Source: Dimargaris cristalligena | Lineage: Eukaryota | Assembly: GCA_003614675.1 (NCBI GenBank) | Contig: ML002235.1 | Span: 1-63,437, forward strand | Direction of reading: 5' to 3' | Length of the DNA stretch: 63,437 nt | Program-made: the position numbers and the translations under genes | The notes under the pieces: model-generated | Database searches by the model: none | What the model was told of the DNA's origin: nothing | What the model saw: the letters and a program-made list of their open reading frames with translations, nothing else | Shown here: in pieces, positions 1-63,437 of the stretch | Position numbering within the stretch: the first letter of the stretch is position 1 | How the letters are laid out: each line of letters starts with the position of its first letter

Positions 1-497
1 GTCGGTTTTTTATCAAAGGGTCGCGGGGAGCTGCGACGAGCCGTAGCCCCGGTTGACGGGCGGCCCTTGGTAAAGCCACCGGTAAATTTCGGACTCGGCT
101 TGCCTAGCTTTCGGGGGTGGCCACCACTCCGGCCACTACTACTACTACTACTACTACTACTATTGAACGGCGGGGGTGACGGTGGCCCCGAATTCGAACG
201 GTTGAACTTCCCCGGACCGAAGGACTTGGGTCCTGACTTGGTCCAATTCGACGACGACGACGACGACGACAGTGGGGGTGGCCCTCCCGATGCCCGGCCC
301 CGCGACGTAGAGCCCGCTTTAAATTTGAGAAAGTAGGCACTGGTGGCGAACCCATGGGACCTTAGAGACGGCGTAGACCCGGGGAATAACGGCCGGAGTA
401 GAATTAAACTAGGGGTAAGTAAATGGTGCTGTTGCAAGCCACTGGCCCGACCTGGAATGGGCCGCAGGGTCGGTAACCGGGCAATATGGGACAGCAT
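1..497 (-). CDS. 5' part of a gene running off the left edge; probable mitochondrial-targeted protein of unknown identity
   Basis: GCCATG at 497 opens a stop-free minus-strand frame to the window edge: MLSHIARLPTLRPIPGRASGLQQHHLLTPSLILLRPLFPGSTPSLRSHGFATSAYFLKFK..., an R/L/S-rich, acid-free presequence with an R..FATS-like cleavage region, then S/G/P/K low complexity. The ORF track misses it because there is no stop in the window. Confidence 0.7.
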   Translation of the reverse strand, partial: MLSHIARLPTLRPIPGRASGLQQHHLLTPSLILLRPLFPGSTPSLRSHGFATSAYFLKFKAGSTSRGRASGGPPPLSSSSSSSNWTKSGPKSFGPGKFNRSNSGPPSPPPFNSSSSSSSSSGRSGGHPRKLGKPSPKFTGGFTKGRPSTGATARRSSPRPFDKKP

Positions 498-1173
498 GGC
501 ACGTTGGAGGGGTAGGGTGAAAACGTCGGATCAGGAGCTTTGGGATCTCGACTGGTAGAGTATTACGCGGGCCAGGTTTAAAATTAACGAACGACAATGT
601 ATAATTCACAACTTAATGGACATGTCCTAAGGAATCGGGGCCAATAAATCCACTAGGAGCAGTTAGTTGCTGGGGAGATCTGGATTTACTAGAAAAAAAA
701 CTAAACTTAACTTTGTAGTGCGCAGCACCGAGAATCCCCTGGTATTTAATATTAATTGCATAGAAAAACTAGGCGAGTGTGTCCTTTTAGCTTGTAGGAA
801 TATCCATTGATCTCCAGCCAACCACGATTCTTTACTAACCTTAACGACACAATGAGGGGGGGAGGTTGCTATTTTCTGCAGCCTTTAGTAGATACCCCAG
901 GCAATCTATATCAGCGGTTTGTGGCTATTTATTATTCGGATTCATTGAAATCGTATATCCATGATGCATTGTATAATTAGCACTATACTCTGTCGCCATT
1001 AAGAAAAATCATAAAGATCGCAGCAATTGGCGGCCAGTTTTGTATGGTGTACACTTCCATGTCGATAAACCGGGCTTTTTTATATAGTAACGCAGCTCTC
1101 CATTATTTCGTAATCGTATTCATCGGTAGGTACTGTATTAATGGGGGTCGTCGGTCAGGTCCCGGCATACCTA

Positions 1174-2858
1174 TTAGTCAAAGGGAATCCGGGTGCCCGT
1201 TTGCCGCTGTTGCCGAGCGGCACCAATGGCCGAGGGAATCCGCATCCCACAGCAGGTGGGGTGTTCCTGTCCCTTGGCGTGAATATGTTCGAGAGGATCC
1301 TCCGAGGTGGAATCGCCTCCTTCGCTGTGGTGGTTATGTTCGGGATTATCGGTGTGATGGTAGTGTTCTCCACCCACGTTGAGGCGGATTTTCTTGCCAG
1401 CCACAATGGTGTAGGTATGGCCATCCTCGCCCTTCACCAATGGCCGACCTCCGTAGGAGACCAGCGGGACCACCAGGGCCGGGGCGGCGGAAATGGGACT
1501 GGCGTTGGGTACATTGAGGGGGGTGTCATCGAGTTGCGAGCCGGGGCCGCCGTCGTCGCCAGAGGGGGCGTCGTATTCGCCGGTTGGTGTGAAGGAAAGC
1601 AGAGTGCCGAACATAAAGTGTTGCATAATGGGCAATTTGCCCAATACTTCGGCCTTGTACATTTTCACCATGCCTGAGTTGACCTTGTCCCAAAGTTTGA
1701 CCCCGCTGATATCGTCCAGCATAGGCGAATGCCACCTTAGCGAGGCGGTTTTAACCTAAACGGGGGTTGTTGGGTATGTGGTGATGGACATTATTCAAAA
1801 TTCGTCAGCCTTTATCTTCAATCCTCTTTCCTGATCACATAGCGAACTGGAACAACCCCCTAGTATAGCAACCAGGCTTACGGGGACTGTAGTAAACCTA
1901 AATGACCGCGACCTACCTCATTGATGAATTTAATGGATGCCAGGTACATGTAGTCCTTGGCGAACTCATCCACGGTTTCCTTGTCATGAATCGATTTGGG
2001 TTTAATATACTTATGCCCGCACAGCTGGGCCGACCCGAACAAGAAGGGCAAAAAGTGGTAGTCGTCCAACCCCCACACTCCGTGGGACCCCGCCGGTTCC
2101 AGCCAGTAGCTAAACTGGAGTTGGCGCATCAGTTGCAGGTACCGGAAAAACACCCGCAGAACGAGGGCGGGGTAGGCCGGGGGGCGGATGAGGTCCAATT
2201 CGACCAGACCTAGGAGGCCGGCCATGAAATTGGCCTCGTGGCCCGTGCCGTAGTCAATGCGCTCCCGGTTCCCGAAACTCTCGCCCAGGTACTGGCTGAT
2301 TTCGGAAACCTGTTGCTGCTGTTGGCTTTGTAGGTCAGCCGAGTCAAAGGCGGGTGCTTCGGATCGGACGAGGGGGGCCACCAGGGCCGGTAGCTGGGCC
2401 TGGGCCTTGTCGTAAAAGGTGCGGAAGGCGGGGTTACCGAACCGACCGTCGGTTTGGAGGGGCGGGGTTTCCTCGGCCAGCTTGGAGATGGCATCGAGCA
2501 AGGCCACCAGTTTCGCGATTATCTATGAAATGGGACAAAAAGCAGTGGGGATACGGGCGAATTTAGGATATAGACCGCCATATTCTCTGGGGGGGACTGC
2601 TAATCGGGTCAGGCAGGCGGGGAGGTTAGCAAGCGGATAGACACAATTAACTAGCAATCGGTAAGTGGTACGGACCTGGGGCTCGGGACATTGGTCGGTC
2701 AATTTCTTACCGCGGACCGACTCGTTCAGGTCGGTAATAAAACCCATGTACCGGCTGTAGGTTGGCGACTGTTGGAACTCGACCAGGTCTCCTTTGGTCA
2801 GGATGGCCTTTGCTAATGGGACGGGATGACCCGGGTCGATGGAGGTGGAATCGGCCAT
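1174..2858 (-). CDS. RRD2: Phosphotyrosyl phosphatase activator (PTPA), RRD2/Ypa2 type; exons 2676-2858, 1917-2522, 1174-1755 (about 456 aa)
   Basis: Motifs [78 protein letters not shown]-terminal H..CCG.RIPS tail typical of the RRD2 class; GT-AG introns keep the frame. Confidence 0.93.
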
Positions 2859-5220
2859 GGTAAAGCGAAGGTGGGGTAGTTTTGAGTGAAAGACGGAATG
2901 TAATATAAGAAATGGGGTCAATGGTAAAATAGAAGAGGCCTAATAACCAAGGAAACGGCCAACGGGATGGGTAAAGAAGGACACGGTTGGTTGGTTGCAA
3001 GTGAAAAGAAGGGGGAAAGCTGCTGCCTTCACCAGTCCTCCGGAGTAAAAGGATCGTTTAAACTCAGTGGGTGTGGCTGGTGAATGTCGAGTGTTGCTTT
3101 CCTGGCTTCCCGCTGTTTAGGAAATCCTGCTTCCCCCCTTGACTGACTGTCGGTCGTGGTGGGAGAGAAGGGCTGGGTGAAGGAGGATCGACTAGTTAAT
3201 GTTCCTGTCCAATACTATTCACAGTGCAGTCCACGCAGCATAGCAAAATCGAACAATTGGGTTTAATAAGTCTGGCTGTTCCAGCCCATCTTCTAAATAT
3301 ATCTCAGTAGACCTATATATCAATATATTATCAGGTTGGGTAAAGACAGTAAGTAAGTTGAATTTTGGCTGGTCACCAGTGAATAGTATTTATCAAGCGG
3401 AATAAAAGTTCTCATGAGACATGGTCTTTCGGCTGCTTCTTTAGGCGCCGCTTTCTCTGACCATTCTGGGGAAAGTATTAGCGTGGTATGCCAAAGCATC
3501 AGTGATTGCATTATACTGTATATTACTCAGCAATTGAATAATAGCCACCTGACCCAGATCTACAGTCACGAACTCCGATGGTCTACAGTTGCTGACAATG
3601 GATCTTGGTAGAAAAAAGGGAGGTGTTATTCAGCAAAATGAGTAGTATGCGGGAAATATCACTTGCCAGTTTAGGCAGCGCCCTTTATCATGAGTAATCC
3701 TCAATGGGGCACCTTAAGTAAATTAGTATGTCTGAAATTTGGAAAGTGATAGTTCAACCGGGAAGTCAGTAGTAACAGTGGCAATGAGTCCGACTGTTGA
3801 TGGTTGCAATCGTATATATGGGAGAAGTTCATTCAGGCTGTATAACGAAAAATCCATTGGATGAGGCCAATATTACTGGCTAAAGGCTATTTTCACATAT
3901 GTTCGCCCATACACGTATTATGTAAAACCTTATACAGCTGGTTTGAATTTCATCCATATTATTTACCATAGACAGGCAGATTAAATCTGCTTTAGCGGGA
4001 TATGTCCCATGGTAAGTATGGGTGGACTCCATCAGAGTGCTGAGTGAGGGCAGTCATATAGACAGAGACAGGTTTGAAGGAAAATGGGTTCGTAGTCAGT
4101 GAACCGGTATGCCGACCGCAGGAATCGAGGGAAAAGACGTAATGTCCACCCCAGCGAATCCACTCCGCTAAGAATTTGTACGAATTGGTTGGTACAGAAA
4201 CGGCCGGATCAAATTTCCTCCATTTGTAGTCGTCAGCATTATGCCCAAATATTGGCAATTACTAACCCGCAAGCCGACTTTCGGTTGCTACAGACCCATG
4301 TCCCATTAAACGAGGCTTCTTTCGTATCGATCCATTTTCTACTAGATACACCATGCTTCCAAGGAGGCCAGTGTCATTATTGTAGCCAAAGCCCAAAGTG
4401 GCCCAACCTAGGCCCCCTGCGCTATTTATTTGAGCGGCGGAAGGGTAGACGGGATATACTGGATTTGCCATTCCAGCATTGGTTATGGGGTTTGGTCATT
4501 TGCGGGGTTTCAAAGGTTATATTTAGTTAATATCCAACCACTATTATTTACCCAAGGGGCGGAACTCCCTGGCTGACATCGGCTTACCAATGTCCGCGTA
4601 ATCGGCCAATCCATCTGAACGCTTATCTACCGTAGATTAACCCTTATTGATGGGAACCATTTGGCAGGTTCCACCCACCTTTAACTCCACTACCGACCGA
4701 CTCGCTCGCTACTTCCCACTCAGATCCGACCAACAGGCATCCCTATGTAATGGTAGTGAATCGTCAGCAGCTCGAGTATATGTCAACTGTTTCAGACCCT
4801 CTTAAAACCATAGTTTCAGACACAAGGGGGTGTGTATCTATTTCACCACTCCGCCTCCCCTGGGTAATTAATTGGGCTTAGGCCTACATTCCTTCTTACC
4901 CGCACCAGATAGCAAGGGCTGGTAGAGCGATATCTGTAATGCCCCTCCTATAAGTTGACAGTCACTCTGTGCCATCCTGTACGTCATCCCTCTTTCTCCA
5001 TTCCCAGCGGCAGTAAACAATTACCCTGTATATCTTGCCCGTTCTACCACCGCGAATTCTCAGACGGCAGATTGTCTCTTTATTTGGGGGTCCTCATTCC
5101 CTTGTAACCATAGTTTCCCGAGCGGGCGTGGCCCACTATAGACCCCACCTTCTAAAAGGACTGAACCTCACTTAGATAGCAAATCGCTGGTACTGCCGTT
5201 TCTGTAACATATTGCTACAT

Positions 5221-5230
5221 TATATAAAAG
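5221..5230 (+). promoter_or_regulatory. TATA box of the GH15 gene
   Basis: TATATAAAAG about 140 nt upstream of ATG 5366, followed by a pyrimidine-rich leader. Confidence 0.5.
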
Positions 5231-5365
5231 GCTGACCAAGTCTCCCGCTTGGTAAAAGGCTATTCTTCACCAGTTTCAGGTTAATTTCGCCAACCCTTCT
5301 TTTTATTGCCCTGTTTTCGCTTCTATAATTAATCACCGGTGCAACCCCCTCTTCTTCCACCCACG

Positions 5366-7947
5366 ATGTCGCACGACGCCCGTCTGGCTCGCAAGAGCGG
5401 CAATTCCACCGAGGAGCACGAGAAGGCCCGTCTCGACTACGGCTACCTCCCCATCGAAGACTATGGCATCATCGGCAACCTGCGCACTTCCGCCCTTTGC
5501 AGTATGGACGGTGCCATCGACTTCTTCTGCTACCCGGTCTTCGACAGCCCCTCCGTGTTCGCCCGTTTGTTGGACAAGGACAAGGGCGGTCACTTCTCCA
5601 TCTGCCCCACCACCCAGACCACCAAAAAGCAGCACTACCTTCCTAACACCAACATGCTCAACACCAAGTTTCAGTGTGAAGAAGGCGTAGGGGAAATCGT
5701 GGATTTTATGCCCCGGCCGAATAACTCCGGTCTCATCAAGAAGTTGCCCCTGCTGCCGTGGCTGGTTCGCCGAGTAGGAACGATGCGTGGTACCCTGACC
5801 TACAATATCGAGTGCTTCCCCGCGTTCAACTACGCCCGGGACCCGCACACCACGGAAATCCTACCCGCCACCAGCAACGGCGGCAACGGGGGGACGGGCG
5901 GGGCCTACACGAATAGTACCCTTCTCATCCCCAGTTCCAGCCAGCACCTCTTTTCAGGGGTCAGTTCCGACGACGTGGAGTTTTCCTCCAAGGTCTGTCC
6001 CGAACGCGTCGTGTTCACTTCCGCTAATTTGACCATGGACCTCCGCTGTGTCATCCTCAGCAAAGAAGGCCCCTGCCCCGAAGTGAAGTGGACCATCGTT
6101 GACCGCAGTGAGTCGGGTCACCTGGGGCCCGGGGTGCAGTGTGACGTGGAATTGAACGAGGGTCAGGAAATTTACCTGATTCTGCGGGAACCGCCGCACT
6201 CCCAATCGCAGTGCCATCAGGTGGTGGATCCGGTCATGCAGCAAACCGAAGGCGTACCGGAGTTCACTTTTATTGACCCGCCGCTGTCCGCCGATTTAAT
6301 GACGTTCTTATTCGCGCAGACCTTCGTGTACTGGTCGAAATGGATCGGCCAGTCCACCTACAAGGGCCGGTGGCGCGAACACGTCAATCGCAGTGCACTG
6401 ACGCTCAAACTCCTCACCTACGAACCCACGGGGGCCGTCGTAGCGGCGGCCACCTTCTCTTTGCCGGAGGACATTGGGGGCACCCGGAACTGGGACTACC
6501 GGTTCACGTGGGTCCGCGACTCCGCCTTTACGCTGTACGCGCTGATGCGCCTGGGGATGACCCAGGAGGCCCACGCCTACATGGGTTTTTTGACCAAACT
6601 GTTCGCCGACCGTAATCCCGACGGATCGCTGCAAATCATGTACACCATCCACGGTGGCAAGGAGCTGGAGGAAACGGAACTGCACCACCTCGACGGGTAC
6701 CGCGGGTCCAAGCCGGTACGCATTGGCAACGGTGCGGCGGACCATTTACAGCTGGATATTTACGGGGAATTGATGGATGCCATTTATCTGTATAACAAAC
6801 TGGGAACCCCCATCGGGTACGACATGTGGTGCCAGGTGCGCGAACTGGTCGACTACGTCTGCCAAAATTGGGATCGCCAGGATATGAGTATCTGGGAGGT
6901 GCGCAGTAGTAAGCTCAACTTTGTGTACTCTAAAGTCATGTGCTGGGTAGCCATTGATCGAGGTAAGTAATCCTTTTCGTCCTTTAACTGCTCTTCGTCT
7001 TTCTTACACCAGGGTATAGAACCGGCTATACTTATTAGGGTGATCCTGTCAAAGGAAACTGGGGAAGGCCTCCAAGCTGAGTCCGTATATTTCAACAGGT
7101 ACCTTAAACCTAATCTACCTCCAGACCTATTTAAACATGGCGAAATCCTTCTCCCCCTCTCCCATATTGCATCTCTCCGTGTATTCCCCCAGGTATTCGG
7201 CTCTCGGAGAAGCGCTGCCTGCCTCTCCCCCAGCGCGATACCTGGTACCGTATCCGCGACCAGATTTACGAGGACGTGATGACCAAAGGTTGGAACCCCG
7301 AACTCAGAGTGTTCCGGCAGGCCTACGAAACGGACGACACTCTGGACTCGTCCGTTCTCATCATGCCCCTGGTCTTTTTCATCAGCCCCGTCGATCCCCG
7401 CTTCTTGAACACGGTCCGTCAAATCCTAAAGCCCCCTGAAAAGGGTGGACTGACTGCCAGCAACTTGGTCTTCCGATGTAAGTACTTTGGATATATATAT
7501 ATATATATATATTCCTCTCTTATGAATGGAGTATCGCTCAATGGTTGAAAATAGCTAGTAGAAATCTCCATCTTTGGTTGAATAATCGTTCTTTAGCAAC
7601 ACTAACCCAGTACTCACCCACCTGTCCCATATATATACCAATATACTATCCCTTTATCATTAGACAATCATCTGCGCTCGACGGACGGTATCGAAGGACG
7701 CGAAGGTAGTTTCTCTATGTGCACCTTCTGGTTGGTGGAGGCACTTACCCGCGCGGGCAAGTACGATGCCTCCCTGTTGCACAAAGCCCACAACATCTTC
7801 GAGAACATGATCGGCTACTCCAACCATCTGACTCTGTATTCCGAGGAAATTGCGCGCAGTGGGGAGGCCCTGGGTAACTTCCCCCAGGCCTTTACCCACA
7901 TTGCCATGATCTCGGCTGCGTACAACCTGAACCGGGTTCTAAGATAA
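5366..7947 (+). CDS. Glycoside hydrolase family 15 (bacterial-like trehalase/glucoamylase subtype, no signal peptide); exons 5366-6962, 7193-7477, 7664-7947
   Basis: [11 protein letters not shown]-terminal domain, [63 protein letters not shown]...[10 protein letters not shown]; splice phases consistent. Confidence 0.92.
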
Positions 7948-9346
7948 TTCGATGCATCTCTTCTATTTGTATGCTTTAGCATAGTTTCCCAGGCGTGCCT
8001 ACCCGCATACCCACCCCCCGTTTAGTATCGTTTGTATGGCTAAGCGAGACACCCCCCCCTCTGCTTTCTAGCCATTATCAGAGCACAACATCTACGAAAG
8101 GCTTTATAGTTTTTCCCGGTATACTTCTGTTCTTCAGTCCTACGCTCGAGTCAATGTTTAAGTATTGAATCAGAATATGCTTAACTCAGCAAACATTTTT
8201 TTTAATACACAATTAGTGTAATTGAATCCCTTATATTGTAAGCAGGCAATTAAATGGGTAATCGTTAAACATAGCATAACTTTAAAATCTAAAATGCTCA
8301 ACCATTGGGAATAGTGGTGATAGTGGGAAGGAGGTATACAAGTCATAAGAAAAGCAATAATAGAATGCCGGAATAACCTCATGTATGGGTAGGTATACGG
8401 CCCCGAACTCAGATCATAGACCAATGCTATCAGATAATGAACCTATTCGGTATACTAGCACGGCTTAAAAGTCAGTAATTAGCCATGCTCTTATTTCAGC
8501 ATCCGCCCATGCGTCCTCTTCTGGTCTAGTGAGTGTTGAGAAATATGTCCTTATGGGTCTACTATTCTCTCCTGTTGCTGACCAATTACGTTAGTTTATT
8601 TAGTTATCCTTTGGCCATTCGTTTTAACCATTTAAAATACGCCCTGCCGACTACACTATTCAATAAAACTAACCACTTAGAGGCATACGCCATCCTCTAG
8701 CTGATTTCCTCCTTTCTATACAACTTTATTGATACATCTTTAGTGTTTCCAACAGATCAGGTATTAATTTTCTAAGCCTGACCAGTCTAGTTCTGTATAA
8801 TAACAATGGATCCGAAATAGGGATTAAAGGACCCATAGATGAACCTAGAAAGCATGAAAGCCAAATTGTGTTCGGAATCTATCGCTCCCGTCCCACGCAG
8901 GTTCATTATTCAGGCCAATTGGCACATGTCTAGGGCATCACTTTACGTTGATTATTATTTTATAAATCTATAACTAACCCAATTATACTAACCATGGGCA
9001 GTTACCATTGTCAATTGCGGCTATCTCTCTCCTAGGACATTCTTTTGAATGGCTATAGGTAGACCCCAAATGGTAATGGTGGAAAGGCAAACCCAAGGCA
9101 AAAATACACCAACACTCTCAGCGTATAGAATATGACATTACGAGGGTTATGATTCCCATAGTAATCGGGCGGACATGGTTTATTCAGAGAACCTGGGAGA
9201 GTAGGCAACAGCAGCAAATGAACATGTCGAACGGATTACAATAGTAGCAGATACTAGTCCCGTTTATTATGTCACTCGCGCTGGATTTTTGGCATCGTAG
9301 GTAGTACGCGGAGAGCTCTCCTACTGCCCGGTAAGGCATCGTAGTT

Positions 9347-9610
9347 TTAGCCTTTGCAGTACATTTTATGACTACTGATAGTTTTCGTTGGGTAATAGCC
9401 ATGGCATATGCTGCACTGAGTCTCGCTAACTTTTACAGGTTGTTGGGAATAGTTGCGAGGAAGGGAATGGACTGAGCCCAGCTGGTTGGTTGCCGACGAA
9501 ATCTCGCCGTGGGTTGAATCCATGCCGATGGGCTGGGCGTGGTTGAACGGGAGGGCAGATAGGCTAACAAGGGCGGTGGCCAGGGTGACCAGAATAATGG
9601 AGTGATTCAT
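9347..9610 (-). CDS. 87-aa secreted protein with C-terminal C-x2-C-x11-H-x3-C zinc finger; candidate effector
   Basis: CCCACCATG start; hydrophobic signal peptide MNHSIILVTLATALVSLSALPFNHA; CSICHGYYPTKTISSHKMYC at the C-terminus; TATAAATAG about 95 nt upstream. Confidence 0.75.
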   Translation of the reverse strand: MNHSIILVTLATALVSLSALPFNHAQPIGMDSTHGEISSATNQLGSVHSLPRNYSQQPVKVSETQCSICHGYYPTKTISSHKMYCKG

Positions 9611-9703
9611 GGTGGGCGGTACCTGTGGAGGTCGGGGAGGTTGGCTGGGTTCAATAGCAAATAAGAGCAGTATGAGTTTGGAGATGATGCGGAAATGCAC
9701 CCT

Positions 9704-9712
9704 CTATTTATA
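9704..9712 (-). promoter_or_regulatory. TATA box of the small secreted zinc-finger gene
   Basis: TATAAATAG on the minus strand about 95 nt upstream of ATG 9610. Confidence 0.55.
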
Positions 9713-11664
9713 GGGGTTGGCTAGACCTGAGAACGAGAGGGAAAGGGGGAAGCGACAGTCCCAATGTAGTCCCGACTTTTTAAGCGACCCACTCACCTGT
9801 ATTTTATGTTGATATGGCTACTCAACTTTGAATTTCTATACATGTGGGGTTAACCATTGTTATGTCTGTGGCCCAAGTGTCTTGCTGGCTGTTTGGGGGG
9901 GGGTATGCACTACTGTATTTTCAAGAAACCAACGTGTTTTCATCTATAGTTTAAAGCGAGGAACTCCTCTCTCTTTTGCAATCTCAATCCCAACTAATTA
10001 AACAAGGGTGTACTTGACATTCCATCATAGTAGAGCAACTCGCCTCCACCTTTTTAGGACTGTGGAAGGTAGCTTATCCGGTGTAGTTTAAGCAGGCCCG
10101 TCGGCTTTCCATTCCTTTCCGCATCCATGGACTCTTTGATTGGGGCGACTTGCGTTTGATGCAGTGTGGGTACTCCCAAAGAATGCCACAAGAAAAGTTT
10201 GTACGGCCATGTCCATTCCCATGCACTATATAGTCTGTTTAGGTTTGGAAAACGTAATTAAGCTGAGTGCCCTATTGAAATCTTATGGTCAAAACAAAGG
10301 AGTATCTCATTCACTAGATTCCCCATCTCTGGAAATACAGGTGGCTTGTTCATTGGCTTACATGTGGCCTGCCTTGAAGGTGATTTCAACAGGAAAAAAA
10401 TACCCCTTTGGCCCATGTATGGGTCTAAATTTGAGTCACTGGTAAACATGGTTGATTAGTTGCTCAATAATATAGCTAGGATTTGAATTGTCGAGATTCT
10501 AGAACCACAGAAAATCGGCCTATATGTACATACGTATACTGACATTTACATTCAGACACTAGCCAGACCCTCTTCACCTAATATTGATAGGAAAAGACAC
10601 CCCCATTGGTGATGCCATTGTATCACTCCTTTTATGTTAGAGTTTGCACTATAGTGGTTTATGTAAGTACTCTTAGAAGGTCCATTTTGGAAAAATATGC
10701 AGCTTGTATAATACACCCGTATTTCCCAAGAAACCTTAGGAACCATGCTCTATACTCCTTTATCATTAGCACCCTTATCTTTTTGACCCTTCCCTTCGTG
10801 TAACGGTACTGAGTAATTCACCCATGGCGATTCATGGGATGGGGGACATACCATATGCCCCACTTAGAAAGTCGATACCAGACTGGCCCGACAGCCAAGG
10901 CAAATGGGCCGCGAATGCTTTTCCTTCCGAAGGCGTGACACAACAAGAGGTGCATGCGTTTTCCAAATTGGGACAAGTAAGTCTGAAATTGACTAGTAAA
11001 CAAGCCCAAGTTGACAGACCAAAACATTTAGAACGCAAACCCACTTAGTCCTTTGTATCAGCCGTTGTGTATATCTTTTGAAGAATCAATTAAAGCCCCT
11101 AGTTTAGAGTCGGCTTCATAGTAACTATCAAGCTAAGCTGCTAAACCGAAATTTAACCGACATGTTTCCCCCCAGTTCACCATACATTCTCCCCAAAACA
11201 CTGTCAAACAGAGTGCTCCCGGAGCTGATTTATTCAACAGCCATCAACCATTAGCTCGAAAAGAAGACAGTGAATTACACTCACAATGGTGTATTTACTA
11301 CAGGTCTCTGCGCGGAAGTGTTTTTAGGCCAGCTGCTATTCATCTGGTCAGCCTGAATTTAAATAAATGGCCCGGGCCTAGACTATGCTAATATTGGGAA
11401 CCCCAATTATTAGTTGCTATGGATGGTCTCGGGTGAGTGACTATCCTGAACTGATAATATACGAGGCCAATTTAACTAACCTACGTAGGATTTTAAATTA
11501 AATGTTCATGTGTGTCGTGGAGTTAAGCCCTGGTGAATGACGGGAGACTTACTCCTAGAAGGAGCGACCTTCAGAGGATGCTTGGACTAGGGAGCTTGAT
11601 GTCCTTTCTTAAATAGTAATAGTGGCAGATATCAAATATACGGACGAGTTAACTAAGTAATGCC

Positions 11665-12181
11665 TATAGGAACCGGTTAGGCTTTATATAGTTAGGCAGA
11701 CCAAAGATAAACGTGCCGAACCGGAACAGAACATATTGGAAGATATTACGGAGGGACACCCTGGAGAAGGTGGGATGGGTATCACTACTGGGGTCAACCC
11801 AGAACCGACTTCCGCAGTCGGGCTAGGGTAATAGCCCCACTTCATAATAACAAAGACTACCTACTCGGCCTCTTCGACCATTTGGTTACCTCAACCTCCG
11901 ATATAAAAAGGAAGGATAGTTCAGCATATCATTAGCCTCCAGATGACCATTGTCCCCATTTGTCCAGAACCTTTACACGTTTTACAATCGCCCAACTCTT
12001 TTACTAAATGTATTAATAAGTTCTAGTATATTAGTTAGAAACACTCGCTACTCTCGTTTACCAATACTTACACGCTTCCTCGCAGGTACTCTATACCATA
12101 TTTGGGTCTACAGAGTATGGACACCTGGGTTATCACTAAGCCGTAGTCCTGGAACAAGCCGCGCCGGTATTCATTCCTACA
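11665..12181 (+). mobile_element. Possible solo LTR (different family from the 34.6/41.4 kb repeats)
   Basis: 517 bp bounded by TATAGGAA...TTCCTACA (8-bp inverted termini, one G-to-A change from TGTAGGAA); internal TATAAAAAG at about 11902; no convincing ORF; no TSD found. Confidence 0.4.
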
Positions 12182-12738
12182 CCAGCTAAGCTTTGATATC
12201 GCCAGCTCCAACCTAGATTCCCCCTATCGCAAATTTACTTATTGTACAATGGTATAGGTGTTGGAAATGCATTCCCCCCCCCCCGAGTGCCATTTACTGT
12301 ATTGGACTATTGGAGCGATCTTATTGGCCCAAATTACCTCTAATAAATACTATCGCGATGAGCTTAATTCTCATCTTGCGGTTCTTTCCTACTTCTATCT
12401 ATTTGTGACATAAGCTTTATTATCAATCTCGGATTATCATCTAAGAGAGAACTTGCGGTTATTCCAACAATAGGTGAGTCAATTCGGGTTGTCTATGTAT
12501 TGGGTTTATAAGCAAAGCGTGGCCCAACATTATACAAATTTGAATGAGCTAGCAAAGTTCAATTAGGGGATGTGTTTTTATTCTTAATTTATTGGGTTTG
12601 ATCTAATAAACGGGGTTTTCGTTGTACAGCTGGGTCGAACTAATCCCATATCGAAACATAGTATGGGTCAGGGTTCACCCGTTCAAATGGAATCATCTCA
12701 AAATACAGGCACGATAAATACTAGGGCAATAATCCGGG

Positions 12739-14663
12739 TCAAGGGGAAAGGTTTTCCTGTATAGCTTTCTTCCAGGCCATGTAATCCCGGTATTTTTTCG
12801 ACCGCCGGTAGTCCATATTAGGAACCATGGCGGTGATCCCGGTGATGGCCGAGGTGGCCGTTTTTAGCTGAGGCAGAGGTTTGATGGCGGCAGTGGTCGA
12901 GAATACCGGCGGTGGCATAAGATTTGTATTGGAGGTGGCGAGTGGCTGGACCTGGTCAGTAGACCCGGGGTCCACAATGAAGGGGCTCTTTGGATCATGC
13001 GTCAGGGGTAATTGGTTCTTGGCCGCGCGCGGAGTAGTAGTGGCACGCGGGGCAGGCGGCAGAGGTATTGCAATCACCACTTCGACTTCCACATTATCGA
13101 CCAAGTGATCGGTGGTCCGTGGGCGTTTAGAGGTCGGCGGCAGCGAAGGGGAAAGCAGCGTCGACGTCGTGATGGAGCTTGACCCGTTCGAGGCAGCCAC
13201 CTCCTGCAAAACGTTTTGGAGGAGGGCCACCCGCGGCCGGGATAAAGTGGGCGGTTGATTTTCATCCGAACCGGGGCCTATGACACCCAAAAGGAGACCG
13301 CCGCCCCGCCCACGGGACCGAGAGGTTAGAGTACCCGCCGGTCGTCGGGGCGGTCTTTGGGGGGTTTCCGGGGTACGCCGAGGGGTCTGGCAGCGCAGGG
13401 TAGGGCTAGCCATATGCACGTCGTCGGCCGGTGCGTCAAGAACAGCATGATCTGCATCGGAGCCATCGGCAGCGGGGGCCTTGCGCTTCATACCCTGGGT
13501 TCGACGTTGAAGGGTAGGGGACGTGGGCGCACTACGGGGTCCGGAACTTGGATTCTGACCGAGGCCGGCGGGTAGTTCCCCGTGAATACGGACCCTAGAC
13601 GTCGTTTGGGGAACAATGGCGGAATTGGCCCGCAGACCAAGTGTTTTACGGGGGGTAGCGGCGAGGCCCTTGGGACCGGCGAGTTGCTCGAGCTGCGAGG
13701 CAACCACGGATTTAAATAGTTTTAGGTACTGGTCGAATTCCCGGACGGTGGTAGAACACCGGTGGATGACTTTCATTTTGTCCACTCTTACCTAAAAGCA
13801 TATAGAGATATAGGCGTATACAATAGTTGGATACATAGGTGGGATATAGGTTGATATATAAATATGTGTGCGTGTAAGTGGATCTCAGTGCGAGACAGAT
13901 CGGAGAGACTCCAGCACACTGAAATAGCCAGCATGAGGTTCATTATAACCTCGGGATATTAAGATACCATAATTGTACATCTACTTACACTGGAGGCTTT
14001 ACAGCATAGGTAAAAACTGACCCCCAGGACAGCCGGCAACTGGGGATCGAAGTGCATCCGTTGGGCAGCCGACAGGTTAGCCGAATACAACTGAACAAAG
14101 GTATCTTTGAGCCACTCGACCTGGGGAACGAGCTGTATACTTCCGAACTGGACGGCCAATTCCTGGATGGATACATTACTACTCCAGCCCAAAATCTGGC
14201 GGGAGCGCCGTAAAAGGGCTTCGTACTGGTCTTTACGAAGACCGCTGCGGGTCCAGACATTAGGAGCGGCAATTTCCTCTAGTAATCTGGGGATACCAAT
14301 AGGTACAGAGTATGGAAGAAGGCGAGAGTAGGATTTAGAATAAAACCAAGAATAACAAGCCAATGGAGACCCACCTCCCCGTCCAGCACTGTAGGGGGGC
14401 GTGGAGTAAAATGGATTAGGGTAGTCCTAAGCCCAGAGATGGATAGAATGCACCAGGGGAGACTAAAGGACTTACTTTTCGCATGCCAGCTGGATACACA
14501 CGAGGGGTGTACCACAGCCCCAATCTTTCATTTCTGAACGGGACAGGAGCTGCTGGAGTCTCGGAAGAAGGGAAGCCCCGATGGCCAGGACGTTGGGGTT
14601 GTGGCCCAGCCCCAAGTCGGCGAGGAGCCGGCCGAAAGTAAGGTTGTCCGCCTGAAGACTCAT
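12739..14663 (-). CDS. ORC6: Origin recognition complex subunit 6; exons 14476-14663, 13989-14286, 12739-13791 (about 512 aa)
   Basis: TFIIB-like N-terminus (PLVCIQLACE, SGLRKDQY, SIQELAVQFG, FYLCCK), a long S/T-P-rich disordered middle, and the C-terminal Orc6 helix YRDYMAWKKAI; splice phases consistent. Confidence 0.88.
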
Positions 14664-14963
14664 GGGCGGCAATGGAAAATGGATCGGAGCAGGAGGGTCG
14701 GCGATGTGGGGTGGAGTTTGGGCAAAGATCGGGCTCGAGTGTGATGTATATGAGTAAAAGGGGTCGCCGACTTTCTCTATTTATATTCTTGAATTGGAAG
14801 GCAGTTTAGTAACGGCTAAGCCCTCTGGCTACGATGTATACAGAAAGTCAAATATGCGATTGCTGAGAGTGGCGGAGTGACTATTACAAGGATACGGTCA
14901 CTAAGTTGGAATGCGATTTAGGAGACGAAAGAGAACTAGAGAAATGCTGGGGACGATCAAACA

Positions 14964-14969
14964 ACGCGT
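14964..14969. promoter_or_regulatory. MCB (MluI cell-cycle box) in the ORC6 upstream region
   Basis: Perfect ACGCGT 300 nt upstream of the ORC6 ATG; further ACGCG cores near 15140 and 15341. Confidence 0.45.
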
Positions 14970-17394
14970 TGAGAGCTAATAGTCAATTCGGTGTGACCAA
15001 GGAGTAGATAGAGGCTGGGTCGGCGGTGGTTGAGCATGGCAACAACAAGCTTTGTTTACTTGGGTAATAAGCCAGTGCATATGCAATAGCTCCAGATTCC
15101 GTCGAAGCGAGGGCTCTGATTGGCCAGTCTTCTAAATGGACGCGCTTGTGGCCACACTCTCGGTTATTTTTTATAGCAGGAAACTACATAAAACTATCAA
15201 CCAACCAATCCTAGCAAATGTAAATAAGGTCGAATGGAAATAATTCCCATTTTGTCCCACCACTACGTTTGTGGTGTAATAATCTCCTATATTATCCATG
15301 GAACCCAACAGAGACACTATATAGGTGGGAAGGGTGCTTAACGCGGACATATTCGCTATTCTAGTATTATTATTATTATGACCTGGGTTATCCTGTGGAC
15401 CGGGCTAAACAACTGGATTCAAAACCTTTCCAATAAGTAAACTGCCTGATTGAAATGATGGACTACATTCCGAATAGTGGAAGGTCTAAGCGCAATTACA
15501 CCTGGTAGTAAGTGGATAAATAAAGTGGATGCCATTACAGGAAATGGAAAGTCGAACCTCCCTACCAACGCTGTATTTTCATAGCCAAGATACAGTAATA
15601 ATGATATGGCTGCTTTACTTATACCTATAAAGGTAGGCCGATTACAAGTTAAATGTTGCAGTTTAATGGTGCGTGGATTGGGTGGGGTGGCGGCTGCCTT
15701 TACACTATGAGTTAGATTGAATTACCAGCCATGTCGAAGAATTGTTTGAGTTTCACGAGGTTCATAAATGGCTGATCTACTTAGGGGGGTAAGAGGGGGA
15801 GGGATATAGTTCTGTATTAGTCGACGCCACCTTATCTATAAGTTGATTAGTGATGGATAGTGGGTTGATAAATGGGGCTGGTTTTAGCCATATGCCGTAA
15901 AATTCAATTAGAGCATCTTCGGGGTTCTTTTATATGTTTGAAAAGAGACCTTCCTATAGAGATAGACTTGCTTACATGATTTTGTATAATATCAAAGCTG
16001 GAGGTGTATTTTATATGGAGTGATTTAGGCCTTAATTCCAAGGGTATACTGGCCCTACAGCAATCTACCAGTACCACAGCGAGGTCTACTCAGAATCCCA
16101 AAAGCTGAGTGGTTGATTCAGGGTTCCCAGGAAACCCTGGTACATTTATCGCTATGCCTAACTGGAGGTAAAACTAATGAGGGTATAGAGCCCGTCTGGG
16201 TAGCTCTGCTCTATTACTTCCAGTAGGGTAGGAGTGCGATGATGATTGCCTTTGGTCCGTGATGGCGACCCACATCGAGTCGAAAGGGGTCTCCCATCGG
16301 TCCAACACCATCCATTCTAGGAGAGGCCTCTCAGTGTTCCAAATGAACAATTTTAATCGAAGCTCTGCATACGGTAGATGATAAGGAGAAGACGAGGGAA
16401 ATGGCACCGTCGTTTCACGCGATACTATCCAGCCCCGCCGGCGGTAGGATTTAATCAAGGGTATGTGGTCTAATGGGGCGTGGGGCAGGGCGGGGTAAGG
16501 GGTTCTCATGCGGTCCTGGAACACGTCAATGTAAAGGGAGGCTAGGTCCCCCACCACCCCGTTATCCATTTGACTTATCGCCAGGTTACTCAGCTTGGTG
16601 GCTGTGACGATGCATGGTTTTATTAATAAGATACACTGTGCTATGGAGACACCTCAGCCCCCCACAGGTACTCCTTCCCCTTCCCTCGTACGATGGATTG
16701 GCTGGCCGTGGTAATATCAGGCCAATTATAGTTTTTTTGACTTACGGGGACGGCCACTAATCACTCCTTCGTTGTCGAGAGGGCGTAAGATAAAGCTCGG
16801 GAGGACGGTGATCTGCGGGGCCAAGCCGGGGTCGCCTGGTGGAGACTGGGAGGTAGTTTTGTCGGACGGGGGTTGAGGGGAAAGGGATGCTACTATAAAC
16901 GGGGAGGTGGCTTTTATATCCTTGGGATGGGACTATTTTTCGGAGAGTGATTGGGAGAAGGAGTGGTCTTGACCATGAATGCGCGCATACATGGGAGGGT
17001 GGTTGTTGCCTTCGATGGTGGTGGATAATGGGAGAGTGTATGCGCATATGCGGTGGTTATACTATTGGAGCAAGGGGCCTTTTTTTTCGGCCTGGGTTGC
17101 TCGTTGCGACTTAAGAGGTCTTAAGAGGCTCCTGGTATGGCCGACGCCCCCCTCCTCTCTCCTCACTCGCTCTTTATTGCCTAGACTGGTAGTGTGTGCC
17201 TTGTGGCTTTTACTTCCTCAGGAACCGTTGTTGTTACTAGTTCATCTTTTCTTTTCCTCCATTCCCTCTATCGGCCCGTTTCTCGGACTTTCTCTATTAT
17301 TTTCATCTGCGCTACTTCTCATCTAACGCCTGTTACTTCGTTTCGGTTCCACCTTCTCCAGTTCCTCACTGCTTGATATTCCACATTCCCTGCC

Positions 17395-19328
17395 ATGTCG
17401 CCTTCTGGTAAGTCTATATTTCCTGCGGCTGCGAACCTTCTTTCCAGCTACGTAGTCGGCGTAGGCTTCCTATGTCCCACCGCCTTTGCTTCATCTGGCT
17501 AGCGTCTGGACCGTACGTAGGGTTCCGGCGGCGCTGCCGCTCTGCCGATGGCAACTGGCCCCGAACGCCTCCCAGCCAAACCCCTCTTGTTTCTCATCTC
17601 CCGCACCTATTTGTCTTGCTGTTCCGCTCCTTCCAATCGCCCGCCATCTCCACTCAGATCACACCTCCAAGGTATGTAGCTAGCTACTTGTTCTACTATA
17701 CCTTACCTGGTTTTATCGGATTATCCCACCCCGACTGCCGCAAACCATACTTGATTAAGTGGGGCTTGCTCTGCACTCATCTGGCCCCTCCCCAGCCCGT
17801 TCCCGGTCGATACTTTGGGGGCAGCTGCCAGTTATGCCATGGCTTTGGTCTATGACTAAACCTCCTGCGACTCCCTCCTTCATCACACATACAGCACATG
17901 GGTGAACTTCAACCCAACTGTATAAGATTTTACACAATATGTGTATGGGATAGTATGTGGGAGAATAACTTTTGACCAGTAATATTTACCTCATCAAATG
18001 GATTATTCATTATACAGCCTGGATGAATATCTGCCATATGCATTAAATCAAACCCTGCTAACCTCTTTGGCTCCACTACTTGAAACTACCCCTAACCTCC
18101 CTTCTAGGCTATCCCGGTCGTCAAACGGGAGCTCAATGGCTATGTTGGTTTCGCCAATTTGCCCAACCAAGTGCATCGCCGTTCCGTGAAGCGGGGCTTC
18201 CAGTTCGTCACCATGGTGGTGGGCGAGTCAGGCCTGGGTAAATCCACTCTAGTCAACACTCTCTTTAACTCTACCCTGATCCCCGATAAGGAGGAGGTTC
18301 CCCCTTCCGCCGAAACCCCTCAGACCGTGGCCATCCAAAATATCAGCGCCGATATCCAGGAAAACGGCGTTAAGCTGCGTCTGACCGTTGTCGATACCCC
18401 CGGCTTCGGTGATTTCATCAACAACGAGGAGAGCTGGAAGCCTATCCTCATGGATATTGAGTCCCGCTTCGACTCCTACCTGGCTCAGGAAACCCGCGCC
18501 AACCGGACCAAGTTCGTCGATAACCGGGTGCACGCCTGTATCTACTTCATTGCCCCTACCGGCCACTCCCTGCGCGCCATTGATATTGAATTCATGAAGC
18601 GGCTACACACCAAGGTGAATCTGATCCCCGTCATCGCCAAGTCAGATACCCTGACTGAAGAGGAGATCGAGGCCTTCAAGGGCCGCATTCTGGCCGATAT
18701 TGCCCACCACAACATCCAAATCTTCCGCCCTCTGTCCGACTCCTTCGACGACCCCGAAACCGTGGCCGAGAACCGTGAGATTCTGTCCAAGATGCCCTTC
18801 GCCATCATCGGTAGCAGCAATGACGTCGAAACCCTCGATGGCCGTAAAGTGCGTGGCCGTAAGTACCCCTGGGGTATCATCGAGGTGGATAACGAAGACC
18901 ACAACGACTTCGTTAAGCTGCGCCAGATGCTGATCCGCACCCACATGGAAGAGCTCAAGGAATATACCAACAACGCTCTCTACGAAAACTACCGCACCGC
19001 CAAGCTGCTGTCGCTGGGCAAGGTCCAGGACTCGTCTGTGTTCCGTGAATACAACCCTGTTCTCCAAATGGAAGAGGAGCGCCGGCTGCACGAGGCCAAG
19101 ATGCTGAAGATGGAGGGTGAAATGAACGCCGTGTTCCAGCAGAAGGTCCAGGAAAAGGAGCAGAAGCTGAAGCAGTCCGAAGAAGAGCTGTACGCCCGCC
19201 ACAAGGAAATGAAACTTGCCCTTGAGAAGCAGCGCCAGGACCTCGACGACAAGAAGAAGCGCCTAGAGACTACGATGCGCCCAAGTACACCTGATCGCAA
19301 GCCCAAGAAGGGATTCGGCTTCAAGTAG
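17395..19328 (+). CDS. CDC3: Septin, Cdc3/AspB type; exons 17395-17407, 17658-17671, 18108-19328 (about 415 aa)
   Basis: NGYVGFANLPNQ, GESGLGKST P-loop, DTPGFGD, AKSD, RGRKYPWG, C-terminal coiled coil; two micro-exons (13+14 nt, MSPSDHTSK) restore phase 0 into exon 3. Confidence 0.93.
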
Positions 19329-20679
19329 ATGGTGGAATATGGGCGTGCGAGAGTAGACTAAGCGAGGGTCCCTGAAGTTATGCGCTCCGCCACTATCATC
19401 CTTCGACGGCCCCTCAATAATAGCCGTGCCCATCTACTTTAATCTCTCGAGCCGCCTCACTGGTCTCACCCCATGCTTCTTTTCTTCTTATGCCCCATAC
19501 CATCTAATAGTTTTTTCGCCCGTTTTCCTACCCCTTTTATCTTAATAATACCCCGTTTGAACGATGCCACCTTCCTCGCCACTCACACATCCCGCTAGTT
19601 CCTTAACTGGCTAAGCATTCTCTCTCGCCCATTTCCCCAATCTTTCCCTATTTACTTTGGTGAGTTATCTAGTCGCTGATTGTTCGTCATCAAGCCTTCT
19701 TCGCTGATCCGATTCGGGAATGTGGGGAGGCTTATTTGTTTTTCTATATTACTGGACGGTCAACCACAGATACTCCCTCTTTGTTTTTCTCTAGCCTTCC
19801 CCTTTTCCTATTTTTCCACACCCATTGGATTTAATACACATGATTCGATACAACTCCTATCGAAACTCCAATATTCTCGCGCATCACACTTGATCTCGTC
19901 GTGATATCACCGAGTTGCTAGGGGGATAGATTTGGGAAATGGCGGTGATGTGATTTTTGCGTTTTATTATTTTCAAATACCTAATTTCGCCTATACCCGT
20001 CTTTATATTTTTAATTATTATTTCCGGATTAACTTTTATTTACTTTATTACCAACTTGCTCTTTGAGCATCTCAGACTATCCGTCTGGTTATGATCGTTA
20101 CCCCCCTATTTCAATACCATGCCTTTTTTCGTTTGTCACGAGTAGGCTTTAGGCCTAGCTTCTTTCTTTTTCTCCTTCCCCACCCTCTTTACTTTTACTG
20201 GCCATCTTGATTATCCGTACTTCTTTAGCGACTTCAATATACCCCAAGTCACATACACACACCCACACCGCTCTTTTTCCTTAATAGTTTCTAATGATTT
20301 TATACATTTATAATGAAATGCCGTTATTTATTAATCCGTCCAATCTCTGGCCCCATGATATTGCTAGGAGTTGGTTGTCTACATGCTCAGACAAACAAAT
20401 GATTTAAGGGATGCTAGGCCTTGTTGCATATTGGGGAATAATGAGTGTGCTATTCATGAAAAAATATAATGAGTGCGAGACCAATGAAATGTAAATTTTC
20501 GTACTACCACCGAGTATATAAAGTAGTCCACCTAACGAATATGGGGCGTGAATGAAAGGGACCACAGCAGATTATCGTACAGGAATAGATTTCATACCCG
20601 CTATGGCTCTACCTATTTGATGCGGGAAAGCGGGGGGGAAAATGAGGGGGGGGGGGGGGGCACTAAAACCCTGTCAGCC

Positions 20680-20714
<35 letters not shown>

Positions 20715-20722
20715 TAGATATT

Positions 20723-23462
20723 CTAGATATTTACCCTATCTAGGATCTCGGTCAATTTAAGCGAGTAGTCCGAGTGGTAGGCCACGATGTCACTCAGGTC
20801 TACATTCTCGATCCGACCATCGGGGTTAGCCACAGCATCATCAACGCCCGTCAGTCCAATCATGTGGATACTCAGGGCCTGGACCCGATACAGGTAGGCC
20901 AAGATCCAGTCATTGGTCGAATAGCCCACGACAATGCGCCGGGCCACCACCCGCCGGACGGCGGCCCAGGAATCCCGTTGGTTACCCTGGAACGGTCCGC
21001 CCAACAAGACAACGCTGTCGATGAGCCCTTCATTGGCCGGATTTTGGGCCAATACCTGGAGACAGCGGAAAATGGTGAGTGCCCCGAGGGAGTAACCCAC
21101 GAGGATGGTGGGTCGATTGCCCTGGGGTTGGGGTTCTATTTCTTCTTTGCCATCTCTTCCTCCACCTTCGGCTCGGCGGCGAAGGACGTCCGCCAACACT
21201 TCCCCCGCTTTAGTGGCCCGATTTAGGCCCACGGCCCAGGGATTGTCGATGATTTGCGCCATTTTCACAATAGCAAACGGCCACGCCAGCGCGGACATGA
21301 GGGTCGCCAATACGGTTTGTTGGAGTACCGTGGTGGCGGCGTAAGTGACGGCTTCGGTACCGACCAAATCGCGGAAAGCGGTACCCACTTCGAGGAGGGC
21401 GGTGGTTTCGAAATGCAGGACGTAGGCGTCGGTGGGGTGGGGCGGTTGGCGGCGGCCGGGATGGTGATAGTAATAGGGGAGCCAGAGGGAACGGGCTTCG
21501 GCGGTATCAACGGTTAGGAACCCCGGGACGAGAATGGTCGCCACGAGTGAGGGGATGGGTAGGCGGTCTTCCGGGCGAATGAGATCTTCGAAATAGAACT
21601 CGGAGAGACCGCGGACCCGCCGGCTCATGCGATAGCCTGTCGAGCGTGGGTGAGTAAATAACATTACATAATTGGCAGAATAGCAGTGGTTCATAAACAT
21701 AATTTCAGGTATATATATATAATTCCACCTAAATTCATGGACGGTGATGGTCTAGCCATTTTTAAATCAGGATCCCATTTATCACCCCGTCATATCCTTA
21801 GAAGAGGGGTATATATATATATACAGACTATTACGCCGGTTTTTCTTACCTGTTAGACCGCCCCCCGCTAACCCAAACAATGACCCGATCAACGCCGCAC
21901 CGCCCGCGGTCGACAAGAAGGCCAGGCCCGTAATGCTCAGCGCCCCTAATCCAGCCACCACCAGGGGGGTAGCCAACCCGGCCGTCAGCCCAATCGCGGT
22001 GGCCCCCAACACCGTGGCCGCTCCGGTCGCCACGTATTTCCAGAACCGGTTTTTCTGGCGGGTCTGGGCCATGGCGGATGCGGCGGTATCCCGGTGCTGC
22101 AGGAGAATGGAGTTGGGGGCCGTTGATGTCGATACCCCTCCGGCCGCTTTGGATTGTTGGGCAACGGCTTCTTCTAGCGTCATGAAGAGGGATTGGGAAG
22201 CCCATTTCTCGGCTTCCAGAACGCGTCGGTAGCCATCCCCATTTCCGTTACCTTGCGTATCCGTGGTTACGGCCTTGGTCATGATGGAAACATCGGAACT
22301 GGTACTGATACTGGGACTATTACTGGTACTGTTATCATTGCTATTAGTATTGCTACTACTAACCCCTCTCCCATTGACAGGGGGTTGGGAGTCGGGGTTG
22401 AAATCCAGTAGTGTATTAACGGCCCAGAGAACCGCCCGCGACCGGGCATCGTAGGCAAACATATATTTCTGGGGGTCGAAGTCAATCGGCGGGGATTCCG
22501 ATGAAGCGGAGGAGTGGGAGGGAGCCATGGAGGTCGATTTGGAGTGGGTCGGAGAAGCCGAGGGGGACGCGGGGATTGATGTGGATGTCGGGGAGCCTGC
22601 GGTGGGGATATCCAGACTATCGGTTGCCGGATCGGGGCCTATGGATCCCGCCGAGGACGAGGTAGTGGGATCGGGAGAGGCGGCTCGCTCCCGAGGAGTG
22701 TCGTACTCGGAATCAAACTTGGCCATATCCACGCTAAACAAAGTGGCGACGGGGGATTTAATGACCTGATGACTGCCGAATTCGGTTCCTTTATCCATAG
22801 CCTCCTTGATGGGGGACAAGCCGGCGGCGGGATTAACCGGCGACAACGAAGACGCCCCGGGATCTAGGCGGGGCTCGGGTTCGCTGGGGGGTGGGATGTG
22901 GGAAAAGCCCAGGGCCACCAGCAGAATGTTCATGAGGATAATTTCCCGTAGGGGCTGCTGGTGGGGTTGGGTTTCGTCGCCCCCTTTTAGAGCGGCTTTT
23001 GCTTCTTCTTGCTGGAGGTGTTCCGCAATGATCATAATCAGTGCCGTTTGATCTTGCTGTGATTCGGCCTGGGGGAATAAATCGGGGTCTATTGCGTCGA
23101 TTTATTAAGGAGGGAGGAGGGGTAAACATATTGAAATAATGGTATCCAGTGCATTAGACCTTATAAGTCAATGGATAAGAGGGGAAAGGGTTCCAGACGA
23201 CAGCACCACCGAGGTGTTTTGCGGGGTGTGGTGTGGCGTGGTAAGGAGAGGGTGGGTTAGTGAGGGTATGGTACTTACCGATATCGTCCAACCCGAACCA
23301 GTTGTATACAGCCTGGTTGAAATGGGCCAGCCATTCGGTAGGCCGGCTATCGCTATGGCCATCCACCCGCCGGGCCACTTGGGTACATAGCATCGCCAGC
23401 GAAACACGCAGAGACGAAGGCCATTGCAACAGGGTTCGCCGGTACTGAAAGAGTCTATCCAT
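20723..23462 (-). CDS. TMCO4/DUF726 family membrane protein with alpha/beta-hydrolase-like C-terminus; exons 23279-23462, 21850-23088, 20723-21636 (about 778 aa)
   Basis: YDARSR motif, Gly/Ala-rich TM region (GLTAGLATP...LFGLAGGGLTG), IDNPW...RA.KAG.VLAD, GNRP..LVGYSLGA, YSTNDWIL. Confidence 0.88.
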
Positions 23463-24290
23463 GCGAGTTGCTATATATATATATTTGTAAGAGAAGAGAA
23501 AGTATGGGTCGAAGTAGAATAGCTGAGGAATTCCTTGCGATTGAAACCAGGGAATGGCGTGCAATGAAACGGGACTGGACTAGGAAGGGTGTGGGCTATT
23601 TCAACAGGCGACCTGCGTGGTTTAAGAAGTGCTAATGCCAAGACAGGTAGCCTTTTACAAGTGTTTCTGACTGGGGCATACGTATGCCCTAGAATCGAGC
23701 CCTGTCTGGCAAAGGCCGAGTGTGTCCTTTCCACCAGCGTGAATTTCAATGGTAATATGGGTGGGTGTAATAGCCAACCCCGCGATTGCACCCAAATTCA
23801 GTTTGATAACTTATTGGTTATTTCCCTATAAGTGTCTCATCAATTCTTAAGACTTCTATTTGATAGTCACACAAATGGTCTAAAGGACTATTACTGTAGA
23901 ATTGTCTTTGGACGTATATGTGTATGTGCCAGCTAGCCAGAAGCAGCTCTTAGCCAGCCTTTCTTAGTGATCCATCAGCACTAATGTGCACAGATATGTG
24001 GGCTGTGTATTGTCTAACCACCACCACTTACTATAGCTTTCCCATCTCCACATTCCCTGGGGTTTCAGCCCCCTGGGCTATTATTAAGCCGGTCGTTGAA
24101 AAGGGAGAAACGGCCAGGAGGGGTGGATGAGTTAAGGGCATATTGTTCCACGTCGTCCACGGTCACCCACCCCCACTGGTTTCCTTCTGGGTCTCTTCTA
24201 CTCTTGTATAGCGTATAACTTACGCATCACCTTGCCCTCAATTGCTTGCACTTTTATTTATCCCGCCCACAAAACTCAGCCACCGTGGAC

Positions 24291-25878
24291 ATGAGCGATA
24301 TCCAAGTGAGCCGCCTCTTTGTCTATCCCGTCAAGTCGTGCGCCGGAGTCCCCGTCACGCAGGCCCAAGTGTCCCAAAGTAAGCTGTCTAGCCGCTTAGC
24401 CTATGAGTTCTATTCTACGCGCCATTTAATCAACCGTATCCTAATTGGCTGTGCGACCCTTATAATACCCCCACCTTCCACCCTTCGAACCTGAAACACC
24501 GGACATCCCACTGACGTAGCGGGGCTTCAATGGGATCGTCAGTGGATGGTGACCGACGAAAATTACAAATTCCTGACCCAGCGCCAGGTCGGACGTATGG
24601 CGTTGGTCAAGCCCATGTTTACGGGTATAGTCCCGGAACGGGAGGGTATCTGGCCGGCGGAGAGCGCCAATTCCAACGAAATAGCCGCCTCCTCCCAATC
24701 ACCCCAACTAATCCTAACCACCACCAACTCGAGCACGGGTACCGGTACCAGCAAACTGCCCATGGCTACCGTTGCTGTACCGCTGTACCGTTCCGAATCA
24801 AAACGGGCGCAAGAGACCCCGGTGGAGGTCCAGGTATGGGCCGATATCGTCCCGGCCTACGACGAAGGAAACGAAGTGGCCCGTTGGCTGTCCGCGTTCC
24901 TGGGCCGCCCGGTCCGACTCGTCCGGTATGTCATTGAACAAGGCCAGCGACGTACTAAAGTGTGCCGACCCACTTCAGTGGATATTCAGCAGGCCCGGTT
25001 GCAGGGCTCGGAAGTCGATCCCGCTGGTAAACTCCGGGCCCTGCAGACTCCACCCACGCCCACTGGCAGTGGTAGCAATAGTAGTAGTGATGGTGATGGT
25101 GATAATGCCCCCGAGTGGCCCGGGCGGATTATGCTGTCAGATGATGCGCCGATTTTAATGGCGTCCGAGCTGTCGTTGGCGGATTTGAATGAGCGGTTGG
25201 AAACGCCGGTGGATATACGCCATTTCCGACCGAACATTTTAATTAACGACCAGGTGACATCGGACACTGCAAAGAGCCCGTCATCAACATCAACATTATC
25301 AGCATCGTCCTCGCCCTTGTCAACATCCCCGTCCCTTTTAACACCTTTTCAGGAGGAAACCTGGTGCCGAATTACCATTGTTCCCCAGGATAAAGCGGCT
25401 CCCCGGACTAGCGAAACCAACTCCACGCCAGTTCCAACTACGTTGCTAGTGACGTCCCGGTGCACCCGGTGTGTTCTGACCAACAACAACCCTGATACAG
25501 GGATTGCCAACCCTAAGCACCAGCCTTTGAAAACCCTCATGAGTTACCGGCGGGTTGATCCGGGGGACAAGTACCACAGCTGTTTCGGCATGAACTGCGT
25601 GCCCGTTCGCTCAGGTAGGTTTGAGGAACTAACCGTTCCCAGCTGAGTGTAATTTTTTTTTAAAAAAAAATTGAGATTGGGTTTTCGGATCAAGGCTGCC
25701 GGGGGGGGGGGCTGAGCCTCTATATCCACTATACCCAAAATACTTATGTCGGGGAATTATATCTTACTTATAATACCATCCATTAAACTATTGCTGCATT
25801 ATAGGACAATCAATCTCTGTCGGCGATCGAGTTTATGTTCAAGCCACTGGTAAGCATTGCCGAGTAGCGACCGCCTAG
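24291..25878 (+). CDS. MOSC-domain protein (mARC/YcbX-like); exons 24291-24378, 24520-25614, 25805-25878
   Basis: LFVYPVKSC, DRQWMV, FLTQRQ, WLSAFLG, SLADLNERL, FRPNI, CTRCVLT, PLKTLMSYR, FGMN, ISVGD. Confidence 0.9.
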
Positions 25879-26270
25879 AACGAGAATCGAGTCCCTTTAT
25901 ATAGCTTATATTACATTTTTTGGTGTTTCATTATCATTGCAGTCAGTTAGTCAGTGTAGTACAGCATAGCCCAAGATCAATTGTATGTTGGATATTTTTT
26001 AATACAGTCCAGCCATTTATAAAAAGAAAAATCGACCCCCAATTAATTTCACGGGGGTAAACTCAACTACCAGAAATAGATCATATGATACCTATGGGGA
26101 GGAGTTTAGTATCAAAACACCTAAAGTATGTTTATTCAACTTAGGGAGAACGAATGGGGGGCACGGGAGAGAAGGGCAAAAATAAAAATGGCCACGAGGC
26201 AAATTGATGGAAAGGGGGGGGGATACATGTAGATTCGATACGGGATTAAACTAAGTAGAGGATCCCTTAT

Positions 26271-27630
26271 TTACATGAAATCATCAAAGTCATCGTAGTT
26301 ATTGCTGTAGTCAGTGGTATCCAGCTGCGTTGATTTGGCGGGGGCGGCCTGGACCTTAGCGGCGGGCTTCTTCGTCTTCTTCTTGCCCTTGGCAGCATCA
26401 CGGGCGGCCTTTTGCTTATCATTAGCCAGGCTCGAAAGCGAGCTGGCGGCCTTGCGGACGTCCATATCGGACATGGGCACGCAGATGTCACGGGCGAAGG
26501 AGTCAACGAAGGTGGAGTAGTACCGTTGGTTCTGTTATTTTTAAACGAAATATATATATATATATATATGGGTTATTTGGTGAGTACGGGGTTAGTCCGG
26601 CTATTGGGATCAGCTCATATGAAAACCGCTGTAATCGTAATCGCATCATATACTACATCCCAAATGCCTCAGTTAAGTGACCCCAACTAAGGAGTGGGAG
26701 TTTGTAGGCGGGAGATTAGAGTCCAAGATATACGATTTCCTTACCTGGTACGAGGTGATCCGCTCCACCAACAGCTTGCGGAACTGATCAAAGTCGTCCT
26801 TAGTTCTCGGGTTCAGGGAGGCCAAATCATCGCGGAACTTCTGGTCCTTGATGGTCATGCCGGAGAACAAATCGGCGGCATTTTCCGCATCGGCGTTGAG
26901 CTCCCGGTTCCGTTCGGCCTGACGCCGGGCCACGATGTCCTCTTCGTCCAGCTCCGCATCACCCTCGACTTCCAGGCCCTGGGCCTTACGCTGGGCCCGC
27001 TCTTCCAACTGCTTCTGGCGTTCGGCGTTTTTTTCGGCGATCTTTTGGGCCACGGTGATGCGCTTCTTGGTGGGAGCAGTCGGGGCGGCCGAGCCATCGT
27101 CGACGTCGGAGTCGGAATCATCGGAATCTTCCCACGATTCCTATAGTATATGGGACATTGTAATGGGGGAGGGAGAGGGTAGAAAATTGGCACATGTCGG
27201 TTATTAGTCGCTGCTATTACGGATGTGGAATAAGTAGTCAAGGGGGAGTATGGCTGAGCGGGAAAGGTGAAAAGAGATATCCTACGGTTTGCTTAGAGGT
27301 GGGCATTGGTAACTTCGGGCAGAGGGAGAGTGATAAAACTTACCTTGATTTCAGTATCTTCGGCATCCTCGTCGTCCCAGGTCTTCTTGGTGGGGACAAC
27401 CACCACGGGAGTGTCGTCAAAATCTTGGGTTTCTGGTTATCGGTAAAAGTCACGGGCAAGCGTAATGTAGAGGGGGTGGGGAATAAGGGGGATAGGGATT
27501 CGTTAGTAGGGAGGGAATCGGGCTTGGCTGTGCGGAAGAGAACCCCTCTCTCTACCAGGGGTTTTTATACTTCCCGGGCAGTCTCGGGTATAGCGGAGTG
27601 TATAGATCAACACTTACCCCAGTCCGACAT
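26271..27630 (-). CDS. HCR1: Translation initiation factor eIF3 subunit J; exons 27618-27630, 27344-27432, 26745-27140, 26271-26531
   Basis: MSDWE, WDDED, ESWED acidic N-terminus, ADAENAADLF, NPRTKDDFDQF, C-terminal YDDFDDFM. Confidence 0.92.
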
Positions 27631-28781
27631 TGTGTATTATTTTAGAAATAGGAGGAGAAGGAGGAGTAGTATAGTAACTGAAAACGCAAACAACTCGAGA
27701 ATGGCAGGAGAATGGGATGAGCACGATAGGCGCAATATGAGATGAGGCGAACGAAGGAGATTATTAAAGAAACGACTGGCCGGCGGGAATGGGCGGCTAG
27801 ATCCTTTCTTCTCTTTGACAACTATCCACACCACCAACCTAATCTCCCATCGATTCAGTGGTGGATTTTTCTGCCTTTTCCCTTCCCTAAAGTCAACGAT
27901 GTGCCTAATTGTGCAGGAGAAGGGGGATGCGATGAAACACCTTTTATCCAAGCCAGCCGCCATTGTGACGAAGAGGTTGGCGAATCTAGCTTAACGATTA
28001 ATATGCGAATAGATTCAGCCTGGGAGAATGCGGTCACGTGATGGCTGTGCAGCTGGCATGAGCTGAATTACACCTGGCAGTAATAGTCATATTGTCAGGT
28101 TGGTCAACCGGTTGCTCCGAATCCTTAGGTACACTAGGCCAGGAAGGCTCTTCATCTATAGCTTAACGAGGAATACAAAGAGAACACATCCGTCTGTAAG
28201 CTCTTTTCGTAGACCGTGCAGTTCGAATAGTTAATTGTTAAATGCTGGTGAATATACCCCGATAGCCCGCCATTCATTTCCAAGGCCTACAATTAATTAC
28301 ACTGCTTAGTAGATTACCGCCCTTTTGATGATGCCATTCCAATCGGAAATGCCGGCTAATCATTGAATTAAACCTATTGCTAATGCTGCGGAACCATTAA
28401 TAAGCCAAACCGCCCCACTTAAATTATTAGTGAGAGAGAGACAGAGAGAGAACTTTGACAGCTCCAGAGTTCTAGAACAACTAACCAAATGGAAGACAGT
28501 TACGCGGCTAAAAGCTGTGCGTGTGTGTGTAGCTAGTTATTATTGCTCTCCTCTTCCCCCCACCCATTTTGATCATGCTTCCCCCCTACCTCTTTTCCCC
28601 CACCCCAGCTGCCTGGGTTTGTACCCTGTGTATAAACGTCCTAATAGCACAACCACTTCCTCAGTCTGACATTCTATTACCCTAACCTTCTATTCTATTC
28701 TTTTATTTTACGTTGCCCTATACACCCCCTTCAGCCAATTCCCCCTTCTCTTCCCCACTTCTCTGCTCGTCCACTTGAATC

Positions 28782-29021
28782 ATGGGTGCCTCGCAAAGCA
28801 AATCGACTACCCCGGCCACCCCTCTGGCTACCCCCTCCGTGGTTTCCCCCTCTACCGAACCCAAGCCGGACGGCCCTCCCGCCGGTCTCAAACCCTGCTG
28901 CGCCTGCCCCGAAACTAAGAAGGCCCGCGATGAATGTGTCCTCATGAAGGGCGAAGAAAACTGCCAGGACCTGATAGAAAAACACAAGCAGTGCCTGCGG
29001 GACCTTGGCTTCAAAATTTAA
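28782..29021 (+). CDS. COX17: Mitochondrial copper chaperone Cox17
   Basis: [17 protein letters not shown]...[23 protein letters not shown] copper site plus twin CX9C. Confidence 0.96.
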
Positions 29022-29894
29022 TTATTTATCCCACCGCCCGGTATATTATATCCCTTGACCTCTCTGTCCCCAACCAACCCTCAAATTACTGCCGCCTGTA
29101 TCACACGCATAAATAGATATGTGCTGTAGATGCGATTGAGGGCCTCCGAGGCCACCGATTAGTCATACTTATTACTTAAAACTATATGGTAATATCCCAT
29201 GTTTCATCCATTGTGAATAAATGATAGAGTTCTTTGTTTAAAATAATAATAATAATACTTCGGATACAGCTACTGATAATAGTGCCCCGCGATTCTGAGC
29301 AATGTTGAAATACTCAGGGTTCAAATAACCGCAATGTCTCTCTGGTTTTATGCCGCGTGGCTAGTGTCAACCAGTATATGGCCACCCAGATAAAATATAA
29401 TGTGTAGAATTTAGAAGTACATTAAAAACAGCGCAATAGATGAGGAGGTGTATGGGTCTTGGTAATGGGATATAAACGGAGATGGATGGAGTGGTGGGTG
29501 CATATAGTATGGGTACAGCTAAAGAGAGGCATAAACGGGGACTGGGCCATATGAAGAACAGCGGATCCATTTACAAAACGGAGTTCCGGAAAGTCCGCAG
29601 GTCGGAGTCGAAGAAATACTGGACTCGTCCGCCTTATGGACCGGGGGGGGGGTAGGTTAATATATGGGAAGTAGGTGGTAATCGTACTGGGTTCAAAATG
29701 GCTCCCTCGCATAACAATCATTTGGCTTCCAGGTCTATTTTTTCTTTTATACATAGCTAGTCATTCGGTTTTGAACAACCATCTGATATCAGGCGGTTTA
29801 GGCACTTCCTAATGGCGGGAGAAGACTGGGGGGATAGGCCTGGCAGAGAGGGGGAGGTAGACGTGTAACGCATATGATTTGGAGAGGGTATCCA

Positions 29895-31943
29895 TTAACG
29901 GCGGTCGGGGGAGTCTTCCAAGTCCGCCACAACAGCAATCAATACTGTAATGTCGTCGGGTTTACCCCCTTGGTGGTAGAAGCCCTCTTGCATCGCCCGG
30001 TTCTGAAACGGGCTGGTGGTGAATCGACTCTCTTCGCTGACCGACTTGGCCCGCCGGGCAATGGCCTCGCTAATCAGACCGGGATTGATGTGACTAAGCG
30101 AGTCCAGCCGTCGCAGGGACCCCGCAGCGGTGGCCGATGGTGATTCTGAAGTCGGGGCGGGGGCCGGTAATACCGGGTCGGCCCGGTTGGCGTCGAGTAA
30201 CGAAGGTTTAAGAAAGGCGAGGGTGCGGGAAACGGGGCCAGCCGGCGCATCGGCGGACGGCGGTAGCGTGGGTGGGGAGGGCGTAGCAGGAGTGGTCGGT
30301 TGGGGTACGTAGCGTTGGATCTCCTCCAAAATATCCTCGTCGAACAAATTATCAAAGAGCCCATCGCTGCCCACCAGGATGATGTCCCCCCGCTGGACCT
30401 TGAAGGCAAAGACTTGCGCGTCTTCCGGCCGGTCCGCACACCCCGTGCCAATCTGGTAGGGGAAGTTGAAGGAGTGTTGCTGCTCCTCGGTACGGAAAAC
30501 GAATTCCCCCCGGCGGACTACGGCCAGACCACAGTCCCCTAGGTTAGCGACCCGCAGCTCATCGTCCCGGAGAATGGCCAGACAAGCGGTACTCGAGCCC
30601 CGAATTCCCTGTATATATTTACAACCGCCGTATAAGAGGGCAAAGTAAACAAAGTTTGGCAGCAGATATATAGCAGTCCCATGGTACAGAGTAGAGATGG
30701 ATAGGTGAGAAAATGTAAGAAAGCAGGCACGGTAGAATAGGGTATGGTCTAATATGTACGCGTCATCCGACTGTGATGCTTTGGGCGACAACAATAGCCC
30801 CGCAGGTTCTCGGGCTTCTAGCCAGCTGGTGGCGACCCACTCCCGTTCATTTTGAGCCAAGGAAAAGCACCCGCTTTCCCAGTCGGGACCTATTCCGATA
30901 GGGTGCACATGGGTCTGCCATGCTACCGCTCTTGCCTTATTCAGTATCGACTACTAGGATACCGGATGCGGGACAAGAATCCGCGTACCCAGGGTAAGTG
31001 GGAGAACCCAGCGGTGGCTCAGAGTAGATGCGGGGCGTTCTGCATAGAGAACCGTGGGCCATGATTCCCAGCCATCCACCCACGGAAAATAGAGCGGCAT
31101 GTGGGGAAAGGGGAAGCCTTCGGTCTAAGCACTTACCTCAACGTAGGCGTCCTCCAGGACCTGGGTATAACTCTTTCGCAAAATATCGACGGGGTTGATA
31201 TCGTAGTAGTGTACGAACTCGTAGTCTTCGATGTTTTCGTATTTTTCCACTTCAATGTAGGAGTAGTGCATGAGCTTCCGCGAAAAGAGGGCGGGGTTGG
31301 CGTTCTTGACTCCCTCCCAGCCCCCTACCCCGTCGGCCACTCCCAAGGAGTCATGCCGGCAAAAGTAGGCATCTTCGCCACAGCCAACGCTAAGAAAGTC
31401 CGGCTCGGCCGGGCCACCCCCTCCCGCACCATTACCGGTGCCGTTGCCGGGAGCGGGGGTGGATGACGCGGCCCGCCGCTTGGCGGAACGTTTGGGAATA
31501 CCGCACGCCCCGTGACTGAATTGGTACGACGGATGGCTATCCGAGACGGCGCCGGTACCGGCCTGGCCGGTTCCCGTACTATCCGTACCCGGGCCAAGGT
31601 GGTCTGATACGGCGTGGAGAAGTTCCGACGAATGCTTTAGGACCATGCCCGTATGGTAGTAGTAGCGGGAGTCGTTATTGAGCGAGACGCTGTCATCGGA
31701 GGCGGCGGGCACGGGGGGTTTCAGCAGACGGGGGGTGACTGACGCCCAGGGACTCCCACGACCGGACGACGACGACGAAGGGCCCCCTACAACGTGTCCA
31801 TAGTGGGGAGTAGCTAGGGTGCTCAGGTTGGGGCTGCTGCCGAGCCGGTGGGGGGGTCGGACCGGTGGGCCACGGCGACCGAACCAGGTCCATTGGTGTA
31901 GGGAGCGACGGGAAGTTTGGGCAGCACGACCAAACGGGCGCAT
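29895..31943 (-). CDS. PTC7: PP2C-family phosphatase Ptc7/PPTC7; exons 31137-31943, 29895-30608 (about 506 aa)
   Basis: R-rich mitochondrial presequence; GEDAYF, GVADGVGGW, GSSTAC, ANLGDCG, EQQHSFNFPYQ, SDGLFDNLFD, GGKPDDITV. Confidence 0.92.
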
Positions 31944-34564
31944 GAGTGGATTCTAATCAAGGAAGGCCGGTGTGGTTTGAGAGAGAGGCCGGTGGGATAG
32001 GGAAACGGTGAAGGGGGAAATGAGGGAGGATTAAGGCGAGGCAGACGGGACGGAATATTCCAAACTATGGATTAGCAGTGAGGGGTATAGTTGGAATTAG
32101 GGAGAGAGAGAGAGAGAATAGACGAAGTTAGGGTATGTGCAAGTAAGCCAAGGATAATCAAGCAAACAAGGGAAATGGGCGAGTGAAGCAGAGAAGAGAG
32201 CAAGATAAGGTAAGGTGAAACGGTCACGCTGACTCAGGGAGAGAGAGATTCCTTTACTGCCAATAACCAACGGTAGAATAGGAAAGCGCAACCAAATTGA
32301 GAAAACGAAGAAGGAATGGAGAGGCGCGGAGTTGCAGGCAGTGGGAGGAGGAGGCCTTGGGTGTGTCGTGTTTGAATATTGACCACCATAGTATGCTGGA
32401 GAAAGAAAAGATATAGGCGCTGGTGAAAACCAACCAACGCAGGGACCATGCGCTTGACAATGCCACATAACGCACGGTGGAGTAGAGTTCTTGGCCGATT
32501 TGGGGATTGTTGGGGCCATTTGGAGGCGGGTAGTATAGAACTGGAAAGTGGCTAGATTATAGAAAACAATACCCATTAGTTTCCTATTTATTACCTGGTT
32601 AATTTATAGGGGTGTTTATATAACCAATTAATTGATAATGCGGGGTTTTTAGGGGGAAAGTGGTGCCTATTTCAAAACTGAAGGTGTAGTCTGTACATAA
32701 GTACTATTAGTATATGCATGTCTTTTCCCCTCCCGCACCAGCTGCTCAACTAGTCCCTCCAGGGTCTAGGAATAAGGGGCACGTGAGCCCATTGGTACAT
32801 TCGCCAGGGATTGGTGCAATCTTGGTTTTTAGGGTCATGCGGAGAGCCTCCCTCGGCGGCTATCGGAATCCCATTTGCCCACACTCGTGTAGATAGAGAT
32901 ATAGATTAACGTGATAATGCCACGCCCATTCAACCCACACCGCTACTACTGACTGGACTGCCTCCAACACAACTCGTCCAGCCTGTGTGACTGCTTTTAC
33001 GCTTGGATCTTTTCGTCAACGTGTTTTAATGCATACGACGTACTCTCCGTATCTATCAAACCTTTCACATGTTGCCGGATTTTACATCAACAGCGAAACC
33101 CCCCGAATATAAAAATGACTAACAATGAATAAATGTAAATATATACTGTGGGAATGGCCACGGTGATTTTACCCATTTTTACCGGAATATTGCCCAATTG
33201 CTATAACGGCGGCCTGATGGACCACTGAATGATTAAACTGTCCACCTACTCCATCCGCTAAGCGAAGGGCAAGGGAACCGATATCCTTGGCCCATAAACT
33301 GCATTCGGTGCTGTAACCCCTCCCCCCCCGTTTATGATTTTATTCTGGTATATACCACTAATTCTTGTCGAAATACCCGCATTCCTTCCCCTTTTCGTTC
33401 CCTATATCCTCAATAGTCGAAAACCTTCAGTTTCACTGTTTATCATAGTTAAACTATAACTATACAATGCATACATCGCCTTATAGTGAAATGGCCTGTG
33501 GTTTGGGGTTGCTCAGCTATTAGAATTTTGGTACGGCGAAAATTATCCGAAATAAAGCCCATCGATTTCCACTAATTTATCCAAGGCGCATGTTAAATTC
33601 ACTTAGACCTATATTCGAAATAAACAGGTTAGGGCGTCTAAATAACCCGTTCTACAAGTATGTGGCTTCCAGCTATTTCTCGTATCACACTTAGCTTTTT
33701 ATACTCTTACTCACTCATCTACCGATAGTGGGATTGGTATGCTTCCATATGGACACTATGTAAGATGGACTCACATAAACCGTAACTACAATATCTGGTA
33801 TTTTGGTAGAGAATGGTTGGTAATACCAATGCATACTTATTATGGTAGATTTGATAATCACCCAGTGCCTATAGATATAGTCCTAGACAGGTGTTGAATT
33901 CTGGTAAGGATTTTGGCTACTATACCCCTAACATCCACCCCTTTTTTATGTCCCGAGAGCGGTGGTTCTTCAATAGGAGGGACAGTTGGCCGTGTCTGTA
34001 GGTTTTTGGGGGTATTGGGACCGTTCTTTGCAAGGAAAATTGGACCCGCATGGGGGGTATTATTTTGGGTAGTTTAGGAGGTTGGGAATGGCTGCGGTAT
34101 TCGATGAATCCTCCATGAATAACTTCCACGATTGGGTGCATCTTCCAAGAATAAAACTATGCCCGTTTTTTTAGCCCTGTATATACCATTAATCCAAAAA
34201 AAAGTCATATTAAAGGACTATAGGTAGTACACTATACCCATCCTGTGTTAGTCAATGGTTATCACAAATAGCCCCCTTTTGTTATGTACCCAAAGTAGTG
34301 GTACCAGAGCCAACAAGCTATCCTATGAACAGCCCTTGTTACTTGTTCCATTGAAAAATTCAGTTGCATTTTTCTTTAGTTTCAATGGGTGATAGGTTGG
34401 GTGGGCTATGGCAATAGGGAACATGTTATTTAAAGCACAATAGATGTGTATATAAAAATGGGGAATAGATATGGTAGTGGGAAGGATGTGTAGTACACAG
34501 CCCCTCTGTTTAGTGATTCCCAATGTACCCCATTGAGGCCACATTATAAATTACTGCCACAGTT

Positions 34565-35111
34565 TGTCACCCAGGTTAACCACTCTCAGTCCATCAAGAG
34601 TCCCAAGGATAGGCTTCTAATAGTAGGTAGGGTTTAGACTTAGCCAAGCAGGCTACTAGCATTAGGTACAGGGTACAGTACTAACTAATAAAGGTTTAGC
34701 AGTAGGTATAAATTAGGGATATACAGTAGGTACACTTATTAGTCAATCTAAGGGGAGTGAGTATATATAGGGTTTATTAGGGGTAAACTAAGGGGTAAGA
34801 ATAAGCTGAGGAATTTAATTAGTCTCAATGGGGCCTAGTTATATATATATATATATATATATAGGTGAGTCTAGAGGGAGGTCCCAAGGGAAGGATAGTA
34901 CTAAGACTAAGGTATAGGTAAATAAGCCAACCAGTTGGCTACTAGTATCTAGAAGACTCTGATAGTAACTAGATGAGTCTAATGGATCAGCATTTGAGTG
35001 GTTAGTATGAACAGGCAGAGTCTGGGTGGGGGAAGGTTATGTGATAAGGGATGATCCCATAGTACCAGTAGTAACTATGGGAAAGCTAATATGGAACTAT
35101 AAGGCCTAATA
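34565..35111 (-). mobile_element. Decayed solo LTR, copy A
   Basis: Colinear along its full length with 41421-41945. Plus-strand ends TGTCACCCA...GGCCTAATA. On the minus strand a (TA)n TATA region (34840-34863) precedes AATAAA (34773-34778). Flanks CAGTT/TGGTC fit a deaminated CGGTC TSD. No CpG. Confidence 0.72.
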
Positions 35112-36317
35112 TGGTCAGAGTTCTAAGCTGGCTAGATGAAGGTAGATTAGATAGCCTGATACCTCTAAACCCTAATACCAGCCCCATTAGCCATATGTAC
35201 TTATCAAGTTATTCTGACTCCACTGGTAGTACCACTCTCATTTAGTACTAACCCAATAGATATTCCCTAATATAAATAGTCTTTCCATATTAATTTTTTA
35301 ACATAATTCCTTAAAATTAAGGTCACTAACATTGGTATAGAGTCAGAAGGTGAAAGTCAATATAAAGTGAATTTATATAAAATAGTTGGTCAGTCCTTCA
35401 TTGGAATGGATCCCTAGTAAATATAATAGTCATAAATAAATACTTACATAAAGTAACACCTAAAATGTATGTTTTATAGAACAAGCTGGATTTTGTATTT
35501 GACTCTTTTTTCTACTAGTTGCTGAAAATAACTGAAATCATCCGCCAACATATGATACTGCGCCATTGAATGGGACTACGTGTGTAAAAATATCACAATA
35601 ACCGGCTATACCTGAAACACATGGGGAATGTATAATATATCTTTAAAACAGGAATCGAGTACCCTCAAGTATATCTTAACGGAAATAGCCGTTCACTGTT
35701 ACTCAGTGAGGATACGGTTATTAAGAACCAGCAACAAGGTAATCGTCGGCAAATGGAGGCCTGGTATTCAGATGGCAAACATGCACAGCAGTAATGGAAA
35801 ATATATAATAATTTATTTGGATTTTGGATTTATAATGCCTACTTTTAGTATGGATCCAAGATTTAAGTACTCAAAGTTGAAATAATAAACGTCAGAGTAG
35901 GCTGCATCATTTGCCCAGAAAAACCAATTGGTTTCTGATGTACCAAGCATATTCCGTGGCAAATAAAAGACAATAATATAGCGGTGAATTATATGTAGTA
36001 CACAGTAGACTTATTGCGTCGTTAAAAAAAAAGGAAAAATAAAAATAAAATGCTGTATCAAACCATTGCGTCTGCACACTGATATTCAGCTGCACTGGAA
36101 GTCCTTTCAGTGTCACATGAGCTTTGCTACCAATCCTATATCTAATATAAAGAATGCGGTAAGGTAAATAAATCCTACCGACTGTAGAGAAATTGAAAAC
36201 CGAATATAAATGCAATTCATCGATAGAGAGAAACTAGGGTCCCCCAGCTTCCTCGTTTTTGGGGGGTTTCTAATTCAGATCTCTGACACCATCTATGTGT
36301 TTGACTTCCCTGATTAT

Positions 36318-37984
36318 TTAAGCGGAATCCAGAGCGGATTGCATAAATCTGGCATTGGGGGTATTGATGAGGATCTCAGGAATGGGCCCAGCCAAGACAC
36401 TATCACTACTCATTACGGAGGGGCGATCACCCAATGTGCCCTTCATAATATCACTATCCACAACAAAGCCCACAGCATTATTGGCTACATCATATCGGAT
36501 TTTGTTACCCAGAGAATCGAAGGGGCACTCCGTAATCTCGGAAAAAAGCGCACTATTATCCGGAGAGGCCCCCAGGGCTGCATTCCATTTCATGGCGTAT
36601 TGTTCCTCGGTATGTCTAAATCCAAATTTCTCGGCACACAGTTGAATCTCGCGAACGAAGCTCGCAGTCTCATCTAATCCATGGTAGAACGGGTAGACTA
36701 AAGGGTTGATGTCATTTTCGACCAGGAGCATGAGGCCCAAGACGGATAGTCTCCATGGAGCCGATGTCCATGTATCCCAGATGGAAGTGAGGTAATGGAC
36801 CATGCTGTCCCATCTATTAACGGAAGCTAGTGTGAAAAGGGTGGCAAGTTGGACCACGTCAGCCTGTTCAGCCGTACACTCGAAACTTTCATGGATACCG
36901 TAGGCAGCATCCGCTGCGTCGAACAAGGTCTGCTTGGCTGGTGCCCAGGCTAGGTTAAACGCCTTCTTGAATGATGCAGAACCGCAGTAGCTCGCCAAGC
37001 GATTCTGGAGTTCCACCACTAGATCGATGTTACCATCGACCGCCAGTCCCAGCATAGGTGACATGGCATACATCTGATCATGGGTCAGTGCCAAAAAGTC
37101 CACCACCTTCCAACGGGTCCCCGCGATCTTTTCGGCATCTACATAGGCCTCTATAGCCAATTTTATTTCGGGTAAGCGCCGATTCTGGTAGGCATCGGAT
37201 ATGTCATCCAGTTTGGAATCAATGTTGTCATCATCATACGAGTCGGCAAAAGGGTAGTAACCGAGGTTGAACTCAAACTTGAATACATCGATCAGAGAGT
37301 GCTTTTGATCTTGACTGAGATTGTCATACTCTAGGGTATAATCACTCACGGTGGGAATTTGAAGTTTCATCTAAACAGGGTTGCCAATCCAGATAAAAAT
37401 ATAAGAAATAGCGGGCAGGGGATTGGATTTAGACGAATACTTGGGCAAAAATGGCTCTTCAATATCGTCGCAGTCTATACCGCGGTGGGAAATGTAGCTA
37501 GCTCTACCATCAATGCATTCCAGAAACAACGGGCGTGGTCACTGGATTTTTGTGACAAGTTGGAAGCTTGGTAATACCACCTAGGTAAACTCGACCCACA
37601 CAGCCTTCTGAAAGAAAGACCGTGCTGTATTATTAGTATGGCCCATATTCCTAACAACTTCCCTCCTCCGCTATCACTTACCATTCTGTTTCGATAATCA
37701 ACACTAAACTGGGCCAGGCTGTTGAATTGGCGCGAAACTGCCAGGAACTCATAGAGGGTGACAGTGTCAGTATGACCTGCGATGGCCTGCAGAGTCTCAA
37801 TAGGGAATATACCAGTTGGTTCTCTAGGGTGGGAAGTGGTTCGGACCATTGGGGGCACCTGCGGTTGGTTTTCTTGGGCGGACAGAGCTTCCTGGTTGTC
37901 GAGTGGGGTGAGCACGGGGCTGGCTGCAATCATGGCCAGCTGAGCCATCCAGAAAAGCGAGAGGGTAGATACGACAATCTTCAT
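36318..37984 (-). CDS. Secreted F-box protein, candidate effector; exons 37682-37984, 36318-37370 (about 451 aa)
   Basis: Signal peptide MKIVVSTLSLFWMAQLAMIAA|SP; F-box IFPIETLQAIAGHTDTVTLYEFLAVSRQFNSLA (aa 59-91); GTAAGT donor at 37681 and TTTAG acceptor at 37371 join the two ORFs in phase 0. Confidence 0.8.
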
Positions 37985-38215
37985 GCTGGATGAATACGAG
38001 TGCGAAATAAGTACTCTATTGGTAGAGGGGAATCGGTCAATGACTTGTAGAAGGGAGGTGTGAAAGATGGAGGGAAGGTGGTATTTTGGAAGAGTTGCTC
38101 AATGTCACTGGAAAACGATACAAAATATAAAGATATTGATTACGAAATTTTCAATAGAAAGGTTCAGGCAATGATAAGCTGTGGAGCGACTATTAGAAAG
38201 TGGACAAGTGGCTTG

Positions 38216-38223
38216 TTTATATA
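38216..38223 (-). promoter_or_regulatory. Putative TATA box of the secreted F-box gene
   Basis: TATATAAA on the minus strand about 230 nt upstream of ATG 37984, followed by a pyrimidine-rich leader. Confidence 0.4.
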
Positions 38224-41200
38224 GGCAAAGACGGGGACCAGCTCCTAGCTGGAGACATTAATATGATCGAGTTGAAGTAAGTACAACATGACCAAATCAC
38301 CGCATTTTACTGTTACACCCATTCTAACCCTTTGGCTGCTGACCTCTCTAAAAATAACAATTGCTATGGGTTGGTTTACATTTGAGTGTGGCTCATACAG
38401 AAACCTATCCCCCATATTACCAACAGTATACCTCTGAAAGAGGCGCGAGTTACTGGTTTGACGGGTCCCTTTATTGTAGTTCAAACCCACCCAAACCAAC
38501 ATATAGACGCTTCCATAGAATATCCAATGGTATCACAAGAGTATGATTATCTAGTCCCTCTGAAATTGATGGTTTGGCCATTGGAGGGATGCGATTTCCG
38601 GTTTGAAACATTTAGGAATAATTGGGCAATAGGGGGCTGAGGCTAAAGGGCAATGGGGGCGCTACAATCGCTCGCCAGCAATTAGATTCAACTGGCATTA
38701 TGATCAAGCCGCCGTGATACAAGGGATATACAGTGGCCGATTCGTTACATAGGCCTCTCATAAACGGTCCTGTGTGACTCAAACCAAAGCCGCCCCCAAC
38801 ACCAGCCACAGTGTGGATTGTTTACTTGGTAGAGAGAGGAACCTGGGCACACGATTAGGGGAGTGCATTAAACGTGGGGTACCCACCATTCTCTTAGTCA
38901 TTGGATTTGGCAGCATGTGGTTAACGGTGACCTTGTCCTGATCATAGAAGCAGAGGCCGTCCCTACCATTAGATATCACCCCGGAGATCTTGGAGGGCAA
39001 AAGGAAGGGGAGCGGCCTTGAACCATACAATCATTTATTATCGCTAAAAACTGATATACCTCAAATAATTTTATTCATCTGTGCTGACCAGCATAGCCAA
39101 CCCAGTCCAATGATGGTATGCAATAGCAGAATACTTTCGGATACATCCCCCTTTACTATTTTACTTCTAACCACCGACACAGGCGGCCTATAAAAGGGTT
39201 ATTGGGGAATTATATGGATCAACTATTCTATTAAACATTACATACGATATGGGGGCTACCCAGACCAGGTTGATATTTACCTTTGGTGACCTGCATCCCT
39301 TCAATCTGGTGGCTACAATTACCCAAATCGGAAAATAGTTGAGCAGATGCTAACGGAAGATCCCAGACGGTCATTAACAAGAGATGGTTCAGGGATATTT
39401 TATTGGAGGTCCTATGCGCTTTAGGTGGAAGGCGGTCCTTTGCCAAGGTACATTGGCACAATAGTGTCAAAAACATTCAGCGGTGACGGACTCCGCGTAT
39501 AGGGCATTCCAGCCAATTTACGGGTGTATATTGTTTTTGTGGTGGAATACCTAAAGTATAAATTGAAGATTTATGGATTGAACTCAAGAGAGGCTGTGTC
39601 CCACTCTGTTTGGAAGATACTCATGATCCCGGCCACCGTAGGAATAACTAGAGTAGTCTGGTCAGTCTAATAGATGTGTGTAACTCTATGGCCACTGAAA
39701 GTTCACCATCAATTCTGGGCTGGGCTAAATATACCTTTTTAAATAGCCGTGTTTAAACTTGCTATTATTAAGGCTGCCGGGCTACTGTGGCCTTACAACT
39801 ACCGATTAATAATGGCGGGAAATGCCGACGGGTTGTATCCTTGGCCAGAACCTCCGGTCCATAATGTGATCAGGATGACCTACTGACTAATGGATTAGAA
39901 TATATCTAAGATACAATTGCTATTGGCCATAGTTTCATGATACTGTATTGACTTGGCCACACCTAATAGCCCTCGACTTTCCTAGTCTTTTCAGTGACTC
40001 CCTTTGCCGATTTCTTGAACTACATTAACACAATAGATAGATTCTACAACACTCTATATGCAATCTACTGCTAGATACTATAAGATTGATTCTTACTTCC
40101 GGGGGTCTTATATTGTCATAATGTTAATTATATAATTGTTATTGTTATATCTTATCTGGCCACTCTATATTCGATTACGCAATAAACCCCAAACAGCTCC
40201 ATTAAGACTCGTATACTGCTGCCACCCAACACGACCGAAGTATCAATGATTGAGGGGCGAACCACCCGACCATCTGCCACCCTCTTCAAGCCTGCCCCCA
40301 CACTCACACATTCATCGTCCATAGAAATAATTTAGCCAACAACTCACAGGCATATCGTTTTAAAAATATATATCATTTAGAGGCGTACTGAATCTATGGC
40401 TAATTGTGCAACCCAACGGGAATAAGGTATTATGTTGTTGAACGTGGCTGTTGTATTATAAAATATATTATTTTTTTGTACAAGGCAAGTGGACGCCCCC
40501 CTCCCAAAAAGTCACCACCCCCCTTAATTACACTGTTGACTGCTGCAAGACACCTGCCAGTTGATGGCATTACAATGGTGCTATTCTAGAAGGTCGCCAT
40601 AACCAAGCCTCTTTTCCCATGCCAGACACCGTTGCTGTTCGTCGGTCTCCCTTCTCCCCCATTGGCGTCTAGGTCATTTTGAAAATAGGGCTAGGATAGC
40701 AACCACCCAAATACCTGTCCTACCCCAAGGTCGGATGGCTGTTTGATTAAATGTTGTAGTGTCGGTTAATTAGCCATTGTATACCTCATTATGATCACAA
40801 GTAAGCTCGCCTTTTTCTTCCAGCCGCAATACTCGTGGATAGATAACATTTCACAACTAATTACTGACAGGCTTAACACCGGTACATTTGGTACGATTTA
40901 CAGTCCCTGAAAAATGAATTCCAATGAAGACAGGGTAGCGGATCAGTTTTATCTGTACAATACATGTGCTTCTGGCTAGACAATGGGACGTGTATTGAGG
41001 ATGGAATGCATCAGGCTGCTAGTGGTTATTAGAAAAAGTCTGAGAGACATAATGTTGACCAGTATAAAACTTTCAGCTACTTAAGGTGCATTTGGGGTAA
41101 TTCCTTGTTACTTAACTGCATTCATCTAACTGAGGATTGAGAAACTGGAGTTCATGAATGTCCAATGTAATGGCTTAAAATAGGAGCAGTTCATTAATAA

Positions 41201-41420
41201 TTTAAAACATTTGTGAAATAGCTGAATATGCCAGCTTAGTTGGGGAGGGGACCCTGTGACAGGTCAATATATAGGGTTGTGGTCATTCATTATTATATTA
41301 AGTATATATATATAATCATAGTTAAAGTTATAATTATCAGTCCACTAAGACTAAATTGGGGATGTACTAATGGTAGAATTTTATAAGTATAACTTTGGGT
41401 ATTTCTAAAACCTCTAGTAA

Positions 41421-41945
41421 TGTCACCCAAGTTTACCACTCGTCCATTAAGAGTCTTGGGGATAGGCTTCTAATAGTAGGCAGGACTTAGGCTTAGCCAA
41501 GCAGGCTACTAACATCAGTTACAGGCACAGTACTAACCAATAAAGGATAAGTGCAGGTGTATGTAAGGGACATGCAGTGGGTACACTTACTAGTTAGTAC
41601 AAGGGGGTAAGTATATATAGTGTTTATTAGGGTAAACTATGGGGGTAAGAATAAGCTGCTGTTTAATCTAATCCCAGTGGGGCTAGTTATATATATACAG
41701 GGGACTACTCTAAAGGGAGGTCCCTGAAGGAAGGTACTACTAGGACTACTGATGGATAAACTAGCTAACTGGATGGTATAGGGGCATGGAAGACTCAGCT
41801 GGGAACTGGAAGAGTGATTAGATCAGCCCAGGAGTGAATGATGGGACTCTCTAGTCTAGGAAGGGAAGGGTTATATGATATAGGAGGATCCTATAGTACT
41901 GGGGGTGACTATGGGAGGGTTAATATGGTACTATAAGGCCTCATA
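41421..41945 (-). mobile_element. Decayed solo LTR, copy B (direct repeat of copy A)
   Basis: TGTCACCCA...GGCCTCATA; shares blocks such as GATAGGCTTCTAATAGTAGG, CTTAGCCAAGCAGGCTACTA and GGGGTAAGAATAAGCTG with copy A; minus-strand TATA then AATAAA (41623-41628). Confidence 0.72.
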
Positions 41946-42516
41946 AGGATAGACAATCATTAAGTCCAGATTAAGTCAGATTAGGAGGGCCAACATGGTT
42001 ATTTATTTTTATTTTTAGTGGTTTAAAAGCTGCAGTCTAAGTATGGCCAAGCTGTATAGCCATTGTTCAATTGCTGTGGTTTTTGTATGGTTTAGGGCTC
42101 ACAAAGGTGCCCAACTGGCTAATGATATCTACAGACCAAAGGTAGCAAGGAGGGAGGGGTACGAATAGGGCAAAAAAAGAATTGAAAAGACAAAACAAAA
42201 TAAGTTAGGGTGGGCCTGGCTGGCAAGTTTGCCACTAGGCTTATTTGGATACAAACTACACCCCCTGTTCCTTATGAACAGTTGGTCATTGGTTTTTTAT
42301 ATAAATACTCCGTATGAATCTATTAATAGGGAAACCATCACCCCACTCTTCTTTTTTGGACTGCTATGCAACTAGCTAATCCCTAGGTGCGAGTCGCTGT
42401 TTTCCTGGTGTCATATTCAAATTGAATACTATATGGGTGTAGTTTTATTCCCCATAGTCATATATCCCCACAATGTGGCCAACTCTTATTGACACAATAA
42501 CTCCAGCCCCATCATT

Positions 42517-44219
42517 ATGCAGTCTCCTATTCTAGACATCTCAGTGCTTGGTTTGGCACTGGCTTGCTTCACCACCAACCTTACTGGTCGCAGCCTACCA
42601 CCCAGCATCCCAATGGCCGATTCCTCCCACCTTGCATCTCTCCATGTTGTCCCCCGAACTAATGACAAGGTAATTTAAGATAGCGATTGATACGTGGTAT
42701 ATGATATTACACCTGAAATCCCTCTTTCCCAAGAACTGACTTGCACGCATTACAATGCTGGGATACTTAACTACACCAACATTCCCATCCATTAATTACA
42801 TGCATGTCCATTAAACGCCCCTCTTCCAGGATCTGTTTGAAGAGGGCGAATATCTCCCATCCACTCAAGTAGAAACTAAGGTGTTGGCCCTAGCACCACT
42901 TGAGACGGACCTCAAGTACATTAACCTTACCACCGGCCTACCCTCCCTCATTAAATATTTCGACGGCCCTTCCCAGCAACGCTTAGACCTCAGTTTAAAT
43001 GCTTTGGCAAAGCAATCCACTGCCCTCCGGACCTGGACCGCCAGCGTGGATTATTTTCGTACGGACCAGTTGTCCCAAGCCGAGCTAGCGGCGCTCTTTC
43101 CCCTGGTTGCCCGGGTCGGCCAAAACGGACTGCAAGTGATTCAAGACTTCGAACAATCCTTGCCCAAGGCCATGAAAGAGGCCCCACCCCACCGTTACTT
43201 TACATTGGCGGATACGGTCCGGGGGCTGGAGAATCTGGAATTACCGCTGGAATTCGCCCACTACGCGCTGGCCAAAGTCCCCCATGTAATGCAGTTGCAT
43301 GTGGCGGCCCGGGCTATTAAAGACCGGTCGTTCGACCAACTAGTGGGAATTATTGAGCAATGGTGCCAAGCCGAAGCAAATGGAAACGTCTGCGGTAAAG
43401 TACCGAGTCAGACAGCCCCTCCAGGTGGACGACGAATCCCTTTACAACACCCTCGATGAATACGAAATCTCCTTCCCATACCCAGCCCCACTCCCTGGCC
43501 AACGTAAGCGCAAACTTTCTTTGCCCCTATCCACCAACTCCGCCGCTATCAACCGGTTTTACGTCCCCTCGACCTACTCCTCCCCAGCGTCCTACCGGGA
43601 CCTTACAGAATTCGCCGTAAGTGGCAAACTGGCCCCCGTGTTCATGTGGGCCCTGGAATACGAGTTGCCCGGCTCCGACACGCTGCTCACGCAGTACGGT
43701 AACCCCTTTGATAAAGGCGGCGCCACCTGCGCGCAGGTCCTGGGGTATACCAAGGCCGCCCGCTTCTTGACCCGCACCTTGGGGCAAGTGGCCCAACCCG
43801 CCAACCAGGCGACGCGATTCAAATGCTACGAGTGGTTGACATGGGCCGGCTCGGTGTATTTGAGTCCAGCGGGTTCGGATGATTTCCCAACCGGGGCCAT
43901 TTACGTCCGAGTTAATTACGAGTTGATCCAAAAATCGGCAGCGGCGGTGGCGAGCACCGGGCTCTCCGTGAAGTCCGTGGCTGATCAAATACTCCTTTTG
44001 CAGAAGTTTGAAGACGAGTATAACATTGTCCCAAGCGGCTCGTCTTTTGATGATGTCCGTCGTAAGTCTGGTTTCGCGATTCTGAAGCTCCGACAGCAGC
44101 TGGATTCAGCCCCGCCGCTCATTAGGCAAGGCGCAGAGAACCTACTACGCATTGACCAACTGTTCCACTATAAAGAATATACTCAGTATGAACTCGAGTG
44201 TTTATCTGACTATTTCTGA
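42517..44219 (+). pseudogene. Secreted F-box-like paralog of 36318-37984 with one frameshift between 43344 and 43459 (pseudogene or sequencing error); exons 42517-42669, 42830-44219
   Basis: Signal-peptide-like MQSPILDISVLGLALACFTTNLTG; GT-AG intron 42670-42829 in phase with ORF 42881; degenerate F-box YLPSTQVETKVLALAPLETDLKYINL; ORFs 42881-43459 and 43353-44219 overlap in different frames; TATATAAATA near 42298. Confidence 0.65.
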
Positions 44220-44803
44220 CAGTGAAGTATTTAAAACAGTCGGTGCTAGCTTATTATGTTTTTTATTAATCTTTTGAGCCCATTTATTTTTGAATAAAAA
44301 AAAAAGCCTGTTTATCTTAAATTGTATACACCTGAGCATGAGTACACTATATAAAATATGGGTGCGGTGGGATGCGGCTGTGGTCAAAGCACACCCATAT
44401 AGAGGCACTTACTTACTAGGATGGCGTTTGTTAACACTCGGGTAAAAGAAATCGGATATAGCAGGTGGATTTTCCCTAATGATATTCAAGCTAGTAGTAT
44501 AAGATTGTTGGTAAAGAACGACTCGCCATTGTGTATAGTTTCCTACGGCTGGACTAACCGAGGCAATAATGGTATATGGATGGACCCACTGACTCCAGTG
44601 GTAGCTATCTAGACACCATCAGGGCCTAAGCAGTCGCATCCAGCAATAATAAAAGGACCGATACATGATTCCGACCTCAACTTCAACCTCGGCATGTATA
44701 TTTTATTTTTATTAATGTGTAATATGGTTCAGAGCAAAGTGGAAATAGGGGAGGGAGGGAGAGAGGGTTGATTTCAGATATAAAAAGAGGGAGGGTCCAT
44801 TGA

Positions 44804-46286
44804 TTACAAGATCAGACGTAGCACATCCCGTAGACTATCCAGGGACTGCAGAAAGTCGGCATCCTGTCCCTGACCGGGGGTCCATGTCGAGTGAGTGAAA
44901 TCGAGCAGCCGCAGATCGTAGAGCATTTTGTCGTTGGCATCCTCCATTGTGTCGTCGTCATCATCTTCTTCATCATCAAATTCGCTACCACTCATGAATT
45001 CGTCGCTATCCATGCCATTATCTTGGTTTGGTACCACCGGCCTAACTGGACAGGAGGAGGGGGCAGGGATCGTATAGGGGGCTAAATGGGGGTTCCCGAG
45101 GGGGGTTAACCGGGGGGCGGGGGAAGTTCGCTCGGAATCGGGGTCACTCGACTCGGCCATGACATCGGATTCGCTCTCTTCGGCTAGGATCCGCTGCTGG
45201 CGCTCGGTATCACCTTCGTAGATAAACAGGAGGGAACTGTGGGGCAACCGGACCTCCTCCGTGGCAATTAATTGACTTAACTCCTTCAGAACAAGGTTGT
45301 ATTCTTTGATGAGGAACTCCCGGTACTCGTGGTTTAAATGGTCGGGGAGGAATTTCCGGAACTCCTCGGCGATGCTGTCGGTGGTCGAGATGATTTGCTG
45401 GTCCGGTTCGTATTCGACCCGGTTTTGCCCGGATTCGTCGTGGGTCTGGAGATGGGGTAATGGGAAGGGGTTCGTGGTGGGACAATAGGAGAAACAATTA
45501 GGCAAGCGAAGGAGGGGGTGGGGGTGTTGCGGGAAGGAGGATGGGCTACGCTCGATTAAGATCGAGGAGCCGGGCCCTTGACTAAGATAAGAGCCATTGT
45601 TCTAAAATCAGATCAATACTATGGCTTCGATGGAGGATATAGTGGTAGATCGGGTCTCTCTCAGGACACCCCGATCAACTATTGCTATGTCTAACTAACC
45701 CGCATTAAACACCCGAGCGGGTAGCATGGATCAGTGTAAATCACCCGAGTTGGGGTGGTCCATACCAGCATAGTGGTGAACTTACCTTGATGCTGGCCAC
45801 CCGGATATTAATACAGGGTGGTTCAGTTGGATTCGCCTCGATTGTGGGGGAGGGTAGGGCCATTTTAACGTCAATGACGCAGGGCTTAGAAAAGCCATGT
45901 AGTAGATTTTCGATGCACACGGCACTCTGCAGGGGTACACTATGGATGGGCCGGAGGGAGTCGTCTTCCGGAGCCCTGGGGGGAACGGCTCCAACTAGGT
46001 CGGCATCGGTCTGGGTCGGGGGCATGAGAAGGGAAGCGGTCTGCTCCCCGGACAGATTCAGCATGCCGAAATAATGGGGTAGGAACAATTGGAAGTTGGG
46101 GTGGTCGACAGTCTGTTCGTAAAAGTCGCGCTCGTTGCTGTGGCAGGGCTTGATGAGTAGCTCGCCCCCTTCAGCAAACATAACGCCACTCTCTTCCTGG
46201 TCGGCCTCGGACGGGTCCTGGGGGGAGCCCGGGTCGGGCTGGGGCCCGCTGTCGGCGGGGACGTTCCGGGTCGCAAATTCGGTCAT
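44804..46286 (-). CDS. Inositol polyphosphate kinase family protein (IPMK/Arg82/Kcs1-like), atypical; exons 45786-46286, 44804-45445
   Basis: LIKP...ERDFYE, FLPHYFG, IENLLHGFSKPCVIDVKM, SSLLFIYEG, LRLLDFTHS, GQGQD..FL. Confidence 0.85.
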
Positions 46287-47956
46287 GGCACCCGCTGTCA
46301 GAGAAGGGTTCGGGAATGGAGGGAGCGGGTAAATGACTGGGGATATATATTTATATAACTAGTTTTAGGGGAGAATGAAAAGCCGACTTTCCCAATCGAG
46401 GCGAAGTGGTATTAGAGTTAGGCGGGCAGATAAATATTGAAAGAGAGAGAGAAAACCAGTAGGGGGAAGCCCGTTGATTGAACTGAGGAGTCTTAGCAAA
46501 GTGGGCCAAGTGAATTGGATTCAGCGAGACTCGGACATATAATAGAATAGACCAGAGTGGAGTGGAGTGGAGTAGAGTAGAATTCAAAAAAAGGTCCAAT
46601 TTCGACACTCGAGCTGAAAGGCAGCTGAGATTAGGTAGGCGTTTTGCCCAGCAAAGAAAAATATTTTTAAAAAAAGAGGCAGCGGAGCTATTCCTTGGCT
46701 GGTTAGAGTAGAGTTCTGGGGGAGTGTGATTGGGGAATATTGGTGGAGAAGACTGCTCTCCTCGGTAGGTTTTTATATTTAATTAGCCAGGCCTACTTAA
46801 TTACTGCTCTTTTATATATATATATATATATCACCTCTTCCTTACACCTGCCTTGACCACCTAACCCTACTCTGATTGAAGTTTAGTTATTTATATAAAT
46901 GGATTGTCGCAGTAGCAGGATTTTAAAAGGGGTTGTTTCCGGTGGCTTGGGCTGGAGTCAAGTCAAGCAGGTCACATGATCGGGGGAATTGCCACTGCTA
47001 AGCACAGCTGGGTGGAATAATGAAGTGACATGAATACCGCAGGCTATAACTAACCTCGCCCGACGACAGTGGGGCAATTGATCCCAACAAACCCGTGGTC
47101 CTGACGAATGGATTCATTAATGATGGCTACGTTGGATACATGAAGGAAGCGCGGGATTCCCCCATTGCTTCCAAGGTATCCAAATCTGCAGTCTTATACA
47201 CAGCAGGCGGGGTTTATTAATAGCTTCATCGACATCTCCCAGATAGTCGTGGTTAGCTGGCATAACCTTTGACTCCGACCCCTGCTGATATTCTCGAATA
47301 GGGTGCTTGTGCCTATTAGCTTGGAACTGGACATGGTTCAGGGATGTGGAATTTAATGAACAGGCGGCTAAGATACTTCTCACCCGGATGATGTGGGCTA
47401 TCTTGGAAGGACCCTGCGGGTAACTTCCCGGTCGAGGGGAGTAAACTCGTGTAGTAGCAGTAGAAGCTGCAGGGGGCGGGTGAATATCATGAGGTGCAAA
47501 CAACCGCCCAGGGTGTTGTTGTGATTGCATCATAATGTTTGACAGGTCGTCGAACTTAAGTAGATTCCAAATACTGTCCCACGGGTGGGAGATTATTCCT
47601 CCACTGTATCTTCAACAGCATGGGACGAGACGACGATGGATGGGTCTGGCTGACCTGCTGCTAATAAGAAAGACCATGTCCATTGTACAAAAAAAGAGAG
47701 TGAAACAGCACTGTGAAGTAAAGGAAGGGAAGGCTTCAGTCTCCCCCACCCACCATTTTTAGCAGGGCTACTTACACCTGCCTATAAAACCCCCCCCTCG
47801 CTATTCCCCCTTTTCGCTATACCCACTTTAAACCGCAGCGGTGTTTCCTTGTTTGCACATTCAAAGTTGCTTTTTCCTACTACTTTCCGGGGTTCGTCTA
47901 GTCCCACCTAATCCCGTCCACATTAACCGCATCTGCCCGTATTCGCTGTCTTCGTC

Positions 47957-48823
47957 ATGGCCAACGACACTTCGTCACTTCTACTTCGGCGCCAACTTAA
48001 AGGTATTTCTACCCCTCGTACTTTACTCCATCTGCCTTATAAACCCGATGGACTTGCAAATTACCCGCCCCACCACTATTATCCGGCCGCCAGTTCGGCT
48101 TCTATGGCCAAAAAAACCCGCGCTACCGCATCTGGCTAAGAATAAGGCGACCATGCAGTAACCCCATTCCCCAGGGAATAGCATGGGGGCTGTATACGTC
48201 AACCGCCGTGGGGCAGGGGCTTACACGGCTGCCCAACATGTGGGGTGACTTCACGATTACTTCTACCAGTTCCCTCCGCCACCTTTCTTACCTTGTCCCA
48301 ACGTTTGCCTCGCTGCTATATTCCTATTATTACTCACCTCCCCACCACAATCTTCATTCAATCGGTAGAGCTCAACAAAGAGGGTGTTGCTGGCTTCTCG
48401 GCTGGGCTGGTCGACGATGACAACATCTACGAGTGGGAGGTGATGATTATGGGGCCTCCGGAGACCCTTTACGAAGGGGGCTACTTCCGCGCCCGCCTGT
48501 CATTCTCCCAGGAATACCCCGTCCAGCCCCCTAAAATGAAATTCGTATCGAGCATGTGGCACCCCAATGTGTACCCCGACGGTGAAGTCTGTATTTCCAT
48601 CCTGCACCCCCCGGGTGAGGACAAGTACGGCTACGAAGACGCCGGCGAGCGCTGGCTACCCATTCATACCGTCGAAACCATCCTCATCAGCGTCATTTCC
48701 ATGCTGTCCAGTCCCAACGACGAGTCCCCCGCTAACTTGGAGGCCGCTAAGGAATGGCGGAACGACTTCCCGCTCTTTAAGAAAAAGGTCCAGCGTATTG
48801 TACGTCGCTCATGCGAAGAGTAG
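47957..48823 (+). CDS. E2 ubiquitin-conjugating enzyme, UBE2G1/Ubc15-like; exons 47957-48002, 48369-48823
   Basis: LLLRRQLKEL, GFSAGLVDD, MWHPNVYPDGEVCISILH, acidic loop PPGEDKYGYEDAGERW, PNDESPAN. Confidence 0.93.
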
Positions 48824-50029
48824 GCCCAGGATTGCGGTCTACTCTGATCGCGCTGGCTGGAGGGTCACATCTCCGTATCGCTCCACCAATTTCAGACTTG
48901 GCGAACTTCTTTGATCTAGGTTGATCAAAGCGGATGAGTGCAAAACTACTGGCGATACCCTCCCCCTTTATATTGGCGTAACCTACGATATCTGGTATAC
49001 TCCGCGATCCTTTATGGCTTGCCATCGAGCTCCTCCGGCCGTTCATGTCGCCATCTTTTCTATATATCACTACCTTCTTATTGCCACCTACCTACTGCCC
49101 TCGACCTTTCTGCTTTTCTTTTCTGTTGACGATTTGTCTGTGGTTATTGTTTATGGTCCCCGTGAAATCATATTCTTTCGGCTCCTCACCTGGCCACTAT
49201 TTCCCTGTATTGTGCTTGATCGCCAGCATGATCTAGACCTCCCCCCTTTTCTGTGCTAACCATTTCACATTTGATTGACTCTTCAAGTCCTCTATCCATT
49301 TACGTCTCCTCTGTAATCCATTCTATTTCCCTATGCGCCTGATTTTAGTGTTTCTATTTCCTTTTTTCTTGACCATCTACCGTTCTACCTCCTACGTCGA
49401 ATGTGTAATCGCGTTACCTTTTGGGTTTATTTTATATACACCATTCCAATTTCGGCATTTCGTTGATTACCAGCCCGCTACCCACGGCTTATTCTCCACA
49501 CTGTGTTTATCCAGTCCACTAAACATCTCGGACCTTTGGCTTTGACTTTGATTGTGCTTGTAATTTGGGTGCAGACTGTACTATTACAGGCCGTTTCTTT
49601 AATGGGCGCATCGCTATGCCCAAAATCCAACCAGGGTAGAATACATCTACTAGTTGTGGCATTGAATTACGCAAATGGCCCAACTTCAGGAGATCATTTA
49701 GGTATAAGCAATGTTCCAACTAAACTTGAAGTAATACGAATCAGCCTTCAACTTATCTTGGATTTATTGGAGTTGGTCACCAGTTAATCATCTAGAGTGC
49801 TCGCATTATTATACTAACCTGGGTACCGACACGATTGCCCGCCTTGCTTATAATATAAAATCTAGATTTTTTTATATAAAGAGCTTCGCTCTGAACAAAT
49901 AAATGAAAACCGCCCGATTCGGGCGCGAGGTTAACCCAGTTTGGCTAGTTTGTGACTAATCAGAGAGAGGGCGGGGTGGGTAAGCAGGTAAGTACAATCC
50001 ACACCATTGAGGCAGTGGGAACCGATCCG

Positions 50030-50278
50030 TTACTGAGAACCACTCAGGTGCTGTACGACGATGTTCATGCTATCGTAGAAACGGTTCACGCAATTTTGCA
50101 GACAGGCCCGTTCGGTCCGATCCAGGGGAGTACTGGGGGAGTTGATGCACTGGTTCCAGCAGAAACCGGTCAAATGGCGGACGGTGCCCTGGAGTTGGGA
50201 CAAACCCTCCTGCTGTTGCATGAATTCGTCAAGTTCACGCTGTTCGGCGGAGATGTTCTTGGTGTCGTCGAGAGCCAT
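50030..50278 (-). CDS. TIM8: Mitochondrial intermembrane-space chaperone Tim8
   Basis: Twin CX3C (CWNQC, CLQNC), VRHLT, CVNRFYD. Confidence 0.9.
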   Translation of the reverse strand: MALDDTKNISAEQRELDEFMQQQEGLSQLQGTVRHLTGFCWNQCINSPSTPLDRTERACLQNCVNRFYDSMNIVVQHLSGSQ

Positions 50279-50941
50279 GGTAGAAGGTATGTTTCCTGAT
50301 TAATAAGCAGGAGGGGTTAGGTGGAACGGAAGAGAGAGAGTGTGTGTATGTGTGTGCGGACCAAGGTTTAGAAAATGCGAGCAGAAAGTAGTGAAATGGT
50401 GGGGAAACGAAGGAGGACAAGGGTTGGACTATTTTAGAGGGTATGGCATTAAGAAGGGGACGGAGGAGATTTAGGATAGTCGACTATTATTAAACAAGGG
50501 TTGACAGGCACGTTGGATCACTAAACCAAGTCTTGCCTCCAGTCTCATGCGGCTCCACCAGTTCTCCACTTGATTGAACTACCGCCATGGTCAAGGCGCT
50601 CCACAGTCTCACTTTGGAATCCCAAGAAGAAGTAGAAGAAGCGAGCCAGTGATGTCCCGCGGCGGGGACATTCTCAACATTCAAGCCCTGCGGAAATTCC
50701 TTGGAATTGGAATTGGATTTTCTAAAAGAACTCGGTCACAGCAACCGGTCTAGTCGAACATCTCTTTGCAACATTGCCTTATCCCTTTAATGATACCGTG
50801 CTTTCCCAGCGAACCACCTTTAGGAGCTTCCCCCTCCATTTCTACCCCCTTCGCGTGACTTGTATTAGCTCGAGCTTGGGACATTACGCAAAGCCAACCA
50901 CCCCACCTCCTTATTACTGTTTTCAACTCCAGCCCGCCACC

Positions 50942-52961
50942 ATGCGCGTCGAAATCGGGGAAGACATGAATGCGCGAACCAGCGCCAAATACCGCAAAGA
51001 AAAGAAAGTGGGTGAGGGTACGTACGCCAACGTCTACCAAGGGGTCGAAGTAGCTACGGGCCGACTTGTGGCGCTCAAGAAAATCAAAGTTGGAGATTTT
51101 AAGAGCGGGTTGGACATGTCGGCTATCCGGGAAGTCAAGGCCCTCCGGGAGTTGCACCACCCGAACGTCATTCAACTCATTGATGTGTTTTCGCACAAGA
51201 CTAATTTGAATCTGGTGCTCGAGTTCTTGGACACCGATTTGGAAATGGTCATCAAGGATACTGACTTGATTTTCAAACCCGACGATATTAAGAGTTGGAT
51301 GCTCATGACTCTGCGGGGGCTTTACCACTGTCATCGTAGCTGGGTTTTACACCGGGTAAGTTAAGATGAGCGTAGCGCATCGTAGATGTAGCCGCTTATT
51401 CGGACATTGAAATAGGGCTGTAGGTCATAGCAAATATGGGATTCGGGCTGCTTTGCCTTGTCATACATAATATATAATACCTCTGTCTTGCTCCGAAAGA
51501 TTTAGTACTATGTTCACAACCCCCTCACCTCGCCCATTAACCCATTAGCTATACCATGCTTATCTTTCTACGAAATCAAACAATGGATCAAATATTACAG
51601 GATTTAAAACCCAACAATTTACTGATTGCCAGCGACGGACAGCTTAAACTGGCCGATTTTGGTTTGGCCCGAGACTATGGAGATGCAACGGCCAACATGA
51701 CCTCACAGGTAGTGACCCGGTAAGTAATTGGGCCACACCCGGTTTTGATTTTCACGTAGTTAATCCAACACCCCTTAATTATAAGCGAATCGGCGCCCCT
51801 GTCCTACCCGGGTGCTTATTCCACCCCTCTGATCATAGACAACCTTGCCACTATGGCGTTAAAAGTGGCCCTCGGTCCTCATTTGATGACCAATTGATCT
51901 GACTGTTTTTGCATGCCTTGCTTCTATCCACATCTTCGTAATTAGGTGGTATCGGGCCCCCGAGCTGCTGTTTGGTGCTAAAAAATACGGGTACGCTGTC
52001 GACATGTGGGCGGTGGGTTGTATCTTTGCTGAACTCATGTTGCGTACACCATACCTCCCCGGTGATTCAGATATGGACCAGCTTAATACTATGTTTCGGG
52101 CCCTGGGCACTCCAACGGACGAGGACTGGCCGGTAAGTATTTTTATGATCACCAGCCTATTTATATCTATTATCACACGGAGCGTACCAATTTTTATTTA
52201 AGTATGTATTAATAAATTGTGACGGCATTCGTGGTTCAATCCACCGAAACGACATTCCTCCCCTCAATATTCCCATATTTCCCCGCCTTGTTCATTAGAA
52301 CCACACTCAACTACCGGACTACGTTCAATTCAAACAGTATCCGCGGACCCCCCTAACAACCCTGTTTACAGCCACAACACCCGACTCCATCGATTTAATG
52401 GAAAAAATGTTGGTCTACAATCCGATCAAACGGATAACGGCTTTGGAGGTAAGTGGGGGACTTAGATTGATGTATATCTATCTGTTCTCCCGAGTATTTC
52501 TCTAGTCTAATATAGGTTATAAATATTTATATTATAGGCTACCCTGGGGTAAACCGAACTGTTTTCTACTGCACTCGATGTACTTTTCTACCCTACTCCA
52601 GGCGCTAAATCACCCTTACTTCCAGAATCTTCCCCGCCCCACGGCGCCCAAGAAACTTCCCAAACCCGCGTTAAATATCAACGAGGGCCAAGTAGCGGAA
52701 AAGCGGCGACTCGATCCAGGTAAGTCTATATGAAGGTGGTTTAATGCGATTATTCCCTTTAGTGATAGTTTTGAAGTTTTGGGCAAGTCAGAATGCGGAG
52801 TCGATTCGCCCCAATGATCCTATTTATTACGACTGAATAGATTGATCTAATGTGATTATTTTATAAATTGGAATGGTGTATTTTTATTTGAACCATCAGA
52901 ACTCGTGGGTAACAATGCCGAGGGCAATAAAGTTGCCAAAAAGCTAGACTTTGGAATATGA
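50942..52961 (+). CDS. KIN28: CDK7/Kin28 TFIIH kinase; exons 50942-51355, 51601-51719, 51946-52132, 52299-52448, 52602-52719, 52900-52961
   Basis: [71 protein letters not shown]-terminal VAKKLDF; all splice phases consistent. Confidence 0.95.
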
Positions 52962-53622
52962 GTAAGGCTCTAGATGCGATGGGCTGTTCGGTGTGGAATA
53001 AAGTCTGTAGTTAGGTACATTGCGGCACTACCTCCAAATCGGGTTAATACCCTGCCATTTTGATTACAGGGTATGCCTTTTAATTCACTACTAATGGCCA
53101 ACTACTTGACTCTGCAATGGTTATTACTAAATGGTGATAACCCTATGGTTTTTTGAAATCATTTTATGTAATGCCGTGTATGTATTGTGGATGAATCAAC
53201 CAAAATCACAGTATACATAATAAACAGGCACGTGATCTACAATGCTATATATTTTATGAAAGTGAACCCATTCCATTTATTCACCCACACTTCTCTTATG
53301 TGTAGGCTTTAGGGGGTTTTCTGTGCGGGTTGGCTACAATAAAAAATGAGGAAGGGAAGCGGCAAAAGCCAACCGAATGCAAACGAAAACTGTATGGGGT
53401 GTGGAACAAAACTCGTACATTGCAATGAGTCAAGACTAATCTAACCTACCCATTCGGCTAGGTTCGCTTTCTGTTCCATGTCACTGCTTTAGTTTACTTT
53501 ACTTGGCTTAATTTCTATTCGTTTACCTCAATTGTTTCAATACCCCATTGGAACACCGAGCCTTTCGTTGTTTTTTCTCTCACGTCCCTTTACTTACTTC
53601 TTTTTAAGCATCCGTCGCACCC

Positions 53623-55344
53623 ATGGCAAATAAGGGAAAGGGGACCAGACAGTCGCTTCAGGCCACGCCCTACAGCGATGCACCGACTATGCTCCCTGGT
53701 AGTAGTAGCGCTGGCAAACCGGCCCGCGTTAAGAAGCCCAAACCACCCAAGACCATGAACCCTTTTGCGCCCCCGACTCTGACGGAACAGGGCCAAACCG
53801 CTGTGGTCGAGCAGCCGAAGGCGGCCCCGCAAAAAAATACAAAGAAGAGTCGAGTGATTCCGGTCCTAGACAACCCCTACGATATCAAATGGTAAGTACA
53901 CGGCCCATAGCGAGAGGGGTCCCCACATCCCGTTCGTTATTTAGTATGGAATTTCATACACACACACACACGTATATATATATATATATAAACCCTGCTT
54001 CCTGGGATTTTAATACAATGGGAAGGGTTTGCTAAAATAGTCCATCTGATCTTCCGAATATTAATGGTTTTAATTTCACCCCCCCCCCCCTTTCCTTCAC
54101 TATAAAAGGCCGGCGGTACATTTTGACCGAATGATGCCCGAGGTCATTGATCAAGCGATCCAGTAAGTCCTGAAAAATAAATCTCAAGCTGCTCCGACCC
54201 TCCACTGAACTGTACTTTTAACCCTTCTCTTTAAAACAGCGCTTTCCAAACACTACTACAAGAAATATGCTCCACTGGCAGCCTCTGTCTCTTTATCCTC
54301 TTTCTACCACTAACCACCCCCCCTCCTTCCCTTTCGCCCCGTTCCCTATCAACTAGATGCCTCACGGAATGTCGCCTGTTAAACAAGGACCCCCAAGGCC
54401 GGGCGGACCAACCCATCCGCCAAAACCTGGACCCCACTCCCGACCACCCGGTCATCATTGCCTTTGGCCTATCCCGGGTCACCCGACTTTTAACCAACTG
54501 GATCCGCCCCCCCACGTTGTCACCGAAGGATCAGGTCACTACTGCCGCCGCCCCTCGGGGGAGGAGTCTCCCGGCTACCCGGGAAGCTACGGCCATGCCC
54601 AGCGATCCTAACGGTCCCACTACTGCCACCGCCACCACCACCACACCTCCTACCCCTACTGCGCGGCGTTACTTCGTTTTCGTTTTCCGCAACAACGATG
54701 AAACGGACGCTATGGTGGACCCCCTGGCCACTCTAGTTCCCCTCTGCGGTCCCTCTTTTAGTCTGATTCCTTTAGACCCCGCTAGTCGGGACCGCTTTCG
54801 GAAAACCATTGCGGGTGCGGGAGATGGGCCAAGCCAACTGACCTGTTTCTTACTGGGGGATGGTTTCGCTGCCTTTGATCAGTTTTGGCACTCCGCCCGG
54901 GAGGAATTCGCGTTTCCTTCGTTACCGTGGTTGGACAGCCTATACCGGGCGCGGATGAACTTGCCCGCTCGGGAAGGCGAAGAAGAAGAAGGAGGCGACG
55001 GAGAAGGGGGGGTACTAGTGTCGTCCCAGCCGCTGGCCGTTTTACCGCCTACCCAGGTGAAGGTTTTCCAAATTCCGGTCCCTTCGCCTCAATCGAAAAA
55101 ACAGAAAAAGGGAGCCAGAGCCCATCGGGAGAAATTGAGCCCCGAAGAGCGATTGGCCAACAGGGAAATGAGGAAGAAGCGTAAACTAGAAAATATTGCT
55201 AGCCAACCCTCCGGCTCCGAACCCGCCCCTCCTCCCAAAAAAAATAATAAGAAACAAAAACTAAATAAGGTGGCCCAGAAAACCGACGAGATACCGCAGG
55301 TCTTGCCATTAAACAAAGTAGGGAGTGGCGACGTCGGTCCGTAA
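53623..55344 (+). CDS. Probable RNase P/MRP subunit Pop3/Rpp38-like (L7Ae fold); exons 53623-53891, 54109-54162, 54357-55344
   Basis: VLDNPYDIKWP, IAFGLSRVTRLL, FVFVFRNN..AMVDPLATL, LIPLDPASRDRF, Lys-rich C-terminus. The exon structure is solid; the family call is from motif resemblance. Confidence 0.6.
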
Positions 55345-56290
55345 AAAACCACGCCAATCATTGAGTAATGGATTTCTATACAGAGATTGGACAATAGTCA
55401 CATATTATTATTCCGATTTTATTTATTTGCTATAGTGGTTCAACATATACCCATTTAGCATACCTGTTCTCGGGTTGGCTTAGGATGGTCTATATAGTTT
55501 TGGTTATGTGAATAAGAAGGCACGATAATTCCAAGTGGGTTAGTCTGTAACCGAAATACAAAATAAAACTGGCCTTTTTCAATATATTGTATGTTTAAAG
55601 TGGGCACTAGTTATATAGTAATGCGATTCCTCAAATCTTTTTAAAAGCTATTTTATCATTATAAACCATTTTTCCGGCGTATTCATGGTCGAGTAAACGT
55701 CTAAGTACTCCTGCGAAACGATATCTGTATTCGAATAGTATATATAGTTTGGTCTCCCCTAATATTAATACAGTCCCTACGAATCCTAAATACTTAAATC
55801 AGTATAATGAGATGGCAAATTCAGGAAACCACCAGAGTTCTAGCCTGGTTATAAGATGTGGTAAAGGGACCGTGGGGAAGTACTGGGCTTTTTGTGATTG
55901 TCACTGTGGGGCCGCATTCACCCATTATATGATTCCATCATTCTCAGGCAGCATCTTTAATAGACCACTATCGTGCAATTACGACCATATTCTTTGAGTG
56001 CAAGAACTGCCGCTGTTACTAGCATTATCAATTTGTTCGAATGAAGAATAGTCGATATCAAGGGTGATTTGAACTCGGTACGATTTTTATAGGCTCAAAA
56101 AGTCTGAAGCTATTAATAAGCCTCGGCACCGCCACTGTGGATTTATCTTCAATCCATCCCCAAGAGATATATAATACAAAAACCCGAATAATGATAATAA
56201 TGATAATGATAATAGCAATAGTAAAGATAATAATGGGTGACCCAATGGTGGTATATCATAGTGGTGATAGCACGGTGGCCAACCCAAGGA

Positions 56291-59200
56291 CTATCTCGCC
56301 AAATCCGTTGTCGAATAAAACTCGCAGTTACTGTCCGACGTATCGCTCATATCGAAAGGAAGGTCCACCACATCATCCAAAGTCTTCCCTCCTCCTCGTC
56401 CATGGGTCCGACGATCCGCCAAGTCCCCCGTCGGCGAACTCAACAGGGAAGTTTCGGCATCGGAATAATCGGACATTCCCATAGAGCTGTTAGAATCCGA
56501 CTGCGAATTCGTTACCGAGTCCCCCGGTAGGGGGTGGTTCAGCAACCGCAGGGCCAGGAGGTACGAATAGTAAACCGTGCAAATTGGGGGCGGTGACGAT
56601 ATCGTTGTCGTAGCTGCCCGGTTGGTTCGGACCACGCCGGGTTCCGAGGACGCATTTGTCACTAAATACGACCAGGGTACGGTTTGGGCATTGAAGTAAA
56701 TCAACAACCGGCGGAAGCGTTCGTCCCGCTGGCGGATCAGGGGCGCAGACGCGGGAAATGGCCGCATCCAATCGTCGACCAGTTTAGGCGGGACGTGGAG
56801 GTACACGCCGCTGATGAGGTCCAAGTTTCGGTGGATCCAGTCCCGGCCCATGAAGGGTACCAGACTTTTCACGATTTTGTACACGTAGACCTTAAGCAAG
56901 TCGATTTGGACCATGGTGAGGTTACTCAGGATACTCACCCATTTGGGCGTCTTGAGGCGGTCGATGCGGCGGGGTTTATTTTTGGTCATTTTTTGGATAA
57001 GCCGGACCATGGTGACGCCCGTGTACTGGCTACACCAGACATGGCGGGACGGGCGGCGTTTAGCGGATGTGGAGGTCGAGGTGGGGGCGGTGATGACCGT
57101 GGCGGTGGTAGTCCGGTGGTGGGTATGGGTGGAGCCTAATGGCAGTGGGGAATGGAGAGACGCACTGGTTAAATCGATGGGGGTTCTACTGCCGTCCGCC
57201 GGGTCCATTGCCGCTGCTCCGACCGTGGGTATACTCGTTGATCTAGACGAGCGGGTTCGGGTGGATGCGGCCCGGGCTTCTACCAAGTGAATAGTCAGCA
57301 TTAAAGGGAATGTCGGCGTAGGCGAGCCCGATACCGTCATGATGGACTGCATGGCCTCGTCTTCGCTATTCTGAACCAAGCCCCCCGGGACCGTGGACCT
57401 GTCGCCCGGACCCGGGCCCTGGTGCAAAGCTGAGTGCATCGCCGTCACGGGCTTGGACGGCCCCATCGTAGATGCATTTGTCCAGGTGCTGGATTGCGAG
57501 GGGGTTGGGGAAATGGATATGGGCACAGCCACATCGGATGTTTCTGACGGGGCCAATGAATTACGTCGGCTGTTCTGGGACAGCCGGCTACGGCGGCCGT
57601 AGTCCGATTCACTCGGCTGCGACTCGCCACCCCCTCCTCCTCCTCCCCCTCCATCCGAAGCCAATGAACTATTAATCGAGGAAGGATGGTAATCACCCCC
57701 ACCGCGCCCCTCCATCTCCAATCGGGTCAGCACGGTCCATAGATTACTTTGGGGGGAACAGTAGGCCGTAAACCCCAAATCCTCTAATTTTTCCCGTTCT
57801 TCCACGTACCGGATTTGCTTTTCGCACAACCAGCTGAACATGGTGCGGGTGAAACCCATGTCCCAGAGGCACTGCATCAGGTATTCGAACCGTAGCACAT
57901 GGTCGACCTTAAAGCCCTTGGTTAGGACCATGAGGATACTTTGGATAGCCATTACCCGTACGCGCATGTCGCGCTGCTGCATAAAACGGACGAGGGAAAT
58001 ATTATCGGGTTGGTTCATACGGAGGGCGTGGATCAAGTGGTGTAGGAGGGGATCAATCGAGTTGCCGTGACTGTTCCGGTGGGAACTCCCCCAATTTTGG
58101 TTCGGAGGTCCCCCTCGACCCGCTGCCGCTGCTGCTGCCGCCGTGGATGAGGACGAGGGAGGCATCGAATACCCTCCTCCTCCACTTTCCCTTGCCATGG
58201 TCCACGAGGTGGGCATCGAGGTGGACAAGTTGGTTGGTATGTCCGCCGGACTAGCCCCTAGGACGGAATCCAACGTGGGGTCACCGTATTCATTTTCCAG
58301 GGCCGGTAAACTGTACCGGCGGCGCTGGCGGGTCGCATACATGGGACTATCGCCACTGAACGGATCCGGGTTCTCGACCTCCCCATAGCGATGGTGGTAA
58401 CAGAAGGGTGTTTCAGTGGGTTCGGCGATGATGGCATTGGATGAGGGGAGTTTCGTGTAATTAAACGAAGTGAGAGTCCAACTATGCAGCACATCCACGA
58501 TACCGGTGAGGTGTAACGCCGTGGTGTTGTAGCATTCGTGAATACATTTAATACGGGCTCGACAACGCTTGGTTTCATCGAGTTCACTCTCCTCCTTATT
58601 TACATTCTCATTCCGACCCCCACCCTCAGTCCCGGACCTGGCCCCAGCATGGGGAGTGGCATCAGCGTCTATTTCGTCCGAATACAATAGCACCCACGGA
58701 TTACGTCGACCGAACCGCTGGTGGGCCGCGGGATTCGGCAAATGGGTAATAAAGCGCCGGGCCTGGGCGGCCTCCACCTCGGGACTTTCGCCGCCGGGTA
58801 GCGTTGCGGCGGGTACCGGCCCGTGGTCCCGACGGAGCAATTCTCTAGCGTAGCCGAACTGGGCCGTACTACTATTGTCCAGGTCGGTGGAGTGCTCCAG
58901 TTTGTCCCTCCTCCCGTACCCCACCGGCCGGATTTTCCAATGCCGATGGTACCCGGGGGTATTACCGATGGACCAGAAGTCCGCCGGAGCGACTTGGCTA
59001 AAATCCCGGCACACCTCCAGGTATTGCCGCTGCGACGGACTCGTATAGAGACCGCGTCGGTGCAGTCCATCCGCCTCGGATAGCCACGTCGGAATAAGTT
59101 GCCCGTGCGGGGGGATGGGAAAGGGGTATTCCGCGGGACTGTCGGGGTTCCCAAGTTCCTCGAGGTAAGACCGGTCCTGGGCCAGGAGATTATGGTAATG

Positions 59201-61566
59201 CGCCCGCGGTGCGCATAAATCCACGTCCGGATGGCCCAGAGGCCCGGGCACCCGAAGGTCCGTGTCCCGCAAAGTTGTGAGTAGGCCATTCAAAGGCTCT
59301 TTGGCCATATCGTAGAACGTAGGGTACGATCGGGTATGCGTGGCGTAGAACTGATAACTCTGGACCACATCACATTTCAGCTGGGGCGTGGCCGCTAAAG
59401 AAAAAAATCGCACGAGATAGTAAATAAAGTAGTAATATATACCTAAGTATCGAGTGAGCCTAGCAGGGCTCCATTTCCAAAATTATTACACAGATGTTCG
59501 AATTTGTGGGGGCGGGGGTCAGGTTTGTAACCATATATTTCGCGAAGAAGTTGAGTACCCATATGATTCAACTTTACTTCCCTCCCCTAACCTACAAGCG
59601 TCCAGAACACTGTAGTTACTCCGGTAGCCAATAGTGCACCATGTCGCTCGCCAGTGAGTACATATAAATGAAGGTACCAATGCGGTTCTCTTACCTCTAT
59701 CGCATTCGCTATATAGGGCCTTTAATCGGCTTTTGAGATCACTCTGGTCAGTTCCACCAAAGACAGTCACCAAACAGCGGCGGGTAACTAGCAAGTACTG
59801 CAAAATTGATCAGCCGGGGAATAAGCCGGTTTAGTTGGTTAGATTCGGTGGAGGTGTATTTCGTCGACGATAAAGTCCATAAAGTATAAGCGTAGGGTAG
59901 GCCAAACACCCGGGGCGTAAAACCAGGAGATGCCAACGTGTCCCATTATTGGCAGTCTCGCGAATCATGAATCACCACATAGTCCACGGCTTACCTTTTT
60001 AATCACCAGGTGGTCGCTGTAAAATGCATCAACGGGCTGCGCTAATAGTAGGAGGGTGGACGGAAAGGACGGTTCCAGAGCCCTCACCTGGTCCCCAAAC
60101 TCCTTATTTTCGCAGTGGACCTCTATTAGCATGAAAAGGATGTCTAACCAAAGTCCCAGTTCAGACTCCGACGTGACCACTCGCCACGGGTCCTGCTGAG
60201 AAGTCGAGCGGGAGGATTGAGGGGTTCCGGGAGTAGTAGGGGTGGCTGACTCGGGGAGCTTGTAGCGACTGGTGTGGGTATATGGTGGATATAATTGGTG
60301 AGTTAATAATAGATCGTATGGATAGGATAAGTTGACTGGAAATACGAACACCATGATCAGAAAAGGTTTGCATTATAAAACTGGCGATAAAAAAAAAACG
60401 GGATAACCCGGGTTAGAAGTAGCTCGAAGCTCCTTGGCTGCAATAATGGTATAGCTAAATACTAGCTAAGAAGCCCTATGCTAGATTTGGTAATATTTTA
60501 AGATGGATATTATTGATGGACACACCTACCTGAGCATGTGTTCGGCAATCGCGACCAGCCTCTGGTAGGCATACGCCAACAAGTCGCACTTCCACATAAG
60601 CCGGGCATTCTGTTCAATCCAGTAGAGGTGCAGTGGATCGCTATGTACAGTTGACTGTCGCTTGGATTCGTTGTCGGCATCCGGGACCTGGTAAACGTCA
60701 GGGCTGAAGGGCAGGTCACGGAAGCACCCTGATATCGTCGGGGAATAGTTGAGTATATGGTCCCAAGGCAGAGGGGGCAAAAATATTAGTATATATAAGT
60801 AATCATTCTATATTACTCGGAGCAGGCGACGAAAGCTTATGGTGGTCTAATATTCGTAAGCGGCCGGGCGGAAAACCTAACCAACTAAGGTCCAAGTACG
60901 CCGGTTTCCAAATAGGAAAAAGTAGCGGTTTATAAACACCCACCAGTTAGTATGTTAATTACCTTGGGCAATGTAGAGCAATGTACGTATATGGTAAAAT
61001 AGGGCAGCTGTTGTAGGAGCCTCGTCAATGAGATGGATCAACCGGCGGACGAACCGCTCCTGTTCCGGATACGGTGTATTCATCCACGGCGAGGTGGGGC
61101 GGTCGGGGTGTTGGGCATAATTTCGGTAATTGGTGTCAAATTTCGGGGTTTCTAGGTAGCTGTAGTAGTCGGTCAGGGCATTACTGAGAGCATCATTGTC
61201 GTCGTAGTGGAAATTCCATTTTTTCTTTTTCTAGACAGAGGATACGGAGCAAATTTGGAGTTGGTTAAATAATGAGAAGGGGGCTAAGTACAATAGATAT
61301 TAGGGCCATGTGGGTAAACGACGGGTGGGTTGGCGGAATACCCCCCCCCCCCGCATCGAGTGAGGATTAATTAAGGAACCGCCACACCCCATTAGATAGA
61401 GATACCACGACAGCGTATAATTGTACTCGTTAGTAAAACCCACCTTTTTGGACTTGGCGTCGCTCTTGGACCTGGTGGAAGAGGGTTCGGTGTCATGTCG
61501 ATAGTGCCTCTGTTCGGGCGGCGGATGGCTAATCGCAGTAGTTGCCGAAGCGAGCCCGAGGGCCAT
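56291..61566 (-). CDS. FAR11: FAR11/STRIP family STRIPAK component, divergent; exons 61444-61566, 60963-61230, 60530-60728, 59995-60268, 59695-59797, 56291-59394 (about 1356 aa)
   Basis: FHYDDND..DYYSY, LLYIAQGCF, WIEQNA, IKKYLLV...VFGG, AIQSILMVLTKGFKVDHVLRFEYLMQCLWD, RLIQKMTKNK, KIVKSLVPFMGRDW...GVYL...DDW. Confidence 0.82.
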
Positions 61567-62381
61567 AGTGGCGGGTCACGCGAGGTATGGTAGTTCAATT
61601 CAGGGGTCCGGGAAGGAGGGCGGGCGGAGTCGGACCAATGGGCGGAATTAGGCTCTTGGAAGGGGTTGGGGAATGGGAGTGTTTTTGTTATTATTTTCAA
61701 AAGGGAAGTAAATGGGTTGGAAATGCATGCAACTGGAGAAGTGGAAGGCGGGCTGTGAGGTAAGTGGTCTGATATGGGTCTTTCGGCCAGGAAGGTTGGG
61801 GAAAGGCCAGGCTAGCTGTCCCTGACTTAGGCTTTGGGCCCATAGTGTGGGGAAACAATAGAAGCTTTCCCTGTCCTTGACACCCGTTGAGTGAGAGAAA
61901 CACGGCATATCGGAGCCAGGAAAGCCCATGAATTTCTTATTGCTGCTGGGTGAAGAACTCTTCCACTCTTCCACAAACTACAAAAACCCCATGGACGGCT
62001 CAGTCACCTGGACAGGCAGCGTTGTTTAGCCACCTGTGTCATGCATAAGATGAGTTATTTTCACGGCATTGACGTACCACGGCTGTTGATATTGTTGCAA
62101 GGGGGATGCCTAATAGCACTGTTGACCCCAGTATTACACCATCTGTGCGGTACTGGGATGGCCAAGGGAGTTTCCGATGCTGCCGGAGGGGCTGGGTCCC
62201 CCAAAGTGCCTCTAAAATATGCACCAAAATATGATGCAGCAAGTGTGAATGGGCAAATTTCGACCCATCCAAGAAATGAGAAACCCACTGCTAAGTCGGA
62301 TTTATCCACTTTCTTTTAATAATAATAAAACGTAGCATACATTTACCTGTATAAATTATACTATTGCAGGAAAATTGATGC

Positions 62382-62777
62382 TATTACATCCGAGCCCTGG
62401 TCCTGGTTGTATGCCACTTAGGGCCCCATAATACCATGTCCCCTTTTCTATGACTACACCCAGTGCCAGGATAACCAACTACTCCACCTCAGCTGACACT
62501 CAAAGGACTTCTCTGCTATGCCTTTAGATGCTGCCATTTGCTATTCCTAGACTATCCTTTGGAGTTGTCCCCACTTATAAATACCCACACAGGTTATGGC
62601 CTACCTCTCTGCAGTCCCTTCTTACTGTTTATCTAATATATCACCTATACTCCTACACCTGGCTAGTACCCCATGCTTAGGTGTCTATATATTAGGGTCC
62701 CCCTTGTATGTTCCCTATTCACAAGTCTGGGCCAAGACAGCCTATATGAATATATTAAACTACAAACCTATCTCATA
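62382..62777 (+). mobile_element. Possible heavily decayed LTR-like element
   Basis: CpG-free after 62392, TpA-rich, internal TATAAATA near 62576, ends TATTAC...CTCATA resembling deaminated TGT...ACA; no TSD. Confidence 0.3.
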
Positions 62778-62840
62778 AACTCTGAAATAAGGTAGGTGTA
62801 GTTAGGTATGTTATTCCTATTGGAAATATTAAATAGGCAT

Positions 62841-62902
62841 TGTTACTTAGGTTAACTACTCCTAGTTCATCAAGAGTCCTGAGAATAGGCTTCTAATGGT
62901 AG
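62841..62902 (-). repeat. Terminal fragment of the same LTR family as copies A and B
   Basis: TGTTACTTAGGTTAACTACTCCTAGTTCATCAAGAGTCCTGAGAATAGGCTTCTAATGGTAG aligns gap-free to the first 62 nt of copy A, differing only by transitions. Confidence 0.75.
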
Positions 62903-63342
62903 TGCCATGACCAAGTAATTTGAATTAAAAGAGTAACCAGTTATATAAGCAAAACCCATACCAATAGATGGGTAAATTAACATCTTATATTATGGAAATA
63001 TATCCCCATCATTCTACTGTATTTTATTATAATTAATACATTCTCCCTATTCTCTAGTTACTAATTTATATTTACTAATTGTTACCATTTATACTGCCAT
63101 GGGTAGGGATGGGGCTTTCCTTCCATAAGAATAACTGGCTGTTAAACTTTAGCACACTACCCCAGCCCTTAACAAGTAAAGATCTGTCACCTTGAATGTT
63201 TCCTATAATAGTGCAACAGATACTATGATGGATATTTCCAAATCCAACCACTATTTCCAGTTAGTTTAGTTATGTGGTGAACTTACCACATTTTTTACTT
63301 ACTTTTATTTTTAATCCATTTTTCACACTTATTAGAAGTACA

Positions 63343-63436
63343 CCCCTGACAAGTGAATGATCCCCTGCCCCTGACCAGACTGTACCCCTGCATTCACACT
63401 ACCCCTGGCCCAACTGCACCCCTGTTCAAAGAATAG
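63343..63436. repeat. Cluster of six CCCCTG hexamers ending in a short hairpin; possible transposon subterminal region
   Basis: CCCCTG at 63343, 63362, 63368, 63385, 63402 and 63419, then CTGTTC-AAA-GAATAG. Confidence 0.35.
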
Positions 63437-63437
63437 C

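Follow-up and report, generated by a model that had tools for sequence, protein, structure and literature searches.

A possible unannotated gene for a small exported zinc-knuckle protein in the mycoparasite Dimargaris cristalligena

The ZiF effectors of Magnaporthe, of which AVR-Pii is the reference, are by analogy of design the closest known kind of protein to the putative product described here. According to the published accounts, AVR-Pii of Magnaporthe oryzae (PDB 7PP2) is a small secreted effector of 70 residues, in which residues 20-43 are disordered and invisible in the crystal and residues 44-70 form a zinc finger with C51, C54, H67 and C69 as ligands (PMC9618136, PMC11213319). Its motif is given as C-X2-C-X12-H-X-C (PMC9618136). 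The zinc site is reported to be required both for stability and for binding of the host protein Exo70, and the ZiF family is described as 10 tribes of proteins of up to 119 residues, among which only candidates with a signal peptide were retained (PMC9618136, PMC11213319).

A second described group with the same Cys-Cys-His-Cys order of ligands consists of the UBZ4 fingers of Rad18, WRNIP1, SLX4 and SNM1A, together with the finger of RAP80. Rad18-type fingers have exactly the spacing C-x2-C-x11-H-x3-C, and the H-x-D-x-C motif of UBZ4 carries an Asp. UBZ4 domains are described as CCHC fingers of beta-beta-alpha fold (PMC4267625). The proteins of this group are nuclear DNA-repair proteins without signal peptides, in contrast to the putative product considered here, with its signal-like start.

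The locus lies in a 63,437-nt stretch of Dimargaris cristalligena DNA (contig ML002235.1 of assembly GCA_003614675.1, positions 1 to 63,437; hereafter the window). The window is fungal nuclear DNA and carries septin, GH15/trehalase-like, DUF726, MOSC, PTPA, ORC6, eIF3, E2, protein kinase, COX17 and Tim10 genes. As originally predicted, an 87-codon ORF beginning with ATG and closed by a TAA stop occupies positions 9347..9610 on the minus strand (product P0001, 87 aa). The protein starts with M-N-H-S, continues with a hydrophobic run from I5 to L20 (9551-9598, minus strand; 16 uncharged, mostly hydrophobic or small residues) and then reaches P21. The N-terminal 25 residues (9536..9610, minus strand) score 2.52 in a simple hydropathy heuristic with a threshold of 2.0, a test by which 3 of the window's 134 ORFs of 60 aa or more, this one included, are signal-like. 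The signal peptide of the original prediction thus stands as a heuristic reading only. By the (-3,-1) rule, candidate cleavage sites follow S18 or A19. AlphaFold2, run without an alignment, places a helix at residues 4-18 in a whole-protein model with a pLDDT of 54.1.

Residues 26-62 (9425..9535, minus strand) form a polar linker rich in S, Q, P, G, T and N, with an N53-Y-S55 sequon. The linker has a pLDDT below 55 and no secondary structure in the same low-confidence model and is probably disordered. The region between start and finger had been called a short spacer; it is in fact about 40-45 aa long. A single CCHC knuckle, C66-x2-C69-x11-H81-x3-C85, follows at 9356..9415 (minus strand), which agrees with the mapping given earlier to aa 66-85, and the protein ends C66-S-I-C69-x11-H81-K-M-Y-C85-K-G. 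A motif scan for C-x2-C-x(9-13)-H-x3-C across the six frames of the window returns this ORF as the single instance. Y72 and Y73 stand at +3 and +4 after C69, I78 stands three residues ahead of H81, and P74 precedes a putative helix. Such positions are the hydrophobic-core sites of beta-beta-alpha fingers, and both the x2/x11/x3 spacing and these hydrophobic residues would fit a finger of this fold.

The product, known here from its sequence alone, resembles AVR-Pii and the ZiF family as published in being a small pre-protein with a signal or signal-like start, a linker that is disordered (for the ORF, probably so) and a single C-terminal Cys-Cys-His-Cys set. The spacing differs, AVR-Pii having C-X2-C-X12-H-X-C (PMC9618136) and the ORF C-x2-C-x11-H-x3-C, and the AVR-Pii chain is not among the PDB sequence matches at E<=10. 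The two organisms also differ: AVR-Pii comes from an ascomycete plant pathogen, whereas the ORF comes from an early-diverging mycoparasite. As judged from these comparisons, the putative product is an analogue of the ZiF effectors and not a member of the family. The original prediction had regarded fingers of this spacing as intracellular modules only. The ZiF effectors and AVR-Pii, as published, are small secreted CCHC proteins, and because they share the architecture and the ligand set of the ORF product, that premise overstated the oddity of a secreted finger (PMC9618136, PMC11213319).

Family searches place the knuckle in no described family. The sole Pfam match is Znf_XAF1_N (PF23580), at 12.1 bits for the whole protein, 14.5 bits for its C-terminal 40 aa and 15.6 bits for its C-terminal 29 aa. 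The E-values range from 0.011 (for the 29-aa piece) to 0.13, and the scores lie below the gathering cutoff of 27 bits. Residues 63-85 align to positions 5-27 of the 30-position profile, and most of the score would be expected from the four ligands alone. No threshold of a curated zinc-finger family is reached in Pfam. AlphaFold2 without an alignment gives a pLDDT of 56.8 for the 40-aa C-terminal piece, in which the finger is not confidently modelled, and the best ESM Atlas score is 0.79 (PyrI_C-type clusters), below lead level. The proposal that the ligand set and the x2/x11/x3 spacing fit UBZ-type fingers holds, the CCHC class of UBZ4 being as described in PMC4267625. The ligand pattern is thus that of the CCHC UBZ-type fingers, while membership of any family is unsupported.

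We tentatively favour the reading that the ORF is a real, lineage-restricted, unannotated gene for a small exported zinc-knuckle protein, which we regard as quite possible and short of probable. The main rival is that the frame is open by chance within non-coding DNA, with a start and a CCHC pattern that coincide by accident, were picked out post hoc and give rise to no protein. We consider this a serious possibility in its own right.

The genomic setting is a point for a real gene. The ORF lies within a 4.8-kb gap (about 7948-12738, GC 0.43) flanked by the convergent 3' ends of the GH15 gene (plus strand) and the ORC6-like gene (minus strand), and is long for this window. Nothing else recognisable lies in the gap: it has no Pfam match, including in all six frames read through stops as X, no Rfam match, tRNA or notable repeat, and no second copy of its DNA in the rest of the window. 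The gene-poor surroundings of the original prediction were thereby borne out.

The start of the ORF has the features that the prediction ascribed to it, a TATA box and a good Kozak context. A TATAAATA box lies at 9705..9712 on the minus strand, -102 from the ATG; counting both strands, the 63-kb window has 11 copies of this 8-mer. The leader and promoter stretch at 9611..9842 (minus strand) is free of ATG between -232 and -1 and rich in pyrimidines, which make up 0.61 of positions -100..-1. The ATG stands in the context cccaccATGA, similar to the context at the starts of confirmed genes. Downstream on the same strand, AATAAA occurs at 9263..9268, +78 after the stop, and again at 9179-9184, +162 after the stop, both as consensus matches only.

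We surveyed these start-site features in every one of the window's 134 ATG ORFs that reach 60 aa. TATA[AT]A at -150..-25 is found for 22 of the 134, an ATG-free 200 nt upstream for 16, and a purine at -3 with C at -1 for 30. All three occur together in just two, the ORF at 9347-9610 and the first exon of the IPK gene, so the only other ORF to share the set is a real gene start, which speaks against chance. The ATG-free leader and the start context are combined in seven ORFs. Three of these are Pfam-supported gene starts (COX17, IPK and PTPA), one (54595-55341) has no Pfam match and a strong coding score, and one is a 60-aa ORF with no Pfam match 46 nt upstream of the E2 exon. The last two are signal-like ORFs, namely a 169-aa ORF at 37478-37984 and the ORF at 9347-9610. 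The start-site features are the strongest point in favour of a real gene.

Two variants of the gene structure were also considered. An in-frame extension or upstream exon is unlikely, with an in-frame stop inside the TATA box and 31 codons upstream without an ATG. A short intron before the finger was rejected by direct reading, as the sole GT-to-AG pair would span 21 nt.

To estimate what chance would yield, we ran 4000 first-order Markov simulations of the gap, in which about 13,900 ORFs reached 60 aa or more. In 49% of the simulated gaps there is an ATG ORF no shorter than 87 aa, and nine ATG ORFs of 63-87 aa are present in the real one. The length of the ORF is at chance level and fully explained by chance. 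Its contents are less readily obtained. A signal-like start occurs in 2.8% of the simulated ORFs and a broad finger-like pattern in 1.7%, the latter also in 4 of the 134 window ORFs, one of which is the genuine Tim10 motif. The C-x2-C-x11-H-x3-C motif with the central spacing relaxed to 9-13 is found in 0.065% of simulated ORFs, and the exact motif in none of the approximately 13,900. A signal-like start together with the broad finger occurs in 0.09% of simulated ORFs, or 0.3% of gaps. These figures are post hoc, in that the ORF had already been picked out as interesting; even so, a pure coincidence of features is the less likely reading. The hydrophobic core residues, which on direct reading stand at the right positions of a finger, also argue against accident. 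Further points for a gene are the sub-threshold matches of the finger to Znf_XAF1_N and to the RAP80 zinc finger, and the precedent that AVR-Pii and the other ZiF effectors set for such a design.

The coding statistics are equivocal as evidence for a gene. The GC3 of the ORF is 0.61, compared with 0.61-0.77 in confirmed genes, within flanks of 0.41-0.44 GC, and the reading frame of the ORF is the best of six by codon usage; both count against a chance ORF. The coding log-odds against the local background amount to 12.3 bits over 87 codons, the highest of the 52 stop-free segments in the gap and rank 134 of 808 in the window, and the synonymous-only log-odds for the whole ORF are +9.3 bits. These log-odds are low in comparison with COX17, which has 45.2 bits for its 80 codons, and Tim10, which has 41.2 bits for its 89. 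At -0.029, the per-codon score is lower than the 10th percentile for 37 windows from real genes (-0.005), and 15% of 106 other short ORFs, several of them true exons, score as high or higher. The signal is also uneven along the ORF. Codons 1-58 score +22.1 bits (+15.6 synonymous-only) at a GC of about 0.59, whereas the finger codons 59-87 score -9.8 bits (-6.3 synonymous-only) at the background GC of 0.42. This weak score, negative over the finger, favours a chance ORF. A mitigating observation is that a 350-aa ORF elsewhere in the window, likewise in AT-rich DNA, has 0.016 bits per codon synonymous-only, compared with 0.106 for the ORF at 9347-9610; being too long for chance, it indicates that so little codon bias occurs in AT-rich parts of the window too. 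The CpG observed/expected ratio is 0.71 in the ORF, 0.66 in the gap and 0.92-1.04 in genes. The likeness to the surrounding gap is what a chance ORF would display, and as a CpG-island test for an unmethylated active gene the comparison of 0.71 with 0.66 is uninformative.

Searches for relatives came back empty, which is likewise a point for the chance ORF. The exact protein is absent from a collection of 15 billion proteins in which the 79-aa COX17 and 82-aa Tim10 of the same window are present (NCBI/UniRef), so that genes of similar size in this window are annotated where the ORF is not. Searching 1.84 billion representatives with phmmer gave no match at E<=0.001, and so no annotated protein contains the ORF sequence. 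Given both the exact look-up and phmmer, no annotation covers the ORF and no relative of it can be detected. A word-index homologue search was blank, 140 pattern matches in metagenome contigs yielded none that was confirmed, and the paralogue check by tblastn suggested with the original prediction found none within the 63-kb window, the best non-self match having an E-value of 1.6. The family and structure matches, all at noise level, point the same way. The genome assemblies were annotated with the JGI pipeline, and a term search of the main text of the genome paper finds no occurrence of the stem 'transcriptom' (PMC6784888). Given that pipeline and the absence of the term from that text, it would be unremarkable for a small orphan gene to be missed by annotation, and we regard absence from public annotation as weak evidence against a gene.

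The next alternative, which we consider distinctly unlikely, is a real gene whose product behaves differently in the cell. The hydrophobic start would then be an uncleaved anchor, making the product a type II membrane protein, or the cysteines would form disulfides or bind metal extracellularly, as a peptide that scavenges zinc or buffers metal would. With 16 residues, the h-region falls on the border between signal peptide and anchor, and the best cleavage sites are moderate, with Asn at -3 of the A25 site on direct reading. The number of cysteines is odd (three), and the compartment in which secreted proteins fold is generally an oxidising one. Fungi do secrete zinc scavengers that carry C-terminal Cys/His motifs, Pra1 of Candida being one, which lends this alternative a precedent. 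Against it, no positive charges follow the hydrophobic stretch; instead D31 and E36 follow, a pattern that under the positive-inside rule favours an N-in/C-out orientation and is compatible with cleavage. The spacing and the core residues are also more in keeping with a structural beta-beta-alpha finger than with a labile metal site.

The sharp internal split in coding score and GC raises another alternative, that the ORF is a fossil: either a CCHC-finger exon that was captured by, or is a remnant in, decaying DNA, or a true small GC-rich 5' exon followed by the finger as read-through. The reduced CpG of the gap (0.66) is consistent with decay. We nevertheless judge this alternative improbable. 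No Pfam family is matched when the gap is translated in six frames with stops as X, there are neither repeats nor duplicated DNA, direct reading finds no usable splice donor ahead of the finger, and phmmer finds no parent gene.

Still less probable, indeed very improbable, is a secreted UBZ4-type effector that binds ubiquitin or ubiquitin chains inside the host cell. The CCHC ligands and the x2/x11/x3 spacing agree with such an effector, UBZ4 being a CCHC beta-beta-alpha finger as described (PMC4267625), and RAP80 is the sole zinc-finger chain among the PDB sequence matches up to E=10. Its finger (residues 507-531) shares with the ORF knuckle the ligands, a Pro, an Ile and the M-Y-C-x-G ending; the match is at noise level (9.9 bits, E 5.8). 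The WRNIP1, Rad18 and FAAP20 UBZ chains are not among the PDB matches at E<=10. The HMM scan suggested earlier for UBZ and zf-C2HC_2 gave no Pfam match to either at E<=10 with the whole protein or its 29-aa and 40-aa C-terminal pieces, in a search whose HMMER filters drop most matches above an E-value of about 0.1. The Asp of the UBZ4 H-x-D-x-C motif, already noted as missing in the original prediction, is indeed absent, H81-K-M-Y-C85 carrying no acidic residue. The whole putative helix, T75-Y84, contains neither Asp nor Glu, and since it lacks an acidic residue the known ubiquitin-binding modes are argued against; in the FAAP20-type mode as described, a conserved Asp contacts ubiquitin (PMC4267625).

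With no UBZ model matched and no acidic residue in the helix, the role in ubiquitin signalling suggested at the outset is unsupported. The theme of secreted F-box genes to which it had been linked fares no better: scans of two selected sets of 13 and 7 ORFs and of 65 out of the window's 119 stop-to-stop ORFs with 100 aa or more gave no Pfam F-box match, and the 169-aa signal-like ORF at 37478-37984 has no F-box match in Pfam at E<=1.

Finally, C66-x2-C69-H70 can also be read as CxxCH, and the PDB chains that match best are those of dihaem cytochromes c and of cytochrome c3, at their CxxCH sites (E 0.15-9), but the likelihood that this is a c-type haem site in a small secreted haem protein is next to nil, given that all of these E-values are non-significant over a motif of 7-17 residues, that no cytochrome Pfam family is matched, and that fungal haem attachment to cytochromes c and c1 takes place in the mitochondrial intermembrane space and not in the secretory pathway.

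For the favoured reading, in which a real gene encodes a small exported protein with a zinc knuckle, we propose the following course of events. The gene would be transcribed from its own TATA promoter and would have no intron. Its 87-aa pre-protein would be directed by the N-terminal signal peptide into the secretory pathway and cut near residue 18-25, and the secreted mature product of about 62-69 aa would consist of a flexible polar linker and one C-terminal Cys2-His-Cys knuckle of about 25 aa. The knuckle would fold round a zinc ion into a small beta-hairpin and a helix. By analogy with the ZiF effectors such as AVR-Pii, the bound zinc would stabilise a minimal protein-binding surface, and in the setting of a haustorial mycoparasite the likely target of its action would be a protein of the host fungus. 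Zinc fingers need a reducing compartment supplied with zinc to fold, and oxidation of the CxxC pair in the ER is conceivable, which counts against the core of this proposal. That the entire chain holds, up to and including an effector role drawn by analogy, we consider unlikely.

A bolder version of the proposal would make the product an orphan mini-protein of about 65 aa whose sole folded part is a UBZ/RAP80-like knuckle, docking on a protein of the host fungus, possibly ubiquitin or a component of the ubiquitin system. Such a protein would be independent of ZiF and the first zinc-finger-fold effector outside Magnaporthe, acting from fungus on fungus; we hold this version to be quite improbable. 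Overall, the anatomy of the ORF is confirmed, its function is unproven, and the evidence leans, only tentatively, towards a real gene.

If the ORF is a product of chance, the case is one for caution: an attractive combination of motifs in an 87-codon frame does not suffice unless a transcript or conservation backs it. Should the gene be real, small secreted orphan genes would be escaping the ab initio annotation of this single-cell-derived genome, which would matter for secretome comparisons of mycoparasites. The design of a signal peptide, a disordered linker and a single CCHC finger, described so far for ZiF effectors only, would then extend beyond the blast fungus, and its different spacing in an early-diverging mycoparasite would suggest a convergent invention of minimal zinc-stabilised effectors.

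The 87-codon open reading frame at 9347-9610 (-), a candidate gene for a small secreted zinc-knuckle protein, lies in an anonymous interval of 4.8 kb (7948-12738) flanked by a GH15 gene and an ORC6-like gene that converge on it. Across this gap, GC is 0.43 and the CpG observed/expected ratio is 0.66. Its read-through translation gives no Pfam signal, and no Rfam, tRNA or repeat signals were found within it. The gap also holds a second small coding-like segment (11667-11822 (-)) of 52 codons, scoring +8.4 bits as a codon-usage log-odds. Runs of 9-10 G (C on the opposite strand) are found at two sites in the gap, 9886-9903 and 12275-12292. The repeat search scored these sites as the 18-nt arms of an inverted repeat spaced 2.4 kb apart; they are probably simple homopolymer tracts.

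Elsewhere in the window, a 60-aa open reading frame (47957-48136 (+)) precedes the UQ_con (E2) reading frame at 48182-48820 by 46 nt. Its leader is free of ATG, its start context is like that of the genes, and on its own it gives no Pfam matches. The E2 gene probably has this reading frame as its first exon, with an intron after it.

Between 32 and 42 kb of the window lies an AT-rich island with a GC of 0.37-0.47 and a CpG observed/expected ratio of 0.44-0.53. A 169-aa ATG reading frame at 37478-37984 (-), likewise in AT-rich surroundings, begins MKIVVSTLSLFWMAQLAMIAASP and has an N-terminus that passes our simple hydropathy heuristic for signal peptides. The 200 nt upstream contain no ATG, and the start context resembles that of the genes. 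A Pfam search returned no matches at E<=1 and therefore no F-box, the domain of the secreted genes whose theme the original prediction invoked. Synonymous codon bias is negative (-0.17 bits per codon), the CpG observed/expected ratio is 0.56, and an exact look-up found no identical protein in the protein collection. This reading frame may represent another secreted orphan, either unannotated or differently modelled. Immediately downstream on the same strand, a 350-aa reading frame (36321-37370 (-)) also has no Pfam matches at E<=1, and its synonymous codon bias is nearly nil (0.016 bits per codon). Its length is far beyond that of a chance opening, and it is probably a lineage-specific gene within the AT-rich island.

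Follow-up and report, generated by a model that had tools for sequence, protein, structure and literature searches.

As a rule, F-box proteins work in the cytosol or the nucleus. In SCF structures, the C-terminal helices of Skp1 form the site that the F-box binds. Mimics of F-box proteins made by pathogens are established for bacteria and for one insect. Agrobacterium VirF is an injected F-box effector, and the SSGP-71 proteins of the Hessian fly carry a secretion signal. To our knowledge, almost nothing is known about host manipulation by haustorial mycoparasites of early-diverging fungi. Ralstonia RipG7 is described as an injected F-box mimic that binds host Skp proteins, in an excerpt of a source which also describes the F-box-LRR proteins SSGP-71 of the Hessian fly (Mayetiola destructor); these are reported to interact with host Skp proteins and are thought to be mimics of host F-box proteins (PMC4617103). 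A comparative study of ascomycetes remarks, in the excerpt used here, that material connecting F-box domains with pathogenicity in eukaryotes is lacking (PMC8146833).

The window discussed below is a stretch of 63,437 nucleotides from Dimargaris cristalligena. On its minus strand, at 36318-37984, lies a two-exon gene that is called the window copy in what follows. The first-pass annotation of this DNA had guessed at a haustorial mycoparasite, and this was correct: Dimargaris cristalligena is one. The hosts of Dimargaritales as a group are Mucoromycota and Ascomycota, which they parasitise by means of appressoria and haustoria, according to an excerpt of a further study (PMC9866270). The gene belongs to a multi-copy family that is confined to Dimargaritales among 1.84 billion representatives. 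A profile search of these gave 6 matches, all from Dimargaris or Tieghemiomyces, and a separate search added one further Tieghemiomyces member.

The family appears to consist of three parts, namely a cleavable signal peptide, a divergent F-box and an orphan all-alpha domain. In the working model that we favour, the protein would enter the secretory pathway of the parasite, be released at the haustorial interface, and arrive in the cytoplasm of the host, where its F-box would dock on host Skp1, which is highly conserved. The SCF ubiquitin ligase so formed would be built around the substrate-binding domain of the parasite and would mark host proteins for degradation. We know of no translocation motif for this group. 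Taken whole, this model of a secreted F-box effector is consistent but unproven, and it is put forward as a tentative reading that falls short of being probable. Its in silico support consists of a gene structure predicted by homology, a conserved leader, a conserved motif, a restricted range, and the predicted docking of a paralogue. Secretion, host entry, Skp1 binding by the window copy, and any substrate are inferred. That Dimargaritales export a private F-box family through their haustoria, with host Skp1 being engaged and the alpha domain picking host targets, is possible but doubtful.

The F-box-like motif is a putative three-helix segment at codons 57-101 (37682..37816, minus strand), placed by way of the block alignment A4, the model of paralogue P0005 and the ESM Atlas. 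Within A4, a block of 9 sequences and 50 columns, the motif is gapless and conserved in both genera, and a P, an F and an L are invariant. The motif of the window copy is the most divergent one: its identity to P0005 in this block is 40%, versus 72% for P0006.

An F-box had been claimed for this gene earlier. That claim stands in part, in that there is an F-box-like stretch at residues 57-101, conserved in two genera, but it finds no match in Pfam. The HMMER check against PF00646 and PF12937 came out negative: at E<=10, 0 of the 11 members match any Pfam F-box model, window exon 1 included, in a scan that mostly loses matches above about 0.1 to the HMMER filters. Likewise, neither the 539-position family profile A2 nor the 50-column motif block A4 retrieved an F-box protein at E<=10 from 177,635 PDB sequences. 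The F-box consensus has a conserved Trp in the third helix, which is absent from the family motif. It also has a Leu before the invariant Pro; at this place Tieghemiomyces has Cys and the window copy has Phe. UniRef does name P0005, P0014 and P0015 "F-box domain-containing", names which probably come from PROSITE profile PS50181.

Some other weak likenesses were rejected. A resemblance of family positions 85-150 to SdhE/YgfY in the PDB profile search (E 0.09-0.66) comes down to one short motif and is put down to chance. The weak Pfam matches to DUF6137 (0.0011), DUF4144 (0.049) and TSP_Ig-like (0.065) were each found in 1 of 11 members, and are below the cut-off.

The evidence on the F-box is mixed, in that the HMM searches are negative while the UniRef names, the Atlas neighbours and the docking point towards one. 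For residues 50-110 of P0005, the first feature match in the ESM Atlas is an F-box cluster (0.91), at 134 shared features, which is under the bar of 170. Nine of the ten structure rows for the same residues are clusters with F-box families, again all under the bar; these have a TM of 0.59-0.71 over 53-61 residues. In the AF2 monomer of P0005 there are helices at 62-71, 77-91 and 95-102, and the pLDDT of the motif is below 40. When modelled with Skp1, the motif has a pLDDT of 75.

It is paralogue P0005 and not the window copy that was docked, and the Skp1 is an environmental stand-in of unknown origin, not that of the host. The predicted complex scored 0.70, 0.70 and 0.69, versus 0.02 for the best of 3 controls. 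The partner pLDDT never fell below 74, and the runs had at least 91% of their contacts in common. The mark used for docking is reached by 51 out of 78 solved complexes and by 2 out of 108 mismatched pairs; on eukaryotes, the figures are 39 out of 65 for solved pairs without a like older complex, and 2 out of 126 for unrelated pairs. The predicted interface is between Skp1 residues 94-158 and P0005 residues 55-88, and its contacts include the family-invariant Pro and Leu, as well as the conserved Glu, Ile and Asp of block A4. In the predicted complex, the P0005 motif rests against the C-terminal helices of this Skp1, in the canonical F-box mode. Such a score indicates likeness to Skp1/F-box complexes, and not binding. 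Because Skp1/F-box complexes have been solved, the pass may be the model's memory. The Atlas neighbours and the docking both derive from ESM models and are not independent lines.

This leaves room for a first alternative, in which the members are secreted, are specific to the lineage and work extracellularly or at the haustorial interface, with a short helical module that happens to look like an F-box and never meets Skp1. The failure of every HMM-based F-box test agrees with this, as do the low-confidence monomer model of the motif, a feature match that stays under its bar, and a complex score that can stem from likeness to solved complexes. To be set against these are the gapless conservation of the motif in two genera, the F-box clusters that make up nine-tenths of the Atlas structure neighbours, the UniRef names of three members, and a predicted interface that pairs the C-terminal helices of Skp1 with conserved motif residues at a score far from that of the controls. 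The C-domain contributes a further point on the side of an extracellular role: it has two nearly invariant cysteines, C341 and C378 of P0005, that might pair in a disulfide, as happens in extracellular proteins. On balance we hold this alternative to be unlikely, though of the alternatives it survives best.

For the remainder of the protein, it had been stated that the C-terminal region of about 350 aa belongs to no recognised family, and nothing was found to contradict this. No Pfam family was found in this region, the ESM Atlas offers no usable neighbour for the C-domain, and Foldseek of the C-domain model against the PDB gave 0 matches at E<=0.001, the best being 0.49. The top Foldseek rows (an ATP synthase subunit, trichodiene synthase, PPR10 and COP9 subunits) have a TM of ~0.1 and are noise. 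With an 11-row alignment, AF2 gives P0005 a pLDDT of ~75-95 over residues 111-462 and a pTM of 0.68, the C-domain being the only part that is modelled well; with a 6-row alignment, the mean pLDDT was 41. The C-domain is predicted to be an all-alpha fold without a PDB match. There are no Pfam leucine-rich repeats after the motif, where the model is all-alpha. The mature window protein is large, acidic and poor in cysteine, with 4 Cys in the 428 residues after residue 23. This is unlike the classic small Cys-rich secreted effectors, and compatible with an effector that acts in the cytoplasm.

The effector reading also needs secretion. A cleavable signal peptide is predicted at codons 1-21 (37922..37984, minus strand), from a heuristic scan and hydropathy. 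Such calls are made here with simple rules, covering the n-region, the hydrophobic core and the (-3,-1) site, in combination with Kyte-Doolittle hydropathy. The leader of the window protein has MK as its n-region and a hydrophobic core with a Kyte-Doolittle value of 2.1 over 10 residues. The heuristic rules find one (-3,-1) site, which would separate IAA from SPV after residue 21. There is no other hydrophobic segment in the window protein, the best 19-residue windows all being in residues 1-28. By these rules, then, it has a cleavable signal peptide and no other membrane segment.

The rules fit 9 of the 11 family N-termini, with (-3,-1) sites at residues 19-22. With the window copy and most members agreeing, the signal peptide that had been noted on the product is supported by this heuristic. 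The 2 misfits, P0007 and P0011, are a near-identical pair, and both look like truncated gene models. The start of P0011 resembles the tail of a signal peptide, so that model is probably truncated. The signal peptide is followed by a linker rich in Pro, Gln and Thr at codons 22-56 (37817..37921, minus strand). It is predicted to be disordered from AF2 on P0005, where its equivalent has a pLDDT below 40.

Among the Dimargaris paralogues, the leader is 77% identical and the linker 70%, versus 45% and 59% for the mature parts, the latter figure being that of the C-domain. Between Dimargaris and Tieghemiomyces, identity is ~22% in the leader and 20% in the linker. That the combination of signal peptide and F-box-like motif is kept in two genera at so low a leader identity means that it is not a chance pairing in one gene. 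Within the window copy, both are encoded by a single open exon, so that they are linked irrespective of splicing. With exon 1 as query among longer proteins, a word-based search found only the same family; within the limits of such a search, the module of leader and motif is therefore not shared with other C-termini.

A second alternative accepts the F-box and does away with export. The protein would then be an endogenous F-box protein that faces the cytosol of the parasite and works with the parasite's Skp1, at the ER for instance. It could do so through an N-terminal anchor, through an inefficient or dual targeting signal, or by starting at the Met of residue 46. The cytosol and nucleus being the usual place for F-box proteins, this would be the conventional arrangement, and the uncharged N-terminal stretch is indeed long, at 26 residues in the Dimargaris copies. 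But the positive n-region and the acidic flank predict a translocated C-terminus, and argue for that and not for an anchor that faces the cytosol. Canonical (-3,-1) cleavage sites are moreover retained in all but two of the members. A Met at about residue 46 is common to all four Dimargaris copies, but P0008, P0012, P0009, P0010 and P0015 have no Met ahead of the motif. In addition, the leader is the best-conserved part among the Dimargaris paralogues, which would be odd for an untranslated region. The P0007 and P0011 models, which start near the motif and without a hydrophobic leader, would fit an endogenous protein, were it not for the signs of truncation in P0011. Finally, the profile search found the family nowhere outside of a mycoparasitic order. 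An endogenous role is judged improbable.

Exon 1 of the window copy (37984-37682, minus strand) begins at the first ATG of its frame and has 303 nt, or 101 codons. The intron (37371..37681, minus strand) has 311 nt, runs from GTAAGT to TTTAG and is in phase 0. Exon 2 (36318..37370, minus strand) has 350 codons plus a TAA and encodes the all-alpha orphan domain. In tblastn, the match of paralogues P0005 and P0006 extends as far as residue 102-103 within exon 1, and resumes at residue 102 within exon 2. The full-length relatives from Dimargaris and Tieghemiomyces are all collinear across the junction. By homology, exon 1 is predicted to be joined to exon 2 via the 311-nt phase-0 intron. With both exons open and homologues collinear across 37681/37371, the two-exon gene proposed earlier is upheld at the level of sequence.

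P0003, the NCBI model of this gene, leaves out the F-box-like motif entirely, and also uses the acceptor at 37371. Inside the 311-nt intron lies a nested candidate of 57 nt (37681-37625, minus strand), which is canonical and uses the same donor: it has the GTAAGT, a branch-like TACTAAT and a CAG acceptor. Removing only these 57 nt leads to a product of 150 aa, with a stop at codon 151. Exon 2 opens with an ATG of its own. The stop of the window copy is 16 codons before the end point of P0005 and P0006, and in-frame similarity to these two goes on past it. Since P0004 ends where the window copy does, a short C-terminus may be part of the normal variation. With its early stop relative to two paralogues and its most divergent motif, the window copy could be decaying.

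In its full form, this last alternative has a window copy that is decaying or mis-modelled, where the 311 nt are not removed as proposed or only the 57 nt are, leaving a fragment of 150-169 aa with signal peptide and motif, perhaps a separate C-domain product, and paralogues that stay functional; the nested intron, the premature stop, the divergent motif, the motif-less NCBI model and the ATG of exon 2 would all suit it, but with exons that are open over 101 and 350 codons, intron boundaries that restore an exact homologue-collinear phase-0 junction, an acceptor shared with NCBI and an end point shared with P0004, it is very improbable. That the intron is a mobile insertion was rejected, because the 311 nt have no second copy within the window. 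Some 235 nt upstream of the ATG there is a TATATAA (38217..38223, minus strand), a candidate core promoter element by pattern match. The window copy stands alone in a gene-poor stretch of ~10 kb with lower GC.

If the effector reading is true, this would be the first family of F-box mimic effectors from a fungus, and the first SCF hijacking in fungus-on-fungus parasitism. It would imply that there is a way for proteins to cross from a zygomycete haustorium into the cell of a fungal host, and the protein could be used as a marker of effector translocation between fungi. The orphan C-domain would point to host proteins that the parasite needs removed. Should the effector reading fail, there would remain a lineage-specific protein that is predicted to be secreted and to have a new alpha fold. 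Either way, a conserved multi-copy family that is specific to one order, with a signal peptide and a predicted Skp1 interface, is a concrete and cheaply testable entry point.

No literature was found on F-box proteins in Dimargaris cristalligena, where it should be noted that the secretome tables of PMC9391592 and PMC9866270 may list these proteins. Dimargaris effector papers do not mention secreted F-box proteins in their titles or the starts of their abstracts. Literature on secreted or fungal F-box effectors yielded bacterial, insect and review items only, among the matches listed. If real, secreted F-box proteins that form a family would be a novelty among fungi, their kind being known from bacteria and the Hessian fly.

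Compared to canonical F-box proteins (PF00646, PF12937), the family has a similar motif of ~45 residues and three predicted helices, followed by a separate presumed substrate-binding domain. The motif is near the N-terminus of the mature protein, as it is in canonical F-box proteins. Docking on the C-terminal helices of Skp1 is predicted here too, and the structural neighbours in the Atlas are such proteins. Unlike them, the family has a signal peptide and no Pfam match, and it lacks the conserved third-helix Trp of the consensus. In Foldseek against the PDB, its C-domain resembled no substrate-binding fold known for F-box proteins.

Ralstonia RipG/GALA, Legionella AnkB and LegU1, and Agrobacterium VirF follow the same logic: the F-box of a pathogen recruits the Skp1/SCF of the host. 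These bacterial effectors are delivered by type III or type IV secretion, whereas a eukaryotic signal peptide is predicted here. Their partner domains are LRR or ankyrin, and here it is an orphan all-alpha domain. Their F-boxes are described as F-box domains, whereas the motif of this family fails the Pfam models.

SSGP-71 of the Hessian fly likewise belongs to a eukaryotic parasite, is multi-copy and has its F-box at the N-terminus. There is no sequence relationship between it and this family. The part presumed to bind targets is LRR in SSGP-71 and an orphan all-alpha domain here. Skp binding is experimental for SSGP-71, and only predicted for this family. The host of the one is a plant, and that of the other is another fungus.

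The gene at 36318..37984 is encoded on the minus strand, where exon 1 (37984-37682, 101 codons) opens at the first in-frame ATG and closes at a consensus GTAAGT donor. A phase 0 intron of 311 nt (37681-37371) ending in TTTAG follows, and exon 2 (37370-36318) holds 350 codons and a TAA stop. This two-exon structure, proposed by the first-pass annotation, is supported by collinear homologues. In tblastn alignments, the Dimargaris paralogues P0005 and P0006 cover exon 1 as far as residue 102-103 and resume in exon 2 at residue 102; the Tieghemiomyces relatives, which are more distant, likewise run collinearly through the junction. P0004, P0005 and P0006 carry leader, motif and C-terminal domain on a single chain, with 53-60% identity over exon 2. 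The signal-peptide-like leader and the F-box-like motif are both encoded within exon 1, so their linkage does not depend on splicing.

The exon 2 product is 100% identical to the deposited Dimargaris cristalligena hypothetical protein, P0003. That gene model (H4R33_000708) uses the same acceptor and a weak GTGCCC donor at 37858, after codon 42, which is why P0003 lacks the entire motif. The P0004 gene model also lacks the second half of it. Because the P0005/P0006 alignments and the Tieghemiomyces collinearity support it, the 37681-37371 junction is, by homology, superior to the P0003 model. P0003 has F at residue 28 where the window has L, so the window is probably derived from a different strain or assembly.

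A HMMER search with a profile of Dimargaris sequences against 1.84 billion cluster representatives (E<=0.001) gave 6 matches: two Dimargaris proteins and four from Tieghemiomyces parasiticus (P0007-P0010). P0011, P0012 and P0015 were added by looking up clusters and by searching again with a word-based profile method. Across those representatives and the word-based search, no members were found beyond Dimargaris and Tieghemiomyces. Both are Dimargaritales, which, according to the excerpted text of PMC9866270, parasitize Mucoromycota and Ascomycota by means of appressoria and haustoria. The same excerpt gives a high BUSCO duplication for T. parasiticus, so its near-identical pairs may be alleles or homeologues and not separate paralogues. 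Two Tieghemiomyces members sit on one contig at a distance of five locus tags. P0009, P0010 and P0015, all from Tieghemiomyces, have long acidic Ser/Asp/Glu-rich C-terminal extensions, and an acidic insert of 60-90 residues in the C-terminal domain that is missing from the Dimargaris copies. In P0009 and P0015 a unit of about 50 residues is, in addition, repeated in tandem.

The model tentatively favoured here is that the parasite would export an F-box protein, which would enter the host cytoplasm and there recruit host Skp1/SCF. It is preferred because one account covers a leader and a Skp1-type motif that are both conserved, a range limited to one order of haustorial mycoparasites and a multi-copy, diverging family.

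The evidence on the motif is mixed. A gap-free block of 50 columns, in which Pro, Phe and Leu never vary, runs through both genera, and we take it to be in register with the F-box consensus. Three family members are labelled "F-box domain-containing" in UniRef. For P0005 residues 50-110, the ESM Atlas ranks an F-box cluster first by features (0.91, 134 shared features, which is below the match bar), and 9 of the 10 structure neighbours are clusters bearing F-boxes (TM 0.59-0.71). AF2 predicts helices at P0005 residues 62-71, 77-91 and 95-102, at pLDDT <40. Pfam F-box models matched none of the 11 family members at E<=10, and neither the whole-family profile nor the motif block found an F-box protein among 177,635 PDB sequences at that same threshold. 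The motif is classed as "F-box-like" because it lacks a match to the Pfam F-box family.

Docking was predicted with a Skp1 of environmental, unassigned origin. Metagenome contigs were scanned with a short degenerate Skp1 motif, which gave 53 complete ORFs of 140-200 aa from 111 loci; one of these, L028, is a Skp1 by Pfam (PF01466 1e-29, PF03931 1.2e-23). Paired with P0005 residues 50-112, it scored 0.70, 0.70 and 0.69, versus 0.02 for the best of 3 controls, with partner pLDDT of at least 74 and contact agreement between runs of at least 91%. The score mark is passed by 51 of 78 solved complexes versus 2 of 108 mismatched pairs, and for eukaryotes by 39 of 65 solved pairs without a like older complex versus 2 of 126 unrelated pairs. 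The predicted interface joins Skp1 residues 94-158 to P0005 motif residues 55-88, and its contacts include the family-conserved Pro, Glu, Ile, Asp and Leu. The C-terminal helices are where F-boxes dock on Skp1. The pass may reflect the prediction model's familiarity with Skp1/F-box complexes, which have already been solved, and is to be read as likeness to an F-box, not as proof of binding. P0005 and the window copy share only 40% identity in the motif block. Docking and Atlas results are not independent, because they share a model family.

On these predictions the motif is somewhat more likely than not a genuine, Skp1-competent F-box. It is possible, if doubtful, that the protein is secreted with a motif that is not a working F-box: every HMM test for an F-box fails, and the support for one derives from ESM models.

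Export, for its part, is suggested by simple rules (positive n-region, hydrophobic core, (-3,-1) site). Nine of the 11 N-termini comply: the window copy, P0004-P0006, P0008, P0009, P0010, P0012 and P0015, with Kyte-Doolittle cores of 1.8-2.5 over 10 residues and the (-3,-1) site at residues 19-22. The near-identical P0007 and P0011 do not, and since P0011 starts with what resembles the tail end of a signal peptide, the sequences suggest truncated gene models. Within Dimargaris, identity is 77% in the leader, 70% in the Pro-Gln-Thr-rich linker, 45% in the motif and 59% in the C-terminal domain. Between the genera leader identity is only 22%, with signal-peptide features retained. A hydropathy scan of the window protein found no second hydrophobic segment. 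An endogenous F-box protein, its N-terminus serving as an anchor, in dual targeting or ahead of a downstream start, is unlikely: the cleavage sites are conserved, the way charges are distributed speaks against it, and the Tieghemiomyces members share no conserved internal Met.

A textbook candidate for a short fungal intron, 57 nt long (37625-37681, minus strand, GTAAGT...TACTAAT...CAG), is nested 5' within the 311-nt intron and shares its donor; removing it alone would give a predicted 150-aa product of signal peptide and motif. A phase 0 GTAGAG at 37507 could in principle delimit a 39-codon mini-exon, and no aligned homologue has a matching insert. The TAA at 36320-36318 (minus strand; region 36270-36335) falls 16 codons short of the P0005 and P0006 ends, and the frame beyond it still resembles their tails until a second stop, which points to a nonsense change of fairly recent date or to a short form that is tolerated. 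P0004 ends at the same point as the window copy. That the window copy is decaying or differently spliced is quite improbable.

The C-terminal region of about 350 aa was said to belong to no recognised family, and this held. AF2 modelled P0005 residues 111-462 (11 rows) as all-alpha with one small hairpin, at pLDDT ~75-95 and pTM 0.68. Foldseek returned no PDB match at E<=0.001 (best 0.49, TM ~0.1), and neither Pfam nor the ESM Atlas had a match. As modelled, it is an orphan fold; judged from its position, it would be the part of an F-box protein that binds substrates. The sole outside sequence match is to SdhE/YgfY, an FAD assembly factor, at family positions 85-150, the start of the domain. 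With E 0.09-0.66 against PDB sequences and a short common acidic motif, it was judged chance.

The gene is the sole occupant of a stretch of about 10 kb (32.6-42.8 kb) of lower GC (0.37-0.47), which holds no further ORFs of at least 150 aa. Direct repeats of ~550 bp (34565-35114 and 41421-41948, 74.5% identity, ~6.3 kb apart) flank it on each side, and a 63 bp piece of this element is found close to the end of the window (62840-62902). These may be relics of a dispersed repeat or LTR-like element in a gene-poor, low-GC island; no ORF of reverse-transcriptase size lies between the copies. Elsewhere the window carries common housekeeping genes: septin, kinase, PTPA, GH15, MOSC, IPK, DUF726, a PP2C-like gene and a ubiquitin-conjugating enzyme E2 (48182-48823, plus strand, PF00179, 2.1e-46). 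The E2 gene is ~10 kb away, most likely a coincidence among housekeeping neighbours.

The first-pass observation of a signal-peptide-like leader, an F-box-like motif and an orphan C-terminus is confirmed. Its reading as a host-translocated effector hijacking SCF ubiquitin ligases, a hypothesis built on prediction, is partly supported: a leader and motif conserved in a haustorial mycoparasite order speak for it, the missing Pfam F-box match against it. The effector claim is directly testable by simple experiments. Among the literature matches listed, no secreted F-box effector of any fungus was found, nor any link between Dimargaris and F-box proteins.

F-box mimicry is not new. Agrobacterium VirF is an F-box mimic effector with a working logic like the one proposed here. 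Legionella AnkB and LegU1 are alike in the same way. Having no LRR, unlike SSGP-71 and RipG, the Dimargaris protein is not a relative of either; the Hessian fly SSGP-71 and Ralstonia RipG7, as described in an excerpt of PMC4617103, are F-box mimic effectors with the same working logic that this family would follow.
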